Source: a virus
Reading direction: 5' to 3' (one strand)
IMG/VR virus record: IMGVR_UViG_3300044730_002015
Coordinates: 105,525-169,524 of that record
Length of the DNA stretch: 64,000 bases
Notes under the pieces: model-generated
What the model saw: the letters and a program-made list of their open reading frames with translations, nothing else
Told to the model about the DNA's origin: nothing
The model's database searches: none
Position numbers and translations under genes: made by a program
In this document: piece after piece, positions 1 to 64,000 of the stretch
Layout of the letters: every line of letters starts with the position of its first letter
Numbering within the stretch: the stretch's first letter is position 1

Positions 1-1382
1 GACTTGGCCCAGCCCTGGCTTTTGCCAGCAGCTATACTGGCACAATGACTGCCGTGTCCGCCGCTGCCCGATGCCGGATCAGGATTCATGGCATCGCCGA
101 GATATCCCCCAATGCTGACGCTAGTGGGAACACCGGATACGCCCAAGGATGCCCAATCCATGGCCTGTACACGAGTGGCCGCTCCTGTGGCCATATAACT
201 GCCCTGCGCGGCATAAAATGTATTGGCCACGCCGGTATTGGCAGTGGACCAGTTGACAGCGTCTGAACTGACTACCGCTGCGCCATTTTGCCCCAGGGCC
301 AGACATTGACTGCCTACCGTGGTCACACAAAATAGATCAGCCACTGTGGCGCTGGTTCTCACAGTCCAGGTACTGCCATTGTTGGTGCTGGTCAAGATAC
401 AACCACCGCGACCTACTGCTATCAGGGTCGAACCAATGACGGTTATGTCATGCAAGCCACAGGTCACACCAGAAGTTTGTCTGGTCCAGGAAGTACCATC
501 ATTGGTGCTGACTATGATAGTACCATTATCGCCAACAGCAAAAAATCTACTGTTAATATAACGCACACGATTTAGATTATAATTCAAAGGAATATCAAAT
601 GCAGTGGTGATCTGCTGCCAGGTGGAACCATTGAATCTCAGGATCAGTGCTGTGGGCGCAATGATATTATTATAATTAAATCTGCGAAAACTATATCCTG
701 GTGTGCCCACTGCTACCAAAGCGGTGCTGCTGGCCGCTGCACCGCGCAATTGTTTAACAGCATAATTGTTATCTGTACCATAAGGCGTGACATCACTCCA
801 GACCTGGCCAGTGGTGCTGGTTAAAACTTTTACGCCGGGACCGCGGGGCACAGGTGCTTGCGAAGTGTCACTGCTGTAAAATCCACCCACTGCATACAGG
901 CGATTTTGAAACACAGTGACGTCAGACAGCATATAATCTTTGGCATTTTGTATCATGAGATTATTAAATCTTATTTCTCCATGATCACCCACTGTCACTG
1001 TGTTATTATTGTATCTAATGATGCCGCGGAAACTGTTGAGAGTAGACACAGCGGATTCAGCAAAGGCAGCGCCATCGTAAGTGACCAGGCTGCTGTCGCT
1101 GTTTTTTATAAATTCTGGATGATAAGCGTCTACACCAGTGTCGGCGATTAAAAAATCCACGCCTGTGCCATCCAATTGATAGCTGTATTCACCGGGTATG
1201 ACAAATCCCGAGTTGGGCTGTTGTGGCCAAGGCCAGGGATTATCTTTAAGTATGTGGCGAAGCAGTCCCCAATTGATGTCAGTGGCAGTGACATTCTGAT
1301 TTTGCCGATCAAAATTATCAGTTTGTTCAACAGATTGAGGATCAGGACGACTGAATAATCCTGGTTGTGAATTAGTGGTCAT
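1..1382 (-). CDS. Subtilisin-like S8 serine protease (partial, runs off the left edge) with a large beta-propeller/Asp-box insertion
   Basis: Absent from the ORF track because there is no stop in the window. Manual translation from ATG 1382 gives GTGVDFLIADTGVDAYHPEF (catalytic Asp) and GHGSHCASIAAGKSQGWAK (catalytic His), separated by S-x-(D/N)-G-x-x-W repeats. Confidence 0.85.
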   Translation of the reverse strand, partial: MTTNSQPGLFSRPDPQSVEQTDNFDRQNQNVTATDINWGLLRHILKDNPWPWPQQPNSGFVIPGEYSYQLDGTGVDFLIADTGVDAYHPEFIKNSDSSLVTYDGAAFAESAVSTLNSFRGIIRYNNNTVTVGDHGEIRFNNLMIQNAKDYMLSDVTVFQNRLYAVGGFYSSDTSQAPVPRGPGVKVLTSTTGQVWSDVTPYGTDNNYAVKQLRGAAASSTALVAVGTPGYSFRRFNYNNIIAPTALILRFNGSTWQQITTAFDIPLNYNLNRVRYINSRFFAVGDNGTIIVSTNDGTSWTRQTSGVTCGLHDITVIGSTLIAVGRGGCILTSTNNGSTWTVRTSATVADLFCVTTVGSQCLALGQNGAAVVSSDAVNWSTANTGVANTFYAAQGSYMATGAATRVQAMDWASLGVSGVPTSVSIGGYLGDAMNPDPASGSGGHGSHCASIAAGKSQGWAK

Positions 1383-1597
1383 TGGTGAAAAGGCGGTATT
1401 TCTATAATCAGTCCCGGCCAATCACTGGGGTGTGGCTGTACATCTGCTACTCTGGGATCTTTCAGCAGCTGATCTACATCGGCCGTGGACACCAATATAT
1501 TGGTAAGACTGCCAGGCTCTGTGTCAATGATACTGGGCAGTGTCATTAATAATTCTTGCTTGTCCTCTGGACTGCGGGCCGTGACATAATAACGCAT
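1379..1597 (-). CDS. Stand-alone subtilisin propeptide/I9-inhibitor-like protein
   Basis: MRYYVT...DQLLKDPRVADVQP resembles S8 prodomain termini; ATGA overlap with the protease ORF. Confidence 0.6.
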   Translation of the reverse strand: MRYYVTARSPEDKQELLMTLPSIIDTEPGSLTNILVSTADVDQLLKDPRVADVQPHPSDWPGLIIEIPPFHQ

Positions 1598-4185
1598 TAT
1601 ACCGCCGTGCCATCAAAATATCTCCAGCTGCTGCCATTGTAATACGCTGGACGATTGGTAGAGCTGATGTAAATTATCGCGCCGGCAGCAGCAGTTGGCA
1701 GTGCGCCAGTGGTATAAGATGCTAATTTTACCGGAGCGTTGGCTGTGATTTGATTTAAAGATCTGAGATTTAAATTGCCTACAGCAGTGATATTTAAATT
1801 GCCGCCGCCGGGTGCCGCACCTGTGCTGATGAAATTGTTGGCGGTAACTGTGCCCGTGAACGATGCTGCCACGCCTGTGATATTGGCATTGGCAGTGATG
1901 GTGCTGGCATACACAGCGCCGTAGTGTGCGCCTACCAAGGTGCCATTGATGCCACCTGACGCTGTGACAGTGGTGGCAGAAATCGTGGGCACAGACAGTG
2001 TGTTGCTGCTGCGATTGTAAGTGAAGTTGTTAGACGAACCCAATATTCCTGAATTGTTGTACTGGATCTGTGTATTGGATCCAGATGCTCCGCTGCCACC
2101 GCCTCCGCTGATGTTGGCCAATATGCTCTGACCATTGGCATATACAAACACGTCAGATACAAATCTGGCTGCTGTGACATTGCCTGTGGCAGTGAGTTGC
2201 CCGCTGGTGTAGGTCAGGCCAGTGGCCGCGGCAAGATTGCTGCCGTCGGTGATCTGCAGTGTGTTGGCTGTGCCCTGCGCGGTACTGTAACGCAGTCCTG
2301 ATCCTGTTCTCACAGCGCCTGTGATGGTGACATTGCCGGCAGTGATGTTGCCTGTGTAGGTGGGCAGATAAGCAGCCACGTTGGCGTTGCTGTAGTTGAT
2401 GTTGGTTAGATTTGAACCATCGCCAATGAAATAAGCAGCCGAAACTGTGCCAGTGACATTGGCCTGTGCAGCGCCCACGTTGCCGGCTGTTCTCAGTCCA
2501 CCAGTGGCCGAAATCAAGTTGCTGGTAGACACAGGTACTACCAAACTGTTTAGTATGGTTGGCACATAGCCCTGTACATCAATATTGCTGTAAGTGGCAT
2601 TGACGGTAACTGTGCCCAGGCCCGTGGGCGGCGATATGGTCACTCCGGTTCCGGCCAAGATCTGATTGACATTGCCACCTTGTATGGTGATGTTGCTGCC
2701 ACCGCCGGTAAAGGGTGTGCCGTTGGCATAGTAATAATTGTCAGTGTGTATGCTGGTGGTGCGCACAGTACCGGTCACAGTCAAAGTGTCAGTGACGTTG
2801 CTGCGATAGCTGAATACTGTGCCGCTGGCGATCACATTGCCAGCAGCGATATTGCCTGTGTAAGTGGGCAAATAAGCAGCCACATTGGCATTGGCATACT
2901 GCGTGGGCAGGCCTGTGAGTTGGCTGCCATTGCCCAGCACATATCCAGCTGACACATTGCCCGACACTGTGACATTGCCGGCTGCAACATTACCGGTGTA
3001 GACCAGCAAATAAGCAGCCACATTGGCATTGCCGTAGTTGTTGTTTAGGCCAGTTAAAAATGCTCCGTTGCCCAGCAAATAACTGCCGGCGATATTGGCC
3101 GTGGTGGTGACATTGCTGGTCAAGCCAGTGAGATAATTGGCTACGTTGGCATTGCTGTAGTTGATGGTCACACCAGTGAGCAATGCTCCGTTGCCCAGGA
3201 AATACAGCGCCTGCACATTGCTGGTATTGTTGGGCAATACCACGCCAAATCTTGCATCTACGTTGGCATCACCGTAGTTGCTGGTCAGCGTGACCATGCC
3301 TTGCCCGGTGCTGGGCGTGACCACGATCTGGCTGTTGCCCGAAGTGATTTGTGTAACACCTATGTTGGCAGTGACATTGCCATTGCCGCCAAAATTGATC
3401 AGATTACCATTTTGATCATAATATGCCGCGGCTCTGATGCCTTGTGTGACGATACTGGTGGCAGTCAATGCTGTGTTGGCCAGGATATAGTTAAATTGCG
3501 CACTGGCTCCTGTTATAAGATTCACGCCTTTGATGGTATTGACTGTGAGATTATTGACGTTTTGTATGCTGGTGGGATTCAATGTGCCAGAATATGTAGG
3601 CAGATAATTGGCCACATTTTGATTATTGTAACTGCTGACAATGCTGGTGCCATTGGGATATAGATAATTGGCAGCGGTAACAGTGGTGGCAGTCACTGCC
3701 GGCACAGTCATAAGACCAGTGCCGGGATTGTAGGTCAGGCTGGCATTGGCTGACAGCGCGGTATTGATATTGTATTGTATCTGATAGTTGCCGCCCGCGG
3801 CCTGCACCGCGGCACTGGCATAGGTCCAGTACAGTTGTCCGTTGCCACGTGTGGCTAAAAACTGGCCATTTAATCCGCCTTGTATGCTCACATAGGCATT
3901 GCTGGGCAATATCACGCGGCCCGTGCCCCTGGGAGCTATCTGTATGTTGCCATTGGTTCTGCTGGTGCTGCTGATAAGACTGGTGTTGTTGCTGGCACTC
4001 CAGGTCATGGCCAGATTTGAATCTGTGTTGGCTGTTCTACTGGTTATGACCAGCGCTGTGCCGTTGATGGGGCCTACATTGGCCAGTTTACGGAAATTGT
4101 CGTTGACTTTTTGCAGTGCGGTGCGTAATGGATCACCGTCGCTGGCATTGGCTCGTGTTCCTACATTGATCAGTTGGAATGGCAT
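1597..4185 (-). CDS. Virion structural protein (baseplate/tail-fibre-like) with YxNANVAAYLPTYTGN repeats
   Basis: N-terminal INVGTRANASDGDPLRTALQKVNDNF is a T4 gp9/gp10-like motif; G/N/T/A-rich internal repeats. Confidence 0.75.
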   Translation of the reverse strand: MPFQLINVGTRANASDGDPLRTALQKVNDNFRKLANVGPINGTALVITSRTANTDSNLAMTWSASNNTSLISSTSRTNGNIQIAPRGTGRVILPSNAYVSIQGGLNGQFLATRGNGQLYWTYASAAVQAAGGNYQIQYNINTALSANASLTYNPGTGLMTVPAVTATTVTAANYLYPNGTSIVSSYNNQNVANYLPTYSGTLNPTSIQNVNNLTVNTIKGVNLITGASAQFNYILANTALTATSIVTQGIRAAAYYDQNGNLINFGGNGNVTANIGVTQITSGNSQIVVTPSTGQGMVTLTSNYGDANVDARFGVVLPNNTSNVQALYFLGNGALLTGVTINYSNANVANYLTGLTSNVTTTANIAGSYLLGNGAFLTGLNNNYGNANVAAYLLVYTGNVAAGNVTVSGNVSAGYVLGNGSQLTGLPTQYANANVAAYLPTYTGNIAAGNVIASGTVFSYRSNVTDTLTVTGTVRTTSIHTDNYYYANGTPFTGGGSNITIQGGNVNQILAGTGVTISPPTGLGTVTVNATYSNIDVQGYVPTILNSLVVPVSTSNLISATGGLRTAGNVGAAQANVTGTVSAAYFIGDGSNLTNINYSNANVAAYLPTYTGNITAGNVTITGAVRTGSGLRYSTAQGTANTLQITDGSNLAAATGLTYTSGQLTATGNVTAARFVSDVFVYANGQSILANISGGGGSGASGSNTQIQYNNSGILGSSNNFTYNRSSNTLSVPTISATTVTASGGINGTLVGAHYGAVYASTITANANITGVAASFTGTVTANNFISTGAAPGGGNLNITAVGNLNLRSLNQITANAPVKLASYTTGALPTAAAGAIIYISSTNRPAYYNGSSWRYFDGTAV

Positions 4186-4212
4186 ACTCTAAAGAATCCT
4201 TTAGAGTATTTA
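4184..4212 (-). promoter_or_regulatory. Late promoter TAAATA inside an 11-bp hairpin covering the RBS and start of the structural gene
   Basis: ATACTCTAAAG-AATC-CTTTAGAGTAT at 4184-4209; TAAATA (minus strand) at 4207-4212. Confidence 0.6.
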
Positions 4213-4225
4213 GCGGTTTTGGATT

Positions 4226-4537
4226 TTACACGCTAAAGGAACTGCCGCAGCCACAGGTGGTAGTGGCGTTGGGATTGATGATTTTGAATTCTGCACCCAA
4301 CACAGATTCTGCATAGTCAATGGTGGCGCCCTGTAGATATTGCATACTCATTGAGTCTACCAACACACCATCTATGTTGTAGTCGTCCTCGGCTGTGTCT
4401 GCGTCAAAGGTAAATCCATACTGGAAGCCAGAGCAGCCGCCACCTTGCACAAAAGCACGTACCCGCAGTTTGTCATCATTTTCTTCAGCCAGCAATTGTG
4501 TGATTTTGTTTCGGGCAGATTCCGTGATATTAATCAT
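4226..4537 (-). CDS. erpA: Fe-S cluster insertion protein, ErpA/IscA (HesB) family
   Basis: [16 protein letters not shown] and [14 protein letters not shown] motifs. Confidence 0.93.
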
Positions 4538-5093
4538 TTTGGTAGGCCTGTCCCCAGCGGGCATTGATCACATTCCAGTCAAATATTTTCCATATATTTG
4601 CGAGATATTGTTTTTTATCGCTTTGATAATCCAAGGCCCAGGCGTGTTCCCACCAGTCCACCAAGATTAAAATATCATCGCGCACCTGGTGATTGGGTAT
4701 GATTTTTATATCCCCAGATCTGGCCAGATAAACCCAGCCCGATCCCTGCACAGTCATGGCCTGTTTTTGGAATTGTTGTTTGAACTCCTCCCAGGATCCA
4801 AATTTAGCGTTGATCATGCTGCCAATGGGACCGTTGGGGCGATTGTTGTTGCGCGATTTTCTAAACTGTGGGAAAAATAAATTGTGTAAAAAAGCACCAG
4901 CGTAGTTGAATTCCCTATCGCCTTCATCTTTATTGAATCGATCAGCATAGCCGTGGGCCAATTTGCCATAGTGATATTCCATGGTCCGGGCACTCATAAC
5001 GGGATTCAAATCCGAATCTGTGTAGGACAGTTCTACAATACCTATGTCCTGTGGTCGGCTTTTTTCTTCTAGTAAGGTGATTATTTCACGCAT
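4530..5093 (-). CDS. sodA: Fe/Mn superoxide dismutase (Mn-like QGSGW signature)
   Basis: [24 protein letters not shown]; all four metal ligands present. Confidence 0.9.
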
Positions 5094-5105
5094 GACTCTA
5101 TTTAT

Positions 5106-5321
5106 TTAAAGTCTGCGTGTGACTCTGCCCTTGGTTAAATCGTAGGGTGAAAATTCCACTTCCACGCGATCGCCTGCCAGCACCTTGATGTTGTACTGGC
5201 GCATTTTTCCTGAAATATGTGCTGTGATTTCCGCGCCCTGGTCCAGGCGCACACGGAACATGGCATTGCGTAATACTTCGGTGACTTGCCCTTCTAGTGT
5301 AAGCGAGTCTTCTTTACTCAT
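5106..5321 (-). CDS. infA: Translation initiation factor IF-1
   Basis: NAMFRVRL...AHISGKMR...[18 protein letters not shown]. Confidence 0.97.
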
Positions 5322-5326
5322 AAAAA

Positions 5327-5440
5327 TTAATGATTTTCATTGGTTTTATCTAAGATCTCCATGATACTTCTCACCACTACGTATATGGCTGGCATTCCCA
5401 CTGCTGTGGCTACTGCTACTAACAAGAACACGTCATTCAT
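5327..5440 (-). CDS. Small single-TM protein (37 aa)
   Basis: [28 protein letters not shown]..., AGGAG SD. Confidence 0.55.
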
Positions 5441-5479
5441 GATTGCTCTCCTAGTGTGTGTTACTTATTTACGGTTTTG

Positions 5480-6298
5480 CTAGACTTCAATTAACTTTGG
5501 TTGCCACTGATCAGCACGGGCTTCGTAGCCCACATAGCCACGTGGGTTACACACGATCCTGGTACGCCCAATTTCATAGTCAAAATCCTCGTGGGTGTGC
5601 CCGTGGGTCCACAGGCAGATTTCTGGACGGTCTAAAATGAATCCGTCCAGGTGAGAACTGTAACAGCCGTTCATGAGCACTTCGTTTTGATAACGAGCGT
5701 GTGTGCTTTGTCTGCTGGGCGAGTGGTGCCCTACCACGATCACACGATCTGAATGCTCTCCCCGGGCTCTGCGATCGTCAATGGTTTCTTTAATATATTT
5801 CAACATGGCTTCATGATCAGCCAGTGCATCCTGGGGCAGGAATCTCCAGGAGCCACCTGCTGCTCCATTGGCAGAATGTTTCACACCTTTGAAATCGTGC
5901 ATCATGCTGCCAGCAGCAGTCAAGGTCAAGGGATCGTTGCCGTTGAAATCAGTCCATAAGGTACCACCAATAAACACATAGTCATCGATCTCAACTGACT
6001 GCTTGTCCAACACATGGAAGTTGTCATAGTCTGCCACTGCGGCACGGATGATGTCTGTGCTTTTGCAGAAGTCACCGTGATAGTGTTCGTGATTGCCCAG
6101 GATCATGACCACCTGGGGGAACAGGTTGTGGCACCTGTGCAGGAATGCCTGGCTCAACACACCGCGTGGATTCATGGTTTCTATATCTCTAGCCACCAGG
6201 ATATCGCCCGACAGGATCAGCACATCTACATCGTGACGATTTTCAAGATCCAGATCACCAAATTCTAGATGGAGATCGCTGGTAACATACAATTTCAT
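5480..6298 (-). CDS. Calcineurin-like metallophosphoesterase
   Basis: SDLH, GD, GNHE, HH, HGHTH motifs. Confidence 0.92.
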   Translation of the reverse strand: MKLYVTSDLHLEFGDLDLENRHDVDVLILSGDILVARDIETMNPRGVLSQAFLHRCHNLFPQVVMILGNHEHYHGDFCKSTDIIRAAVADYDNFHVLDKQSVEIDDYVFIGGTLWTDFNGNDPLTLTAAGSMMHDFKGVKHSANGAAGGSWRFLPQDALADHEAMLKYIKETIDDRRARGEHSDRVIVVGHHSPSRQSTHARYQNEVLMNGCYSSHLDGFILDRPEICLWTHGHTHEDFDYEIGRTRIVCNPRGYVGYEARADQWQPKLIEV

Positions 6299-6690
6299 TA
6301 TCGTCTCATGTGTGCTATGTCAATGGCTTCATCGTCGGTGAATATAGGCACAGCATTGGATTTGTGCAAGGTACCAATGCCTTTGATCTTGGTGCCAGTA
6401 TATACCTTGTCAGCAGGCCTAGCGGCCACTCCCACGGTATCGGCCTTGCTGGGTATGGCCTGCGGTTCACGTCCAGGTGGATATTGCGGTGACACTGATC
6501 GGGCGGGGGTTGCCGGTAATTTGCTGGTAGCGAACTGGGGAGCCAGTTTGGCCCACTCGGCGCGGCGCTGTTGCCACTCGGCCTGCAGTTCGCGTTCTTG
6601 CTGTGCGGCCGCCGCCGAGGCATACTTGCGTCGTTTGGTACGCCACTTGCCCGTGGTGGTCAACCAGGGTCCTTCCAAGTGCATGGTCAT
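6298..6690 (-). CDS. Phage hypothetical protein
   Basis: Coupled ORF; C-terminal YTGTKIKGIGTLHKSNAVP motif typical of T4-like phage hypotheticals. Confidence 0.75.
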   Translation of the reverse strand: MTMHLEGPWLTTTGKWRTKRRKYASAAAAQQERELQAEWQQRRAEWAKLAPQFATSKLPATPARSVSPQYPPGREPQAIPSKADTVGVAARPADKVYTGTKIKGIGTLHKSNAVPIFTDDEAIDIAHMRR

Positions 6691-6806
6691 CAGCGGTCTC
6701 CTTTGTGTCGCTTGGTGAAATCACACAGTGGGTGATAGCCCATGTTGTAGCAGGCACAATGCCTGCCTAAAATCCAGCGGGCCAGGGCTAATCTTAATTT
6801 GATCAT
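6690..6806 (-). CDS. Small hypothetical protein
   Basis: MIKLRLALARWILG...; stop overlaps the next start. Confidence 0.55.
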   Translation of the reverse strand: MIKLRLALARWILGRHCACYNMGYHPLCDFTKRHKGDR

Positions 6807-6822
6807 TTTTGAAGTCCAGATG

Positions 6823-7038
6823 TTATTTGGCTTTCCAATTTGATTCGCACACAAATTTAGTGGAAGACTTGTATGGCCAATCACTGCTCAGCATAAACTG
6901 CTGACGGATCTGGGCAGTGTTTTCGCAGTCGGCCTGATGGCGCATCTGGTAAGTTGTACCCGGACCATAGAGCACTTGCCGTTGCGTGGGCGCATCAGGC
7001 GCAGTCCACCAAACCATTACCACTATCCATTCTATCAC
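6823..7038 (-). CDS. Hypothetical exported/membrane protein
   Basis: Hydrophobic N-terminus, two Cys, AGGAGG SD, downstream of an early promoter. Confidence 0.65.
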   Translation of the reverse strand: MIEWIVVMVWWTAPDAPTQRQVLYGPGTTYQMRHQADCENTAQIRQQFMLSSDWPYKSSTKFVCESNWKAK

Positions 7039-7073
7039 GGCAGTTTCCGCCTCCTTTGATTTGCGATTTTATT

Positions 7074-7102
7074 AGTATAGCACAACGGGATTTTTTGGTC
7101 AA
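7074..7102 (-). promoter_or_regulatory. Early sigma70-type promoter
   Basis: TTGACC-N17-TATACT with extended TG. Confidence 0.8.
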
Positions 7103-7127
7103 GTCTAAGACCCTGATGGGGGCAGGG

Positions 7128-7568
7128 TTATTTGGGCAGTTCAACGGGGGTATTTTTTAACTTTTCCAGCACGGTTAATTTTTGCTTCACGTGCTCGTAG
7201 TGCTCGCGGGCCTGGCGCAGTTCTTCATACTCACGTTCCAGTTTCACATCGGGTACCAAGATGGCCAATCTATCTGCGATTTCTTTCAGTGTTTGTTTTA
7301 GACTCACATCACCAAGCTTGATGTCCGCGCCATCCTCCAGTTGGATGTCGTGTGTTCTCGAGGTATAGTCATTGGATATGGTCCACTGACCTGGATTATA
7401 GGAATAGCCAGGACCAGTGTAGCCGATACCCGAGTGACTAAATCCGTGTCCCAAGGATATGCTGGGCATTGGCGTAGAGCTTAGCGCACCAATGTCCGAG
7501 ACTGATAAATTGGCAAGATCGTCTATTTCGAATTCAGTGTATCCGTGGTAAGGGTTTTTATCTTCCAC
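7128..7568 (-). CDS. Hypothetical protein with C-terminal coiled coil
   Basis: GTG start with AGGA SD; ...IADRLAILVPDVKLEREYEELRQA. Confidence 0.65.
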   Translation of the reverse strand: MEDKNPYHGYTEFEIDDLANLSVSDIGALSSTPMPSISLGHGFSHSGIGYTGPGYSYNPGQWTISNDYTSRTHDIQLEDGADIKLGDVSLKQTLKEIADRLAILVPDVKLEREYEELRQAREHYEHVKQKLTVLEKLKNTPVELPK

Positions 7569-7570
7569 TG

Positions 7571-7768
7571 TTAGTCCTGGGAGTCGGTGTCGGGCTGATT
7601 GGGGTGTATCACTATGGCGCCATTTTTTTCCACGCGGTGCTGGAACTGGCCTTGCTTCAATTTCATCCAACTCTTTATCTGCTCGGGCATTTCTGCCAGC
7701 AAATTGGCACTGTCCGTGACATCTCTGGCCAGACCAGTGGTGAACTTTCTCCGGGGTTGATCTGTCAT
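7571..7768 (-). CDS. Hypothetical protein (AbrB/MazE-like size and pattern)
   Basis: ATGA overlap with the yccA stop; MPEQIKSWMKLKQG...GAIVIHP. Confidence 0.55.
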   Translation of the reverse strand: MTDQPRRKFTTGLARDVTDSANLLAEMPEQIKSWMKLKQGQFQHRVEKNGAIVIHPNQPDTDSQD

Positions 7769-8436
7769 TCGCGATTGCCCAACAGTTGTACGAGATTCAC
7801 AAAGATATTGATGTAGTTGATAAACAAGCTCAAGGCTCCGATAACGATGATACGATCTTCTAGGTCGCTGTCGCTGGCCCAAAGTTGATTGCGGATCTGT
7901 TGCATATCGTAGGCAGTCAAGCCCAGGAATATGCCCACTGCCAAAACATTGATAATGGTCTGTAGCAGTGAACTGCCAAACCAAATGTTGAACAGGCCAA
8001 TCAAGATCAAGGCTATCACACCTGCAAACAAGAAGCCACCCATGCTGGTGAGATCACGTCGAGTAAAATATCCCCAACCTGCCAAGGCACCAAAACTCAC
8101 AGTGGTGATCAACAGACTCTGCACGATACTGGCAGCGGTAAACACTGAAAAAATCAAACTCAAACTTATACCAAAACTCACAGCAAACGCCCAGAAACTG
8201 TATTTCAGTTGTGCTGTGGTCAGTTGTTCCATACGGAACATCAAAAACAAACTCAGGATCAAGGGCATGAATATCACGATGTAGCCCAAGATGCCTGTGA
8301 ATATGGCCTGTGCCAATCCTGGCACTGCCGCGATGCCCGCAGCCATGAGCATGGTCACTGCCAGACCTTGTGTGAGTTGTTTCAAGACCTGAAGTAATTT
8401 GGTGTTAAGGGCCTCTGCGGCCATGGCGATTTGCAT
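7765..8436 (-). CDS. yccA: Bax inhibitor-1/YccA family 7-TM protein
   Basis: Multi-TM; YFTRRDLTSMG, LTAYDMQQI, ALSLFINYINIF. Confidence 0.9.
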   Translation of the reverse strand: MQIAMAAEALNTKLLQVLKQLTQGLAVTMLMAAGIAAVPGLAQAIFTGILGYIVIFMPLILSLFLMFRMEQLTTAQLKYSFWAFAVSFGISLSLIFSVFTAASIVQSLLITTVSFGALAGWGYFTRRDLTSMGGFLFAGVIALILIGLFNIWFGSSLLQTIINVLAVGIFLGLTAYDMQQIRNQLWASDSDLEDRIIVIGALSLFINYINIFVNLVQLLGNRE

Positions 8437-8498
8437 GGTGTGTTTCTCCGGTTACGATAATAATAATTTATGCGAACTTGCTAGAGATGTCAACGTTT

Positions 8499-8720
8499 TT
8501 AGGCGTTATTAATGTGTCTTTTGTTCCAACTGTCCCACACTGTGACAGTTTCCCAACTGTGTGGCCAAGTCATCTGGAACTTGGCAAGACTGTGGTCATC
8601 CAAGAGCCCCAGACGGTTGCCTTGGATGGTGTGTTTGACTCGGTTACTGTTGGCCCAATTTTTGAGTTTTTGGGCGGCATCAGTACCTCGTGCTATCACG
8701 AGATACATGGGTTCTGTCAT
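8499..8720 (-). CDS. Hypothetical protein
   Basis: ORF in series. Confidence 0.6.
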   Translation of the reverse strand: MTEPMYLVIARGTDAAQKLKNWANSNRVKHTIQGNRLGLLDDHSLAKFQMTWPHSWETVTVWDSWNKRHINNA

Positions 8721-8942
8721 TTAATGTAGATAAGGTTGTTGTTCTAGTTGATCCAGTGTTTCGGAATCGATGGCCACAGTTTCTTGATCAAACTCTTGTG
8801 CCAGGGATTCTGGCACTCCAATCAATCTCAGTAAACTGCCCATATGTATGGTTTCAACTTCTAGTTCGACCAGGGTACCAAGCACAGCCGCAAATCTTGT
8901 GAGTTGCTCTTCGGTAAGGTCGTAATCCTTGAGATGTGGCAC
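8721..8942 (-). CDS. Acidic hypothetical protein
   Basis: GTG start 5 nt after TAAATA. Confidence 0.6.
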   Translation of the reverse strand: MPHLKDYDLTEEQLTRFAAVLGTLVELEVETIHMGSLLRLIGVPESLAQEFDQETVAIDSETLDQLEQQPYLH

Positions 8943-8961
8943 ACTTTTATTTAGCCAACAA

Positions 8962-8987
8962 AAAAGGATCCTTGCGGATCCTTTTTG
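8962..8987. terminator. Rho-independent terminator (bidirectional)
   Basis: AAAAAGGATCC-TTGC-GGATCCTTTTT; GCAA loop on the minus strand. Confidence 0.8.
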
Positions 8988-9004
8988 CTTCAAGCACCTG
9001 CAGT

Positions 9005-9343
9005 TTAGGCTTCTACTGCTACACCAGACTTGGCAGTGGCCTTGGCTGTGGGACGAGCCGCAGGCTTGGTAGCCTTGACCTTGACTTCGCCCTTTTTAAC
9101 AGAGCGTGTCATTTCTGCCAGCTTGTTGCTGACTGCAAAACCAGCGTCGCCTTCTAACTTACGGCCATCCAGCATCTGCAGGATTTCCAGTTTAGACATT
9201 GGGCGCTCAAGGTCCTCAAACAGAGCGATGCTATGACCCAGGCCAATGTACGACTTTTGGCGCGCCACAGAGTCGGTGGCAAAACGCACTTTGGTGATAC
9301 CATTTTTGGTTGTAATACCAACTGCTGTAAACTTCTTGTCCAT
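9005..9343 (-). CDS. Hypothetical protein with K/A/P-rich histone-like tail
   Basis: SD GAGG; C-terminal KATKPAARPTAKATAK. Confidence 0.7.
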   Translation of the reverse strand: MDKKFTAVGITTKNGITKVRFATDSVARQKSYIGLGHSIALFEDLERPMSKLEILQMLDGRKLEGDAGFAVSNKLAEMTRSVKKGEVKVKATKPAARPTAKATAKSGVAVEA

Positions 9344-9398
9344 ACTATGCCTCACTTATCAAAGTTGAAAAAATCAGCGACAGTGTCACTGTACCACT

Positions 9399-9427
9399 AC
9401 TATAACAGGAATGGATTTTCCTGTCAA
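9399..9427 (-). promoter_or_regulatory. Early sigma70-type promoter
   Basis: TTGACA-N17-TATAGT. Confidence 0.7.
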
Positions 9428-9475
9428 CATTGGATTTGGCCAAAATCTCAGTTTTGACCAAACCAAATTCCTTTA

Positions 9476-9817
9476 TCATCGGATCAGCACCTTTTCGTCC
9501 CGGGCCACTCGATGACCATAAATCTTATGACCAATTTCACGCACACGGTCGGCCATGGCCTGCGGCGCACGTTCGAAAGCATCCACTATGTCTTGTACCG
9601 AAACATCATCTGTGGTTTCAATCACATAGATCTCATAGTGCCTGTGACTATTGACCTGTGCGCGGAGTTGCCACACGGTGAGATTCAAAGGCAAGGGTAC
9701 TTTGTTGGGATTTTCACCTTTCAATATGGCCAACACACGCTGTTGGTCAAAGTCGTCGATACGAACCGCAGACTCAAGGCCATAACAGTCCCACATCACG
9801 GCTACTTGCTTGCTCAT
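9476..9817 (-). CDS. Phage hypothetical protein
   Basis: MWDCYGLE...LRAQVNSHRHYEIY; coupled ORF. Confidence 0.7.
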   Translation of the reverse strand: MSKQVAVMWDCYGLESAVRIDDFDQQRVLAILKGENPNKVPLPLNLTVWQLRAQVNSHRHYEIYVIETTDDVSVQDIVDAFERAPQAMADRVREIGHKIYGHRVARDEKVLIR

Positions 9818-10458
9818 GACAGGACCTTTACACGGTTCAGTTGAGTCTGATAGTCATCGCGATGTGCTTTCACAGTGCCACGGATGCTATAGCGTCCTGG
9901 CTTGAGTTGTTCTTTGTAGGCAAAAAACGCCACACAACCATCATCGGTCTTGGCCGTGGTAAAGAACACACCATAGTTCACGCTGAAGTTGCTTCGCACC
10001 ACTTCAATGTTGACAGTGACTTTGGCACCCACTGCGCCCAGATACGACTGGGCACGATCAGCGATCTTTTCTTCCTGTTGACGGTGCTGTTCCACACGAG
10101 CCACAGTCTGTGGCACTGACGCCAGCAGAGCCAGGTGATAGCGATCCGCATCTGTGATGGTGTCACGATTGGCCACTTCTAGAATCACGCTGTCATACTG
10201 ATTGATGTCGTTGGCCAATTTTTTCATGATCAGGCCACGGCAGTGAGCCAGCAGTTCTTTACCGCGAGCAAGATCGGCTTCGGTGGCCTTGTCACCGTCA
10301 ATGATATACTGCAACAGCCGGACCTTGTTGCTTATGGTTCCCGGGGTCACATCACCATCTTTGAAGTAACCGCCCAGTTCACGATGCACACGAGCCGACA
10401 GGGCAAAGGCCTGCTCAATGGTGATTTCTACCTTGGGCTGTGCTGTGCGTGGTTTCAT
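9814..10458 (-). CDS. Hypothetical protein with C-terminal OB-like domain
   Basis: AAGGAG SD before MKPRT; ...IRGTVKAH...QTQLNRVK. Confidence 0.7.
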   Translation of the reverse strand: MKPRTAQPKVEITIEQAFALSARVHRELGGYFKDGDVTPGTISNKVRLLQYIIDGDKATEADLARGKELLAHCRGLIMKKLANDINQYDSVILEVANRDTITDADRYHLALLASVPQTVARVEQHRQQEEKIADRAQSYLGAVGAKVTVNIEVVRSNFSVNYGVFFTTAKTDDGCVAFFAYKEQLKPGRYSIRGTVKAHRDDYQTQLNRVKVLS

Positions 10459-10488
10459 GGTTGGCTCCTTGTTGTTCACTATACCCAT

Positions 10489-10517
10489 ATTATAGCAGAT
10501 TACCATTTTCTGGTCAA
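10489..10517 (-). promoter_or_regulatory. Early sigma70-type promoter
   Basis: TTGACC-N17-TATAAT. Confidence 0.85.
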
Positions 10518-10521
10518 CCGC

Positions 10522-10620
10522 CTAGTACCCCAGGGCTATCAGCCATAAAGCTGCGATAACACCAACGTACCAGTAAGCTGTAAAGCTCAATGCTATGATA
10601 ATCAGCCAACTGTAGATCAT
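10522..10620 (-). CDS. Small hydrophobic peptide (32 aa)
   Basis: MIYSWLIIIALSFTAYWYVGVIAALWLIALGY; ATGA coupling. Confidence 0.5.
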   Translation of the reverse strand: MIYSWLIIIALSFTAYWYVGVIAALWLIALGY

Positions 10621-10796
10621 TGCAGTGCCTCCGGTGCTGGTTGCACACCATATTTGATCTGCGCCGCCAGTTCCACCACTCGATGAAACTCTGTGAGTTC
10701 ATCTTCGGATGCCAGCACTTCGGGAGCATTTTGCATGACCACACTCCAGATCCGTTGCATATCTTCCAAGGTAAGCCAAGTCTCGATGCCGTCCAT
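10617..10796 (-). CDS. Hypothetical protein (59 aa)
   Basis: MDGIETWLTLEDMQRIW...; TAATG coupling. Confidence 0.55.
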   Translation of the reverse strand: MDGIETWLTLEDMQRIWSVVMQNAPEVLASEDELTEFHRVVELAAQIKYGVQPAPEALQ

Positions 10797-10930
10797 TATT
10801 GTTTCACCGAGTCTTTGACCACTGCCTTGGCTGAATCTACACCGCGGTCGGCCAGTGCCGCCATATCTGAAAATGTCACGCCTGCCCCACCAATGATGAT
10901 GCCAGCCACGAATGCGATAAAGACTTTCAT
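10796..10930 (-). CDS. Small membrane protein (44 aa)
   Basis: MKVFIAFVAGIIIGGAG...; GGAGG SD. Confidence 0.55.
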   Translation of the reverse strand: MKVFIAFVAGIIIGGAGVTFSDMAALADRGVDSAKAVVKDSVKQ

Positions 10931-10949
10931 AATGCCTCCAGAGTTAAAG

Positions 10950-11252
10950 TTAAACCTGTAAACCTTGTTTGAGATGCAGTTCTACCGCTGTTTCAGATCC
11001 CCAGCATACACTGGGCAACCTGTTGAAAACGAACTGACAGATGGGCTTGAGTAGAGCCAAGTTGTCATCATCGGCATAGATCACAGCCATCTGCAGATCG
11101 TTGCTGAGTACCGCGGTCAGAAACGAACCCGGACTGCGGCTTTCAAACACATAGCGTTCCAATGCTGTAACAGTCTTGGCAGGAATGTCATAGCCACGAC
11201 TGTCCAGTCTATCGGCAGCCACTTCGGGAAACATCGCCAGCACCTGTCCCAT
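10950..11252 (-). CDS. Phage hypothetical protein
   Basis: PGSFLTAVLSNDL...AD..N motif common in phage hypotheticals. Confidence 0.7.
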   Translation of the reverse strand: MGQVLAMFPEVAADRLDSRGYDIPAKTVTALERYVFESRSPGSFLTAVLSNDLQMAVIYADDDNLALLKPICQFVFNRLPSVCWGSETAVELHLKQGLQV

Positions 11253-11527
11253 TATACCCGCTCCAGGAGATTGGCTGGCACATTGTACATACCACGAGCA
11301 GTGTTGACCAAGATGTTCTTGATCTTGACACGGGTTACCGGACCCTGCAGATCCTGGCCCAGTTTGGGATGATAGAACTTCACAGTATCACCCACGCGGA
11401 TTGACACTTTCAAATCTCGGCCAATCTGGCGCCGGCGAAACTTGATGGCCTGGCCAATGGCATTGAGTTGATCATTGGTAAAGTTACCCTGCATGATCTC
11501 AATATTGATTTCGTTAATGGTAGGCAC
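11252..11527 (-). CDS. Phage hypothetical protein (SH3/KOW-like C-terminus)
   Basis: AGGAG SD; IRVGDTVKF...YNVPANLL. Confidence 0.7.
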   Translation of the reverse strand: MPTINEINIEIMQGNFTNDQLNAIGQAIKFRRRQIGRDLKVSIRVGDTVKFYHPKLGQDLQGPVTRVKIKNILVNTARGMYNVPANLLERV

Positions 11528-11557
11528 TGCTATCTCCTGATTGGTTACGATATGCTT

Positions 11558-11586
11558 AGTATAGCAAATCGGAAATTTTTGGTCAA
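11558..11586 (-). promoter_or_regulatory. Early sigma70-type promoter
   Basis: TTGACC-N17-TATACT. Confidence 0.8.
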
Positions 11587-11783
11587 CCTGCCAAGACTTT
11601 GAGTATGGTGGCCTGCAGATCGGCTACTTCCTCAGCGGGCACATAAAAGTCTGTCAAGGGATCATAGTACTCACCGGCACGGGCATCATAGTACAGCACA
11701 CGACCGTTGGGATAGTGGAAAGGACCTTCTAGACCCTGACGCGGACCAAACTCTTTGGAGTGCTTGAAAACGGTATATGCCAC
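11583..11783 (-). CDS. Phage hypothetical protein
   Basis: GLEGPFHYPNGRVLYYD...GEYYDP; AGGAG SD. Confidence 0.7.
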   Translation of the reverse strand: MAYTVFKHSKEFGPRQGLEGPFHYPNGRVLYYDARAGEYYDPLTDFYVPAEEVADLQATILKVLAG

Positions 11784-11812
11784 TGTGGCTCCTGTTTGTT
11801 TACTATACCCAT

Positions 11813-11841
11813 ATTATAGCAAAACGGGAATTTTTGGTCAA
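11813..11841 (-). promoter_or_regulatory. Early sigma70-type promoter
   Basis: TTGACC-N17-TATAAT. Confidence 0.85.
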
Positions 11842-11855
11842 CCGCTCTAAAACCG

Positions 11856-11879
11856 CTAGGTTAGTGGGCACTAACCTAG
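11856..11879. repeat. Palindromic operator-like site, copy 1
   Basis: CTAGGTTAGTG-GG-CACTAACCTAG, perfect 11-bp inverted repeat. Confidence 0.7.
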
Positions 11880-12602
11880 GGTTTGACCAAAATGCTGATA
11901 AGCCCGGGGGTTGAGTTCAAAGCCAATGAATCTGCGATCCATGGCTAGCACAGCGCGGCCTGTGGAGAACGATCCGCCAAAGGGATCCAAAACCAAGTCG
12001 CCGGCATTGGTGCTGTAGTCTATGAATTTTCGGATAAATGATTCGGCCAGTTGATTGTTGTTGCGTATCTCACCGTGCTTGTATTCTCTGGGCAGGCTCT
12101 GAACACTCAGCCGGTCATTGTAGGATTCGGTGGTATCGTCAAATCTGCAGTGGGTGTTGAAGGTTCGTGGTTGTTTTCTAGTTTGGGGTTTGGCCCAGAA
12201 CAGCACATGGTAGTGACTGCTGACCCATTTCCGTTTGGTGTATACACCAAAGGTATACTGGGCAATGATGTGATTGATTTCTTCTAAGTCAGTTTCATGC
12301 AAAGCATTCAAGATATGATGCAGATTTGAGTAGCCACTCACGATGTAGATTGAGCCGCCGGGACGCAACACACGCTCACATTCCCGAATCCAGGTACTGC
12401 ACCAAGTGCCATACTGATCTCTAGGTACGTCTACATAGCCACCAATAACCTTGGATTCATCGCGATTGTAGTGCGTGTCCAATTGATCTCCTGCAATGCC
12501 ATAGGGTGGATCAGTGAAAATCATGTCTACGGAATTGTCCAAGACGTGCTGTTGCATACCCTCCACACAGTCTTGATTGTAGATCTGGTAGGAGTCGGTC
12601 AT
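11871..12602 (-). CDS. DNA N4-cytosine/N6-adenine methyltransferase (beta class)
   Basis: TDPPY near the N-terminus; DPFGGS motif I near the C-terminus. Confidence 0.88.
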   Translation of the reverse strand: MTDSYQIYNQDCVEGMQQHVLDNSVDMIFTDPPYGIAGDQLDTHYNRDESKVIGGYVDVPRDQYGTWCSTWIRECERVLRPGGSIYIVSGYSNLHHILNALHETDLEEINHIIAQYTFGVYTKRKWVSSHYHVLFWAKPQTRKQPRTFNTHCRFDDTTESYNDRLSVQSLPREYKHGEIRNNNQLAESFIRKFIDYSTNAGDLVLDPFGGSFSTGRAVLAMDRRFIGFELNPRAYQHFGQTLG

Positions 12603-12841
12603 CGCCACCTCATGGTAAACATGAAGTAATCTTCCTCGCCATCAAAATAAAAAAGGTATTCACCGGGATCGTGATCGTTAGGCAAGGATATCATTTGCCA
12701 GCGCCAATCTTGTGTGAGGTTTTGTCTGCACCACTGTATCACAGGGTCCAGTTCACCAAAAGGTTTGGAAGTGTGTTGGGCATAGTTAAAACTATCAGCC
12801 GAACGCTCATCAATACGATTGAAGTCTAGTTCAAGTTGCAT
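12599..12841 (-). CDS. Hypothetical protein, F-x-L/M-R-W paralog family
   Basis: WC..N....W...FYF.....MFTMRW. Confidence 0.7.
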   Translation of the reverse strand: MQLELDFNRIDERSADSFNYAQHTSKPFGELDPVIQWCRQNLTQDWRWQMISLPNDHDPGEYLFYFDGEEDYFMFTMRWR

Positions 12842-12879
12842 GGGTCAGATACTTAGTATCTGCGGCACTCCGGCCCGTA

Positions 12880-13209
12880 TTATTCTGATGCTGGAGTCAG
12901 CCTAGGAATGATGTCAGCCATTTCCCGATCTATGGCACAAACCTTGCCAGGAAAACGACTTTTGAAATGTGTGCGTATTTCTTCCCAGGTACGTCCTTGT
13001 GCTAGAAACTCTTGGGTTTTTTCGCTGTAGACGAAAAACATATCATCCACTTGCTCTACCTGTGCTATGACCATGATGTCCGCCAACTGTAACAGTGCAA
13101 TCAATTTACGATTGCGCCATACCAAATAGCGTTCCAGTATCAGTAGCAAGATGCGATACGCCACGGCACCAACCACAAAACCCAGAATCAAGTACAAGAT
13201 AGTGTCCAT
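12880..13209 (-). CDS. Hypothetical membrane protein
   Basis: N-terminal TM; FLAQGRT...RFP. Confidence 0.7.
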   Translation of the reverse strand: MDTILYLILGFVVGAVAYRILLLILERYLVWRNRKLIALLQLADIMVIAQVEQVDDMFFVYSEKTQEFLAQGRTWEEIRTHFKSRFPGKVCAIDREMADIIPRLTPASE

Positions 13210-13217
13210 AGCGATAT

Positions 13218-13538
13218 TTACTTTTGTAAGTTTTCCATAAAAATGATCTTGCCGATGGCAGTGCCTAGATCCTGATCATCGTGTACGATGTGCAGTCTGG
13301 GTCTGGATTCTTCATTGGAGGTGCTAAGACCATGTATGGAGTTTGGGTCAACTTGTTTTTTGGTCTCCACGATCCAACCACCATTGGCTCGATAAAGATT
13401 AAAACTCAGTGGCCTAGAATTCAACATTCTATCTTGCACGAAATCCTCGATTCGCAGAGGTTTGAGTTCAAGGGTGCATTGTTTGTGTTGTTCTGTTTGC
13501 AGCCAGTTATACAGCCTGCGTCTTAGATAATTCAACAT
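13218..13538 (-). CDS. Phage hypothetical protein
   Basis: LYRANGGWIVE...LHIVHDDQDLG. Confidence 0.65.
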   Translation of the reverse strand: MLNYLRRRLYNWLQTEQHKQCTLELKPLRIEDFVQDRMLNSRPLSFNLYRANGGWIVETKKQVDPNSIHGLSTSNEESRPRLHIVHDDQDLGTAIGKIIFMENLQK

Positions 13539-13995
13539 GGTTGACTTTCTGTTTGGGTGCTTGATATTGAAAGTGTGGTACCCATTGGTTTCCATTGCGT
13601 AAGAATCCCCATTCCCGTTGATGTGGTCCGGGTATGAACAAGGTCCAAGGTGTCACGCCAGGTTTCAACTCTATGCGATGATAAGAGCCAGCACCGCAAA
13701 TACGGAAATGACCCGGTCCACGCCATACCGGGTGCTCACAGTAGACATGGCCAAGGGTATCCAGTGTTGGTATCCATTCCCAGTATCCACCTTTAAGGAT
13801 CAAGGTAAAGTAAGGCCAAGGATGATCGTGCGGATCCCAGGGATCACCTTTCAGGAACTTGTGTACAAAGATGTTGAACGGAAATCTGCCACGATCTTTC
13901 AAAAACAGATAGTATCGTTCAAGATACGGCTCTTGATTTTCTCGATCCAGGATAACACGATGGCGTCCAAAATACTGGAAGATTTTTTTAAGCAT
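13507..13995 (-). CDS. Cupin-fold protein (cysteine dioxygenase-like)
   Basis: HDHPW...LILKGGYWE...HRIEL cupin motifs. Confidence 0.75.
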   Translation of the reverse strand: MLKKIFQYFGRHRVILDRENQEPYLERYYLFLKDRGRFPFNIFVHKFLKGDPWDPHDHPWPYFTLILKGGYWEWIPTLDTLGHVYCEHPVWRGPGHFRICGAGSYHRIELKPGVTPWTLFIPGPHQREWGFLRNGNQWVPHFQYQAPKQKVNHVELSKTQAV

Positions 13996-14001
13996 AAAAT
14001 G

Positions 14002-14030
14002 ATTTTAGCACACTACGAAAATAAGATCAA
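14002..14030 (-). promoter_or_regulatory. Sigma70-type promoter, leaderless geometry
   Basis: TTGATC-N17-TAAAAT, 6 nt before ATG 13995. Confidence 0.6.
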
Positions 14031-14044
14031 GACCAATTGGTAAA

Positions 14045-16003
14045 TCAGTGTGCGGAATTTACAACTTCAATCTGGGTACCATCTTCTTTGATTGTGTGAC
14101 AAGTCCTGATAAATTTTACATCAACGGTGGTCCAATCAATTGGTTTGGCCAAAGTGTGAAATCTGCGTATTTGAAATTCGGGCAGTACTGAGTGCTGGCG
14201 TGATTCTTCCCAAGCGTCCCAAGCATATTTTACCGAAAACTTTACTGCCTGCGTTTCTCTAAATGTAGACATTTCTAAATAATCAACTAGATCCGCAAAT
14301 GCATCAATGGGCATAAAATCTGCGAACATTTGCCTGATCTTTTGGAAAATTTCAGATCTGTGTCTTGACCAAAGTTTCAACAACACATTGAATATAGGTT
14401 CTTCTACGCCATCCAATTCAACCTTGCGCCAATCTTTGTCTGCATACTGGCCCGAAGCCATAAGATCGAGATATCGATCAAACGGTTGATAGAATCCTGG
14501 CACAGCAACAGCTACTTCATATAATCTCCTGAGAGTTTGCCCAGCAGAGAAGTTTTGGTGCAACCGAAGATATTCAATCATTGGAGTCAATAAATGTTGA
14601 TTACTGATGATCATATCAAAATCGGTCATAAACATCATCTGTTTCCAATCATCGACTGTATAGCTCGAACTGCTGACCGGAATAAAAACCACTTGATCTG
14701 ACACTGTGGTGTTGTCGTAAATCGCGATGTAATCTTGATCCAATAGCTGTACCTGCTCGCCGCCTTCACCTTCCATGCCCAAAGGTACCAATTGCAGTTG
14801 ATGTTGCTTGATATAGTCGGGATTGGCTGCTGGTGTATCTGGCATGACGAAAAACGGTGCGCGAGTCACCCCACTGTATTTGTTAAACACACGATGCACT
14901 ATGTTGCATTCTTCATAAAAGTCGTCCAATGTGCTGCCGGGCAGGCCCAGTATCAATTCTACATTGACTCCAATGTCATAATCATCTATATAGGATCTGG
15001 CCATTGCTATGTTATCTTCCAAACTGATATCAGTGCGATCTATGTTTTTAAGAGCAATTGGGCTGACTGTCTGTATGCTCATTTGATAGTTTCTAACCAG
15101 TCCGGATTCTATCAGCGGTGTTAACACAGCACGTCTTTTGTCAATCTGTACTTTAGCCAGGCCTCCTATGTACACATCATTCAGTTGATCTTTCAAGGCA
15201 GCAAACATTTCAGCGATCTTGGCGTCTCTAGGAAGTATACCAAAATTGGCATCTGTGATGTACACACTTTTGACTCCTATCACAGGAAAGTAACTGAGAT
15301 CGTCAGCAATATTTTCCATGCTGTTTGGTACTACCTTGGTATTGATACCACCGCCCCATTCGCAATAAACACAACCATATGGACATCCTCTGTTGGTTTC
15401 ATACAGCACTGTTACCGGTCTTCCGCTTTGTTGGCTGTATTCAGCGTATTTCATTGATTCATCTAAGTTGGTAGAATACACACCACTGGGGAAAACAAAA
15501 TCTCTTTTGTTGGGTTGTGGACCGCGGCCGCCCGGATGATAACTATTCCGGACATTAGACCAATCAAGATTGTTGTCAATGATAGAATCTAAGGTATCGG
15601 TTAAAAACCATTCCCCGTATTCGGTAGGTGTACAGGTGGCGTCAAACCAAGGATATTTTTTAAACCATAGCAGTGGAGATGTATGCGTGGTATTTTGATG
15701 TGGACCGCCCAAGACCAATAAAGCATTGGGCTGTAGTTTTTTCACTTTCTGAGAGACAATTTTGATTACATTCCAACTCCACATATAGCTGGAAAAGGCA
15801 TAGACATCGGCTTGATGCTGTACTGTGTCCTCTACTATATCCTCTATGCTCCAACCAGTGTAGTCTATCTTTGGAGCAATCCATTGCCATTGGTCAGGGT
15901 GCCGGCCATTGAGTTCATAGTATCTTTTGAAACTAAAATAACTGCCAGGTAAGAAAAGATCGTAGCGAGTGGTGTCAAATTTGAAAAAGTGAATCTTTTT
16001 CAT
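14045..16003 (-). CDS. Radical SAM enzyme with B12-binding-like N-terminal domain
   Basis: SSYMW, GGP, ETNRGCPYGCVYCEWG, DANFG, ILGLP. Confidence 0.88.
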   Translation of the reverse strand: MKKIHFFKFDTTRYDLFLPGSYFSFKRYYELNGRHPDQWQWIAPKIDYTGWSIEDIVEDTVQHQADVYAFSSYMWSWNVIKIVSQKVKKLQPNALLVLGGPHQNTTHTSPLLWFKKYPWFDATCTPTEYGEWFLTDTLDSIIDNNLDWSNVRNSYHPGGRGPQPNKRDFVFPSGVYSTNLDESMKYAEYSQQSGRPVTVLYETNRGCPYGCVYCEWGGGINTKVVPNSMENIADDLSYFPVIGVKSVYITDANFGILPRDAKIAEMFAALKDQLNDVYIGGLAKVQIDKRRAVLTPLIESGLVRNYQMSIQTVSPIALKNIDRTDISLEDNIAMARSYIDDYDIGVNVELILGLPGSTLDDFYEECNIVHRVFNKYSGVTRAPFFVMPDTPAANPDYIKQHQLQLVPLGMEGEGGEQVQLLDQDYIAIYDNTTVSDQVVFIPVSSSSYTVDDWKQMMFMTDFDMIISNQHLLTPMIEYLRLHQNFSAGQTLRRLYEVAVAVPGFYQPFDRYLDLMASGQYADKDWRKVELDGVEEPIFNVLLKLWSRHRSEIFQKIRQMFADFMPIDAFADLVDYLEMSTFRETQAVKFSVKYAWDAWEESRQHSVLPEFQIRRFHTLAKPIDWTTVDVKFIRTCHTIKEDGTQIEVVNSAH

Positions 16004-16041
16004 ATTTGTACTTAGCATGGGTCAGCGGGCGGTCAAAAGGA

Positions 16042-16063
16042 AACAGGTGCCGAAGCACCTGTT
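16042..16063 (-). terminator. Terminator with C(UUCG)G loop
   Basis: AACAGGTGC-TTCG-GCACCTGTT followed by a U-rich tail. Confidence 0.75.
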
Positions 16064-16092
16064 GTGACTTACCAGTCGACTGGTTCCTGCTA

Positions 16093-16365
16093 TTACAGGG
16101 TCAGGCCCATGGCTTTGGCTTTGTAACCAAGTGCCACGATTTCGCGGCTGGGTTTGCCCATTTCATACTCGGTAACATTTACACCGTTGCCTGCGCGACG
16201 CTGGTTTGCATAGACTGCATAGCCATTGTGGCGGATGCGGCTAACTTCGGCACCAATGTTCTTGATACCAAAACGCTTTTCAGCCTGGCTTGCGGTCACT
16301 TTCTGACCATTGTAAAGAGCGTTGAACAGTTTAAAAGTTTTTGTTTCAGGGTTGAAGTATTTCAT
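16093..16365 (-). CDS. Winged helix-turn-helix-like DNA-binding protein
   Basis: VTASQAEKRFGIKNIGAEVSRIRHNGYAVY; basic. Confidence 0.65.
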   Translation of the reverse strand: MKYFNPETKTFKLFNALYNGQKVTASQAEKRFGIKNIGAEVSRIRHNGYAVYANQRRAGNGVNVTEYEMGKPSREIVALGYKAKAMGLTL

Positions 16366-16474
16366 AAAGTCCTCTTAAGTTAGTTCGCTGTTGTTGGCAG
16401 CGTGTAGTTAGTATAGCAGTTTTAGAGTTGTATGCAACAGTTTTTGGCAAGATATTTTGGGTGACATTTACCAT

Positions 16475-17350
16475 TTACTGCTTGCTCAGTAATGCGGCAC
16501 CAACGCTGCCTGCACTGTCGCCCAATTCGGCCCGCACGATCACAGTATCAAATGAGTCGGAAAAAAGGTGTTCACGGATCATGGTGTCACCGGTGGTCAT
16601 GATATCAGGCAGGTTGCTGAGTCCTCCGCCCAACACTATACAATCGGGATCCAGAACCTGTATCAAATTGGCCATGGCCAGTCCATAGTCTCGGTACCAT
16701 TGGTACAGTCTCATAGGATTTTGTGCCAGGATCACATCGGCAGGTGGTGCTATCTCGTTGGGTCGAGATAGATATGACTCTTGAATGGCGCCGCCACCTA
16801 GATTGCTTTCCACACAACCTCGGCGACCACAACGGCAGTTGTGCTGGTCATTCAGCGTGGTATGCCCCCACTCGCCCAATATGCCATTGCGGCCACGAGT
16901 GATTCGGCCATATTCCACCAATGCGCCGCCAACTCCAGTGCCCAGTATCACACCAAACACGCGATCGTAGCCACGGCCTGCACCCAGTCTAGCTTCGGCC
17001 AAGGCAAAACACTGAGCATCATTGGCCACTGTGACAGGTTGATGCAACCAACAGGCCAGATCGCGCTCAATGTCATGACCATTCATGTGTTCAATACTGG
17101 AATTCCTCAGCAGGCCTGTTTTGGAGTTTAGGCTGCCAGGAGTGCCGAGGCCCACTGTGTGTTGGCCTATGCCGGTGGTGGTTATGGCTGTAAGATACTG
17201 TTGCCTGATATTGGTGAGAACTTGTTGCCGGCCCAGATTTGCTTGTGTAGGGCCACGCTCCCGGTATAGAATACTATTATTACGATCAATAATCGCGCAC
17301 TCAATTTTGGTACCTCCTAGATCAATACCTACTTTGTATTCTGGTGCCAT
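16475..17350 (-). CDS. ROK family sugar kinase
   Basis: GIDLGGTK, NDA, GTGVG, GEWGH, CRCGRRGCVE. Confidence 0.92.
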   Translation of the reverse strand: MAPEYKVGIDLGGTKIECAIIDRNNSILYRERGPTQANLGRQQVLTNIRQQYLTAITTTGIGQHTVGLGTPGSLNSKTGLLRNSSIEHMNGHDIERDLACWLHQPVTVANDAQCFALAEARLGAGRGYDRVFGVILGTGVGGALVEYGRITRGRNGILGEWGHTTLNDQHNCRCGRRGCVESNLGGGAIQESYLSRPNEIAPPADVILAQNPMRLYQWYRDYGLAMANLIQVLDPDCIVLGGGLSNLPDIMTTGDTMIREHLFSDSFDTVIVRAELGDSAGSVGAALLSKQ

Positions 17351-17868
17351 TATGACTCCAGTCCTAAACTATGATAACCACGGAACATGATACTGACACA
17401 AATCCTGCGGTTGATTGCTGCTTTTCTTGGTTCTATGCAGTGTTCATATCTTTCATGATCATGGCGCACCAAAAAGCAATCACCGGTGGATAGATCCATG
17501 AATCTGGTGCTGTCGGGGGTCAACAAATCTCTATAGCCCACCCGCATTCCGGTGGATTCATTGATCTTGGGATCACAGATATAGTACATGATGATGCCAT
17601 CAATGTTTGGGTCTAGATCAGTGTGCCAGTCCATGAATTTGCCAGAAATCTTGTCTCTTTCTATAACTCTTTGATAATCATAAATGGTAAGATTATAAAA
17701 GTCTAGTCCCAGGTTATCTAATAATATTTTGCAGTACGAATTACCTAAATCTTCGGGCACATCTGGTACTGTCGACATGATGTCTTTATGATCAGAATCT
17801 ATGATCAAACGATGCACGCCCGAGGTAACAGGAATTACATCAATCATTGAGTCGTTCCTGGAGATCAT
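17350..17868 (-). CDS. 2OG-Fe(II) oxygenase-like protein
   Basis: WHTD...EHCIEP...RICVS pattern. Confidence 0.6.
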   Translation of the reverse strand: MISRNDSMIDVIPVTSGVHRLIIDSDHKDIMSTVPDVPEDLGNSYCKILLDNLGLDFYNLTIYDYQRVIERDKISGKFMDWHTDLDPNIDGIIMYYICDPKINESTGMRVGYRDLLTPDSTRFMDLSTGDCFLVRHDHERYEHCIEPRKAAINRRICVSIMFRGYHSLGLES

Positions 17869-18088
17869 TGGCAGTAAAATAACCGCAGGGCCAGTCTATG
17901 TTTGTGGATTCCTGATTTAAACTATCTCTGATACGGTTGAAATGTATACTGAACAATTCTTCGTTGATGACATTGTTGGTCATGATCCCGGGAGTTTCCA
18001 ATATGGATCTTATCTGCGGCACAGTCAGTAGGTTGCCCGATATGCATTGAGCTATGTCATCGTCTGACAGATCTTGATAAGTTCTCAT
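17840..18088 (-). CDS. Small acidic hypothetical protein
   Basis: Coupled ORF. Confidence 0.6.
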   Translation of the reverse strand: MRTYQDLSDDDIAQCISGNLLTVPQIRSILETPGIMTNNVINEELFSIHFNRIRDSLNQESTNIDWPCGYFTANDLQERLND

Positions 18089-18345
18089 CGATCCTCAAAA
18101 AGTTTCCCAAATTTCTGTTGGAATTCATACAGCGTGGTCATGAGCCTGCGGGGAATGTTGCCGCCTTCATTGATCTCAAATATCACCCAAGGGCATTCTT
18201 CTCGTTGTTTGATCTGATGGATCTTGATGCTTTTGCCATCTTCAAAGTCTACTGTTTTGCCTACATATTGATACAAGGTTATCTCCGTGGAACTCCGCCC
18301 GGGGGTTTGGGCAACTGGGGCAAAGATTTCCAATAATCCAGCCAC
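18085..18345 (-). CDS. Phage hypothetical protein
   Basis: YVGKTVDFEDG...IPRRLM; start uncertain. Confidence 0.6.
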   Translation of the reverse strand: MAGLLEIFAPVAQTPGRSSTEITLYQYVGKTVDFEDGKSIKIHQIKQREECPWVIFEINEGGNIPRRLMTTLYEFQQKFGKLFEDR

Positions 18346-18629
18346 TTCTGCTGTTCTTCTATGTGCCTTTGTTGTGCTTCGTTCATCCTGCGCATTTCGT
18401 TGAGATGTTCTTTTTGTTCGTGCTGTCCCTGTGCTATCTTGTCTATCTTTTGGTCCATGTAATTGAGTCGTTGTTCCTGCAGGCCCAAACGTTCTTTGAA
18501 ATAATCAATGTCATGACCTCTGCTGGCTGCTATGGCATACAGAACCAAAACGGTGACACACAGCACCATGACCAAAGACCACAGCACCTGAGTTTTTTCA
18601 ACCGGAGTTAGATCATTCCAAAGTTGCAT
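18279..18629 (-). CDS. Membrane-anchored coiled-coil protein
   Basis: N-terminal TM plus heptad-rich region. Confidence 0.65.
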   Translation of the reverse strand: MQLWNDLTPVEKTQVLWSLVMVLCVTVLVLYAIAASRGHDIDYFKERLGLQEQRLNYMDQKIDKIAQGQHEQKEHLNEMRRMNEAQQRHIEEQQKWLDYWKSLPQLPKPPGGVPRR

Positions 18630-18791
18630 CTACGCACGGGGCCTCGCTTCACACCAGACTAGGTATCGACTGCCCGATTGCCTAGCAGCGGCCGTGTACT
18701 GCCGCACCTTATCTTCACACATAGACCGTGTGGCAAAACTATCCACGTCTATGCTCCAGCCATTCAAAAACATCACAAACACCCAGACCAT
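18630..18791 (-). CDS. Small hypothetical protein
   Basis: MVWVFVMFL...C...C; TGATG coupling. Confidence 0.55.
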   Translation of the reverse strand: MVWVFVMFLNGWSIDVDSFATRSMCEDKVRQYTAAARQSGSRYLVWCEARPRA

Positions 18792-19012
18792 CAAGCGCCC
18801 ATGTCGCCGTCTCTGCGACTTTCGTCTATCACACGCTGGCTCCACATTTCTTCGTTTTCCAGCACAGGAATATCATAGGATCCCACAGCAGGTAGATCGC
18901 TGTAGTGATCCCACTGTGTGGTATCTTTCCTGCCAAAAATCCTGTCCCAGTTCTGATCAAATGTCATTTGATCCACTGAACTGGGGCGAGGTTTAGAGCC
19001 CTTGCCCGCCAT
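18791..19012 (-). CDS. Small phage protein
   Basis: GKGSKPRP...NWDRIF motif; AGGAG SD. Confidence 0.7.
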   Translation of the reverse strand: MAGKGSKPRPSSVDQMTFDQNWDRIFGRKDTTQWDHYSDLPAVGSYDIPVLENEEMWSQRVIDESRRDGDMGA

Positions 19013-19034
19013 ACCTTATCTCCTGTGTTCGTAC

Positions 19035-19160
19035 TTATCTAAGGGCAGTAACCGTGACTGCCACCAACAAAAACACGATAGCTATAGCCAGTGCAGTCAG
19101 GAGGAAAGTCAGCACGTGGGATATGCCTGTGATTGCCCAATGTATCCAGCGTAGTAACAT
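19035..19160 (-). CDS. Small TM peptide (41 aa)
   Basis: MLLRWIHWAITGISHVLTFLLTALAIAIVFLLVAVTVTALR. Confidence 0.5.
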   Translation of the reverse strand: MLLRWIHWAITGISHVLTFLLTALAIAIVFLLVAVTVTALR

Positions 19161-19162
19161 GA

Positions 19163-19621
19163 TCAACTCCCTGTGTGCAGTTGTAGGTATCCGGGACGGC
19201 CCTCAATGAGAGAGAACGATTCTATAAAGCAGTGATGACCGTCACCTGACTCACGTATGGCCGCGTCCGAGGCACGATAAAGAGCATTCCAGTCCTTGCC
19301 CTCGATTGGAACCACCACTTCTTTATCTCCCCAATGTTCGTCATAGACCACGTGCGTGGCATCTTTGTAGGGATGGCAGGTGGTCATGTGGTTGACCTGA
19401 TACAGGCTCCAAGTGGAGCGGAGCCCATAGTGTTGTTGCCAATGTTGGTATTCACGATGTTTTCTGTCGAAGTCCGCATTGTCCTGCTCATAGGCCGATT
19501 TCAGTGCCTCGCGGATACGCTCAGCACCTGTCGCACCATCAAGGCCTTGGTACTGCAATTCCCAAAGGGTGTTGTGGATGGCTTTGAATTCGTTTTTGGT
19601 CACTGTAACGTCGCAATACAT
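19163..19621 (-). CDS. Phage hypothetical protein
   Basis: W..LY.A.D..IR.SGD.HH.FIE motif. Confidence 0.72.
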   Translation of the reverse strand: MYCDVTVTKNEFKAIHNTLWELQYQGLDGATGAERIREALKSAYEQDNADFDRKHREYQHWQQHYGLRSTWSLYQVNHMTTCHPYKDATHVVYDEHWGDKEVVVPIEGKDWNALYRASDAAIRESGDGHHCFIESFSLIEGRPGYLQLHTGS

Positions 19622-19821
19622 TATGATTCCTCCTTGGAATTTAAACGTAGATATTCTTGATACAATTCAAGACGTTGATAATATTCGTTCATGATATGCT
19701 CCAGGATGCCGGTCTGATCCAAGCGACCACTGCGCTCACGGATAAGTTCCAGGACCTCGCGATCGGCATCAGTGATGGTCACAGTGATCTTGACATCTGG
19801 ATTGGGTCGGAGTTCGCTCAT
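19621..19821 (-). CDS. Hypothetical protein (ribbon-helix-helix-like)
   Basis: KITVTIT beta strand followed by two helices. Confidence 0.55.
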   Translation of the reverse strand: MSELRPNPDVKITVTITDADREVLELIRERSGRLDQTGILEHIMNEYYQRLELYQEYLRLNSKEES

Positions 19822-19831
19822 GATAAAAACC

Positions 19832-19900
19832 CTAGAACAAATGGAAACTCATACAGCCCGAAAGCAGGCTCACTGACAAAGTGATCGCTAGAAATTTCAT
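19832..19900 (-). CDS. 22-aa lipoprotein precursor
   Basis: MKFLAITLSVSLLSGCMSFHLF; LSGC lipobox, GGAG SD, ATGA coupling. Confidence 0.55.
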   Translation of the reverse strand: MKFLAITLSVSLLSGCMSFHLF

Positions 19901-20040
19901 TGCGGTTGCTCCAGGGCCTGCAGTCGCAGATACTCTTGATTGAGTTCAGCGATCCGCCGTTCATTCTTTGCGTTGGCTTCCAGATCCAGTTCGCCGCGCA
20001 CTTCGCAGAGATGGATCAGTTCTTCAATCACATCGTTCAT
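19897..20040 (-). CDS. Small helical protein (47 aa)
   Basis: MNDVIEELIHLCEVRGELD... Confidence 0.55.
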   Translation of the reverse strand: MNDVIEELIHLCEVRGELDLEANAKNERRIAELNQEYLRLQALEQPQ

Positions 20041-20045
20041 GGTTC

Positions 20046-20222
20046 TCATATGATCTCCTTTGTGCCGTCGATCCGACGGCGTTCCAGTTCCGATTCCAGC
20101 AAGTCTCGCACGATGGTGTCCTTGACCCCCATACTCCGGAGGCCTCGATAAAGACTGTATCGTTGTTGTAAGACTTCGGTGGTGCTCTTCACAATGTCTG
20201 CTTTGAGTTCATCCATGGTCAT
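20046..20222 (-). CDS. Small hypothetical protein (58 aa)
   Basis: AAGGAG SD; MTMDELKADIV... Confidence 0.55.
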   Translation of the reverse strand: MTMDELKADIVKSTTEVLQQRYSLYRGLRSMGVKDTIVRDLLESELERRRIDGTKEII

Positions 20223-20231
20223 CGTGTCTCC

Positions 20232-20576
20232 TTAGTCTAATCTCGATCCAGCATAAGCTTCAATGCCATACCGTTTCAGCACTTCGGCATAGGCTTCAGC
20301 ACCAGCCTCCAGGGTGTCCACATTCTGGCACCCAAACTTTGATGGATTCCAAAGTTGGAGCCCGCCATCGTAGGCCCGGCGGAAGCCCACTTCTTTAAGA
20401 CGTCGGCCCAGTTTGGTTGATGCCTTTTCAAACACCGTGACCCAGGCAAAGCCACAGGCCATTTGATCCTGGCCGCCGAGTTTTTCCTGGAAGAACCGGG
20501 CCGCGGCCTGCTCGGCGGCCCGGGTGGCTTCAAAATGTATTTCTTCTATGGATTCAAGACTAATTGTGGTATTCAT
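20232..20576 (-). CDS. Phage hypothetical protein
   Basis: CGFAWV...Q.....EAGA.AYA.VL...GI.AY..SRLD. Confidence 0.75.
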   Translation of the reverse strand: MNTTISLESIEEIHFEATRAAEQAAARFFQEKLGGQDQMACGFAWVTVFEKASTKLGRRLKEVGFRRAYDGGLQLWNPSKFGCQNVDTLEAGAEAYAEVLKRYGIEAYAGSRLD

Positions 20577-20605
20577 ATCTGCTCCTTTTCATTTACAATA
20601 CACAT

Positions 20606-20634
20606 ATTATAGCAAAAAGGGATTTTTTGGTCAA
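20606..20634 (-). promoter_or_regulatory. Early sigma70-type promoter
   Basis: TTGACC-N17-TATAAT. Confidence 0.85.
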
Positions 20635-20738
20635 CCTTGGGAAAACCTAGTAGCACTGCGCTCGCGCCACCATTTTTTAACACGCCAGACCATATAGTGT
20701 AACCATTCTTTGCGATGAATCATCATTGCCTCCTTGGG

Positions 20739-21113
20739 TTAAGAATTTGTGGTATGCTTACAGGATTTTCTAAACTGGAAACCTGGGCAGGTACAAGACC
20801 AACCACCGGACCAACGGCTCACGGTGTACTCATTGCCTTTGCTACCTGAAACTGTCCAGGTCTTGACATCTGTGTCAATTGTGGTCACTGACCCCGAGAC
20901 GATTTCCAAATCAGTGACAGCCGCGGCATTGATCACTCGTATGGGAAAGTCAGCATCACCGGTAATACAGAATTCTCTGTCGGTCAGCCACTTGTGTGGC
21001 TTGACCACACGGCCTTCGAACACCTGAACACTGGCCCTGGGTGGGATCATGGACGAGGCCATACGGTCGCGTAGCGTCACACGGATAACACTATCAAGGG
21101 CTGGTATTTTCAT
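20739..21113 (-). CDS. SWIM zinc-finger protein
   Basis: WSCTCPGFQFRKSCKH. Confidence 0.8.
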   Translation of the reverse strand: MKIPALDSVIRVTLRDRMASSMIPPRASVQVFEGRVVKPHKWLTDREFCITGDADFPIRVINAAAVTDLEIVSGSVTTIDTDVKTWTVSGSKGNEYTVSRWSGGWSCTCPGFQFRKSCKHTTNS

Positions 21114-21595
21114 AGTGTGTTGAATATACGGGATTCTGAATATTCGGTCAACAGGTATTGATGGCTGTCATTTAGAGCACGATACATCTGTGCCTTGCTT
21201 ACGCCAAAATGATCATAGCCTTCTTCCAGCATAGTCCAGTAGCCTTCGTCGGGCGGAAAATCCAATTGGCCAGGCGTCATATGATACACCACGGCGTGAT
21301 ATGTTTGGCCGTGACACACCACGGGCAGGACCTGTCGGGTGTAGTAGTGTGGATAGCCTTCGCGAACATCCAATCTGGCCAGGTGTTCATCGGTGATCTG
21401 CCACAGCACACCGGCCACCGACTGATTGTGAGTGGGCACAACATCAGCGTGGACAGCAAAACGGAACCGCCATTCCTGCAGATGTGCGGCGCCCAGACTA
21501 CGAGCAACACCGTCGGCGCTGAGCCGTTCGCTCATGGCATCAGGATTGGTGTTCATGCCATAGGCAAAATAGTAGTGTAGATTTTTACTGTCCAT
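21110..21595 (-). CDS. Gamma-glutamylcyclotransferase (AIG2-like)
   Basis: YFAYGMN, GVLW, LDVREGYP. Confidence 0.85.
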   Translation of the reverse strand: MDSKNLHYYFAYGMNTNPDAMSERLSADGVARSLGAAHLQEWRFRFAVHADVVPTHNQSVAGVLWQITDEHLARLDVREGYPHYYTRQVLPVVCHGQTYHAVVYHMTPGQLDFPPDEGYWTMLEEGYDHFGVSKAQMYRALNDSHQYLLTEYSESRIFNTL

Positions 21596-21601
21596 ACACA
21601 T

Positions 21602-21631
21602 ATATTAGCATATCTGGGAATTATAGGTCAA
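21602..21631 (-). promoter_or_regulatory. Early promoter, leaderless geometry
   Basis: TTGACC-N18-TAATAT, 6 nt before ATG 21595. Confidence 0.65.
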
Positions 21632-21635
21632 CCGC

Positions 21636-21655
21636 AGATTAGTGCCTACTAACCT
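21636..21655. repeat. Palindromic operator-like site, copy 2
   Basis: AGATTAGT-GCCT-ACTAACCT. Confidence 0.65.
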
Positions 21656-22565
21656 AGCGTAAACCAGCGATTCTTTGCGCCATTGCGGCGTACATCTTTG
21701 TATCACGCTCGATCAATATAGATCTGCGTCCTTGATTGTGTGCGGCCACACCAGTGGATCCCGATCCAGCAAAGGTATCTAGCACTGTGTCACCGGGGCG
21801 ACTTAGCAAGGCCACAAAGTATTCCAATATTTCTGTGGGCTTTTGTGTAGGATGTATCTTGTCTCGGCCTAGTCCACCACTGTAAGTCAAGGTATTGGGT
21901 ATCACACACTCCACTATGTCATCTTTGCGTTTGCGGCTGTCTAACATGGTCTGTGCCTGCTCTTCGGCCATGGCCATGATCTGGGACAAGGCGTAAGTGG
22001 GATGATCTTTGATCAGTTTGTATACTATGCTAGAAACTTTGTCGGCTCTAGCATAACGCTCAACGATACTGTGTTCTTCGGCATCGGCATTGAAGATTCT
22101 GGTGCCGCCGGGCTTGATACCAAACAGCACATACTCACAGGCACTCACAGGATTCACTCGGCGATTGAAAGGAACTGCAGCGGGCTTTTTCCAAGTCCAT
22201 ACTCGCTTGGGTTCAAATCCCTGTGCTTCCATGATCTTCCAAAGATGTGAAATATACTGATCAGAAATGAACACAGCAAAGGCTCCACCTTTTCGTAGTT
22301 TGCTGTGCCATACACCGGCCCAGGATTCCATTTGCTGTAAGAATTCTTCGTGACTCACGCTGTCCCAATCCTGCTCAAAACTTTCACTGAAACGCTGGCT
22401 GTGTATGGTATTTTTGTTTTGACCAGTTTCAGGATCAATCCACTCAGGTTTGGCGCCACCATCACTGATGTTGTACGGTGGATCAGTCAACAGCAGATCC
22501 ACAGAGCCGGCGGCAATTTGATCATGCACCAATAGGAAATCACCTGTGATTGTTTTTACAGTCAT
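21654..22565 (-). CDS. DNA N4/N6 methyltransferase (beta class)
   Basis: TDPPY, HPTQKP, DTFAGSGST. Confidence 0.92.
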   Translation of the reverse strand: MTVKTITGDFLLVHDQIAAGSVDLLLTDPPYNISDGGAKPEWIDPETGQNKNTIHSQRFSESFEQDWDSVSHEEFLQQMESWAGVWHSKLRKGGAFAVFISDQYISHLWKIMEAQGFEPKRVWTWKKPAAVPFNRRVNPVSACEYVLFGIKPGGTRIFNADAEEHSIVERYARADKVSSIVYKLIKDHPTYALSQIMAMAEEQAQTMLDSRKRKDDIVECVIPNTLTYSGGLGRDKIHPTQKPTEILEYFVALLSRPGDTVLDTFAGSGSTGVAAHNQGRRSILIERDTKMYAAMAQRIAGLR

Positions 22566-22571
22566 ACTATT

Positions 22572-22600
22572 ATTTTAGCAGAAACCAGGTATGTGGTCAA
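22572..22600 (-). promoter_or_regulatory. Sigma70 promoter, leaderless geometry
   Basis: TTGACC-N17-TAAAAT, 6 nt before ATG 22565. Confidence 0.7.
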
Positions 22601-24090
22601 GAGAATTGGATGTGGAATCCAGGAGCGTTTTGATCAGGAGTGTCGGTGCCAGCATGATACTGAAAACCAAATTTTAAATCTTTGAAAGGAGTTTCACTGA
22701 CTTGAATAGATCCGTTTTTATTGATAGTAATCCAGGCAGCCTTGGCGTTTTTCTTTGTCATGACATTGGTAATTGTCTGAGCCATGTCCTTGGCATCTTC
22801 GCCTTCTACCACTGCATTACGGAATGCCATGCCCAACATATAAGTCAGCTGTCTGCTGGCTGCTCTTTTAAAATTAGCGTCAAACTTGGCTCGGGATCTT
22901 GGTATACCTACGGGTTTGACATTTTTTCCGCGTGTTCGGCCTGCTGCCAACGCTGCAGGCATGATGGTGTCGATGTAGGCGGTATACAGGTCCTTTTGAC
23001 CTTGGGGAGTCTGCGACAACTTATCAATTAGATTGGACACAGCAGATTCCATTTCTGCATAGTTGGTAGGAGCGGTGCCTAAAATCTGATTCAGTTTTGT
23101 GGCTTCAGGAACTTGGGCTTTTTGGGCTGCTCTTATCAGTTTGTCGTTGGTCTTGCCTTCTTTGCTGATAAAATCTTTTAGAATAGCAAAATACTTGTCA
23201 GCATTCCAAGCCGAATCGCTGGCGAGCATGCTTTGCTCATAATCATCGATCAGATCGCGTATGGCGGCAAAACTATTACCGCTGCCGCCAAGACTTTTTA
23301 CAGCCACTGGGGTGCCTTTGACTGTGACATCGATCAAGGGAGTGTTAGATACCGCCGAAAAGGAAATTACATCATTGGCATTTTGAGCCAGCACTATGGG
23401 AGTCAATATTTCACCAAAATCCTGACTTATAAGATTCAAACAGGGTGTAATATGATCCATGAGTTCAGGATCAATAGATTGTCTTTGACCTGCTGCCACA
23501 TCTATCAACTGTGACAATGCCTGCTGTAGTTTTATGTCAGACGGGATAACAGCAGGAAGATTCTTTTTGACCAAGGCTATCATCTGTTGCTTGGTGAGAT
23601 CGATACCTTTGAGCCCAAATTTTTCTGGGCGCAACATTTGTATGCCAACTTGGCATTTACCCTCGGCGCCTACAGGTCCACCCTTGCCAGCAATGACCAC
23701 TGTAAAAACTGTGCCATCTCTGCCGGTGGCGGTGTAGATACTGTCTTTGTAAGTGCCCGACACCATTTGCGTGGGATTGGTGGTTTTTGTCAAAGGCAAA
23801 CCATTTTTTGCCAGCAATTCTACCACTCTATCTTTGGGCAAGGCATTGAGTATTCTAATACTAGGAATCAACTTATTGGCGTTGGGATCTTCCACATCGT
23901 TGCGTACATTTACCGATGGAAACTCCTTGGCTAGAATGCTTTTGATTGATTCTATAGGCTGCTGTTGCTCTAATTTGTTGGCATATTTGACACCATTGAT
24001 TTCAAAAGGTCCCATGCCCTTGGCTCTGGAACGCTTATTGACGTCAGCAGTTGGGGTATCTTGCTCTCTCAGCATTTCTATAAATCGCAT
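22597..24090 (-). CDS. Large hypothetical protein, putative PD-(D/E)xK nuclease fold
   Basis: DFGE...NTPLID...VAVKS pattern; TAAATA-N5-ATG start. Confidence 0.55.
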   Translation of the reverse strand: MRFIEMLREQDTPTADVNKRSRAKGMGPFEINGVKYANKLEQQQPIESIKSILAKEFPSVNVRNDVEDPNANKLIPSIRILNALPKDRVVELLAKNGLPLTKTTNPTQMVSGTYKDSIYTATGRDGTVFTVVIAGKGGPVGAEGKCQVGIQMLRPEKFGLKGIDLTKQQMIALVKKNLPAVIPSDIKLQQALSQLIDVAAGQRQSIDPELMDHITPCLNLISQDFGEILTPIVLAQNANDVISFSAVSNTPLIDVTVKGTPVAVKSLGGSGNSFAAIRDLIDDYEQSMLASDSAWNADKYFAILKDFISKEGKTNDKLIRAAQKAQVPEATKLNQILGTAPTNYAEMESAVSNLIDKLSQTPQGQKDLYTAYIDTIMPAALAAGRTRGKNVKPVGIPRSRAKFDANFKRAASRQLTYMLGMAFRNAVVEGEDAKDMAQTITNVMTKKNAKAAWITINKNGSIQVSETPFKDLKFGFQYHAGTDTPDQNAPGFHIQFS

Positions 24091-24094
24091 CTAA

Positions 24095-24403
24095 CTATTT
24101 ATTGGTGTCGGCATTGTCCTCGATTTGTACCATAATCATGCGATAAGCGTCATGATTCCTGCTGGAACCATCGGCATTTTCCCAAGAGTCGGTCCATTGT
24201 TGTATGCGAGGATCTACTGCAGAAGAGAATTTAACACTGTACAATTGCCCGTGTGGCCACTCTATGGATTCAAGGGCAACATCCTGCTGTGCAAACCATC
24301 GTAAGATATCCCTGTGCAGGCCTGATTCTAAGTCCAACAATTGAAGCAGATAAATCGAGTTACCTTCGCCGGCATCTGCTATGGTATCATGCAGACTGTT
24401 CAT
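24095..24403 (-). CDS. Hypothetical protein
   Basis: Coupled ORF. Confidence 0.65.
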
Positions 24404-24990
24404 AGATCGCGCTGTGTGACTATCTTGTCCACCAAACCATATTGCAGAGCCTGATCTGCAGTCATGAAGTTGTCTCTTTCCATGTCGTGGCGCAAGGCTT
24501 CATAATCACGGCCGGTGTGCCGAACATAGATGTTGATCAGGACTTCTTTCCAGCGCAAGAGTTCTCGTGCCTGGATCTCAACGTCGGTGGCCTGCCCCGA
24601 GGCACCGCCCAGAGGTTGGTGTATCATGTGTCTGGCATTGGGTAGGATATAGCGTTTTCCGGCACTTCCGGCCGCAGCCAACAACGATCCCATTGACGCG
24701 GCCTGTCCCAATACGATGGTGCTGACATCACACTTGATGAACTGCATGGTATCATATATGCTCATGCCCGCAGTGACTGAACCACCCGGTGAGTTGATAT
24801 AGAATTGTATGTCTTTGTCGGGATCTTCGGATTCCAAAAACAACAGTTGTGCCACTATCAAACTGGCCGAGTGTTGACTGACTTCGGTGTCCAGCATGAT
24901 GATACGATCTTTGAGCAAGCGACTGTAGATGTCATAACTGCGTTCACCTTTGGAAGTTTGTTCCAAGACGATGGGTACTAGATTAGGCAT
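24400..24990 (-). CDS. clpP: ATP-dependent Clp protease proteolytic subunit
   Basis: [34 protein letters not shown]. Confidence 0.96.
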
Positions 24991-24998
24991 GATTTCCT

Positions 24999-25655
24999 TT
25001 ATCGGTCTGAATTAATGGGAGTATCTTTAACTATTTTGGGGATCTTGGGCAGTTTGCCGGATTTGCTTTTTTCAGAAAATTCTTGATAGTTGCCGCCAAT
25101 GTGATCGCAGATGTTTAATTTCATGGCCTCGTCGGCAGACAACCAAACATCCTGGCTGGGCAACAGGTACTTGCGTATGCTGGCATCTGACGCACCTGTA
25201 CAACGACGATAGTGCTCAATCATACGCTGCTCAGTGAGTTTGAATTCCTTGACCGTGGCAAACAGTTCATGAGCCTTGCCTTCAGTTTGCCAAGAGAACT
25301 GATGGCTTAGGATAGAAGTATTGGGAGTGAGTATTCTGCGCCCTTTGGTGCCCGCCATGAATATCAATAGGCCACAGCTGGCTATGCAACCCAAGCCCAC
25401 AGTTTTGATAGGCACTGTGGAAGAATTCATTACATCGATCAAGGCAAATGCTTCGGAAATGTCCCCACCGCCACTGCAGATCATGAGCAACAGTTCCTTT
25501 TTCTTGACCTTGGCCAGGTGGTTTTCAAATAGTATCCATTCGATAATGGGTTTCATAGATTCAGCAGAAACTGCATCCATGAACACATACATTCCTGCGT
25601 CCATCAACGATTGACTATGGCTTTTGTCCAAATCTTCAGTATCTTGTGTGCTCAT
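24999..25655 (-). CDS. Divergent ClpP-like protease subunit
   Basis: [24 protein letters not shown]; Ser-His-Asp triad retained. Confidence 0.85.
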
Positions 25656-25661
25656 GATATT

Positions 25662-25690
25662 ATTGTACGGGAGTTTATTACTTAATGCAA
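25662..25690 (-). promoter_or_regulatory. Sigma70 promoter, leaderless geometry
   Basis: TTGCAT-N17-TACAAT, 6 nt before ATG 25655. Confidence 0.65.
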
Positions 25691-25705
25691 TACGCACTGG
25701 CAAAT

Positions 25706-25737
25706 AAAAAAGGCCCCGATAAACCAATACCGGGGCC
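25706..25737 (-). terminator. Rho-independent terminator
   Basis: GGCCCCG/CGGGGCC stem followed by a T run on the minus strand. Confidence 0.65.
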
Positions 25738-25758
25738 AAGCACTGCTAGGAGGTAAAC

Positions 25759-25929
25759 TTACTGGAAATTTCTGATGGCAATTTCTTGCTTGATACGCAG
25801 ATCTATCATACGATCAATGGTGCTTTTATTGTCAATGGCTTCATACATAGTTTCCAAATCTAAGAGTTCTGAAAAACTGCTGTTCTGTATCATGTGTTCT
25901 TCCATTGATATGGGATTTATCACAGTCAT
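25759..25929 (-). CDS. Small hypothetical protein (56 aa)
   Basis: AAGGA SD; MTVINPISMEEHM... Confidence 0.5.
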   Translation of the reverse strand: MTVINPISMEEHMIQNSSFSELLDLETMYEAIDNKSTIDRMIDLRIKQEIAIRNFQ

Positions 25930-25953
25930 TTTATTGATCCTTGTGTTATCAGA

Positions 25954-27027
25954 TTAACAGCCGGTACGTCCGGTGCCCCACTTGATTTCTGCCGAAACTG
26001 TATTCAAACTACGGATGTAATCAGAACTGAGTCCGGGCATTGAGAATTCAAATGAAATCGTACGACTGGAATCAAGGTAAATCTGTTTTTGATTATAGTC
26101 AATGATGCCACCCAGATGCAGTTGGCGGCACATACTGCTTTGCTCGCCAGTGACTGTTTCTAACTTGTAGTGTATGGTCAATATCTTGTAAACCGGATAT
26201 CTCTGTTCTAAGCCTGTACGCACAGCATTTAGGATACTGGGATTATTGAATCCAAACTCGCTCATATTGGTGCCAAACCATTGCCCAGGATAGCGCATAC
26301 GGATTTTTTCTCGCTCAGGACAACCGTCATAATTGGTGGCACCATTGTTGCAAGGAACCAAAGGTCCGGCATTTTTCAATGCCTCCCAGAGAGCAAACAC
26401 ATAGTCATTGTTCCACTTGACCGTGGTAGGCAACACCAGAGTACCATCGCGACCCATTTTAGCATTGACTTTCACATCATAGGCGCGATGTGGATAATCT
26501 ACCAACACACTTTCAACAGCACGAGTAGTGGTCGAAACGCTGTTATTATAACTGTCCAGTGTGTCGGCAAAACGATTGCCGTCGATACGTCCTGATCCGC
26601 GGCTTTCGGCCAAGAATCTGTCTGCTATGCGGCTTTCGGTGACCCAAACGTCCAGTATCACTTCAACCGCATTACCCAACTGACGTTCGCTGACTACTCG
26701 GCTGTCCTCAACATAGCCGGCACTGGCCACTATGATCTCGTTACGCACCACAGCCTGATTCCTAATTTCAACTGTGCTGAGAGATAGCGCACCCAGAGCC
26801 TGTTCTACAGCCAACTTATAACCTGCTTGTATGGCCTGGTGGCGATCTTGCGCCGAACTGCGGACCTGAATGTAGTAGACTTTTTTACGGTCTTTGATGA
26901 TCCATTGGCCCACTGTGATAGCCACCGAAATTGGACTGGGCAACAGCATTTGGCCCAAGGGAGCGGCCGCGGCCGATAGTGTGGTAGTTATCAAGGCCGC
27001 GGCTATGGCTGTTTTAAGAGTTCGCAT
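25954..27027 (-). CDS. Exported protein (FlgT-N/LPP20-like N-terminal region)
   Basis: Signal peptide; A...G...AVEQALG...S...I...SAGYV. Confidence 0.7.
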   Translation of the reverse strand: MRTLKTAIAAALITTTLSAAAAPLGQMLLPSPISVAITVGQWIIKDRKKVYYIQVRSSAQDRHQAIQAGYKLAVEQALGALSLSTVEIRNQAVVRNEIIVASAGYVEDSRVVSERQLGNAVEVILDVWVTESRIADRFLAESRGSGRIDGNRFADTLDSYNNSVSTTTRAVESVLVDYPHRAYDVKVNAKMGRDGTLVLPTTVKWNNDYVFALWEALKNAGPLVPCNNGATNYDGCPEREKIRMRYPGQWFGTNMSEFGFNNPSILNAVRTGLEQRYPVYKILTIHYKLETVTGEQSSMCRQLHLGGIIDYNQKQIYLDSSRTISFEFSMPGLSSDYIRSLNTVSAEIKWGTGRTGC

Positions 27028-27050
27028 TTTAGTCTCCAGATAATCTAAGA

Positions 27051-27668
27051 TTATCGGCTGCGAAGCATCAGGCCACGAATCTGGTCTGCGGCGCCTTGTT
27101 GCTTTTCACTCCACTCGTACACAGCAACATAAGTCCGGCCACCGTCCACAGTGTAATCACGGGCCTTACGCATACCTCGCAATTTTCCAGCACTGGTAAT
27201 AGTGGTCAAGGCCGTCACTAGAGTTTCGTCCACGCGGCTGGCCTGGCGCTGTGCGGTATGATTGGCCTTGCCCTCGCTGGCTTCTAATTCACGGCTAGTA
27301 GATTCGGTGATGCCACGATCCTGCGCCCGTTCAATGGCACGACCAATGACTTTGATACGTCGATCACTGCTGACATTTTCGCCGTGTAAGAATTTGGTAA
27401 GTTTTACCTTGGCATCAGCTTCGGCCAGTAAATCGTGATTACCTTTCCACACTGGCGCCGAACCTAGAACTTCAATTCTGTCAACATTACCAAACATGGT
27501 ATAATAGATCTTGATACCTTCGTCCACGAACTCAGTAGACAGACGTTGATCCTTGACAGCCACACGATCTTCGCTGGCGCCAAAACCTGCGCCAACTTTT
27601 GCTGTAGACGAGCAACCAGTGATGCCTACAACAGCCAACAACGATAATGCGATTACAGTCTTTTTCAT
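27051..27668 (-). CDS. Lipoprotein (LPP20-like)
   Basis: Lipobox ITGC; GGAGG SD. Confidence 0.75.
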   Translation of the reverse strand: MKKTVIALSLLAVVGITGCSSTAKVGAGFGASEDRVAVKDQRLSTEFVDEGIKIYYTMFGNVDRIEVLGSAPVWKGNHDLLAEADAKVKLTKFLHGENVSSDRRIKVIGRAIERAQDRGITESTSRELEASEGKANHTAQRQASRVDETLVTALTTITSAGKLRGMRKARDYTVDGGRTYVAVYEWSEKQQGAADQIRGLMLRSR

Positions 27669-27699
27669 ACTTGCCTCCTATGGCAGTTATTGTCTAATA

Positions 27700-27728
27700 A
27701 TAATACAGCAAACATCTTTTTTGGTCAA
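27700..27728 (-). promoter_or_regulatory. Early sigma70-type promoter
   Basis: TTGACC-N17-TATTAT. Confidence 0.65.
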
Positions 27729-27818
27729 GTTTGAGTGATCCAAAAAACGGCGCCTATCACGGCACCTAGGCCAGCAGACCCCAAACATATGCCCATGGTT
27801 TCCGCTAGATTCCAAAAT

Positions 27819-28376
27819 TCAGTTGTTACCTTCATCGGCCCATTCCTCCATTGATTCACTGATGCCAAAATAGTCATCAAGATATTCTGGTATGCTTTCA
27901 CGTACCCCATCAGCATCGCCGGGAATTTCATAGCAGTCGTCTGCGCCGTTGTCCCAGTGGCCAACAAATGAACAGCCGGGCTCATAATAGTATGCGGAAA
28001 CTTCAAACCCTTGCTCCACCATACGGTCGTAGAATGCCAAGGGCGGCGACCAAGCGGTGTCAAATATCAATTCCATCGACTGATCCGAATCGCTGTTGAT
28101 GGTGATGTTGTTGGCGTCCCACTTGGTGCCCCATTCACTGACGCAAAAGTCATACCAATCCTTGTAGCCGTGTGAGTCACGATTGGCATCCTGTAGCATT
28201 TCCAATTTTTCCTGCTCTACCACATCGCCCAGTTGCCCTGCGGTGATGTTCAAGGATGCTGGCATTGGCACAAAAGTCTGGAACAATTCATTGCGGTCAA
28301 CTGCTTGTTGTACCAGGCTCATCATGGCCGGATCCTCGTGTCTGAGTCGCAGAGTATTGGCGCACCAGTTGGGCAT
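27819..28376 (-). CDS. DUF1281/YubB ferredoxin-like protein
   Basis: MPNWC, WYD...WGTKWD, FDTAWSPP, YYEPG. Confidence 0.85.
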   Translation of the reverse strand: MPNWCANTLRLRHEDPAMMSLVQQAVDRNELFQTFVPMPASLNITAGQLGDVVEQEKLEMLQDANRDSHGYKDWYDFCVSEWGTKWDANNITINSDSDQSMELIFDTAWSPPLAFYDRMVEQGFEVSAYYYEPGCSFVGHWDNGADDCYEIPGDADGVRESIPEYLDDYFGISESMEEWADEGNN

Positions 28377-28378
28377 GA

Positions 28379-28558
28379 TTATGCTCCTGAGGGTGCCGGC
28401 GCACCAATACCACAGGCGGCAAAGAACCGTTGCTCATCAAATCTAGCATTGGCCAATTTACAGGCCGAGGCCACTGCCACAGCGGCTTGCAGGCGAGCGT
28501 GTGGATCCAGGATCATTTGAATATAGTCTGCCAAAAGTTTGAAATGTTTCTTGCTCAT
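28379..28558 (-). CDS. Small phage protein (59 aa)
   Basis: MSKKHFKLLA...NARFDEQRFFAACG; AGGAG SD. Confidence 0.65.
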   Translation of the reverse strand: MSKKHFKLLADYIQMILDPHARLQAAVAVASACKLANARFDEQRFFAACGIGAPAPSGA

Positions 28559-28574
28559 TGCAGTATCTCCTGGA

Positions 28575-28877
28575 TTACATTGACCAATAGGTTTCGCTGG
28601 AAGGCGAGCAGAAGTAAGGAGTGTCTACATCTTCCATGAACTTCTGGCCCGTCATGATATTGGTGCGCTCTACCTTGGTTGGTAGGTTGTGAGCGTGGCG
28701 GAACTTCTGGAGATTGTCCTGGCTCACGATCACCAGTTCTGCTTCACGGAAGCCCTGCTTGGTCACCACTCTGGTGCGACAGGCCTTGGCCGCGGCCTGT
28801 GTCTTGTAGGCCTGCCAGCGACCACCACGATCAGTGATGATATTGCCGGTGTTTTGATGAACTAGGTAGTATGCCAT
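28575..28877 (-). CDS. Phage hypothetical protein
   Basis: C-terminal NIMTG...TPYFCSPSSETYWSM. Confidence 0.75.
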   Translation of the reverse strand: MAYYLVHQNTGNIITDRGGRWQAYKTQAAAKACRTRVVTKQGFREAELVIVSQDNLQKFRHAHNLPTKVERTNIMTGQKFMEDVDTPYFCSPSSETYWSM

Positions 28878-28908
28878 TTTGTTGCTCCTTTTTTTACTGT
28901 ATGTCTAT

Positions 28909-28937
28909 ATTATAGCAAAATGGGAATTTCTGGTCAA
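28909..28937 (-). promoter_or_regulatory. Early sigma70-type promoter
   Basis: TTGACC-N17-TATAAT. Confidence 0.85.
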
Positions 28938-29119
28938 CCGCGGCGTTTTTGGATTTCACGCAGGGTTTCAATGTGGCGCTCGTTTTCCAAGCGGGTTTCA
29001 CGGATCAAAGCATAGGCCTGTCCTAGATTGAAAATAGCAAAGCCACCGCAGGCCATGACAAATATGGTTACAATAGTATCTACTGTCATCTACATCTCCT
29101 TGTGATTTACTATACCCAT

Positions 29120-29148
29120 ATTTTAGCACGGGCTGAATTTCTGGTCAA
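29120..29148 (-). promoter_or_regulatory. Early sigma70-type promoter
   Basis: TTGACC-N17-TAAAAT. Confidence 0.8.
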
Positions 29149-29168
29149 CCGTGGAAAAACAGCCAAAA

Positions 29169-29195
29169 AATAACCCTGCGCAGGGCAGGGTTATT
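29169..29195 (-). terminator. Rho-independent terminator
   Basis: AATAACCCTGC-N5-GCAGGGTTATT plus T run. Confidence 0.75.
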
Positions 29196-29215
29196 AGGTA
29201 AGTGACTGCTAACTT
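29196..29215. repeat. Palindromic operator-like site, copy 3
   Basis: AGGTAAGT-GACT-GCTAACTT. Confidence 0.55.
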
Positions 29216-29357
29216 AGCAACGGCAATCCAAGGACATTATTTTCCTGGCCAAGGCATAGTTGCCATTACGACTGTGATAAGCAGCCGCGCGAGACCGTCC
29301 CCAAGAACAGGCCACAGCATATAAAAATTTGCCAATGTTTGATAAGATCTTTTTCAT
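29214..29357 (-). CDS. Small hypothetical protein
   Basis: MKKILSNIG...AAAYHSRNGNY..AR.IM; AAGGA SD. Confidence 0.6.
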   Translation of the reverse strand: MKKILSNIGKFLYAVACSWGRSRAAAYHSRNGNYALARKIMSLDCRC

Positions 29358-29524
29358 AATAACAATTCCTTTTGCGTGCTCCACTGCTGCCAATACCATT
29401 GATATCCTGACCCATATCTCAGTTTCAGGTACCACATTATCAATGGATCGTACAGTGTACCAATGATTTCTGCCTGCTGATCCGTCAACCGAATCTTGCT
29501 AGGCAGAAATCCAAACCAAAACAT
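29354..29524 (-). CDS. Small Trp-rich protein (56 aa)
   Basis: MFWFGFLPSKIRL...YGSGYQWYWQQW; ATGA coupling. Confidence 0.5.
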   Translation of the reverse strand: MFWFGFLPSKIRLTDQQAEIIGTLYDPLIMWYLKLRYGSGYQWYWQQWSTQKELLL

Positions 29525-29527
29525 CAA

Positions 29528-29749
29528 TTACTTGACAGCAACAGCAGACTCTAAGGCCTTGCGTGTTTCAGCAGCCACAACCAAGGTTGCGTCAACTGTG
29601 GCTTTGGCCAAGCCAAACTGTGCGTCCAGCAATTTCTGAACTGAAGTTTTTACAGCGCCCGAAGGTACAGCAGCCAAAAACACTTCTGCGTTTTTCTCTG
29701 CGGACTTGAGGATTTCGTTGATATCAAACATTTTGGTAAATTGTTCCAT
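29528..29749 (-). CDS. Phasin-like amphipathic helical protein
   Basis: Ala-rich and helical (LLDAQFGLAKATVDA); upstream TGC-N3-GCA palindrome. Confidence 0.55.
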   Translation of the reverse strand: MEQFTKMFDINEILKSAEKNAEVFLAAVPSGAVKTSVQKLLDAQFGLAKATVDATLVVAAETRKALESAVAVK

Positions 29750-29806
29750 TTTAATTTCCTTTCATAAGCGATTATGGAATGTGAACCCGGACCATCCGGC
29801 ACTCAC
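29750..29806 (-). promoter_or_regulatory. Two-hairpin ROSE-like 5' leader
   Basis: GUGAGU-G-CCGGA-UGG-UCCGG-GUUCAC hairpin, then UCGCU facing the AAGGA SD. Confidence 0.55.
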
Positions 29807-29831
29807 TACAACATCTATTGTATATGAATTT

Positions 29832-29848
29832 ATGTTGCGTTGCAATAT
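29832..29848. promoter_or_regulatory. PhaR-like operator
   Basis: ATGTTGC-GTT-GCAATAT near-palindrome abutting TAAATT upstream of the phasin-like gene. Confidence 0.45.
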
Positions 29849-29915
29849 GTTATCTCGCCAGATAATGAAGTTTTGGCAAAATTGCGTTAGACATTAAATA
29901 ACTGCATCTAAGGAG

Positions 29916-30164
29916 ATGGGCAACATGGAATCAATCGTAATCATTGTAGCAGTGGTAGTCATCGCGGGCATTATCTATTACAATCGTGCCAATAAAAGTC
30001 TTGATGTAAATCAAGATGGCAAAGTCAATGCCAAAGATGTCAAGATTGCTGTGAAAACAGCCGCAGTTGGTGTCAAGGCAGATGTAGGCAGTGCCAGGGT
30101 CGCAGTAAAGAAAGCCGCGGTAAAAGCAAAATCTGCTAGAAGTCGCAAGGCTCCCAAGGCCTAA
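29916..30164 (+). CDS. Membrane protein with EF-hand/dockerin-like loop and basic tail
   Basis: TM; LDVNQDGKVNAKD; TAAATA promoter and AAGGAG SD. Confidence 0.7.
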   Translation: MGNMESIVIIVAVVVIAGIIYYNRANKSLDVNQDGKVNAKDVKIAVKTAAVGVKADVGSARVAVKKAAVKAKSARSRKAPKA

Positions 30165-30177
30165 CAGCCAAAAAATA

Positions 30178-31197
30178 TTATGCTAGTGCTTGTTGGGCAA
30201 AGCCATCTCTAGCGAGATTCTTTCCCTTGGCCTCACATTGAATATCAAAATCCGCAATGAAGCCAGCGGCCCAGTCATTCACAGCTGAATTCCAATAAAA
30301 GTCCGAGTGTGCCCGAAGTTTCTGTTTCTTGTAGCCCTTGGCCAGTAGATCTGCAAGATCAGGCCTGGTTCGGGCATCGTGGTCCACAAGAATATCTTCC
30401 CGGCTCACTGAGTAATGGCAAGCAGGCCTAACACCACGCCAAGACTCAATCACCCGCTGCACACGAGAATCTACAGGATCAATGTATTCGCCGCTGTTGA
30501 TCCAATGATGATGTATGTCCAACACAAGAGCCACACGATCTGCCACAGCCAAAGTCACGTCCAACCCATTTGACATCTCGTCATTTTCTATGGAAATTAG
30601 ATTCCTGGCTTCGGGACTGAGTTTGTCCAGGGTACTAAGGAATTTCACAGGTCCACCCTTGCCCGACAAGTGTACGTTGATTTTGAACCCATGATCGTGC
30701 CAACTAGAGCCATAGCCCATCCAGCGTGCCATGTCTGCGTGGTATTCAAACTCCAAGATACTGCGTTCCACGATACCGTCATTTTCGCTGGCCAGCACAC
30801 AAAACTGCCCGGGGTGGAAACTCAGCCGCACACCCAGGCGTCTGGCTGCTTCACCAACAGGAGCAAAAATACGCTCACAGTGATCCTGTATTTCTCGTCG
30901 TTGCCACCAGTCGATCCAGGAGGGTTCGGTGTAGCCCTGCAACATCTCTGATCCCAGCCGCACCATGCGCAAGTGCTCGGGCATGGATCCCACACGCTCT
31001 ACCATTTTTAGAGCAGCCGCGGCATTGTGGTTCATGATGTCCCATTGGCGTTGATCGGCTTCGTTGGCGTGCTCGCGCAACCAACGCATTGTGGTTGAGC
31101 GACCATTGATGTCGCGATCTTTGGCATTTACTTTCATGCCGCCACACTCTGTGGGATCATTCAACCATTTGCAACAAAAGCCAATGCGACCTGTCAT
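30178..31197 (-). CDS. uvsE: UV-damage endonuclease (UvdE/UvsE)
   Basis: IGFCCK, RLSFHPGQF, INVH, IENDE, LDIHHHW, AHSD, EAKGK. Confidence 0.93.
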   Translation of the reverse strand: MTGRIGFCCKWLNDPTECGGMKVNAKDRDINGRSTTMRWLREHANEADQRQWDIMNHNAAAALKMVERVGSMPEHLRMVRLGSEMLQGYTEPSWIDWWQRREIQDHCERIFAPVGEAARRLGVRLSFHPGQFCVLASENDGIVERSILEFEYHADMARWMGYGSSWHDHGFKINVHLSGKGGPVKFLSTLDKLSPEARNLISIENDEMSNGLDVTLAVADRVALVLDIHHHWINSGEYIDPVDSRVQRVIESWRGVRPACHYSVSREDILVDHDARTRPDLADLLAKGYKKQKLRAHSDFYWNSAVNDWAAGFIADFDIQCEAKGKNLARDGFAQQALA

Positions 31198-31213
31198 GGG
31201 GAGCCTTGTAGTA

Positions 31214-31618
31214 TCAATAAGGGTTATTGTAACACACTAACTGTTTTGTTGCAAGTGCGATGTGTGAGTGGATTTTAGGGTCTTGGAACTGTCTTCCATA
31301 TCCATCCCATCGGGCCAGGTTGGCATGATATTTAGATTGGATGTCCCTGCGCTGAACAAGATCATCATTGTCACCAACCAACTTGCAAAACTGACCAGAA
31401 TGAAAACACAGGCACACATCAAGATCCCTAGCCATTTCATTGACAGTTCTGAAAGCATTTTGACACCGCTGTTGAATATCAGCCTGCTGCCAAAAACCAA
31501 TCCTGTCAGGCTCAGAATAGACAGGAAGTATATGGCCAGAAAGTCGTACCATTCAAAGATGTGCATCAAATGTGTGAACTTTCTCTACCAAAGTGAATGC
31601 TGCCTGTACAAGTATCAT
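31214..31618 (-). pseudogene. Decayed, truncated uvsE paralog
   Basis: LVEKVHTFDAHL*MVRLSGHILPVYSEP...CFHSGQFCKL...YHANLARWDGYG aligns with the intact UvsE; in-frame TGA at 31553-31555; C-terminal half missing. Confidence 0.8.
31226..31254 (-). promoter_or_regulatory. Sigma70 promoter for uvsE
   Basis: TTGCAA-N17-TACAAT. Confidence 0.6.
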
Positions 31619-32133
31619 GACAATAATTGTAGCACGTTTTCATATGTGTCGCAAGTGAAATTGGTCAATATTTGGTAACGTTCGGGTGCTGTTTTTACTG
31701 CATCAATCTGCACGAATTGGCAGTTGGTATTGCCAGAAATTATGGTATAAATTTGGTCACTGTATGAAGCAGGTTGTTCCAGATCAAATCCCAACAGCAA
31801 TATCAAATCGTACTGCTGGCTGGCGATGCTGACAGCAATGACATCATCTTGATATTCAACATCTGTTCGAGGAAGACCTTCAAACCATTTAACGCCCAGC
31901 GGTTCGCCTAACTCCTTGCAATAGATTTTGGGAAGATAAAAATTGGCAGCACCTTGAAATGCTCTAGACAGTAGTTCTCTAGATTTACGTATTTCGCTGC
32001 AGGTGCAATTGTCTGTTTTGAATTCGCGCCAGGTGCTCCAGGAGCCCCAGGTGGGAGCTATGTCTTGTAGCCTACCATATACCTTGGTGGGTAATAGTTG
32101 TAAAGATTCGCTAATGATCCAGGCTACACGCAT
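31615..32133 (-). CDS. Hypothetical protein (Rossmann-like, LLGFD motif)
   Basis: Long ORF following TAAATA. Confidence 0.65.
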   Translation of the reverse strand: MRVAWIISESLQLLPTKVYGRLQDIAPTWGSWSTWREFKTDNCTCSEIRKSRELLSRAFQGAANFYLPKIYCKELGEPLGVKWFEGLPRTDVEYQDDVIAVSIASQQYDLILLLGFDLEQPASYSDQIYTIISGNTNCQFVQIDAVKTAPERYQILTNFTCDTYENVLQLLS

Positions 32134-32154
32134 TTTAGATATTTAGTTACACAA

Positions 32155-32173
32155 AAAGGGCCCAGGGCCCTTT
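32155..32173. terminator. Terminator hairpin
   Basis: AAAGGGCC-CAG-GGCCCTTT. Confidence 0.65.
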
Positions 32174-32192
32174 ATTGTGTGGTTCCTAACTT

Positions 32193-33593
32193 TTACAATC
32201 CAAACTTCTTAACAAACTTTGATTTTTTAACAGAAACTTCAAGATCTGGTTTTTTAATTTCAATAGTATCTACGGTAGCCACCGGCTTGGGTGGTTTGAT
32301 GGATTCCACGGGTTTCTCAATAGGTGCTTCATCAAGGCCATGAGTTTCCTTCAATCCTAATCTAGTGTTTCCGTAATGAATTACTCTAACGTCTTTAGTG
32401 CTTTGTAATTTACGCCAGGGATCAACGATTACACTACCCGGCCGTATTTCACAGTAGGGCTGTGTGTCTTGTTGTTCACCGGTATATTCGTAAGTGATTT
32501 TTCTATTGTGTGCCCAAAGGAAAATAGCATTACTGTCAATGCTGTCGATACATTCGTTTCGATCATCGGCCAATGGATCAACATAACGAACTCGTTGGCC
32601 AGCTTCTTTGACATAATGTCCAATCAGTGTTGAATAAGATCCAATGCAGTATTCAACATCGGGTTTGTAAGCCTTTCCATGGATCACTATAGGAAGTTTA
32701 GTTTCCTCTCTTAATTTCACCAGGAACAAGGCCATGTTTTTTGCTTGTATTTCTCTAGCGTGCATAATGGTATCAAACAAGTCGTAGCCAACACCATACT
32801 CCTGAGCCAACCAACGCAAGGCAATGTTATCCCTGGGATGGCAAGCGCCGGCGTCGCCCATGCCTGCGGTCATATACTTGGGACCTTGCAGTCTCATAGT
32901 TGACTTGGCCAAGGCATTGGTAACCACATCAACATCGATGTTGCCGATCTTGATGGCAAAGTCTTGTATCATGTTTACGATGCCAACTTTGGCTGAAATA
33001 TATGTGTTGTAAAAAATCTTGATGGCCTCGCACTCATCCCAAGTCCCGATTTCATAACGTGGATTGTTCTGCATGATTGTATCATAGATCTCAATCAGTT
33101 CGCTGGCGATACCAGTTTTTTCTCCTGATGCTGTGCCCACGATAACCATTTCAGGATTGGCCATATCCCACTTGACTGATCCCATGGCAATGAGATATGG
33201 ATTGTAAACAAACTGATGCATTTTATCCAGTCTTGTGATAAAATGTTTTCTAGTGGTTCCAGGTAGTACCGTGCTTACTAACACAATTTTTTTAGGAGTT
33301 TTGGCATAACGATTGATATTATCAATGGCATCAAAAACTGCCAGATGTCCAAAATCCCTGGGTTCTTTATGGCTGCTAGGCACCGAACCGTCGTATCCTT
33401 CGGCGTGTGGCGTTGGCACAGCAATAAAAATCCAATCCGAGTTGTTGATCAACTCAATGACATTGACTACTTTTACTGTTTTGCTGGTGCGGGGAACTAC
33501 GTCATATCCCCATACATCGTGTTTTTCAGCCATGACTTCGGCACAGTCCATGCCTAACTTACCTACACCAATCCAACCTATTTTTTTACGCAT
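32193..33593 (-). CDS. ugd: UDP-glucose/GDP-mannose 6-dehydrogenase family protein
   Basis: GVGKLG, AVPTP, STVLPGTT, GACHPRD, AYKP. Confidence 0.9.
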   Translation of the reverse strand: MRKKIGWIGVGKLGMDCAEVMAEKHDVWGYDVVPRTSKTVKVVNVIELINNSDWIFIAVPTPHAEGYDGSVPSSHKEPRDFGHLAVFDAIDNINRYAKTPKKIVLVSTVLPGTTRKHFITRLDKMHQFVYNPYLIAMGSVKWDMANPEMVIVGTASGEKTGIASELIEIYDTIMQNNPRYEIGTWDECEAIKIFYNTYISAKVGIVNMIQDFAIKIGNIDVDVVTNALAKSTMRLQGPKYMTAGMGDAGACHPRDNIALRWLAQEYGVGYDLFDTIMHAREIQAKNMALFLVKLREETKLPIVIHGKAYKPDVEYCIGSYSTLIGHYVKEAGQRVRYVDPLADDRNECIDSIDSNAIFLWAHNRKITYEYTGEQQDTQPYCEIRPGSVIVDPWRKLQSTKDVRVIHYGNTRLGLKETHGLDEAPIEKPVESIKPPKPVATVDTIEIKKPDLEVSVKKSKFVKKFGL

Positions 33594-33766
33594 ACGAGCC
33601 CTCTTTTTGTATTGATATAGATATTTACAAGGCCATAAGCCCACCTAAAAATTTATTGACGCTAAATAATATTGCAACACAGTAGGAGGCGAAATACAAC
33701 AAAATCCACGGATCTCTGGTTAATATCTGAGATCTACCTCTTATGTTAGTGCCTAAGGAAAAACAG

Positions 33767-34336
33767 ATGTTTTCGAAAAACAAATTCTGGGCCGGCATAT
33801 TCTTATCTGCTGTCACGACCATTGTGGCAGCTCAGACCGATCCAATCATAACACAAAGCACCAGCACATCCACTAGCACCACAAATGCCAACAGCGAGAC
33901 CACAGTGAAATCGCCGCCGCCCACGGCCGTGGCACCTTCCATTAGTTCAATGAACTCGGACCTGTGTGCAGTGGGTGTATCAGGAGCGGCACAGACCCAG
34001 ATCCTGGGCATAGCCATTGGTACAACCTTTGTAGACAAAAACTGCGAGCGATTAAAACTCAGCAAAAGCCTCTACGACATGGGCATGAAGGTAGCAGCCG
34101 TGGCCACCTTGTGTGGCGACGAGCGTGTGTTTGAAGCCATGATGAACGCAGGCACACCCTGTCCTGTAGAAGGCAAAATCGGAGCCGAAGCTAAATCTAT
34201 CTGGGAAGAGCGTCGCAATCCCCGAAAGGCCGAAGCACTGCCTGTGGCATCTGCAGATACCAAGAAAGACAAATGGACCTGTGAATCCTATGCCGGTGAT
34301 GATCCTTTAGTGCGACAGAGACTTGGATGCCGGTAG
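33767..34336 (+). CDS. Secreted Cys-containing protein
   Basis: Signal peptide; SPPPTAVAP, NCERLKLSK, AGTPCP. Confidence 0.8.
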   Translation: MFSKNKFWAGIFLSAVTTIVAAQTDPIITQSTSTSTSTTNANSETTVKSPPPTAVAPSISSMNSDLCAVGVSGAAQTQILGIAIGTTFVDKNCERLKLSKSLYDMGMKVAAVATLCGDERVFEAMMNAGTPCPVEGKIGAEAKSIWEERRNPRKAEALPVASADTKKDKWTCESYAGDDPLVRQRLGCR

Positions 34337-35818
34337 ATGAATATGTGGCTTCGTTTCTGGATCTACTGGGCCTTGTTGACCTTTGGATTCTGGCTATATT
34401 ATCCTGCCTACGGTCAAACAGTCACCGGTAATCTTGTTAACCCTGCTGGAACGGCCTGGGGCATACCCAGTGCTCAAGTATTGAACTCGGCGGGCATTCT
34501 CGCTGTAGAAGGTGGCGGTGCATTTGTACCTGGTAGTCCTTACTACAACTCCGATTTCAACACCATCAGATTTAGTTACGCTCTAGGCACAGTGGCACAG
34601 AGCATAGCCATCAACTCGGCCTTGGCCGGAACTGGCATCAAGTGGTTGGGCTATGACTATTCTTGGCAGATACAGAATTCTTCGGGGCAGTCGGGGGGTA
34701 CTCTGTACGGCACTGTGTCGCTAAATGGCAACAATGGTAAGGCCTTGGAATCCTATGTCTACAACTATCCGCAAGGTATCACTCCAGCATCAACATTCTT
34801 GGCCGACTCGGGACGCCAATTGTTTTCGCAGAGCGGTGGCTACACCACGGGACAGGTCAGCAGTCTTGACATCACCTGGACCGGTCAGGATAGTCTTTTC
34901 TGGATGGGACTATATGGACCGCGTGTACGTAACACCGATGTGAGACTGTTGTATGGAGCAGATCTGTGTGCTGTCAACCCCTTGAGTGATCCCACTTGTC
35001 CTGGCTATCAGACAGCCATGTGTACTTCTAATCCTCTCAGCAGTGCTCTATGTCCAGGCTACGCCGCAGCCTATCTACAACAACAATGCACCATCTCGGC
35101 CTTGAGTGATCCTTCTTGCCCGGGATACACCACGGCCTATGTAACACAGCAAATGACCCAGACCTCCTCTGCCACTGCTTCTACCTCTGCCACCAGCACC
35201 ACTACAGTGAGTGTGACTGGAACTGTATCAACCACAGAACCCACCATAACCATCGCCACCGATGGCACTGTGACAACCACGGTGGCCACTGTGCCCGAGG
35301 CCGAAGTCAATGCCGTGGTCACACGCCAGATACCCAGCACAGCCAGTCCCACTGGCACTGTGACACTGCAGGTACAGACCAAGCCACAGGAAGAAAGCGA
35401 AGAAGAACGACGCCGCAGGCTGCGAGCAGCCACTGATGCCGAGCGTGAGATAGCACTCAAAGAAGAAAAGAAACGCGAAGAAGAAGCCAGCGAGCGTAGG
35501 CGAGAACTTGCGGCCAAAATGCGGGCCGCAGCACAAGAGTCTGCCATTGGTCGGGGTCGCGAAGCCATACGTGATGCCAGTCGTGCCGAGAACATGGAAC
35601 AACAAGTGGCCAACCAGGCCTTGATCGTGGCCACCATGAACTTTGTTCCGGGATTTGAAAGTTATGGTGTGGCTAGATTGCCCGACGCCCCGGGCTATCG
35701 TCCCTATGAAATATATCGCGGCCAACAGCCGGTAGACAACCGTAGACTATTACGCGGGCTCACTGGTGCTTCGGACCAAAGGCACGCTGACATGGTCAAT
35801 AGCCAGTATGGGAGATAG
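34337..35818 (+). CDS. Large exported protein with C-x(3)-(P/A)L-x(3)-CPGY repeats, Thr-rich linker and coiled coil
   Basis: N-terminal hydrophobic signal; three CPGY repeats. Confidence 0.8.
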   Translation: MNMWLRFWIYWALLTFGFWLYYPAYGQTVTGNLVNPAGTAWGIPSAQVLNSAGILAVEGGGAFVPGSPYYNSDFNTIRFSYALGTVAQSIAINSALAGTGIKWLGYDYSWQIQNSSGQSGGTLYGTVSLNGNNGKALESYVYNYPQGITPASTFLADSGRQLFSQSGGYTTGQVSSLDITWTGQDSLFWMGLYGPRVRNTDVRLLYGADLCAVNPLSDPTCPGYQTAMCTSNPLSSALCPGYAAAYLQQQCTISALSDPSCPGYTTAYVTQQMTQTSSATASTSATSTTTVSVTGTVSTTEPTITIATDGTVTTTVATVPEAEVNAVVTRQIPSTASPTGTVTLQVQTKPQEESEEERRRRLRAATDAEREIALKEEKKREEEASERRRELAAKMRAAAQESAIGRGREAIRDASRAENMEQQVANQALIVATMNFVPGFESYGVARLPDAPGYRPYEIYRGQQPVDNRRLLRGLTGASDQRHADMVNSQYGR

Positions 35819-35820
35819 GC

Positions 35821-36027
35821 GTGGAATATAACCTACTGTTCCAGGCGTTCATGGTTTTCTATCTGCTAGAGATCGCATTTGTAGCGGTGTTTGTGTACAT
35901 GATGTCTCGAGAATATCATATAGAAGAACAGCAGCAGGCCATAGAACTGGCCAGAAACACAGGACCGTCTGCCAGTGATCTTATAAAAATGCGAGCCCTT
36001 GCTCGCGAACTAGAAAGACAAGGGTGA
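35821..36027 (+). CDS. Small membrane protein
   Basis: N-terminal TM. Confidence 0.6.
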   Translation: MEYNLLFQAFMVFYLLEIAFVAVFVYMMSREYHIEEQQQAIELARNTGPSASDLIKMRALARELERQG

Positions 36028-36028
36028 T

Positions 36029-36268
36029 ATGCACATCAAAGAAGCAGTACAGATACTAACAGAAGGCAATCACAGATTGGCCTGGCGTACTGATCGTGCC
36101 TTGGATCTCTTGAATCAGTGGCGCAGTGCTGCTATTGATGATAAAACTTTCCAGAATGGTATATCTTCGCTGTGTGAACTGGATCCGCAAGATCTAGCAT
36201 CAGATGAAGAAGTGCATCTTGATTTGTTTAACAAAACGATGTACGCCATAGCCAATCAAGACAAATAA
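36029..36268 (+). CDS. Hypothetical protein
   Basis: ORF in series. Confidence 0.6.
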   Translation: MHIKEAVQILTEGNHRLAWRTDRALDLLNQWRSAAIDDKTFQNGISSLCELDPQDLASDEEVHLDLFNKTMYAIANQDK

Positions 36269-36283
36269 CAAAGGAGCTGTAAA

Positions 36284-36763
36284 ATGACGCAAGAAATCAA
36301 AGATGTAAACAAAAAGATAGACGCTGCAGAAGCAGCAGTCAAAAAGTATGCCAGCAAAGACACAGTGATCAGCATAGGTGGATACGAGTTCACGCCAGCA
36401 AAACTCATGGTAGCAGCCACAATAGTTTCGTCTGTTTTGGGCGCACTTTACGGTACTTTTGAAGTGTACAAAAGTTACCAGGACATGAAGACCAAGATTG
36501 AAAAGTATGTGACTCCGGACCTGACAGAAATTGAAAAGAAACTGGCCATCGTGGAAGAGAACAGCCAGAAGTCATCGGACTACACACGCGATATCAAGAA
36601 CGATCTAAGAGCAGATATCCGCAAACTGGAAAAGATAGTGGAAGATGTAGAACGCAGTTCAAAGCAGAGCCAGCGTGAGCAAGATCGTGATCTGCGTGAA
36701 ATCCGCCGAGAGATTGACAACAAGATCCAAAAGGCTCTAGACAATCCCCTGGCAGGAAAATAA
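36284..36763 (+). CDS. Membrane-anchored coiled-coil protein
   Basis: TM plus heptads; ends ALDNPLA. Confidence 0.75.
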   Translation: MTQEIKDVNKKIDAAEAAVKKYASKDTVISIGGYEFTPAKLMVAATIVSSVLGALYGTFEVYKSYQDMKTKIEKYVTPDLTEIEKKLAIVEENSQKSSDYTRDIKNDLRADIRKLEKIVEDVERSSKQSQREQDRDLREIRREIDNKIQKALDNPLAGK

Positions 36764-36775
36764 AGGTGAAGTTAG

Positions 36776-37219
36776 ATGTCAGATATAAAGAAGCCTTCGA
36801 TGGCACGCATAGCCGTGGATACCATCAAGGAGGCCAAAGAAGCCGGCGAAGAGATCGGCAGGATGGTAGCAGAAATACAGGCCGACAACGAGCGTTCGGT
36901 CAGGCAGTATCAAGCCCAGGTCATGTCAAAGCGCCGAGAAGAACGCATCCACGAACACGAACTGGATCAGATCGCCATGGATCAGTGGATTGCGGAAGAG
37001 CAACGCAAAAAACATCAAGAAAAGGTGCGGCAAGATGTAGAACGAACCTACGGTCGGGGCAGTTGGGATAAGATACAGGCCACCAAGGCTAGAATAAAAC
37101 AGATCGAAGCCGAAGATCTTCGGGCAGCCAATGAATTACGCAATCGCATGAATGATTTGCTGTGGTGGTGCCTGGGCATATCTGCCATACTGGCCTATGC
37201 ATTCAAACTATACAAATGA
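36776..37219 (+). CDS. Coiled-coil protein with C-terminal TM
   Basis: E/R/Q-rich; YG..W motif; hydrophobic C-terminus. Confidence 0.7.
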   Translation: MSDIKKPSMARIAVDTIKEAKEAGEEIGRMVAEIQADNERSVRQYQAQVMSKRREERIHEHELDQIAMDQWIAEEQRKKHQEKVRQDVERTYGRGSWDKIQATKARIKQIEAEDLRAANELRNRMNDLLWWCLGISAILAYAFKLYK

Positions 37220-37329
37220 GACCCGCACACATATTCGCCTTCACAAGTCTTTTGTGTACATTTTTTTTGCTGTGGCTAGAACATCAAAAATTCTAGCATT
37301 GGTAAATATTCCTGTTAGGAGCAACTGCG

Positions 37330-37602
37330 GTGAACGATAAAAAATTATTCAAGTGGGCGGCCTTGCTGATAGTTTTACCCATAGGGTTAGCCATATTCGG
37401 CGGTGATAAATTTCGTTATCCCTGTCAAGATCCTGCCAACTGGGATACGCCACAATGTCAAAAACCCTTGTGTGACGTCACTCGCACCTGCCCCGAGCAC
37501 ATATTCAAAGGTCAGCGTGATCCTAGACTGGGTCCACCCACAGAAACTGCCCAGGCCCCTGCGCCTGCCGCCAAACCACAACAAGGAGCCGAGTGCAAAT
37601 GA
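37330..37602 (+). CDS. Membrane-anchored Cys-rich protein
   Basis: TM then FRYPCQDPANW...C..P.C...TCPE. Confidence 0.75.
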   Translation: MNDKKLFKWAALLIVLPIGLAIFGGDKFRYPCQDPANWDTPQCQKPLCDVTRTCPEHIFKGQRDPRLGPPTETAQAPAPAAKPQQGAECK

Positions 37603-37916
37603 AACTGTTAGATAAAATCATAGATCGTAGTCCAGAAGAAAAACAAACCTTTATCTATACCGATGAACAGCTCATGGCCAGACTGCGTTTCTTTATAGGC
37701 ATCTGTCTAGCATTGACCTTGACTGGTATCGTGTTTGTGGTACTGTACTCGATTATATTTGTCACTCAACCGCTGAATGCTATCAGCCCTATAGATCAAA
37801 AGTTCTTTGAACTTATCATACCAATCGCAACTTTCTTGACTGGTACATTGTCAGGCATCATGTTGGCCGGCAATGACAAAAAGCCCAAGCCCGAAGAATC
37901 CAAATCCCAAGATTAA
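37599..37916 (+). CDS. Two-TM membrane protein
   Basis: Two hydrophobic helices. Confidence 0.75.
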   Translation: MKLLDKIIDRSPEEKQTFIYTDEQLMARLRFFIGICLALTLTGIVFVVLYSIIFVTQPLNAISPIDQKFFELIIPIATFLTGTLSGIMLAGNDKKPKPEESKSQD

Positions 37917-38197
37917 TATTTTTTGCCGTGGCTACGGAAAATAAGATGATTGCCTGCGCCTAGCACACAGGCTCGATCAGTGTAGACCACTACCACCGTA
38001 AATGATTCGTTGGTTGGATTACTGTAAATGGCCAAGGTGGCTTTGTCTTGTACACTACGGCCCAGCACCACTGGTTCTTCCTCGTACTCTTTCCTTAGAG
38101 TGCGATCCAATGTTTCAAATGTACTGCAATAGAATTCGGCTTTCAAGGGTTTAATTTCTGCCTGGGCCATGAGCGTGACAAATAGTAAATCAATCAT
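37913..38197 (-). CDS. Hypothetical exported protein
   Basis: C...Y.E...N....FT......ACVL. Confidence 0.65.
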   Translation of the reverse strand: MIDLLFVTLMAQAEIKPLKAEFYCSTFETLDRTLRKEYEEEPVVLGRSVQDKATLAIYSNPTNESFTVVVVYTDRACVLGAGNHLIFRSHGKKY

Positions 38198-39423
38198 GTT
38201 TTGTCCTTAGAATTTTGTCCACCGCATATCCACACACAAAGATAGCATCTTAGATGATGGCGATATCGCTGATATAAAATGAATAGCACAGGCGTGAGAG
38301 ATATCACTGTGGGCCATACAGGATCAAACAGCACATTGATGTTGGACAAGGCCACAAAAGGCACGCCAGCAGTGATGCATAAAATCAGCACAAGTTTCAC
38401 TACATTTATTACATCTTGCGATCTTTGCCAGAAATACCATAGGGCCAAAAACGCACATATAGATATGATGGTTTCTAACATGACCACAAATGCAGAACGC
38501 AAGGGTGGCGGACCGTCCAGGATGGTCTGTAGAGCGTGTGCCTGTATCACGTGGGAGTACATCAGTCCATTGGGAGTTGACAGTTGACTATTAACTCCTG
38601 ATAGACTGGTACCCACTATCACTATTTTGTTTTTTACAGCTTTGAATCGATCCTGCCCTAGTTTAAGAGTTTTGAACTCGTGATCGTAGTTGATGTAAAA
38701 TTTGCCTGAACTGTCAGTGGCGATATTAAGAAACTGTCCTATACCAATACGCACACCTTTTCCGGTGTGTTTGAAATCATAATTGGACTCGTGTACTGTG
38801 TATCTCAGCGCTTCTATGATGGGACTGGCGTGTAGCACACCGTTGACTGGCACCACTAATGGATATTTGTTGTACAAATCAGATGCTGTGGAAAAGTCTG
38901 TGGTACCCACACCCGATGCAGATTGTATCAACTTTGGCAGCGGAGATACTGTGCCACTGTATTGATGCATTTGATCTAGATTTTTTTGATCCAACCCTTG
39001 GAATTTTTTCGGAGTATATGAACTACCCGTTGAGTCCATGGTGGCCTGCTGTACCAGGATCACGCCTTTGGAGGCCAGTGCTTTGGCCAACTCCTCATCG
39101 CCACGAGCACGATCTGGATCTTCTAGGGGTATGTCCAAGATAATGGCACCGGCGCCTTCGGTTCTCAATCGATTGACAACGGCAGCAACATCACGGCGAT
39201 CAAATGGCCAGCGACCGTATTTGGCTTGGCTGGATTGATCTATGTCTACTATCACAATATCATCGCTGATTCTAGAATGGCTGCTGCTGGTAACCCAGGC
39301 CAGGCCTTGTTTTCCTATGCCAAATAAATCCATGGCCTGTAGTATCACCAAAACGGTCAACACCAGGCCTGGCACCAAGATGCTGCGGAAAGATTGCATA
39401 TGAGATTTGATTTTTTCTATCAC
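38194..39423 (-). CDS. CHASE2 sensor-domain membrane protein without an output domain
   Basis: IVIVDID...GRWPFDR, KIVIVG, TPNG...IQAHALQTIL, three C-terminal TMs. Confidence 0.85.
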   Translation of the reverse strand: MIEKIKSHMQSFRSILVPGLVLTVLVILQAMDLFGIGKQGLAWVTSSSHSRISDDIVIVDIDQSSQAKYGRWPFDRRDVAAVVNRLRTEGAGAIILDIPLEDPDRARGDEELAKALASKGVILVQQATMDSTGSSYTPKKFQGLDQKNLDQMHQYSGTVSPLPKLIQSASGVGTTDFSTASDLYNKYPLVVPVNGVLHASPIIEALRYTVHESNYDFKHTGKGVRIGIGQFLNIATDSSGKFYINYDHEFKTLKLGQDRFKAVKNKIVIVGTSLSGVNSQLSTPNGLMYSHVIQAHALQTILDGPPPLRSAFVVMLETIISICAFLALWYFWQRSQDVINVVKLVLILCITAGVPFVALSNINVLFDPVWPTVISLTPVLFILYQRYRHHLRCYLCVWICGGQNSKDKT

Positions 39424-39712
39424 GGTAGATATTGATTTTATACTCTACTGCGAATTACTGCTAGTAGTTAGGTTAAGTTGACAGGGATTTTGAACATTGG
39501 CATTGCTGCCTTGATTGATCTGTAGTCTATCAAGTTCTGCAATCACACCTACATATAACAACAGATCTTTATTCATGATATCACATAGAAAAATGTCGTT
39601 GATTTGCATCAACGACATAGTTTCCACGGCTTGCCTCCGCTGGGGTCTACAAATATTTACGGCGCAATCATACAAAATAAACTGAGCATACAAAGAAAAC
39701 ATAAATTATTGC

Positions 39713-40498
39713 ATGGCCTTTGCATTTGATCTTATTTCGGATCTGCACGTTCTTCCAGAAGATGACTTCTCCTGGGAAGGTCAAGCCACCAGCCTGATTG
39801 CCATAGTGGCCGGAGATGTCAGCAAAGATCGGGCCACTACTGTTGCTGTGCTTAAAGAAATAGCATCCAAGTACCGACAAGTTTTTTATCTGGATGGCAA
39901 CACCGAACACAGGTACTTCTTAGATGATATCCCGGCCAGCATAGAAGATCTTGAAAACGAACTCAATGTCATTGAAAATTTGGTTTATCTAAACAACAAG
40001 GTAGTGATCAGCAATGGCATCGCTATACTTGGTACCAATGGTTGGTGGGATTACGAATTTGACCAGACCGACGACATTGAGCAAAGTTTCAATTTCGTCA
40101 CAGACACTTACAAGATCACCAGAGATGCGGCCTATAAACTCTTGAGCCTGGCATATCAAGATGCTGCTTATCTCACACGCAGTATTGAAAAACTACAAAG
40201 GCACAGAGATGTCAGTCGTATCATTGTAGTAACGCACACCTTGCCTCGAGCCAGTTTGGTTCAACACGACCCAACCCTGCAAGGAACTTACAAAATGGGC
40301 CTAATGGGCAATGCTGGTATGCAGGCTGTGCTGGATGCAGATACCGAAAAGAAAATCACACATTGGTTATTTGGACACTACCACGGACGTGTGGATCAGG
40401 CCATTGACGGTGTAAGATATATCAACAATCCGCGTGGTAGGGTTTCAGATGTACTGCATGATCCTTATCATCCACTAAGGATCAGTATACAGATTTAA
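39713..40498 (+). CDS. Metallophosphoesterase (divergent)
   Basis: SDLH, AGD, GNTEH, THT, FGHYH, NPRG. Confidence 0.85.
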   Translation: MAFAFDLISDLHVLPEDDFSWEGQATSLIAIVAGDVSKDRATTVAVLKEIASKYRQVFYLDGNTEHRYFLDDIPASIEDLENELNVIENLVYLNNKVVISNGIAILGTNGWWDYEFDQTDDIEQSFNFVTDTYKITRDAAYKLLSLAYQDAAYLTRSIEKLQRHRDVSRIIVVTHTLPRASLVQHDPTLQGTYKMGLMGNAGMQAVLDADTEKKITHWLFGHYHGRVDQAIDGVRYINNPRGRVSDVLHDPYHPLRISIQI

Positions 40499-40803
40499 CT
40501 TTCGTCGGGCTCTAGCCGTACCTGCAAGGGATAACCATTGGTACGAGCATTGAGCGTGACTTCTATGCCTTTTTGTTCTGCGATTTCATAGGGCAGCACC
40601 GCAACAGTGGCCGCGCCCTGCGTATGGATATCCACTGTGATCTTTTCGGCTGTTTCGTAACTGTAACGGAAATGCTCTATCAGGCTTTGGATCACAAATT
40701 CCAGCGTGGTTTGATTGTCGTTGATGTATATGACCTTGAACATAGGTGGTTCTTTAAGGTCTAGATTCTTTTTGATTTCTGTTTTAACGTCAGCCAATCC
40801 CAT
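40495..40803 (-). CDS. clpS: ATP-dependent Clp protease adaptor ClpS
   Basis: PPMFKVIYINDNQTTLEFV...IHTQG...YEIAEQK...YPL. Confidence 0.93.
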   Translation of the reverse strand: MGLADVKTEIKKNLDLKEPPMFKVIYINDNQTTLEFVIQSLIEHFRYSYETAEKITVDIHTQGAATVAVLPYEIAEQKGIEVTLNARTNGYPLQVRLEPDES

Positions 40804-40820
40804 GATGATCCTTTAAGTTA

Positions 40821-40848
40821 AAGTAAGCAGAGTTGCCTCTGCTTACTT
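40821..40848 (-). terminator. 12-bp hairpin with GCAA loop (terminator or processing site)
   Basis: AAGTAAGCAGAG-TTGC-CTCTGCTTACTT. Confidence 0.65.
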
Positions 40849-40872
40849 GTATTTACACCAAAGTTTATTATA

Positions 40873-41316
40873 TTAGCCTTTGTAGGTAATCGCAATAGCC
40901 TTTGGCTTTTTCTCTTCGGGAACACGGCGTTTGAGTTCAATGCTGAGTATTCCATTCTCCTGTTCGGCATTGACCACTTCCACGTGTTCGGCCAAGGTCC
41001 ACTGGCGTACAAAACTACGGGCACTGATGCCTCTATGCATGAATTCTACCTGTGCATCGTCTTTGGTTTGATCACCGTGTACTTTGAGCTGATTACCTTC
41101 AACCTCCACATTGATTTCGCCGGGTTTGAAACCTGCCACAGCGATTTCAATCACGAACTCGTCATCTGTGCGACGGATCATGTTGTAGGGAGGATAATTC
41201 TGCTGCACCTGATTGGCAGTAAGATTGATAAAGTTGTCAAACATGTCATCAAATCCCACACCAAAGCGGCGTATAAGAGGTAAATCGATGGTTCGTAAAG
41301 ATAGTTGATTTGTCAT
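40873..41316 (-). CDS. ibpA: Small heat-shock protein Hsp20 (IbpA-like)
   Basis: GFD, YPPYN, IAVAGF, HRGISARSF, NGILSIEL. Confidence 0.93.
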   Translation of the reverse strand: MTNQLSLRTIDLPLIRRFGVGFDDMFDNFINLTANQVQQNYPPYNMIRRTDDEFVIEIAVAGFKPGEINVEVEGNQLKVHGDQTKDDAQVEFMHRGISARSFVRQWTLAEHVEVVNAEQENGILSIELKRRVPEEKKPKAIAITYKG

Positions 41317-41391
41317 AGCATTCTCCTTTCATTAAGCAAGATATGACTTTTGAAACCGTAGACCCCATTTGGGCATCTACACTATTATTTA
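41317..41391 (-). promoter_or_regulatory. Late promoter plus ROSE-like RNA thermometer leader
   Basis: TAAATA; GUAGAU-G-CCC-AAAU-GGG-GUCUAC hairpin; UCUUGCUU-AAUG-AAAGGAGA. Confidence 0.65.
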
Positions 41392-41431
41392 TTATACGGA
41401 TTTTGAATTATCTGTAAAGATTATTTGGCAA

Positions 41432-41659
41432 TCAATACAGTTGTTTGGGAAGTTGTTGACTGGACAGTTGTTTTTTCCAACGACGCACGGCCTGTTTTTT
41501 CTTTTGTTTGCGTATGACATTGGGTTTGGTATATTCCGCGCGGTCGCGAAGTTCCAGCAGTAGTCCGGATTCTTGGATTTTCTTTTTAAATTTACGCAGG
41601 GCCTTTTCCACATTGCCGTCGGGCACTATCACACTGCGTCCATACAATTTAGCACTCAA
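41432..41659 (-). CDS. rpsU: 30S ribosomal protein bS21
   Basis: GNVEKALRKFKKK...ELRDRAEYTKP...A.RRW. Confidence 0.9.
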   Translation of the reverse strand: MSAKLYGRSVIVPDGNVEKALRKFKKKIQESGLLLELRDRAEYTKPNVIRKQKKKQAVRRWKKQLSSQQLPKQLY

Positions 41660-42860
41660 GTTTAAATTCTCCCAGGGGTTTGGGATCCACCACTAGATCC
41701 CGTGTGATATTTAGTGATTTAATGTTCTGTTTATGATATTGTCTAGCATAAAACATATGAGGTTGTAGGATACGCTCCATTTCAGCGTGCAGGCCCCTGG
41801 CTCCCGTTTTGAGTTTCAATGTGCGTTCGGCTATTTCATCAAGTGCTGTATCTTCAAAATTCAATTCAATTTTGTCAAGATCAAAAAGAAACTTGTACTG
41901 ACCTGTGTAACTATTTTTAATTTCGGTCAGGACATAAATCAACTGCTGTTTGCTTAATTCTTGGGTAGCACAGTAACTGACAAAACGTCCAATAAATTCT
42001 GGGATCAGTCCAAATTTAATTAGATCATCGGGAATACATTGGTTCAGCAAATCCGCATTGGCCTGTGTGCGAACTCGTCCCTGGAATCCAATGGTGCTTT
42101 CACTCACACGGCTTTGGATGATCTTGTCCAAGCCTACAAAAGCACCGCCTGCTATGAACAGGATGTTGCTGGTATCTACTTCAATCATTTCGGCTTGTGG
42201 ATGTTTACGATTTCCTTGCCCGGGCACACGACATTTGGTACCTTCTACCAACTTCAGCAAGGCCTGCTGTACACCTTCGCCCGAAACATCTCGACTGATA
42301 CTGGCGCTTTCGCTTTTTCTAGAAATCTTATCAATTTCATCGATAAACACTATACCGCGCTCGGCACGAGCCACATCTCCCTTGGATTGCTGTAGTAATC
42401 TACTAATCATGGTTTCCACATCATCGCCTACATAGCCTGCTTCGGTGAGACTGGTGGCATCAGCGATGACAAAAGGTACATCTAGGTATTTGGCGATAGT
42501 TTTAGCCAATAGTGTTTTACCAGATCCTGTGGGACCAAGGACCAGCACATTAGACTTTTCAACTTCGATGCTTTTGACATGATTGTCGATTCGTTTGTAA
42601 TGATTGGTCACTGCTACACTGATAGAGATTTTGGCCTGCTCTTGTCCAATTACATATTGATCAAGATACTGTTTGATAGCAGTGGGGTCTAGTTCTATAG
42701 ATTTTACTTCTTTATCTTCAAGTTTTTCTTCTTTGAGAAGATCATCACAAAAAGACACACACTCGTTACATATACCAACATCTGTACCGACTATGAGTTT
42801 TTTTACTTGATCTTTGTGCTTGCCACAGAAACTACAGTTATCGAAGGTTTTATTGGTCAT
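41649..42860 (-). CDS. clpX: ATP-dependent Clp protease ATPase ClpX
   Basis: CSFCGK zinc finger, GPTGSGKT, DEIDK, RDVSGEGVQQALLK, RKH, IGF loop. Confidence 0.97.
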   Translation of the reverse strand: MTNKTFDNCSFCGKHKDQVKKLIVGTDVGICNECVSFCDDLLKEEKLEDKEVKSIELDPTAIKQYLDQYVIGQEQAKISISVAVTNHYKRIDNHVKSIEVEKSNVLVLGPTGSGKTLLAKTIAKYLDVPFVIADATSLTEAGYVGDDVETMISRLLQQSKGDVARAERGIVFIDEIDKISRKSESASISRDVSGEGVQQALLKLVEGTKCRVPGQGNRKHPQAEMIEVDTSNILFIAGGAFVGLDKIIQSRVSESTIGFQGRVRTQANADLLNQCIPDDLIKFGLIPEFIGRFVSYCATQELSKQQLIYVLTEIKNSYTGQYKFLFDLDKIELNFEDTALDEIAERTLKLKTGARGLHAEMERILQPHMFYARQYHKQNIKSLNITRDLVVDPKPLGEFKLEC

Positions 42861-44453
42861 TTATTTTTTCAAGGTTATATCACGGGCCAAGATATTTTGC
42901 AATTGAGCACGCTCGCTGTCGCTTAGTAGTTCAGGATCATATTCACCGCTGGCAATTTTCTCGATTAGGTATTCTATGTAATTCTTATCGTAACTATATG
43001 TATCTGTGGTATTTTTGTCAATCTCTATCCATTGGTTACCATTGTATTTGAACAATTTAGTAGGCAAATAATCTACACGTAAAAACTGATCACCTTTTTC
43101 TGCAAACTTTGGCCACTCGACCCCAAATCTCACATTGGCCGGATCATCATTGGTATCTTCTTTAATTTTGATCTTTGAATTCCACAATTCTGGATGCATA
43201 GACATCAATGCTTCACGACGCCAAAGTTTGCCTTGATAATCTATGTACTCGGCATCTAAATCAATGTCGTTATTTCTGCTAGATTGAGACTGCATAAATT
43301 TCTGGATCACAGTAGGAACAGATTCTTGAGTGTCCTCATCTTGGGTTATATCGTCAATGACTGGCGATTCATCAACTTTGGTTGGATCTAGGACTTGGGC
43401 GGGCAGAGGTTGGGGTATTGAAGAGTCCGGAACCATTGGCTGATCATTTGGTTGTACAGGTTCAATGGGTCCAAGGGCAGCAGGTTCTGCGGTGGCAGGC
43501 TCTGCAGTCTGCGGTACTGATTGAGGTACAGGTTCTTTGCGTTTGAAACGGGATTGAACACGCTGAACCAATCCTCTACCACTCTGGGCCATACCATCAA
43601 TAAAATCAATAAGTTTGCGTTCATATCCTTGTTCCTTGTGGTTGTTTTCTGGATCAGGCTGAGGTATAGGTTCATTTCGTAAACGTGCAACCAGGCCCGA
43701 GCGATGCCACTGCATTGATTCTGTGGCAGCCAACACCATCATGATGGCCAAGGGATCAAACACAGCCACTATGATGATAATGACCCAACGCACGGCCTTT
43801 TCCAAAAGATTGGCATCGGGGTTGTCGCCGTAGATCAGTGCGGCAATATACTTGATTGGACCAACTTCGGCTTCAACTTTGCGCACTTCTGATGCTATGG
43901 GTGCGCGGACTTCATTTAGTTTGGCGATCTCAGCCTGTGCCCTGCCGATGTCTGCTTGCAGTGTGCCACGCTCTCTGGCTTGATTGCGTCTCAAGGCCGC
44001 AGCCTTGTCTGCGCCTTTTTCGTCCGATGAACGAGCCATGGTCTGATCCACGGCTTCGTCCATTTGCTGCAGGGCCTTGCGAGCGGCTGCAATATTGTCA
44101 CGCTGTGTTTTGATCTTTTCATCTACCAGACTGAGTTTGGCCTGCACATCTCCCGAGGGTATGGCCTGATCAAGGTGTGCTTTGCTGAGAAAGCCAAAGA
44201 TACCCATGCTGGTCAACAGCATGAGGAAGAACACAGCAGGCACCAAGTAGGCCTTCATTATGGGGCGGCACAGGCGCCAGTATTGGTGCAACCATACAGT
44301 GATGGCTACTTTGGCTACCTCCAGCGCTCCACCCATGATAATGATTGGAATCACAGCTGCGGCAAAGATAGCAGTGAGACCTATGATGCTGTACCAGGCT
44401 GCTATAACACTGAGACTGAGTGCTATGAATAATATTAGATAACTTAAGAACAT
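42861..44453 (-). CDS. Multi-TM coiled-coil membrane protein
   Basis: GFLSKAH, EAEVGPIKYIA, VFDPLA; Pro-rich linker. Confidence 0.8.
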   Translation of the reverse strand: MFLSYLILFIALSLSVIAAWYSIIGLTAIFAAAVIPIIIMGGALEVAKVAITVWLHQYWRLCRPIMKAYLVPAVFFLMLLTSMGIFGFLSKAHLDQAIPSGDVQAKLSLVDEKIKTQRDNIAAARKALQQMDEAVDQTMARSSDEKGADKAAALRRNQARERGTLQADIGRAQAEIAKLNEVRAPIASEVRKVEAEVGPIKYIAALIYGDNPDANLLEKAVRWVIIIIVAVFDPLAIMMVLAATESMQWHRSGLVARLRNEPIPQPDPENNHKEQGYERKLIDFIDGMAQSGRGLVQRVQSRFKRKEPVPQSVPQTAEPATAEPAALGPIEPVQPNDQPMVPDSSIPQPLPAQVLDPTKVDESPVIDDITQDEDTQESVPTVIQKFMQSQSSRNNDIDLDAEYIDYQGKLWRREALMSMHPELWNSKIKIKEDTNDDPANVRFGVEWPKFAEKGDQFLRVDYLPTKLFKYNGNQWIEIDKNTTDTYSYDKNYIEYLIEKIASGEYDPELLSDSERAQLQNILARDITLKK

Positions 44454-44461
44454 AAGAATAT

Positions 44462-44842
44462 TTAGCGGTTCACAAACTTGTGATTCAAACCATGTTTCAG
44501 CACGATTTTGAACACCCAGGGCAAACTGGGCACATCAAACCACACAGGCACAGCATCCAAACGATGGAATATCTTGTGGTTATTGTGCCGGAAAACAGTG
44601 TTGATATGGTGTGTCATGCGTTTCATACGGCTGAGTTTTAATTTCCTTAACACACGCTTTTGACTGCCAAATCCCTGCCTACCAAATTCTCTGGCGGCAT
44701 CGTGCAAGATATCATACCATTGTGCTGTGCTGGTGATTTCAAAAACAACACGGTGCATAACTCCGAGACCCGTTGATTCTAAGGAGGACAATTCTTCATT
44801 ACATAATGATTTAGCATTAGCGGTAAGATGACTGTCAGACAT
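44462..44842 (-). CDS. Phage hypothetical protein
   Basis: MHRVVFEI...VWFDVP; start uncertain. Confidence 0.6.
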   Translation of the reverse strand: MSDSHLTANAKSLCNEELSSLESTGLGVMHRVVFEITSTAQWYDILHDAAREFGRQGFGSQKRVLRKLKLSRMKRMTHHINTVFRHNNHKIFHRLDAVPVWFDVPSLPWVFKIVLKHGLNHKFVNR

Positions 44843-45050
44843 AGATCCTTTCACTGATCCTCTTTTTAGGGCGTAACTTTGCTTCACAGGGAAACAATTT
44901 CGACATCTGCTGGCGGGAAATCGCAGATACCAAAGCAGTGCTCCAACCTCGTGGACTTACAGATCTTCGCCGCGGAACTCAAACGATACGGGTGTTATAC
45001 CGCATCTCGCTCCATAATCCAGCCACTGATCCCGGGTATGCTTGATAATA

Positions 45051-45326
45051 CTAACTGTTTTTCCACTCGCTGTCAATGTCTTCTGGTGGAATGATCTCAC
45101 CGCCAAATCTCAATCTAAACAACATGGCCTGTGAAGGATCATCGATGTGTAGTATCAAACAGTTCATCAACATCGAAGTTGTTTCTATGGTCCACCCGCG
45201 GCCAGTGACCTGTGCAGATCGCCAGGCCAATCTTGGTCCTAGATTTTCTTGCAGCCATTGATAGACCTGTAGAAAACTGACCTTATCCTCGGCGTTCTGA
45301 TCAGTCAACTTGATGGTGGTGTGCAT
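45051..45326 (-). CDS. Hypothetical protein, F-x-L-R-W/F paralog family
   Basis: WLQENLG...AMLFRLRFG. Confidence 0.7.
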   Translation of the reverse strand: MHTTIKLTDQNAEDKVSFLQVYQWLQENLGPRLAWRSAQVTGRGWTIETTSMLMNCLILHIDDPSQAMLFRLRFGGEIIPPEDIDSEWKNS

Positions 45327-45580
45327 TCGGGGAATCTCATGATCAGCACAGTGACAAACTTATCCAATTCTTTCCTGCTGTGAAAATACCACTGGTCAAA
45401 GGCCATGCGGCGTATTTCGGGTTGATTCTCTGTATTGGCCACCGCCCACTCAATCACTTCCATCCAATCGTAGCCGCGCTCTTCCCTGCCGTAGTCGCGA
45501 TCAACATAGGCCAGTTCGTCCACGATCTGCAGACAATGCCAGCGGCCTTGGCGACTGTAACAGCACACAATGTCGCTCAC
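45305..45580 (-). CDS. Hypothetical protein, same paralog family
   Basis: EWAVAN...WYF...FVTVLIMRFP. Confidence 0.7.
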   Translation of the reverse strand: MSDIVCCYSRQGRWHCLQIVDELAYVDRDYGREERGYDWMEVIEWAVANTENQPEIRRMAFDQWYFHSRKELDKFVTVLIMRFPECTPPSS

Positions 45581-45774
45581 TGTTGTATCCGCCCGCCCCA
45601 GCGCAGGATATAGAGCATGGCGTCAAATTCATCGACGAAATAAATGGTCATGACATCAGCATCTGCATAGTAGTTCCATCTGCGACTGGGTCGGCCATAA
45701 GTTTCAAGCAGCCAACTGGACATTTTGTCCCAGTCACGGCTGGTTTCAAAATCAGGAGATATTACTGTGACCAT
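45577..45774 (-). CDS. Hypothetical protein, same paralog family
   Basis: WLLETYG...IYF...AMLYILRWG. Confidence 0.7.
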   Translation of the reverse strand: MVTVISPDFETSRDWDKMSSWLLETYGRPSRRWNYYADADVMTIYFVDEFDAMLYILRWGGRIQQ

Positions 45775-45944
45775 CTCAACTTGAACAGCGTGGCCTGTAT
45801 GGGATCTCGGAATTTGAAATACAGTCGGTCCGCGGGCCAGGCTGATTCTATTTCATAGTTTTCCACGCCCACATTGTCCTGGCACCATTCTACTGCCTCG
45901 ATCAAACGATCGTATCCTTGCAATTCTAGATTAACGGAAATCAT
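45762..45944 (-). CDS. Hypothetical protein, same paralog family
   Basis: EWCQDNVG...FKF...ATLFKLRWS. Confidence 0.7.
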   Translation of the reverse strand: MISVNLELQGYDRLIEAVEWCQDNVGVENYEIESAWPADRLYFKFRDPIQATLFKLRWSQ

Positions 45945-45945
45945 A

Positions 45946-47253
45946 CTAAATTTTCTCCCCGGGTTCAAAGCCACGGAATCGCAGGAATCTTGGAAAACGT
46001 AGACTGTATGTGCCATCTTGATTCTGTGTCACAGCGTCGGCGCGGATCTCTACCATGTTACCAATGACAGCAGTCCTATGATTCCATATGCTGTCGCGAA
46101 GGCTATCAGTAAAACCACTGCCAACATTAACACAAATTTCACGAGTATCGTCAGTGCCCTTACAGACCAAGGCACCAAGCCTGCCCTGATTTTTGCCTGT
46201 GCCAACTTCAACATCTTGAACCTCCAGGGTAACTTCAATAAAAGGCTTAGACTTCAGCCAAGCAGTGCTACGTTTACATTCATACACAGCATCGGGATCC
46301 TTGATCATGATGCCTTCGTAGCCGCCGGCTATGGCCTGCTGATTTATTTCACGGAAACGCCGTTGTCCCGCCGCACTGTCTAAATCCACTAACTCATGGC
46401 TCAAGACCTGAACATTGGGCAAGCGATCACGCACTGAGTGATGCCATCCTACCAAGGCTTGTGTGCGACTTTGTTGTGGGTCTTCTGACACACCTTTTTG
46501 GAACTCTTCCAGTGTTAGTCTATCAAACAAGTGCAACACTGAATCATCGGCCTGCACATCGCTTTTACGATGCACCTGCCGCATGAGATCCTGGAATGAA
46601 CTAGACATAACTTCACCGTCGTAGACCCAGGGTTCTGTGAGTGTGCCAGCGATGGATTCAAACTGCTGTCGTATGCGCTCGAAGTTGACGAACTCTTTGC
46701 CGTTGCGGCTGTATTGGTTAACACGGCCATCGGGGTGTACGATAGTGACCACACGCACTCCGTCTAGTTTGACCTCCACCATCTTTTCACCTGCGATCTT
46801 GCTTTCGTGGTTGGCACCATCGTGCGCCAACTGCACAGCAAACACAGGCACGATCTCTTGCTTGAACAATTGCTGTGCCACATCATTGATGGTCTTTTCT
46901 GACACACCACAGCGCAGATCCTTGATCAAGATACGTCTGTACCAACCATTCCACTGGGCCTCAGTGGCCTGGCGCATGGCATCAGCAATGGCATCACGGG
47001 CCGCATCACCAGTGAGTTCACGGGTGGCCAGTTTTCGAGCAAGTTCACAGAACTCTGCCCAACCCAGTCCCGATCCTGACTGTTTAGATTCTGCTACTTT
47101 TTTCACACCAAAGGTTATCATGGCATCGTAGGCCATACGTGCGCCTTGTGCAAACTCGCCATCCACACCTTGCTGGGTCAACACCTGCTCAACTATGGCC
47201 TGTTTGGCCAACCTACTGGCGTCTGATTCCAACTGCTCAATGATCGTGTTCAT
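45946..47253 (-). CDS. lig: ATP-dependent DNA ligase
   Basis: EVKLDGVR, YDGE, EGIMIK, KRSTAWLK, VGSGF, SLRFPRF. Confidence 0.95.
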   Translation of the reverse strand: MNTIIEQLESDASRLAKQAIVEQVLTQQGVDGEFAQGARMAYDAMITFGVKKVAESKQSGSGLGWAEFCELARKLATRELTGDAARDAIADAMRQATEAQWNGWYRRILIKDLRCGVSEKTINDVAQQLFKQEIVPVFAVQLAHDGANHESKIAGEKMVEVKLDGVRVVTIVHPDGRVNQYSRNGKEFVNFERIRQQFESIAGTLTEPWVYDGEVMSSSFQDLMRQVHRKSDVQADDSVLHLFDRLTLEEFQKGVSEDPQQSRTQALVGWHHSVRDRLPNVQVLSHELVDLDSAAGQRRFREINQQAIAGGYEGIMIKDPDAVYECKRSTAWLKSKPFIEVTLEVQDVEVGTGKNQGRLGALVCKGTDDTREICVNVGSGFTDSLRDSIWNHRTAVIGNMVEIRADAVTQNQDGTYSLRFPRFLRFRGFEPGEKI

Positions 47254-47290
47254 AGTGTATAGTGTATTGTCAAGAGTAATTATTGGGCAA

Positions 47291-47599
47291 CTACCTAATC
47301 CTATCGAGCGGTAAATGACGCTCTTGTATAATCTGTTGTACAAATTCTAACAATTCATCCGCAGTCCAACCATTATCTAACCACTCGGTTTCCCATTCAT
47401 CCACCATCCATAACATCTCGCGATTCTGCGTCTTAATGATATTTTCAAGACGTTTGATATGCGGTGTTGGGCCTTCAAATAGGTAACAAAACCGCGCTTC
47501 ACCACCCCAGGAGCCAGTGTAATCTTTTTCCCGGCGATCGTAATCATTGGTTATACCAAAACCCAATCGGAAAGGTCCAGGCAGGATATAGAAATACAT
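47291..47599 (-). CDS. GIY-YIG/T5orf172-like small protein
   Basis: YFYI...GFGIT....R...Y; TEW; TGATG coupling. Confidence 0.55.
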   Translation of the reverse strand: MYFYILPGPFRLGFGITNDYDRREKDYTGSWGGEARFCYLFEGPTPHIKRLENIIKTQNREMLWMVDEWETEWLDNGWTADELLEFVQQIIQERHLPLDRIR

Positions 47600-48732
47600 C
47601 ACGCGGCCTTTTTCTGTTTCCACATTGATTTGATATCATCATCAATAAAATCCAGAATTTTTCCAAATCGGTCTAACATAGGTTTTGGGATAGACTGCTT
47701 GCCTCCTAGTTTTTGATACAGCATAACCAAAAGAGGAGCGATGCAATCGTCTTGCCAGTCTACTTCGTACCCATAAGTGTGTTTACCCCACCGACGATGA
47801 GCACCATGACACGCCTCATGGAATTGTGCGATTCCTGCAAAATAATGCTGTAGAATACCTGCAAGTTCACCTAGGAATTTGTCAGTCAACGGTATTTTAG
47901 CCGAACGGAAACTTTTTACAATGTCTGTGATCATAAACCACAATGCACCATTTATCTCGTCATAATGGAAATAGTCATTGTGGAATTTGCAACATATCTC
48001 AAGAGTTTCCTCGTCTAAGTTTAATGCTTGCATATGAGTAAACGTACCCGGCTTGCCCACAAACTGACTTTCTTTGTCCACAGGATAGCAATGGTGTTTT
48101 TCGCATATCAATTGTTTGCGCCAGGCCTCGAGATCTTCGGGATCGGTGCTGTTATCTATTCTCTTGCTCAAAACTTTGGTGCGATGCTCATACCAAGGAG
48201 AAATCTTTTTCTTGCCTTTACCATTGATCAGTGCAAAGGCTTTGCGAGCAAAAGCCTTGCTGGTAGTTTCTATATACAGCACTGGAACTTCTACTTGGCG
48301 CCAATCTTTTTCGCCATCAAATATACCGGCATCAATTAAAGCCGCAGTCAGTGTACCAGAATGCTGGCCATCTACAGCGTGATATTCTTCGGCTCCTGGA
48401 ATTTTGACACAATAGATTACCTGTAGTAGGCTCGGATTGAATGTACCCACTGCGGCAATCTTGGTGCAATGGCCGCAATCCAATTCACGTTGGATGTCTT
48501 CATCAATTTCAATGCATCCAAGTTTAACCATCTTGACCAATGGTCGCAATTTGGGATCAATCTTGATCCCTTGTTGCTGATATTCCTGTACAAGTTTCTG
48601 CCATTTTTTGGCGCTTTGGAGTTCTAACATTCTGTCGGCCAGAGTGACTGTCTTGCTCACTGTCTGAGCCAAAGGATTGCGGTGCTTCATGATATTAGGA
48701 ATGCGAACTACTTGTTCATATATTGGTAACAT
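47599..48732 (-). CDS. ParB/Srx-like (DGQH motif) protein
   Basis: IQRELD...AVDGQH...F..IN. Confidence 0.65.
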   Translation of the reverse strand: MLPIYEQVVRIPNIMKHRNPLAQTVSKTVTLADRMLELQSAKKWQKLVQEYQQQGIKIDPKLRPLVKMVKLGCIEIDEDIQRELDCGHCTKIAAVGTFNPSLLQVIYCVKIPGAEEYHAVDGQHSGTLTAALIDAGIFDGEKDWRQVEVPVLYIETTSKAFARKAFALINGKGKKKISPWYEHRTKVLSKRIDNSTDPEDLEAWRKQLICEKHHCYPVDKESQFVGKPGTFTHMQALNLDEETLEICCKFHNDYFHYDEINGALWFMITDIVKSFRSAKIPLTDKFLGELAGILQHYFAGIAQFHEACHGAHRRWGKHTYGYEVDWQDDCIAPLLVMLYQKLGGKQSIPKPMLDRFGKILDFIDDDIKSMWKQKKAA

Positions 48733-48746
48733 TTCTTTTCTCCTGG

Positions 48747-49010
48747 TCAAAACCTAAGTATAGTACCTATTGAATAAATGGTCAACAACCCAACATTCAC
48801 TGTTATCATTGCACCGTCACGGATCCTGCAGGCCCACCAAACAAAAACTGCTGACCCCAGATTTAACAACCAAACATTCCAGGGCTGGATATCCACACTG
48901 GTCAACACCGCACCGGCCAGGGTCAAAACAGTGCCAATCCATTTCAACTGCCAAGTAAAATTCCTGTAATCAGGTTTAGTAAACATAGATAGCTGCCGAA
49001 CGGGCATCAC
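48747..49010 (-). CDS. Small multi-TM membrane protein
   Basis: LKWIGTVLTLAGA...three TMs. Confidence 0.7.
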   Translation of the reverse strand: MMPVRQLSMFTKPDYRNFTWQLKWIGTVLTLAGAVLTSVDIQPWNVWLLNLGSAVFVWWACRIRDGAMITVNVGLLTIYSIGTILRF

Positions 49011-49230
49011 GTTTGAGGCAGGTGCTTCGCTGCCAGTCGTGCCTGGGTCCGCGGTATTTCACGCTGATGATTCGGCCTGGACTGCAGAGTCGGATCAGGC
49101 GTTTGATTTGGGCCAACTGATCTAAGGGCACGCCCTTGACTGTGCTGGATTCTGTGGCTGGACTTAGGTAAGTGTTGACTAACTTACGCTGATCTTGGCT
49201 GAGAGCAAATGTATATAAAAATTTATCCAT
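48976..49230 (-). CDS. Phage hypothetical protein
   Basis: KGVP...YRGPR...CLK.DA...AIY. Confidence 0.65.
   Translation of the reverse strand: MDKFLYTFALSQDQRKLVNTYLSPATESSTVKGVPLDQLAQIKRLIRLCSPGRIISVKYRGPRHDWQRSTCLKRDARSAAIYVY
49166..49185. repeat. Palindromic operator-like site, copy 4 (intragenic)
   Basis: AGGTAAGT-GTTG-ACTAACTT. Confidence 0.55.
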
Positions 49231-49236
49231 ACACCA

Positions 49237-49265
49237 AGTATAACACAAGGTGATTTATTGGTCTA
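49237..49265 (-). promoter_or_regulatory. Early promoter, leaderless geometry
   Basis: TAGACC-N17-TATACT, 6 nt before ATG 49230. Confidence 0.65.
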
Positions 49266-49269
49266 CCAG

Positions 49270-49289
49270 AAGTAAGTGCGCACTAACCT
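49270..49289. repeat. Palindromic operator-like site, copy 5
   Basis: AAGTAAGT-GCGC-ACTAACCT. Confidence 0.65.
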
Positions 49290-50115
49290 AGAATAAACCA
49301 TTATGCTCATCGTCTCTAAACTGGCTTTCTAGTTGCCCCAGCGATAAACGGCTCAATGCACGATCCAGGCTATCTTTCCTGGCCGCCCGAGATGTATTAC
49401 CTGCACTGATCAGTGCATAACGATGATTATCAAGTTCTATTATCATGGCCAGACAAAATCCTGCCGCACGAGTATATCCGGTCTTGGCCACCACTGTGGT
49501 AAACGACTGCGGATCTCTAGCATAGGGATTGGTGGCGCGACCTATAATCTTTTCGATCCAGGTGCGTTTCTTGGCAGTTTTGACTATGGCGATTTCAAGA
49601 CCGTCTTGGTTTGAAAATTGTTTTATTATATCAAATCGACTGGATCTGTCCAAGATCTTGATCAAATCATCTGCGGTAGATTTGTTTGCACTGCCGATAC
49701 CCGATGCATCTACGAACACAGTGTTCTTGGCACCGATATTGTCAGCCAAGGTATTCATGGCTGCCAAACCCAATTTATTGCCGCCAGGGTAATGATGTAA
49801 CAATGTTTCTGCTGCGAGATTGTCTGATGTGACCAACAACAACTGCATCAACTCTCGCCGAGTCAGTGTCATACCCGGATGTATGCGATTGCTGGATTCG
49901 CTGCCGCGCACTCGGAGTTTTTGATCCAGGTCCTGGCCCGCATCAATCACCACCATGGCCGTGGCCAGTTTGGTGATGCTGGCTATTGAAATCACCTGAT
50001 TGGCCTGCTGGCCTTCTACATAGGTTTTACGATCAAGATCATAGATTACCAGTATCTGGCTGTGTGCCGACACTGATACCAGGCACAGCAGTATAGCTGC
50101 CGAAAATTTCCACAT
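49288..50115 (-). CDS. Peptidase S11 D-Ala-D-Ala endo/carboxypeptidase (PBP7-like)
   Basis: Signal peptide; SITK, SDN, KTG motifs. Confidence 0.9.
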   Translation of the reverse strand: MWKFSAAILLCLVSVSAHSQILVIYDLDRKTYVEGQQANQVISIASITKLATAMVVIDAGQDLDQKLRVRGSESSNRIHPGMTLTRRELMQLLLVTSDNLAAETLLHHYPGGNKLGLAAMNTLADNIGAKNTVFVDASGIGSANKSTADDLIKILDRSSRFDIIKQFSNQDGLEIAIVKTAKKRTWIEKIIGRATNPYARDPQSFTTVVAKTGYTRAAGFCLAMIIELDNHRYALISAGNTSRAARKDSLDRALSRLSLGQLESQFRDDEHNGLF

Positions 50116-50130
50116 CTATTATTTAAGAGT

Positions 50131-50943
50131 TTAGACTCTGGCAGTGATCAGCAGATGCCAGCCAAAGTTGCGTTTTAAACAATCAAAGATTTCAGGTGGC
50201 ATGGAGTCAAACCAGGGCTCTCGAACATATTGATAATTTTTGTATTCGGGTATGCTGTAAGGGAAGATATGATCTTGCCTGATCTGTACCGACTGGAACC
50301 GGTTGAATGCTTCGTATACTTCTTCGTGAGTATAAGTTTTGGCCTGAGGACAGCCTGGTTGTGCTTCTGGCTGTTCAAGACCATCACGTATCAATGCTGC
50401 CTTATAGGAGTTTTCGGCGTAGAGCATGATGCGGGCCTCGCCCCCGGCATTGAGTAATAGATGCAGTTGATCGATAATCAGTTGTGGCGTTTCTGAATGA
50501 TGTATCACTCCAAAACTATAGATCAAGTCAAACTTTTGACCTTGGAATATCTGGCCAATCTCTTCAGCATTGCCTATCAAGAATCGGCCTGCTAATCCTT
50601 CCACTTGAAATCTCTGCTGGGCCAACTTCACTGATTCGTCAGATAAATCAAAACCGGTATAGTCAGCACCTGCACGGGCAAACTCAGCAGCATCGGTGCC
50701 TATGCCTACACCAATTTCAAGCACACTTTTGCCTGAACAATTGTCAAATCCAGCAAATTGTGGAATATGCGGTTCTACAAAATATCTACGTTGAGTGACT
50801 TCCTGGTAGTACTCTAGTGTGCCCACGGGCTGCGTGCTGTGCCTGATGTTGCAGGGTCGGCGATTCCAGTATTCGCGGATGTTGGACAGTGTGGCTTCTG
50901 CGGCGGGAGTACTTAACTCCTGTTTGATTTCTTCTGTGATCAT
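50131..50943 (-). CDS. Class I SAM-dependent methyltransferase
   Basis: [26 protein letters not shown]. Confidence 0.9.
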
Positions 50944-51659
50944 CGGATTTGTCCTGTGTGTCTTGCCAGTCGCTCGCGCCAGGTCATTAGATCGCGCTGG
51001 CGATCCGGATGTGCATAATCCACAGGATTGGTAGGATCTTTGCCATCTGCAGAGTAACTGGTTTCTCGGTAGGTTTCGTCGTTGTTGCCGCCAGTGATGT
51101 CAGCACGATTATGATATACATCCACGCGGATGTTGAGCATACGAGTCAGTGGTGCGGTTACATTGTATATCCACCAATCCGAATGGACCACCGGAGAAAT
51201 CTCTTTAAATAGTTTAACCCAGCCCTGTGGTATGATAGGAAACAATGCAAATGGATGCTGGTGATTGATGCACTGCATACGCAGGCATCCAAAATAATCA
51301 GGATACTTCAGTACCTCTCGATCCCAGGCATTGGTCAGCATGACCGCATCGTCGTTCCAGAACATGATCCAATCGCCAGTGGCGTGGCTACCTAAGAGGT
51401 TTACATAGCGATGCAGTTGGGTATAACCATAACGCTCGCTTTCAAATATTTGCAATGTCACGCAGGGCCAATATCTGTTTAGATCGGGCCAGACCGTGGC
51501 AAAGAAATTTCTACTTTCGTCGTCGTCGCGGTCATATGCTATGAGTATTTCAAGTTCGCCGTCACCGGAAAAGTTATTACAGATGCTGGTAAGACTGGTT
51601 ACCAAGGCACGGGCTCGCTTGCGCGTGGGCAATAGCACTGATATTTTTTGTGTTTTCAT
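50940..51659 (-). CDS. GT-A (family 2-like) glycosyltransferase
   Basis: [17 protein letters not shown]. Confidence 0.8.
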
Positions 51660-51695
51660 AATACTATGTAGCGGGCTTGGTCATCGAGAAATAAT

Positions 51696-52181
51696 TTATG
51701 CCAAGGGTAGGCCCTGATCATCCACTTCTATCCAACTGTAGTCGCCTAGCCATTTGACTCTGGCTAGATATTGATAATGGTCTGGTGCGCTGGCGTGCCA
51801 GTCGTTGGGACCCAGCATACTCAATCTGAGGGTATTCTGGATAGAGTCCTGCAGTAACCAATAGCATTGATTGTGATAAATCTGGAAATCGTAGCGGGCC
51901 GAATGAACCCAGTCAGTGACATCTAATCTGCGTTTTATTCCAGCAGCCTGTTGTTGTAGCACCGACACCAACTGCATAATACGATCATACTCTTGTTGAG
52001 CGTGTAGCCTAGCAACATTCAGCATGATATCTTTCTGCTGAGTCACTGGCACAAGATCAAATGCAGGTGCTCCGACTTCTGTTGGATAAGGTGTTACGTT
52101 ACGATTGATGAATGACACCAGGCTGTTGCCAGCCTTCATATCAAAACTGTCCCGCCCCTTGGCGGAGTTAGTCTTGTCCAC
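51696..52181 (-). CDS. DUF2452-like protein
   Basis: PYPTEVGAP...A.QEYDRI...LS.LGP.DW; start uncertain. Confidence 0.65.
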   Translation of the reverse strand: MDKTNSAKGRDSFDMKAGNSLVSFINRNVTPYPTEVGAPAFDLVPVTQQKDIMLNVARLHAQQEYDRIMQLVSVLQQQAAGIKRRLDVTDWVHSARYDFQIYHNQCYWLLQDSIQNTLRLSMLGPNDWHASAPDHYQYLARVKWLGDYSWIEVDDQGLPLA

Positions 52182-52881
52182 TCTTGGTATCTGCTGACAG
52201 ACCCAGCATGGGACGGTGATCAAATTTGTAGTCTTTGTATTTGCCGCGAGCATCCACATAGTGCAAGAAAGCCTGGATATGTTCACGCCCGGTATATTCT
52301 TCTCTCCAATGTTCTAAATCAGTGCCGTGATAGACCAACATATCACCCGGCGCCAGGGTCACAGCCGACGTTTTGCCAGCATAGTTTTTGATATAGATAG
52401 GATAAGGGTCTTTCACGTCGTAGTCAATACAGGCTGTGGTGCTGAATTGGCAGCTGGGGCGATCCTTGTGTACTTTCATATCTGCTCCTGCATACATGAT
52501 TCTAGCATAGGTATAGCAAGGATGCAGTTTCTTGCCAATCACTATTTCCATGGCAGGTTGCATTTCAACCATGAGTGCTTCAAAAGCGTAAAAACCATAG
52601 TGGGGAAAACTATAAGGTACCTGACCATCCTCAAATGCTCTGACGTGTTCCAAGGGTGCGTTGCGATAAAAGTATGAACACCTGCGATGCATCCTAAATT
52701 GTTCTGCCAGCACCCTACAGGTCTGAGGCTCAATTATGCCACGTGCCACCGCATATCCATTGGTGACAAAATCCTTGTGTAGTTTATCGAATTTTTGATC
52801 CCGTGCTGGTGCTATTTTGGTCGCAGTGGTTTTCGTAGATTTAACCTTTTTTGCTGGAGATTTGACTGCTGTTTCTTTCAT
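52168..52881 (-). CDS. 2OG-Fe(II) oxygenase
   Basis: YTYARI, HKDRPSC, PGDML.Y.G...EHWRE, Q.FLHY. Confidence 0.85.
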   Translation of the reverse strand: MKETAVKSPAKKVKSTKTTATKIAPARDQKFDKLHKDFVTNGYAVARGIIEPQTCRVLAEQFRMHRRCSYFYRNAPLEHVRAFEDGQVPYSFPHYGFYAFEALMVEMQPAMEIVIGKKLHPCYTYARIMYAGADMKVHKDRPSCQFSTTACIDYDVKDPYPIYIKNYAGKTSAVTLAPGDMLVYHGTDLEHWREEYTGREHIQAFLHYVDARGKYKDYKFDHRPMLGLSADTKSGQD

Positions 52882-52898
52882 GTTTATCTTTCTAATAT

Positions 52899-52989
<91 letters not shown>

Positions 52990-53002
52990 TGTGTATTAGT
53001 TA

Positions 53003-53848
53003 TTAAGTCCAAAGATACTGACGTAATTTAATGAGACGTATCATCATATCCTCATCTTCTTGCTCATATCTCTGTTCTAGTTCCTGCACTTGATCGATCA
53101 TGTCTGTGCGACGGCGCCGATCCTGGAGATCGTTGCTTTCCCATATTCCAAACACCGAATCGTCATTCTTGTTGTCATTCAGGCGGCTGTTGACGTAATC
53201 ACTCCAACCTGACACATCATGTGGGTCCAGCCGGTTAGGGCGCATTTGGGTCCACCAAAGATACAGATTGATACACTCCACAGCATTCTTGGCCTGTGCA
53301 GTAGGCTGACCATAGTCAGGGTGGCTGGGATTCACACCCGAGTCTTCATCATAGACCAAACCTGCGGCCCAGCGTAAAGCATCCAATCCGGCTTCGCGTG
53401 ATCTCCAGGTACGCCAACGCAACCACCCACGGGCATAAAAAGGTGCGTGATATTTTTCTCTTGCTTCCGGGTCCCAGGCAATGTTCCACCAAGCCTGCTC
53501 AACTTCCACAAAGTCAACCAGTTCGTTAAACAAGCAGGGAAGAAATCGATTGCCCACATCGCACCACGTACCCGGCCGGATGTCCTTTGGGTGTGCTGTG
53601 AGTTTATGTGTGCCCGTGACCCAGCGATTGTTCACATAATACTTGACAGCGTAAATCTTATCAGGCACAAACATCACAATATTTTGCAAGTGATCAAGGC
53701 CCTCTTCGGCCAGCCAATATCTAAATGAATGAGTTGTTTTGGCAGTGCGACGCCAATCGCGCCATTGCTCACTGGTGCCAGCCGACAACTTTGGTGTGCC
53801 GCGCAACCAATCAGCAAAACGTGAGCAACTCCAATAATTCGATCTCAT
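53003..53848 (-). CDS. Trp-rich phage hypothetical protein
   Basis: MRSNYWSCS...FNELVDFVEVE...IRLIKLRQYLWT; TTGACT-N17-CATAAT 6 nt upstream. Confidence 0.75.
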   Translation of the reverse strand: MRSNYWSCSRFADWLRGTPKLSAGTSEQWRDWRRTAKTTHSFRYWLAEEGLDHLQNIVMFVPDKIYAVKYYVNNRWVTGTHKLTAHPKDIRPGTWCDVGNRFLPCLFNELVDFVEVEQAWWNIAWDPEAREKYHAPFYARGWLRWRTWRSREAGLDALRWAAGLVYDEDSGVNPSHPDYGQPTAQAKNAVECINLYLWWTQMRPNRLDPHDVSGWSDYVNSRLNDNKNDDSVFGIWESNDLQDRRRRTDMIDQVQELEQRYEQEDEDMMIRLIKLRQYLWT

Positions 53849-53886
53849 TTGACTATTATGTATTACACGACTCAAGAAGTCAAGAA

Positions 53887-53914
53887 AAAAGGTGACGTTT
53901 TGGCATCACCTTTT
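53887..53914. terminator. Terminator downstream of ahpD
   Basis: AAAAGGTGA...TCACCTTTT. Confidence 0.7.
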
Positions 53915-53935
53915 GACCGCCTCTGCCCGACCAAA

Positions 53936-54451
53936 CTATTGTGCCAGCACTCGGCTCACTGCTGTGATCACGGCAGCTATGCGACCAATGTCACGCAATT
54001 GCTCCACCGTGTAGCCCGCTGACTTCAGTGTTTCATAATGTGCTTTGACACAGAAGTGACACTTGCCAACAATGCTGGCAGACAGTGCATATGCTTCAAA
54101 CCGCTCACGTGTGGTACCACCGTGCGTGGCTATGGCATTCATGCGCAACTGCGGTGGCAATCCCGACAGGTTGGCATCTTCTGCCATTTCTACGTAAGGA
54201 TACCATACATTGTTCATGGCCATGAGGCTTGCGGCTGTGACAGCGGCTTCTGCTTCTTTCTGATCAGCAATCTGGCTCTGCATCCAGGTCCATAACTTGG
54301 TATTACCTGAAGCAAAGGCTGCTGCCAGGGCCACTGCTTCGGCTTCCTCCTGCGGCAGCGTTGAACGCTTGACCACCGCGTCTATGTTGAGACGTGTGTC
54401 TTTGGCATAGTCAGGAATGGTTTCTTTCAGTTTATCAACCCAGGCAGTCAT
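53936..54451 (-). CDS. ahpD: Alkyl hydroperoxide reductase AhpD
   Basis: IPDYAKD.RLN, MAMNNVWY, LRMN, KCHFCVKAH. Confidence 0.93.
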   Translation of the reverse strand: MTAWVDKLKETIPDYAKDTRLNIDAVVKRSTLPQEEAEAVALAAAFASGNTKLWTWMQSQIADQKEAEAAVTAASLMAMNNVWYPYVEMAEDANLSGLPPQLRMNAIATHGGTTRERFEAYALSASIVGKCHFCVKAHYETLKSAGYTVEQLRDIGRIAAVITAVSRVLAQ

Positions 54452-54984
54452 TACAGTGTTTCTCCACCTACTGCACGATTGCAAGCACACTTTTCACCGG
54501 TCTGCAGTGCATCAAGTATGCGCAGGGTTTCTTCGCTGGAGCGACCAACGTTGAGATTGTTCACTGTGACATGCTGGATCACATTGTCTGGATCAATGAT
54601 GAATGTTGCGCGAAGTGCAGCGCCTGCAGGTGCGTAGAACACGCCCAGTTGATCAATCAAGCTCAGTTCGCCGCGCTGTGTGTCAGCAAACTGGATATGT
54701 CGGATTTTCTTAAGATCTTCGTGTGCTGCCTGCCAAGCCAGTTTGCAAAACTCATTGTCTGTTGAGCCTGTGAGCAGGACTGCGTCACGGTCAGCAAAAT
54801 CTGAGAACAACCGGTCGTAAGCCACGATCTCTGTGGGGCAGACAAATGTAAAGTCTTTGGGGTAGTAAACAACGACTTTCCATTTGCCAGCAAATGATTC
54901 TTCTGTAATGGTAAAGAAATCGTCTTTACCGGGATTGACACCTGTTACTGCAAATTTGGTTACTTGATCTCCTACTGTTTTCAT
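54451..54984 (-). CDS. ahpC: Peroxiredoxin AhpC
   Basis: YPKDFTFVCPTE, RATFIIDP, LQTGEKCAC. Confidence 0.95.
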   Translation of the reverse strand: MKTVGDQVTKFAVTGVNPGKDDFFTITEESFAGKWKVVVYYPKDFTFVCPTEIVAYDRLFSDFADRDAVLLTGSTDNEFCKLAWQAAHEDLKKIRHIQFADTQRGELSLIDQLGVFYAPAGAALRATFIIDPDNVIQHVTVNNLNVGRSSEETLRILDALQTGEKCACNRAVGGETL

Positions 54985-55036
54985 CTTGGTTTCCTTTTCT
55001 ATTCAAGTGGATGGCAGCCCTATGCTGCATTACAAC

Positions 55037-55065
55037 ATTGTAATAGTAATTATCTAGGAAATCAA
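55037..55065 (-). promoter_or_regulatory. Sigma70 promoter of ahpCD
   Basis: TTGATT-N17-TACAAT. Confidence 0.65.
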
Positions 55066-55073
55066 GTGAAATT

Positions 55074-55122
55074 ATAGATTTTTCCAATAATTATTTTAAT
55101 GATGATTATAAGAAAAATCTAT
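55074..55122. promoter_or_regulatory. OxyR/LysR-like operator
   Basis: ATAG-N7-CAAT ... ATAA-N7-CTAT; 11-bp inverted repeat ATAGATTTTTC/GAAAAATCTAT just upstream of the -35. Confidence 0.6.
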
Positions 55123-56126
55123 TGGACTTCTGGGGTATTTTGATGCTGCCAGGCCTGTATCGGCATGATGCAGTGTGTGGTTCTACAGTAATCCATGATG
55201 TGTGGCACACAAAACAAACTACAACGATCACGATACTGACAAGATCGGCATTCGGGTAACTGCTCTATCCTTGTCAAACTGTGTTGCATGATATCCACCA
55301 CTTCTTGATACAAATTATCCTGAGTCCATGCATTATTTTTAAACAGTTTTAAACTGTCGTGTATCACAGGTATGCGCTCGTGATAAAACGGCAAGAAATA
55401 CAATCCACCGTTTCTATACAACAGATCTACACCGCGACCTTCATGATCTAGGGCGTTGGGCAAATTGATAGGCAAGTGGCTGCGCTCATTGAAAAACTTT
55501 TGTGTGGTGCGTATGGTTCTCAGCAGAGTCAACGGATCATCCCTGCCGGCATTGAGTGCCAAGTCCATGCCAGGCAGCCAATCATAAACCTCACGCACAC
55601 GTTCAAAGATATCAGAATCAAATTCTTTTGGTTCCGCCGGCATATTGCCTAGGAGATAAACCCTGCTGAGATCTAGCCCACGCTGTTGTAACAAGGTCTT
55701 GAATGTGTCAATATTACGTTTGAGTTTGGCGCTGTAGGCTTGGTGATCATAACTGCCTAACTCCAGGGGCACAGCAATCTTGATCCTAGGATGTGGATAG
55801 TGTTCTGCTATTTCATCTGCTATATCTATCATCTGTTGCTGATTGTATCGCAAAGTAGTGCTGAATGTTATGCCAGCAAAACGTGTGGCCATGCGTTTGA
55901 GAGCAGGATCCAAACGCAGTTCTCGCTGGCTGCTGTGCCAGATATCTGTAGGGCCTAACCAAAAATTGCCTAACCAGAAATCTCGGGTATCCTCAATGAG
56001 ATTTTCTAATTGTTCAATGCCTTGCCCGTGTAGTTGATCTTGTCTGGGTATGACACAATCATTGCAGTTTAGTGCGCAACCAGCGGCAACGTCTACCAAG
56101 AGATCTATTTCGAATCGATTGAACAT
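55119..56126 (-). CDS. Radical SAM protein with Cys-rich SPASM-like C-terminus
   Basis: GCALNCNDC; C-terminal CRSCQYRDRCSLFC...C...C. Confidence 0.75.
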   Translation of the reverse strand: MFNRFEIDLLVDVAAGCALNCNDCVIPRQDQLHGQGIEQLENLIEDTRDFWLGNFWLGPTDIWHSSQRELRLDPALKRMATRFAGITFSTTLRYNQQQMIDIADEIAEHYPHPRIKIAVPLELGSYDHQAYSAKLKRNIDTFKTLLQQRGLDLSRVYLLGNMPAEPKEFDSDIFERVREVYDWLPGMDLALNAGRDDPLTLLRTIRTTQKFFNERSHLPINLPNALDHEGRGVDLLYRNGGLYFLPFYHERIPVIHDSLKLFKNNAWTQDNLYQEVVDIMQHSLTRIEQLPECRSCQYRDRCSLFCVPHIMDYCRTTHCIMPIQAWQHQNTPEVQ

Positions 56127-56151
56127 GGTAATATTTACCCTAGAAGGTGTT

Positions 56152-56227
56152 TGGTGCCGGTTGTCGGATTCGAACTGACGACCTACTGATTACAAATCAG
56201 TTGCTCTACCAACTGAGCTAAACCGGC
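56152..56227 (-). tRNA. tRNA-Thr(TGT)
   Basis: Cloverleaf; ACTGA-TTTGTAA-TCAGT; CCA. Confidence 0.95.
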
Positions 56228-57123
56228 TTGAAACTGTCAATGTCTGGCAAAGGTATTCTCGTGTGGGTTTTGGCCAGAATTGCTCCAATGCTGCTGCCCG
56301 AGTCTCCTGCACAATACATAGTGTATGTATTTTTATAGTGTGTCTTGAATAATTTTCTAGCAGGCGTATTATAGGCACATCCGCCCATGAACACACAACA
56401 ATCGGTTTGGACCGAGTGTTTTGCCCAGGTGATACAATTTTGCAATTCTTCCAAAAACACAGATTGCACACCGGCTGCTATATCCTGTTTGGGCAGTGTG
56501 TATGGCCAATACCTGATACCTCGATGTAAATTGTATTTTAAATAGGGTTTCACAAGATCGTGAGTATGATAAGCACTGCCCAATTGGGCCAATGCAGTGA
56601 TCTGAGATTCGTCTTTGGTTGGCCTATAACCCAGTAGTTTTGTGAATGCTGAATAAAACAGTCCCAGGCTATAGGGATATCGTCGGCTGTATAATTTTTT
56701 AAGATCATTGCCTTTGGCGTGCCAAATACTCACAGTATCTAGTTCGCCAATGGCATCTGCTACAAATATCACAGCCTGATCAAACTCACTGGCATAGTAG
56801 CCAGCAGCCGCGTGGCTGCCATGATGGTCGCCGTACACTATGTCAACATCTGTGATGCCAAATTGTGCAAGATAAATTTTGGGCAGTTCGGCCAGATCTA
56901 AAGCATCGGCAAATTGTCCTGCACGTAATTGACGGTATTTTTTACGCCAGGGATTTTCATACCAAAAGATTTTATCGGGCCGGCCCAGTTCCAAAGCCCA
57001 GTCTATCATATCCTGGGTTAACTCTGTATCAATTGGAGACAGTAGATGTTTTACTAGAACATTATTTTGGAACACGGCAACACTGCTGTCGTGACTCAGC
57101 GCATTGATGCCCCAAAGTATCAT
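56218..57123 (-). CDS. Carbamoyltransferase (NodU/CmcH), N-terminal Kae1-like domain only
   Basis: ILWGIN..HDSS, HHGSHAA, DAIGE, SLGLFYS, GGCAYN, GDSG; no C-terminal YrdC-like domain. Confidence 0.85.
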   Translation of the reverse strand: MILWGINALSHDSSVAVFQNNVLVKHLLSPIDTELTQDMIDWALELGRPDKIFWYENPWRKKYRQLRAGQFADALDLAELPKIYLAQFGITDVDIVYGDHHGSHAAAGYYASEFDQAVIFVADAIGELDTVSIWHAKGNDLKKLYSRRYPYSLGLFYSAFTKLLGYRPTKDESQITALAQLGSAYHTHDLVKPYLKYNLHRGIRYWPYTLPKQDIAAGVQSVFLEELQNCITWAKHSVQTDCCVFMGGCAYNTPARKLFKTHYKNTYTMYCAGDSGSSIGAILAKTHTRIPLPDIDSFKPV

Positions 57124-57221
57124 CTGTAGATGTAAGGATCTTGTTTTTGGCTGCGCTTTTGTTTGCGTCGATATCTCAATTCATTGAGCCATAGAACTAT
57201 AAATTCACGCAATTTTTTCAT
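57120..57221 (-). CDS. 33-aa basic peptide ending DPYIYR
   Basis: MKKLREFIVLWLNELRYRRKQKRSQKQDPYIYR; AAGGAG SD; ATGA overlap with the carbamoyltransferase. Confidence 0.65.
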   Translation of the reverse strand: MKKLREFIVLWLNELRYRRKQKRSQKQDPYIYR

Positions 57222-57945
57222 CAAAGAACTCCTTGACTAATACCAATGCATCTTGATGTGCTAGATCGGATGGATGCTCTTCTACATGAGGATAACCCTT
57301 GGCCCACTCTACAAAACCATGAAGAGGTGGAAAAAAGAACCAAGGATCCATGTCTATCTGAGATAGTAGGCATTGTATGTTTTCATCCGGTAAAGATTTA
57401 CGGAAAAAGTTGTGTGCCACACTAAAGATATAGGGAATATCATTTGCTTTTAGAAAGTTTTGTAGTAAAACAATTTCCCTGAGCGTGACGTAGTATTCAT
57501 AGATGTCGTCATGGCCCACGTGCCTATAAAAGTCATCAATAAATTTTAAAACTGATTGCTTGGATTTTTGTAGGTGTGACCCGGGACGAGTGTAATCTAA
57601 TTTATTGAAATTATGCCACTGTGAATACAATGCTGCGCCGTCGGCAGATACCGGAGTAGACCATGGATTATATGCAAAACGAAACTCAAAGCGATTGAGA
57701 AAAGTCCAATTTACCACTACTAAAATGTCTTGTGTGAGGGCCTGCTGACAACTCAACATAACTGTTCTAGCAATGGCACTGTTGCTGTAGCCTGGCACGG
57801 CCCGACACACATAGTCCCTAGACAGTTGACCGGCCAACAGTGCAGGCCAAGTCTTTAGACTGTGTTGCCATCGAGCCTGGTCATGATCTGACAATCCCGA
57901 ACCATAAACAAAGCTATCGCCCCCGGCAATGAGCAATTTGGACAA
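57205..57945 (-). CDS. SGNH/GDSL hydrolase-like protein
   Basis: GDSFVYG, PGYSN, HPS..AH. Confidence 0.75.
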   Translation of the reverse strand: MSKLLIAGGDSFVYGSGLSDHDQARWQHSLKTWPALLAGQLSRDYVCRAVPGYSNSAIARTVMLSCQQALTQDILVVVNWTFLNRFEFRFAYNPWSTPVSADGAALYSQWHNFNKLDYTRPGSHLQKSKQSVLKFIDDFYRHVGHDDIYEYYVTLREIVLLQNFLKANDIPYIFSVAHNFFRKSLPDENIQCLLSQIDMDPWFFFPPLHGFVEWAKGYPHVEEHPSDLAHQDALVLVKEFFDEKIA

Positions 57946-57957
57946 AGGTATGTTCCC

Positions 57958-58140
57958 TTATTCAGTAGCAGTCTGGCCAGGTGCATCCTTGCGTGTTTTG
58001 CTTTTGAAAACTTCTGCACCATACAACTCACCTTCAATCACGGTGAGTTTGCGAGCACGTTTGTGTGGACGATTCCAGTTGAATGCTAGATAGGTTTTGG
58101 CTGCTCGGGTCATGCGATAGTTTGATGTGGGTTTTTTCAT
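57958..58140 (-). CDS. Small basic hypothetical protein
   Basis: GAGG SD; MKKPTSNYRM... Confidence 0.6.
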   Translation of the reverse strand: MKKPTSNYRMTRAAKTYLAFNWNRPHKRARKLTVIEGELYGAEVFKSKTRKDAPGQTATE

Positions 58141-58157
58141 TGTTTCCTCTTGGTGTT

Positions 58158-58233
58158 TGGCTGGCTTACGTGGGCTCGAACCACGGACCTAGTGATTAAC
58201 AGTCACTTGCTCTACCTACTGAGCTATAAGCCA
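58158..58233 (-). tRNA. tRNA-Asn(GTT)
   Basis: Cloverleaf; AGTGA-CTGTTAA-TCACT; CCA. Confidence 0.95.
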
Positions 58234-58266
58234 ATGTTGTTTATTATACTATAACTTATCTTGTTG

Positions 58267-58731
58267 TCAAGCCTTGCTGTAATTAAAACACAGGGTAAAA
58301 CTGATGCGAGGTTCTGTGCCCAGGTATTCTGTGACTCTATGTATGGTTTTGGTATCGCTGATAAAAAGAGTGTTAGGCTCAAAGGGCATTTCATACAGCA
58401 TACCTTGTTCGTCTAGCCATTGATAGATGCCGCCGCAGCCCGTGCTGCCACTGATCCAGACAGTGGCCACGTGTGTGCCCGGTACTGCGTCTTGATCATA
58501 GCCACTTTCGTTGTGCCATCTATAGTATGTACACTCCCCGGGATCATTGGGCACAACGTAATTGAACCAATTTTCTGTGCTGACTATGGTCGACTCCAGA
58601 ATAGAACTTATCCAAAGGTCTAGATCATTTTTTTTGGTATCAAACATATTTTTTACACTGCTTGAATTACCTTGGTTTGATATCAGATCTTTCAACCAGA
58701 GAGGTATGTCAATGTTTTTGTAAACTTCCAT
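58267..58731 (-). CDS. 2OG-Fe(II) oxygenase-like protein
   Basis: WHNE...IHRV...RISF. Confidence 0.65.
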   Translation of the reverse strand: MEVYKNIDIPLWLKDLISNQGNSSSVKNMFDTKKNDLDLWISSILESTIVSTENWFNYVVPNDPGECTYYRWHNESGYDQDAVPGTHVATVWISGSTGCGGIYQWLDEQGMLYEMPFEPNTLFISDTKTIHRVTEYLGTEPRISFTLCFNYSKA

Positions 58732-58737
58732 GGGATT

Positions 58738-59544
58738 CTATTTGCAATTGGTACCACTTACCATTGTGAACTCCGCTATGGCCGCAGGCAATGCCTGATC
58801 AATGTGCGGTATAGGGAAAATTTTACAGAGTTTATCAGTGTTGAGTGTACAATTTGATCTCGGCGCTTTAACTGCTGTGACGAATTCGCCAGGTTCAAAC
58901 CATTGCTTGTTCAGTCCCAACATATCAGCGATTTCTCTGGTGGTTTTTGATCCAGGATTGGTCACGTTGTATATGCCAGGCTTGGGCAAGTGTTGAGCAA
59001 AATGCACAGCCACTCGGGCCACATCTGTGACATTGCTCAAGGAGTTTTTTACATCAAGCAACTTGGGATATTGGCTGAGTTTGGTCAAGAGATTTTTAGC
59101 ATTGGGTTCACCGGCAAAGGGCAAGCGAATCCTCAGCAGATAAGATTTTGTCAGATATGGAGCCAGGAAGTATTGAGCCAGTGCCTTGGTACCACTGTAA
59201 AAAGATCCATTGTCAAAATTGAAATTGGGTGTGTCTTGCTCGGTCCAGCCCCTTGGGGGATAGCCATCATATACACAACCACTGGTCACGTGTACCACAG
59301 GCACAGAGCCAGCACGTTGTTCCAATTCCAGTGGAAAAATTACATTGCCTTGGATAGTGTGTTGTTTGAGTGTTTCACACACATCCACATTGGGCCGTCC
59401 TGTAAATCCTGCGGCGTTGATTATGGTGGTGGTAACGTCCGGCAGTCTATCTGTGTGCGTGATCCAAAGATATTTTAGATTTTGATTTTCTAACTCTCTC
59501 TGGATGTATCCGCCCAAATAACCGTGTCCTATCAAGGTAATCAT
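58738..59544 (-). CDS. NDP-4-keto-6-deoxyglucose 3,5-epimerase/4-reductase (RmlD/NRS-ER-like)
   Basis: GHGYLG, AAGFTGRPNVDVCE, SGCVY, SFYSGTK, LRIRLP. Confidence 0.85.
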   Translation of the reverse strand: MITLIGHGYLGGYIQRELENQNLKYLWITHTDRLPDVTTTIINAAGFTGRPNVDVCETLKQHTIQGNVIFPLELEQRAGSVPVVHVTSGCVYDGYPPRGWTEQDTPNFNFDNGSFYSGTKALAQYFLAPYLTKSYLLRIRLPFAGEPNAKNLLTKLSQYPKLLDVKNSLSNVTDVARVAVHFAQHLPKPGIYNVTNPGSKTTREIADMLGLNKQWFEPGEFVTAVKAPRSNCTLNTDKLCKIFPIPHIDQALPAAIAEFTMVSGTNCK

Positions 59545-59572
59545 TGTGACTCCAAATTTGTACAGTATTTTA

Positions 59573-59833
59573 CTATTTTACTGAGTTGTTGTCAAGCCCA
59601 GTCCAGGCCAAAACGAAAATCATGCGATCTTGATCATATTTAAAAGCCACCCCAACCTTGTCTGGATCTAGGCTATCGGTCCAGGCCCAGGTCTGCAGCC
59701 AAGGACCCACGTACATTCTGAGCCAATCATTGTACTGATCAACGGCCTGTTGCCATTGATCGGGTCGGGCATAACTGGGCCAAGGTATGGCCGTTTTATA
59801 CACAAAAGGATGCAGATCAATCAACATCTTCAT
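59573..59833 (-). CDS. Hypothetical protein, F-x-L-x-W paralog family
   Basis: WLRMYVG...W.W...VAFK...MIFVLAW. Confidence 0.7.
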   Translation of the reverse strand: MKMLIDLHPFVYKTAIPWPSYARPDQWQQAVDQYNDWLRMYVGPWLQTWAWTDSLDPDKVGVAFKYDQDRMIFVLAWTGLDNNSVK

Positions 59834-59851
59834 GTGAGTATTTACTAAAGT

Positions 59852-59927
59852 TGGAGCGGGAGACGAGGCTCGAACTCGCGACCTCAACCTTGGCAAGGTT
59901 GCGCTCTACCAACTGAGCTACTCCCGC
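59852..59927 (-). tRNA. tRNA-Gly(GCC)
   Basis: Cloverleaf; CAACC-TTGCCAA-GGTTG; CCA. Confidence 0.96.
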
Positions 59928-59932
59928 AAATA

Positions 59933-60406
59933 CTAAGCTGCCAGGCTCAATCCACGCAATCTATCTGCAGCATAACTGGCTGCAAACGCCTGTGGTTTGA
60001 CCATGGGTATTACATTACAGGTACCACGGATGTATCCAATGGCCTGCTGAACAACACAACTGCTGGCGTGCATCTCATTGGGATTGATATCCAGATGCAC
60101 TTCCACTGGACGATCTGCCAGCACAGGCGCCAGTCTTTGAAACAGTTCCGACACCCTATAAACTTCATTCATAAGACGCATACTTGGTTTATCCCCGCGT
60201 GGATCATAATCTCGCTCGCGATCCACTTCACCAAAAATCTTGCATCCGTGTTTGCCGTTGATATGAACCACTACCACAGTGGTATATTCAGCCCACCATA
60301 CCTGGCTTTCACGGAATCTTTCGGAATCTGCGCCTAGATAGATTTTTGTTCCCGGACCCTGAGCAGCAATAAACTTTTCCACTTGATCAACGTCTATCTT
60401 GGGCAC
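59933..60406 (-). CDS. RNase H-like YkuK (DUF458) family protein
   Basis: IYLGADS, RLMNEV, EVHLDIN, KP.AFAASYAAD. Confidence 0.85.
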   Translation of the reverse strand: MPKIDVDQVEKFIAAQGPGTKIYLGADSERFRESQVWWAEYTTVVVVHINGKHGCKIFGEVDRERDYDPRGDKPSMRLMNEVYRVSELFQRLAPVLADRPVEVHLDINPNEMHASSCVVQQAIGYIRGTCNVIPMVKPQAFAASYAADRLRGLSLAA

Positions 60407-60508
60407 AAAGCCTCCTTTGAGTTATTTAACTAGCGCACATACCAGGGCTAGGTATTCTGATCAGCGCAAAAATGCAATAAGTAATGGTATGACATTGGCT
60501 GCCGACAA

Positions 60509-61078
60509 GTGGATCTTTATCAAGAATTAGAACTCAATCGGGATTGTACTGCCGAGCAGATTAAAAATCAATACAGAATCTTAGCTCAGCGACATCATCC
60601 CGACAAGGGCGGAGATGCCGATCGATTTCAGCGCATCAAGCAGGCCTACGAAGTTTTGATAGATGCTGCCCGCAGAGAAGAATACGACAGAACTGGCTCT
60701 GTACAAGAACCCAAAGAGATACACGCCGAAGCAGTAGAACACCTGTCTAGGGTGTTCCATGGAGTGATGAATAATTTTGACCCCGAATCGGGAAATCTGG
60801 TAGAGCTCATGCGCAACGAAATACTGGCGTTGAGAAAACTAATAGAACAAGATCAGAATACCTGTAAAAAACACATAGAAATACTAGAGATGATGAAAGA
60901 CAAAATAAAAATCATCGACGAAACAAAAGAAAATCTGTTACTATCTTTTGCTACCAATCAATTAGAATTACGATACAATGAATTAAAAGTGTTTGATCAC
61001 AGATGCAACTTAGTTGAAGTCATGTTGAAATTGTTGGAAAACTATCACTACGGTTTCTTTGAGTTACCCCAGACTTAA
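60509..61078 (+). CDS. J-domain (DnaJ) protein
   Basis: HHPDKGGD...AYEVL...R.EYD. Confidence 0.88.
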   Translation: MDLYQELELNRDCTAEQIKNQYRILAQRHHPDKGGDADRFQRIKQAYEVLIDAARREEYDRTGSVQEPKEIHAEAVEHLSRVFHGVMNNFDPESGNLVELMRNEILALRKLIEQDQNTCKKHIEILEMMKDKIKIIDETKENLLLSFATNQLELRYNELKVFDHRCNLVEVMLKLLENYHYGFFELPQT

Positions 61079-61081
61079 ATT

Positions 61082-61159
61082 TGGAGCACCGGGTAGGATT
61101 CGAACCTACGAATCGAAGGTTTTGCAGACCCCGCCATTGGACCTCTCTGGTACCGATGC
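61082..61159 (-). tRNA. tRNA-Cys(GCA)
   Basis: GCATCGG/CCGGTGC acceptor stem, CT-GCA-AA loop, GGTTCGAATC, U73, CCA. Confidence 0.92.
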
Positions 61160-61285
61160 AGATTCTAATTCATAACGCAGTTGACAAAGTCCACAGCACC
61201 AATCATCCTGCATGAGTCTCTCACGCAACTGCTCATCAGTGGCATAGTCTTCTTCGTCGATGTTTCTACATACACAGGCTATCAT
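61106..61285 (-). CDS. Bfd-like [2Fe-2S] ferredoxin
   Basis: MIACVCRNI...CCGLC; TAAGTA-N5-ATG start. Confidence 0.6.
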   Translation of the reverse strand: MIACVCRNIDEEDYATDEQLRERLMQDDWCCGLCQLRYELESASVPERSNGGVCKTFDS

Positions 61286-61312
61286 ACTGGTACTTATCGT
61301 GGTACATCTTAA

Positions 61313-61386
61313 TGGCTCCGGTGGAGAGAATCGAACTCCCATCATGGGTTTTGGAGACCCCTATACTGCCATTGTACTACACCGGA
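61313..61386 (-). tRNA. tRNA-Trp(CCA)
   Basis: TCCGGTG/CACCGGA acceptor stem, CT-CCA-AA loop, CCA. Confidence 0.92.
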
Positions 61387-61389
61387 ATG

Positions 61390-61548
61390 TTACTGCGGCA
61401 CCTGACGTGGCAAGTAAGGTACCGATCGAGGCCCGTACAATTGTTGTAATAATTTACGAGCTTGCTCGGCAGTTTCTGCTCCAATTCTAACACAGCGTTC
61501 TTGTGTGCCAGGTCCGGGATCACGTATGGTTGCTTCCCAAAGTTTCAT
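61390..61548 (-). CDS. Small phage protein (52 aa)
   Basis: MKLWEATIR...AETAEQARKLLQQLYG; TAAGTA-N5-ATG start. Confidence 0.65.
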   Translation of the reverse strand: MKLWEATIRDPGPGTQERCVRIGAETAEQARKLLQQLYGPRSVPYLPRQVPQ

Positions 61549-61556
61549 ATCAATAC

Positions 61557-63275
61557 TTAGTTCGCCAATTGAATGCTTGATGTTGATTTGTTATTTACAA
61601 AATGCCTAGTCCATAATACTTGGTATGCGTCTGTCAAAGGTATAACCTTTCCGTCTAGACAAAATCTGCGCCAGTCTCTATGCATGAATTCTCCGCGGGC
61701 AACACCTATAAAATGATCCATAAGTGGTTGGAAAAAATCTGTTTCTGTTTTCAACTTGGCATACAGATCGCGGAAAAATTCGCTGTACTTTATACCCTGC
61801 GACCGGGCCTGTTTAATCTCAGATAACATTATGCCCTTGGTTCTAAACATGGTATCTAAATCTGCTAAAAACATCATTTCCAGCCATTGATCCCTATCAA
61901 AGCTATTGCAACTGACAATAAAATATGCCGCAGCAACAGACACCAGTTTAGGATCGTAGTTGATATAGTAGTCGCGATCGTAGTCGGCCATGTCCATTTT
62001 TTCTTCGCTTTGTATGCCCACCGCAACCAATTCTATTCCGTGCTGTTGGATATATGCAGGATCGCTGGCAGGACTGTCGGGCAGGCACATCATGGGACTG
62101 CGATCTACGCCTATAGCGTCAGCAAGATCTGTAAATGGTCTATAGAAAAACATTTCATAGATTATATCAAATTCTTGATAAAAGTCTTCAAGTGTGCTGT
62201 CGGGCAGGCCTAGTATGAACCCAAGATTGATGCCTGCGTGGTAGTCCCTGATCAACTGTTGTGCTAACTCCATATGATCCTTGGCCGATACATCCGTGCG
62301 TTTTATGGCCCGTAGACTTTCTGGACTTATGGTCTGCAGACTCATGTCATAACCATCAATGACACCAGCGTCAAACAACGGAGCAAGAACCTGTAACTTT
62401 TTTGCATTTGTAGTCTTGGCCAAACCGCTCATGAGCAACGAAAATTTATGTGTACAATTTTTATAGATGTCAGCCACGATATTGGCTTTGACTATATCTT
62501 CTTTTAACAGTCCAAAATTTGCATCTGCTAGATAAAGGTAGTCGGGCTCAATCACAGGAATATAACCCAATTCCTCCATGACTAGATCTAAAGGCTTGGT
62601 GACAACTTTGGAATTGATTCCTCCGCTCCACTCACAGAAAGTACAACTGTAAGGACAGCCACGAGTGGTTTCGTATATCCATTGGAAGCCCAGATTGTTA
62701 TCTTTGGCAAATTGCCTATAGGTCAGTATTTCAGCTAGGTTATCAATCACTGTGTTTTTAGGCCAAGAAAAATCTCTTTTGTTCTGCGTGGGCCCTAGTC
62801 CTTTTCTTGAATAACTGTTTCTAACTTTTGACCAATCTAAACTATCCTGTGATATAGATTCCAATGCATCTTTCAAAAACCATTCGCCATATTCATTGGG
62901 CAAACAAGTGGCATCAAACCAAGGAAACTTTCGAAACCAAAGCAGTGGCGAAGTATAACTTACTCCTTGGTTAGGACCGCCCAAGACTATTATCGAGTCG
63001 GGTCGTCTTTGTTTGATTGCCTTGGCCACAGCATTCACTGCAGACCAGTTCCATATATAAGCACTGAATGCATAGACATCCGCATCATTATCTATGGCCT
63101 GGTCAACGATGCTGTCTAATGTCAGCCCCACATAACTGGGTCTAGGCAAAAGCCAATGCCATTGCGATGCGTATTCACTGTTCTCTACAAAGTATTGTTT
63201 GAAATTTAAAACCGCAGTGGGAAATTGTATGAGATAAGGATAGCAACCAAAATCAAAAAATTGTATTTTTTTCAT
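61557..63275 (-). CDS. Radical SAM enzyme with B12-binding-like domain (paralog of 14045-16003)
   Basis: SAYIWN, GGP, ETTRGCPYSCTFCEW, DANFG, ILGLP. Confidence 0.88.
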   Translation of the reverse strand: MKKIQFFDFGCYPYLIQFPTAVLNFKQYFVENSEYASQWHWLLPRPSYVGLTLDSIVDQAIDNDADVYAFSAYIWNWSAVNAVAKAIKQRRPDSIIVLGGPNQGVSYTSPLLWFRKFPWFDATCLPNEYGEWFLKDALESISQDSLDWSKVRNSYSRKGLGPTQNKRDFSWPKNTVIDNLAEILTYRQFAKDNNLGFQWIYETTRGCPYSCTFCEWSGGINSKVVTKPLDLVMEELGYIPVIEPDYLYLADANFGLLKEDIVKANIVADIYKNCTHKFSLLMSGLAKTTNAKKLQVLAPLFDAGVIDGYDMSLQTISPESLRAIKRTDVSAKDHMELAQQLIRDYHAGINLGFILGLPDSTLEDFYQEFDIIYEMFFYRPFTDLADAIGVDRSPMMCLPDSPASDPAYIQQHGIELVAVGIQSEEKMDMADYDRDYYINYDPKLVSVAAAYFIVSCNSFDRDQWLEMMFLADLDTMFRTKGIMLSEIKQARSQGIKYSEFFRDLYAKLKTETDFFQPLMDHFIGVARGEFMHRDWRRFCLDGKVIPLTDAYQVLWTRHFVNNKSTSSIQLAN

Positions 63276-63282
63276 AAAAAAA

Positions 63283-63520
63283 ATGCTCTGACAGTGCCCG
63301 GCGGTCTTTTACTACTCACACAAGAGTTCTGGTTACCCACATCTCCAAAGATAGCCATCGCCCTTTGGTGGTTCAGCAGAACAAGATTCTTGCAGAGCAC
63401 CCGCTCCGCGACAGCACTCGGTATCGCCTTGCCAGCGCCAGTTGGGTTAGACTGGGACCACCCGCGGTTGCTACACCGCTTCATTCGTCCGGGTCGGACT
63501 AGCCGTTGCTACGCGGCACG
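63283..63520 (-). ncRNA. Structured non-coding RNA candidate (~240 nt), family unassigned
   Basis: GC-rich intergenic region with multiple hairpins and long-range helices (GGUGGUC/GACCGCC, UGCUCUG/CAGAGCA); ends in a U run. Confidence 0.65.
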
Positions 63521-63525
63521 ATAGA

Positions 63526-63999
63526 TTAATCAGCGGAGCGAGTTAGGCCACGCCAATGTGTTAATGCTTTGGTGTCAGTGGTACTCACCGACTTCCACTT
63601 CTTTCCAGTCCACTCAGCACGACCAGGAAAAGGCCAAGTACCGGTCAACACCTGATATTCACCTCGATGCTCAGGTTTGATGTCCATTGAGTGCCAAGGC
63701 GTTGTTTCAATGCCTTCCCAGAATTCTGGTTCACCGTCATTCACATCAGGCGCGGAGATTTTGTCAAGTTCAGTGGCAGGATCCCAATCATCCGCTTCCT
63801 CATCGCGTTCCACACGGAACACATTGTAATTGGATCCTTTGCCGTTGGTGCTGTAGGCACCGGATCCATCCAGGTCCTCACCTGCATACTCCACGCTGGA
63901 TATCAATCTCCAGCCGTCGCAGTCAGTGTAACCAATGCTGAGTCGGCTGACATCAAAAGGTTCCGTGATCCTGACTGTGGCACTGAAGAATAATCCCTT
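63526..63999 (-). CDS. Phage hypothetical protein (partial, start beyond the right edge)
   Basis: Frame open to the window end: KGLFF...FD...DG...VEYAGE...STNGKG. Confidence 0.7.
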   Translation of the reverse strand, partial: KGLFFSATVRITEPFDVSRLSIGYTDCDGWRLISSVEYAGEDLDGSGAYSTNGKGSNYNVFRVERDEEADDWDPATELDKISAPDVNDGEPEFWEGIETTPWHSMDIKPEHRGEYQVLTGTWPFPGRAEWTGKKWKSVSTTDTKALTHWRGLTRSAD

Positions 64000-64000
64000 T

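Follow-up and report, generated by a model that had tools for sequence, protein, structure and literature searches.

A structured RNA family that matches no catalogued one and is usually wedged between phage tRNA genes

The stretch of viral DNA analysed here (64,000 nucleotides, referred to as the window) carries at 63284-63522, on the minus strand, the single-copy gene for a stand-alone non-coding RNA of an uncatalogued family; RNAs of this family are inferred to be made together with the phage tRNAs and most likely act in trans, in some role near tRNA or translation. The family to which it belongs is a large and strongly conserved one of structured RNAs of about 200 nt, present on hundreds of phage contigs. 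It matches no catalogued family, and its members are usually wedged between phage tRNA genes.

The window forms the final 64 kb of an IMG/VR virus record of 169.5 kb (CheckV completeness 48%), in the whole of which the covariance model described below, R1, finds one copy of the RNA. The gene and its immediate surroundings are as follows.

63526 to 63999, minus strand: neighbour on the upstream side, outside the RNA; an ORF from the ORF list with unknown function and no Pfam hit.
63284 to 63522, minus strand: the whole RNA gene, 239 nt, from its full-length match to R1.
63276 to 63283, minus strand: U8 tract leading from the RNA to the radical SAM ATG, read from the sequence.
61557 to 63275, minus strand: neighbour on the downstream side, outside the RNA; a B12-binding radical SAM gene (Pfam PF04055 and PF02310).

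The stop codon of the upstream ORF lies 3 nt ahead of the RNA, and the gap between that ORF (63526) and the radical SAM start (63275) amounts to 250 nt on the minus strand. A first-pass annotation of the window, made from the letters alone, had singled out this spacer as GC-rich beside an AT-rich gene, as indeed it is (GC of 0.51-0.57 against 0.39-0.44 in the radical SAM gene downstream), and had noticed the U8 tract, which does run straight into the ATG at 63275. A U run is found 3' of the RNA in many members without a downstream tRNA; the one in the window was not called as a terminator, and a promoter and terminator scan of 62900-64000 found neither. The radical SAM ATG directly follows the U8 tract (63273-63283) and leaves no space for a Shine-Dalgarno sequence or a promoter. 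Translation of this gene probably takes place on a transcript in which the RNA is still present, or else uses an unusual mode of initiation.

ARAGORN and Rfam place six tRNAs elsewhere in the window and none at the RNA. These tRNA genes (Ser, Thr, Asn, Gly, Cys and Trp), located at 52899-61386 and all on the minus strand, are split by protein genes, whereas most phages with the RNA have theirs in tight arrays. The tRNA nearest to the window copy lies 1.9 kb downstream on the same strand; this copy is neither flanked by tRNAs, nor inside a tRNA array, nor flush with tRNA ends, and appears to sit in a broken-up tRNA region. The radical SAM gene is itself one of two paralogous B12-binding genes in this phage (14045-16018 and 61557-63275, both with PF04055 and PF02310), and the contig of a 45% identical homologue has two radical SAM genes in tandem right after a 2OG-Fe(II) oxygenase gene; the paralogous pair and the tandem pair behind the oxygenase suggest a multi-enzyme modification pathway.

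A search for related loci yielded no relative by way of the radical SAM protein and, by way of the upstream ORF, only a contig ending before the RNA. The radical SAM protein has homologues, close ones included (97%, 84%, 73% and 45% identity among them); the contigs of two, the 97% and 73% relatives (L003 and L004), extend into the upstream region, and both keep the RNA element as identical blocks alternating with variable ones. IMG/VR was scanned with two short patterns drawn from the conserved blocks, the first of which, 15 nt long, matched mostly by chance. With the window's own 250 nt as query, nhmmer found 21 homologous stretches among the fetched loci; a 40-nt core pattern occurs in at least 119 IMG/VR contigs and at least 120 metagenome contigs, and a pattern from the 3' part brought 33 more full-length members that are not exact fits to the core pattern. 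Matches by nhmmer and the covariance model were obtained in more than 130 fetched phage loci. R1 (186 positions, 35 pairs) was built from 26 members and scores 135.2 bits against the window (E 1e-50), from position 1 to 186 of its 186, at 63284-63522 on the minus strand. The window sequence is among these 26 seed members; nhmmer with the window alone had found the family beforehand.

Each of five phage genomes that are 92-100% complete (320-347 kb) holds one copy of the RNA. Among the IMG/VR matches listed, the contigs that carry it are between 1 kb and 347 kb long, and among the metagenome matches listed they reach 583 kb and 785 kb. The two largest, L304 (785,472 bp) and L358 (583,758 bp), have full-length copies in tRNA arrays (176 and 180 bits); to our knowledge these lengths are at or beyond those of the largest phage genomes known, and whether the contigs are phage, host or misassembly is undetermined. 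The contig of the most divergent member, L295, has a second, weak match to R1 (1560-1686, 20.4 bits, GC 0.32), which lies upstream of the genuine copy at a distance of about 500 nt and may be a decayed duplicate. By blastn, three versions of the family found no copy in 50,697 GenBank phage records. A core-pattern scan of the genomes of 185,579 prokaryote species matched 14 contigs, which are taken as chance because none fits the covariance model, leaving no confirmed copy there. Against E. coli genomes, blastn gave only a chance-level 26-nt match in mutY (E = 8) and no similar RNA. The family appears to be confined to uncultivated, mostly freshwater-type large phages.

The first-pass annotation had proposed the RNA as a candidate for an undescribed element, and it remains uncatalogued: Rfam 15 returned only tRNAs over the whole window at the gathering threshold, nothing relevant over 63150-63650 even at E up to 10, and no match at the element in five other members at E up to 1, the only overlap in other members being a sub-threshold sX4 match in L158, most of which falls on the neighbouring tRNA. 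It had likewise set aside tRNA, tmRNA, RNase P and known riboswitches, rightly so as far as models can tell. ARAGORN and Rfam find no cloverleaf or tRNA-like domain at the RNA, RNase P models do not match at E up to 10 and the topology, by eye, lacks a long-range pseudoknot enclosing the bulk of the molecule like P4, which in RNase P is formed by the conserved regions CR-I and CR-V, and cobalamin and SAM riboswitch models do not match, the neighbours being tRNAs or unrelated genes. The loose likeness to the manA motif, also a structured RNA seen in aquatic phages, did not hold up, as neither manA (at the gathering threshold or at E up to 10) nor any other Rfam model matches. Likenesses seen by eye to 5S rRNA, the T-box, the ZTP riboswitch, the cobalamin B12 box, the hammerhead core and RNase P P4 were rejected, since they come down to short GC-rich words that are unconserved or to a wrong topology, without model match. 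As far as the literature was available to us, no paper describing the RNA or its 13-nt core word was found; a 2023 survey of structured RNAs in IMG/VR has 8,495 unnamed candidates (PMC10690425) that could include the family.

Folded as a single sequence, the window RNA has a minimum free energy of -86.8 kcal/mol, which is not better than chance (z = -0.26 against 200 shuffles), and the opposite strand is not significant either. The window sequence alone being unremarkable, the evidence for more than chance is comparative; folding-energy statistics on their own would have dismissed a real structured RNA. In a plain MAFFT alignment of 96 distinct members, 92.2% of the cells of 39 pairs are paired, against 74% in column shuffles and 37-50% with slid partners, and the covariation score is 0.516, against 0.19 in shuffles and less than 0.09 in slid controls, with 30 compensatory pairs. 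In the R1-fitted alignment of 100 members 98.4% of the cells are paired (76% in shuffles, 36-51% with slid partners), and a 49-pair structure that includes tertiary pairs, with extra members added, gives 97.4% against 79% in shuffles. Covariation among homologs, which the first-pass annotation had named as a check of its proposal, is therefore strong, with compensatory changes in 30 of the 35 nested pairs of the R1-fitted alignment. The parts of the RNA, from 5' to 3', are these.

63502 to 63517, minus strand: hairpin H1, with a 4-bp stem in the window and an 8-nt loop; 5 of 5 model pairs compensatory, 99.6% of cells paired.
63487 to 63499, minus strand: hairpin H2, with a nearly invariant 5-nt loop, GACCC; 3 of 4 pairs compensatory, the stem varying and the loop conserved.
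63464 to 63479, minus strand: hairpin H3, its loop the same as that of H1 in the window clade; 5 of 5 pairs compensatory.
63457 to 63463, minus strand: single strand GGGUGGU between H3 and H4, invariant in elements found by independent patterns.
63438 to 63455, minus strand: hairpin H4, with conserved loop U-N3-A-C-C; 4 of 5 pairs compensatory, the loop T-loop-like by eye only.
63425 to 63437, minus strand: small hairpin H5, 3-4 bp with loop GGCAA; third pair changing from C-G to U-A in 14 members.
63413 to 63418, minus strand: 5' strand of P5, with partner 63293-63298; 6 of 6 pairs compensatory, 97.5-98.2% of cells paired.
63401 to 63411, minus strand: 5' strands of P5b (63409-63410) and P6 (63401-63404) with a purine bulge between them, from covariation.
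63305 to 63400, minus strand: variable arm P7, 96 nt here, of three stacked helices with a GAUG-capped tip.
63293 to 63304, minus strand: 3' strands of P6 (63301-63304), P5b (63299-63300) and P5 (63293-63298), from the same pairs as the 5' strands.
63284 to 63292, minus strand: conserved unpaired 3' tail ending in AGCA, with AGC invariant and the next A in more than 90%.

As this covariation shows, the fold is conserved and knotted, with five hairpins and a contact between the loops of H1 and H3 in most members; a closing stack of P5, P5b and P6 returns the 3' end to the middle of the molecule, with the variable arm set on a conserved internal loop. About 50 nucleotides of the RNA are nearly invariant. 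No conserved pairing partner was found for the 3' tail at 63284-63292.

All the segments and complementary stretches on which the first-pass annotation had built its own fold are present in the sequence where it placed them, and seven of its helices are supported by the family whilst two are not. The two hairpins that it described as sharing a loop (63517-63502 and 63479-63464) have compensatory changes at all their model pairs, those at 63499-63487 and 63455-63438 are supported by covariation, and so is its long-range helix 63418-63413/63298-63293, compensatory at all 6 pairs. The supposedly enclosing helix 63462-63456/63306-63300 gives way to P6, since its 3' half pairs with 63404-63401 instead: wherever 63403 changes from C to U, the position opposite changes from G to A (12-14 sequences), which makes the C-G to U-A switch of P6, and the P5b pair covaries too. 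The other helix without support, 63399-63393/63290-63284, can be formed by no member other than the window and its 97% relative L003. As for the long interrupted arm, the window clade (window, L003, L004, L013 and L061) clearly bears out two of its helices, which covary together with the GAUG-capped tip hairpin, whilst the innermost stem is borne out only in part, with partial covariation over 2-6 bp in the same five sequences. Elsewhere the length of this arm runs from 0 to about 100 nt, and its pairs show covariation across the family; in the majority of the other members it is shorter and has what by eye looks like a K-turn. The arm of the window clade (63305-63400) also has conserved internal-loop words, AGUA-like opposite GA-rich, that look like a loop E or sarcin-ricin motif. 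Besides the arm, the RNA varies at a second site, the junction of the G-rich strand and H4, where an extra insertion of 30-75 nt, apparently a hairpin, is found in five members (L124:7084-7370, L284:7404-7664, L270:859-1109, L272:4457-4720 and L273:4178-4427).

The suggestion that the RNA is pseudoknotted stands as regards a knotted fold, whereas the crossing helices proposed for it are not the conserved ones. The tertiary pairs with support are those between the H1 and H3 loops and, more weakly, those of 63463-63457 with the loops of H2 and H4. The H1 and H3 loops are complementary in most members, with 3 covarying pairs; in the window clade they are identical and not mutually complementary. 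The invariant G-rich strand likely pairs with the H2 and H4 loops, as judged from the alignment: in the proposed PK1 its positions 63460-63463 would pair with the H2 loop (63491-63494), and in a second proposed pairing the strand (63457-63463) would meet the H4 loop (63445-63447). These pairs are formed in 99.5% of the cells, and because the pieces hardly vary their support is thin, with compensatory change only in the divergent L295 and a consistent wobble in three members. An apparent helix between the 5' leader and the 3' end proved to be an artefact, the 3' strand pairing internally as P5. The 5' leader co-varies with the linker between H2 and H3, and no base-pairing rule accounts for this covariation.

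Across the family, tRNAs lie within 3 kb of the RNA at 106 of 114 loci, and all 1308 of these tRNAs are on the strand of the RNA, none being opposite. An upstream tRNA ends flush with it at 70 of the 114 loci, with its CCA about 3 nt before the conserved core, and at 40 a tRNA starts no more than 10 nt past the tail, 27 of which have the flush upstream tRNA as well; the identities of the flanking tRNAs vary between loci. Such flush packing is the norm between array tRNAs (42% of the gaps between neighbouring tRNAs are of 0-10 nt), so it says little about mechanism. The same arrays have, besides the gaps of about 200 nt that hold the RNA, more than 240 gaps of 31-190 nt, which may hold other small structured RNAs. 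At the loci without tRNAs, the RNA starts just past the stop codon of some ORF, the downstream genes differ by locus and no partner protein gene is consistently adjacent. With 8 of 114 loci lacking a tRNA within 3 kb, the position in an array is typical and not obligatory. A radical SAM gene follows the RNA only in the closest relatives of the window, L003 and L004. This RNA behaves as one more gene of the tRNA array, and its location in such arrays, together with a radical SAM neighbour that is peculiar to this lineage, makes it a stand-alone gene and not a riboswitch or leader of the radical SAM gene. The first-pass annotation had leaned the same way, and the hundreds of phage contigs on which the RNA is mostly flanked by tRNAs and its neighbours vary agree with it.

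RNAs made from phage tRNA arrays may have a precedent, by analogy, in T4 rnaC and rnaD and in ROOL and GOLLD. T4 rnaC (species 1, 139 nt) and rnaD (species 2, 119 nt) are small, annotated stable RNAs which, like the present one, lie on the tRNA strand a few nucleotides from a tRNA in a phage tRNA cluster, and whose function is, as here, unknown; the two are also only a few nucleotides apart. They are not homologous to it: R1, run without filters, reaches at most about 2 bits there, and 4.4 bits at best over T4 69500-74000. The present RNA is also larger than these two and much better conserved from phage to phage, and its fold is knotted and multi-domain. ROOL and GOLLD, both Rfam families, are RNAs of phages described as ‘often near tRNA islands’ and have cryo-EM structures (PMC12286853); they share with it a complex, covariation-supported structure, carriage by phages or prophages, proximity to tRNA islands and an unknown function. 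Their covariance models do not match six members tested at E up to 1-10, and their sizes (about 580 and over 800 nt) compare with about 200-240 nt here; unlike them, the present RNA has no confirmed copy in bacterial genomes or GenBank phages.

If position and strand, on which alone this inference rests, are a guide, the RNA would be made within the phage tRNA transcript and could then be freed by the enzymes with which the host trims tRNAs, RNase P on the 3' side and, on the 5' side, the processing of tRNA 3' ends. Once freed, it may persist as a compact stable RNA; its expression, ends and stability are all inferred, no transcript data being at hand. Release by RNase P cannot apply as such to the window copy, which has no flanking tRNA. 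In the phage of the window, protein genes would have split the tRNA region so as to leave the RNA between a stop codon and the radical SAM start, where it is presumably co-transcribed with the neighbouring protein genes without regulating them. We infer that the RNA most likely acts in trans, in a manner tied to tRNA or translation during infection; that it would do so through binding to a protein, to a tRNA or to other copies of the same RNA is a guess, and nothing found here indicates a specific partner or activity. We rank a trans-acting stable RNA linked to tRNA or translation first, followed by a decoy or mimic, then by a self-cleaving ribozyme and, a long way behind, by a cis-regulator in this lineage.

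A decoy would be a special case of the trans-acting stable RNA, in which a mimic of some tRNA-like or ribosomal surface soaks up a host factor (e.g., a defence nuclease that cuts tRNAs, or a protein of tRNA processing or translation). Phage tRNA arrays are thought to offset host attacks on tRNAs, and the RNA shares its locus with them; H1-H3, with the contact between the H1 and H3 loops, loosely recall tRNA arms and an elbow, and there are the T-loop-like loop of H4 and the K-turn-like motif in most arms. All these resemblances are by eye only, however, and neither tRNA, tmRNA, Y-RNA-like and rRNA models nor blastn against the RNAs of E. coli give any match or similarity, nor is any partner protein gene consistently adjacent, so we regard the decoy as possible and still unlikely. 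A comparably tentative thought is that the RNA represents a new class, large and either catalytic or tRNA-binding, added to phage tRNA arrays, for which there are no activity data. It could be, for example, a ribozyme that matures or repairs co-transcribed tRNAs, or a binder of tRNA ends or elbows that shields phage tRNAs from host nucleases, and its active core would then be the invariant G-rich strand and the ACC-bearing loops.

That the RNA is a self-cleaving ribozyme maturing phage tRNAs, by cutting at its own 5' edge (freeing the CCA upstream) or at its 3' edge, seems to us doubtful. The core starting 3 nt past a tRNA CCA at 70 of 114 loci would suit such a role, as would some 50 nearly invariant nucleotides in a knotted fold, which are typical of ribozymes, and the HDV-like theta ribozymes of gut phages, which directly abut tRNA 3' ends in tRNA clusters (Kienbeck et al. 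2024, PMC10879173), provide a precedent that is likewise phage-borne and placed against tRNA 3' ends. Theta ribozymes are minimal HDV folds, however, whereas the present RNA is about three times larger and of another topology: its covariation-fixed helices do not, by eye, map onto the strand order (P1, P1.1, P2, P3, P4) of the nested double pseudoknot of HDV with its catalytic C, and no HDV, hatchet, twister, pistol, hammerhead or glmS model matches at E up to 1-10. In addition, the same flush spacing is usual between plain array tRNAs, about 40% of the members (that of the window included) have no tRNA directly upstream, and 200 nt far exceeds the size needed for cutting a tRNA end.

A cis-acting leader or riboswitch (e.g., for cobalamin or SAM) of the downstream radical SAM gene is suggested by the window itself, where the RNA stands directly upstream of the gene with its U8 tract running into the ATG, an arrangement kept in the 97% and 73% relatives. 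This reading is largely refuted and very improbable by now, given that no riboswitch model matches, that the 45% identical homologue abuts and slightly overlaps its upstream gene with no space for the element, and that the great majority of members lie between tRNAs or before unrelated genes. The paralogue at 14045-16018 (which the first-pass annotation had said lacks the element) has none either, R1 finding a single copy in the window. Nevertheless, a local role for the radical SAM gene in this lineage cannot be excluded, as the window copy abuts the start codon without room for a promoter or Shine-Dalgarno sequence. Finally, a small protein gene or a meaningless GC-rich spacer, for which it can be said that a 70-aa ORF (63272-63484) and a 99-aa antisense ORF can be drawn and that the folding energy is not better than that of shuffles, is refuted by the compensatory changes in the helices and hardly deserves credence: the ORFs are not conserved, with just 7 of 100 members having a forward ORF of at least 50 aa, the lengths of the element are spread over all three mod 3 classes with indels that are not multiples of three, neither ORF of the gap has a Pfam hit, and a mere spacer is ruled out by conservation across hundreds of otherwise diverged contigs.

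The preferred reading thus remains that of a stand-alone, trans-acting RNA. Few bacterial or phage RNAs of this size join about 50 near-invariant nucleotides, a loop-loop contact, likely pseudoknots, a wide distribution and an unknown function. Such classes of RNA have later proved to be ribozymes, riboswitches or RNA machines. At 200 nt and with a defined covariation model, the RNA is small enough for probing, crystallography, cryo-EM, and cleavage and binding tests, which makes the role of RNAs in tRNA arrays directly testable. Together with T4 rnaC and rnaD, ROOL and GOLLD, it is evidence that the RNA cargo of phage tRNA clusters is not limited to tRNAs.
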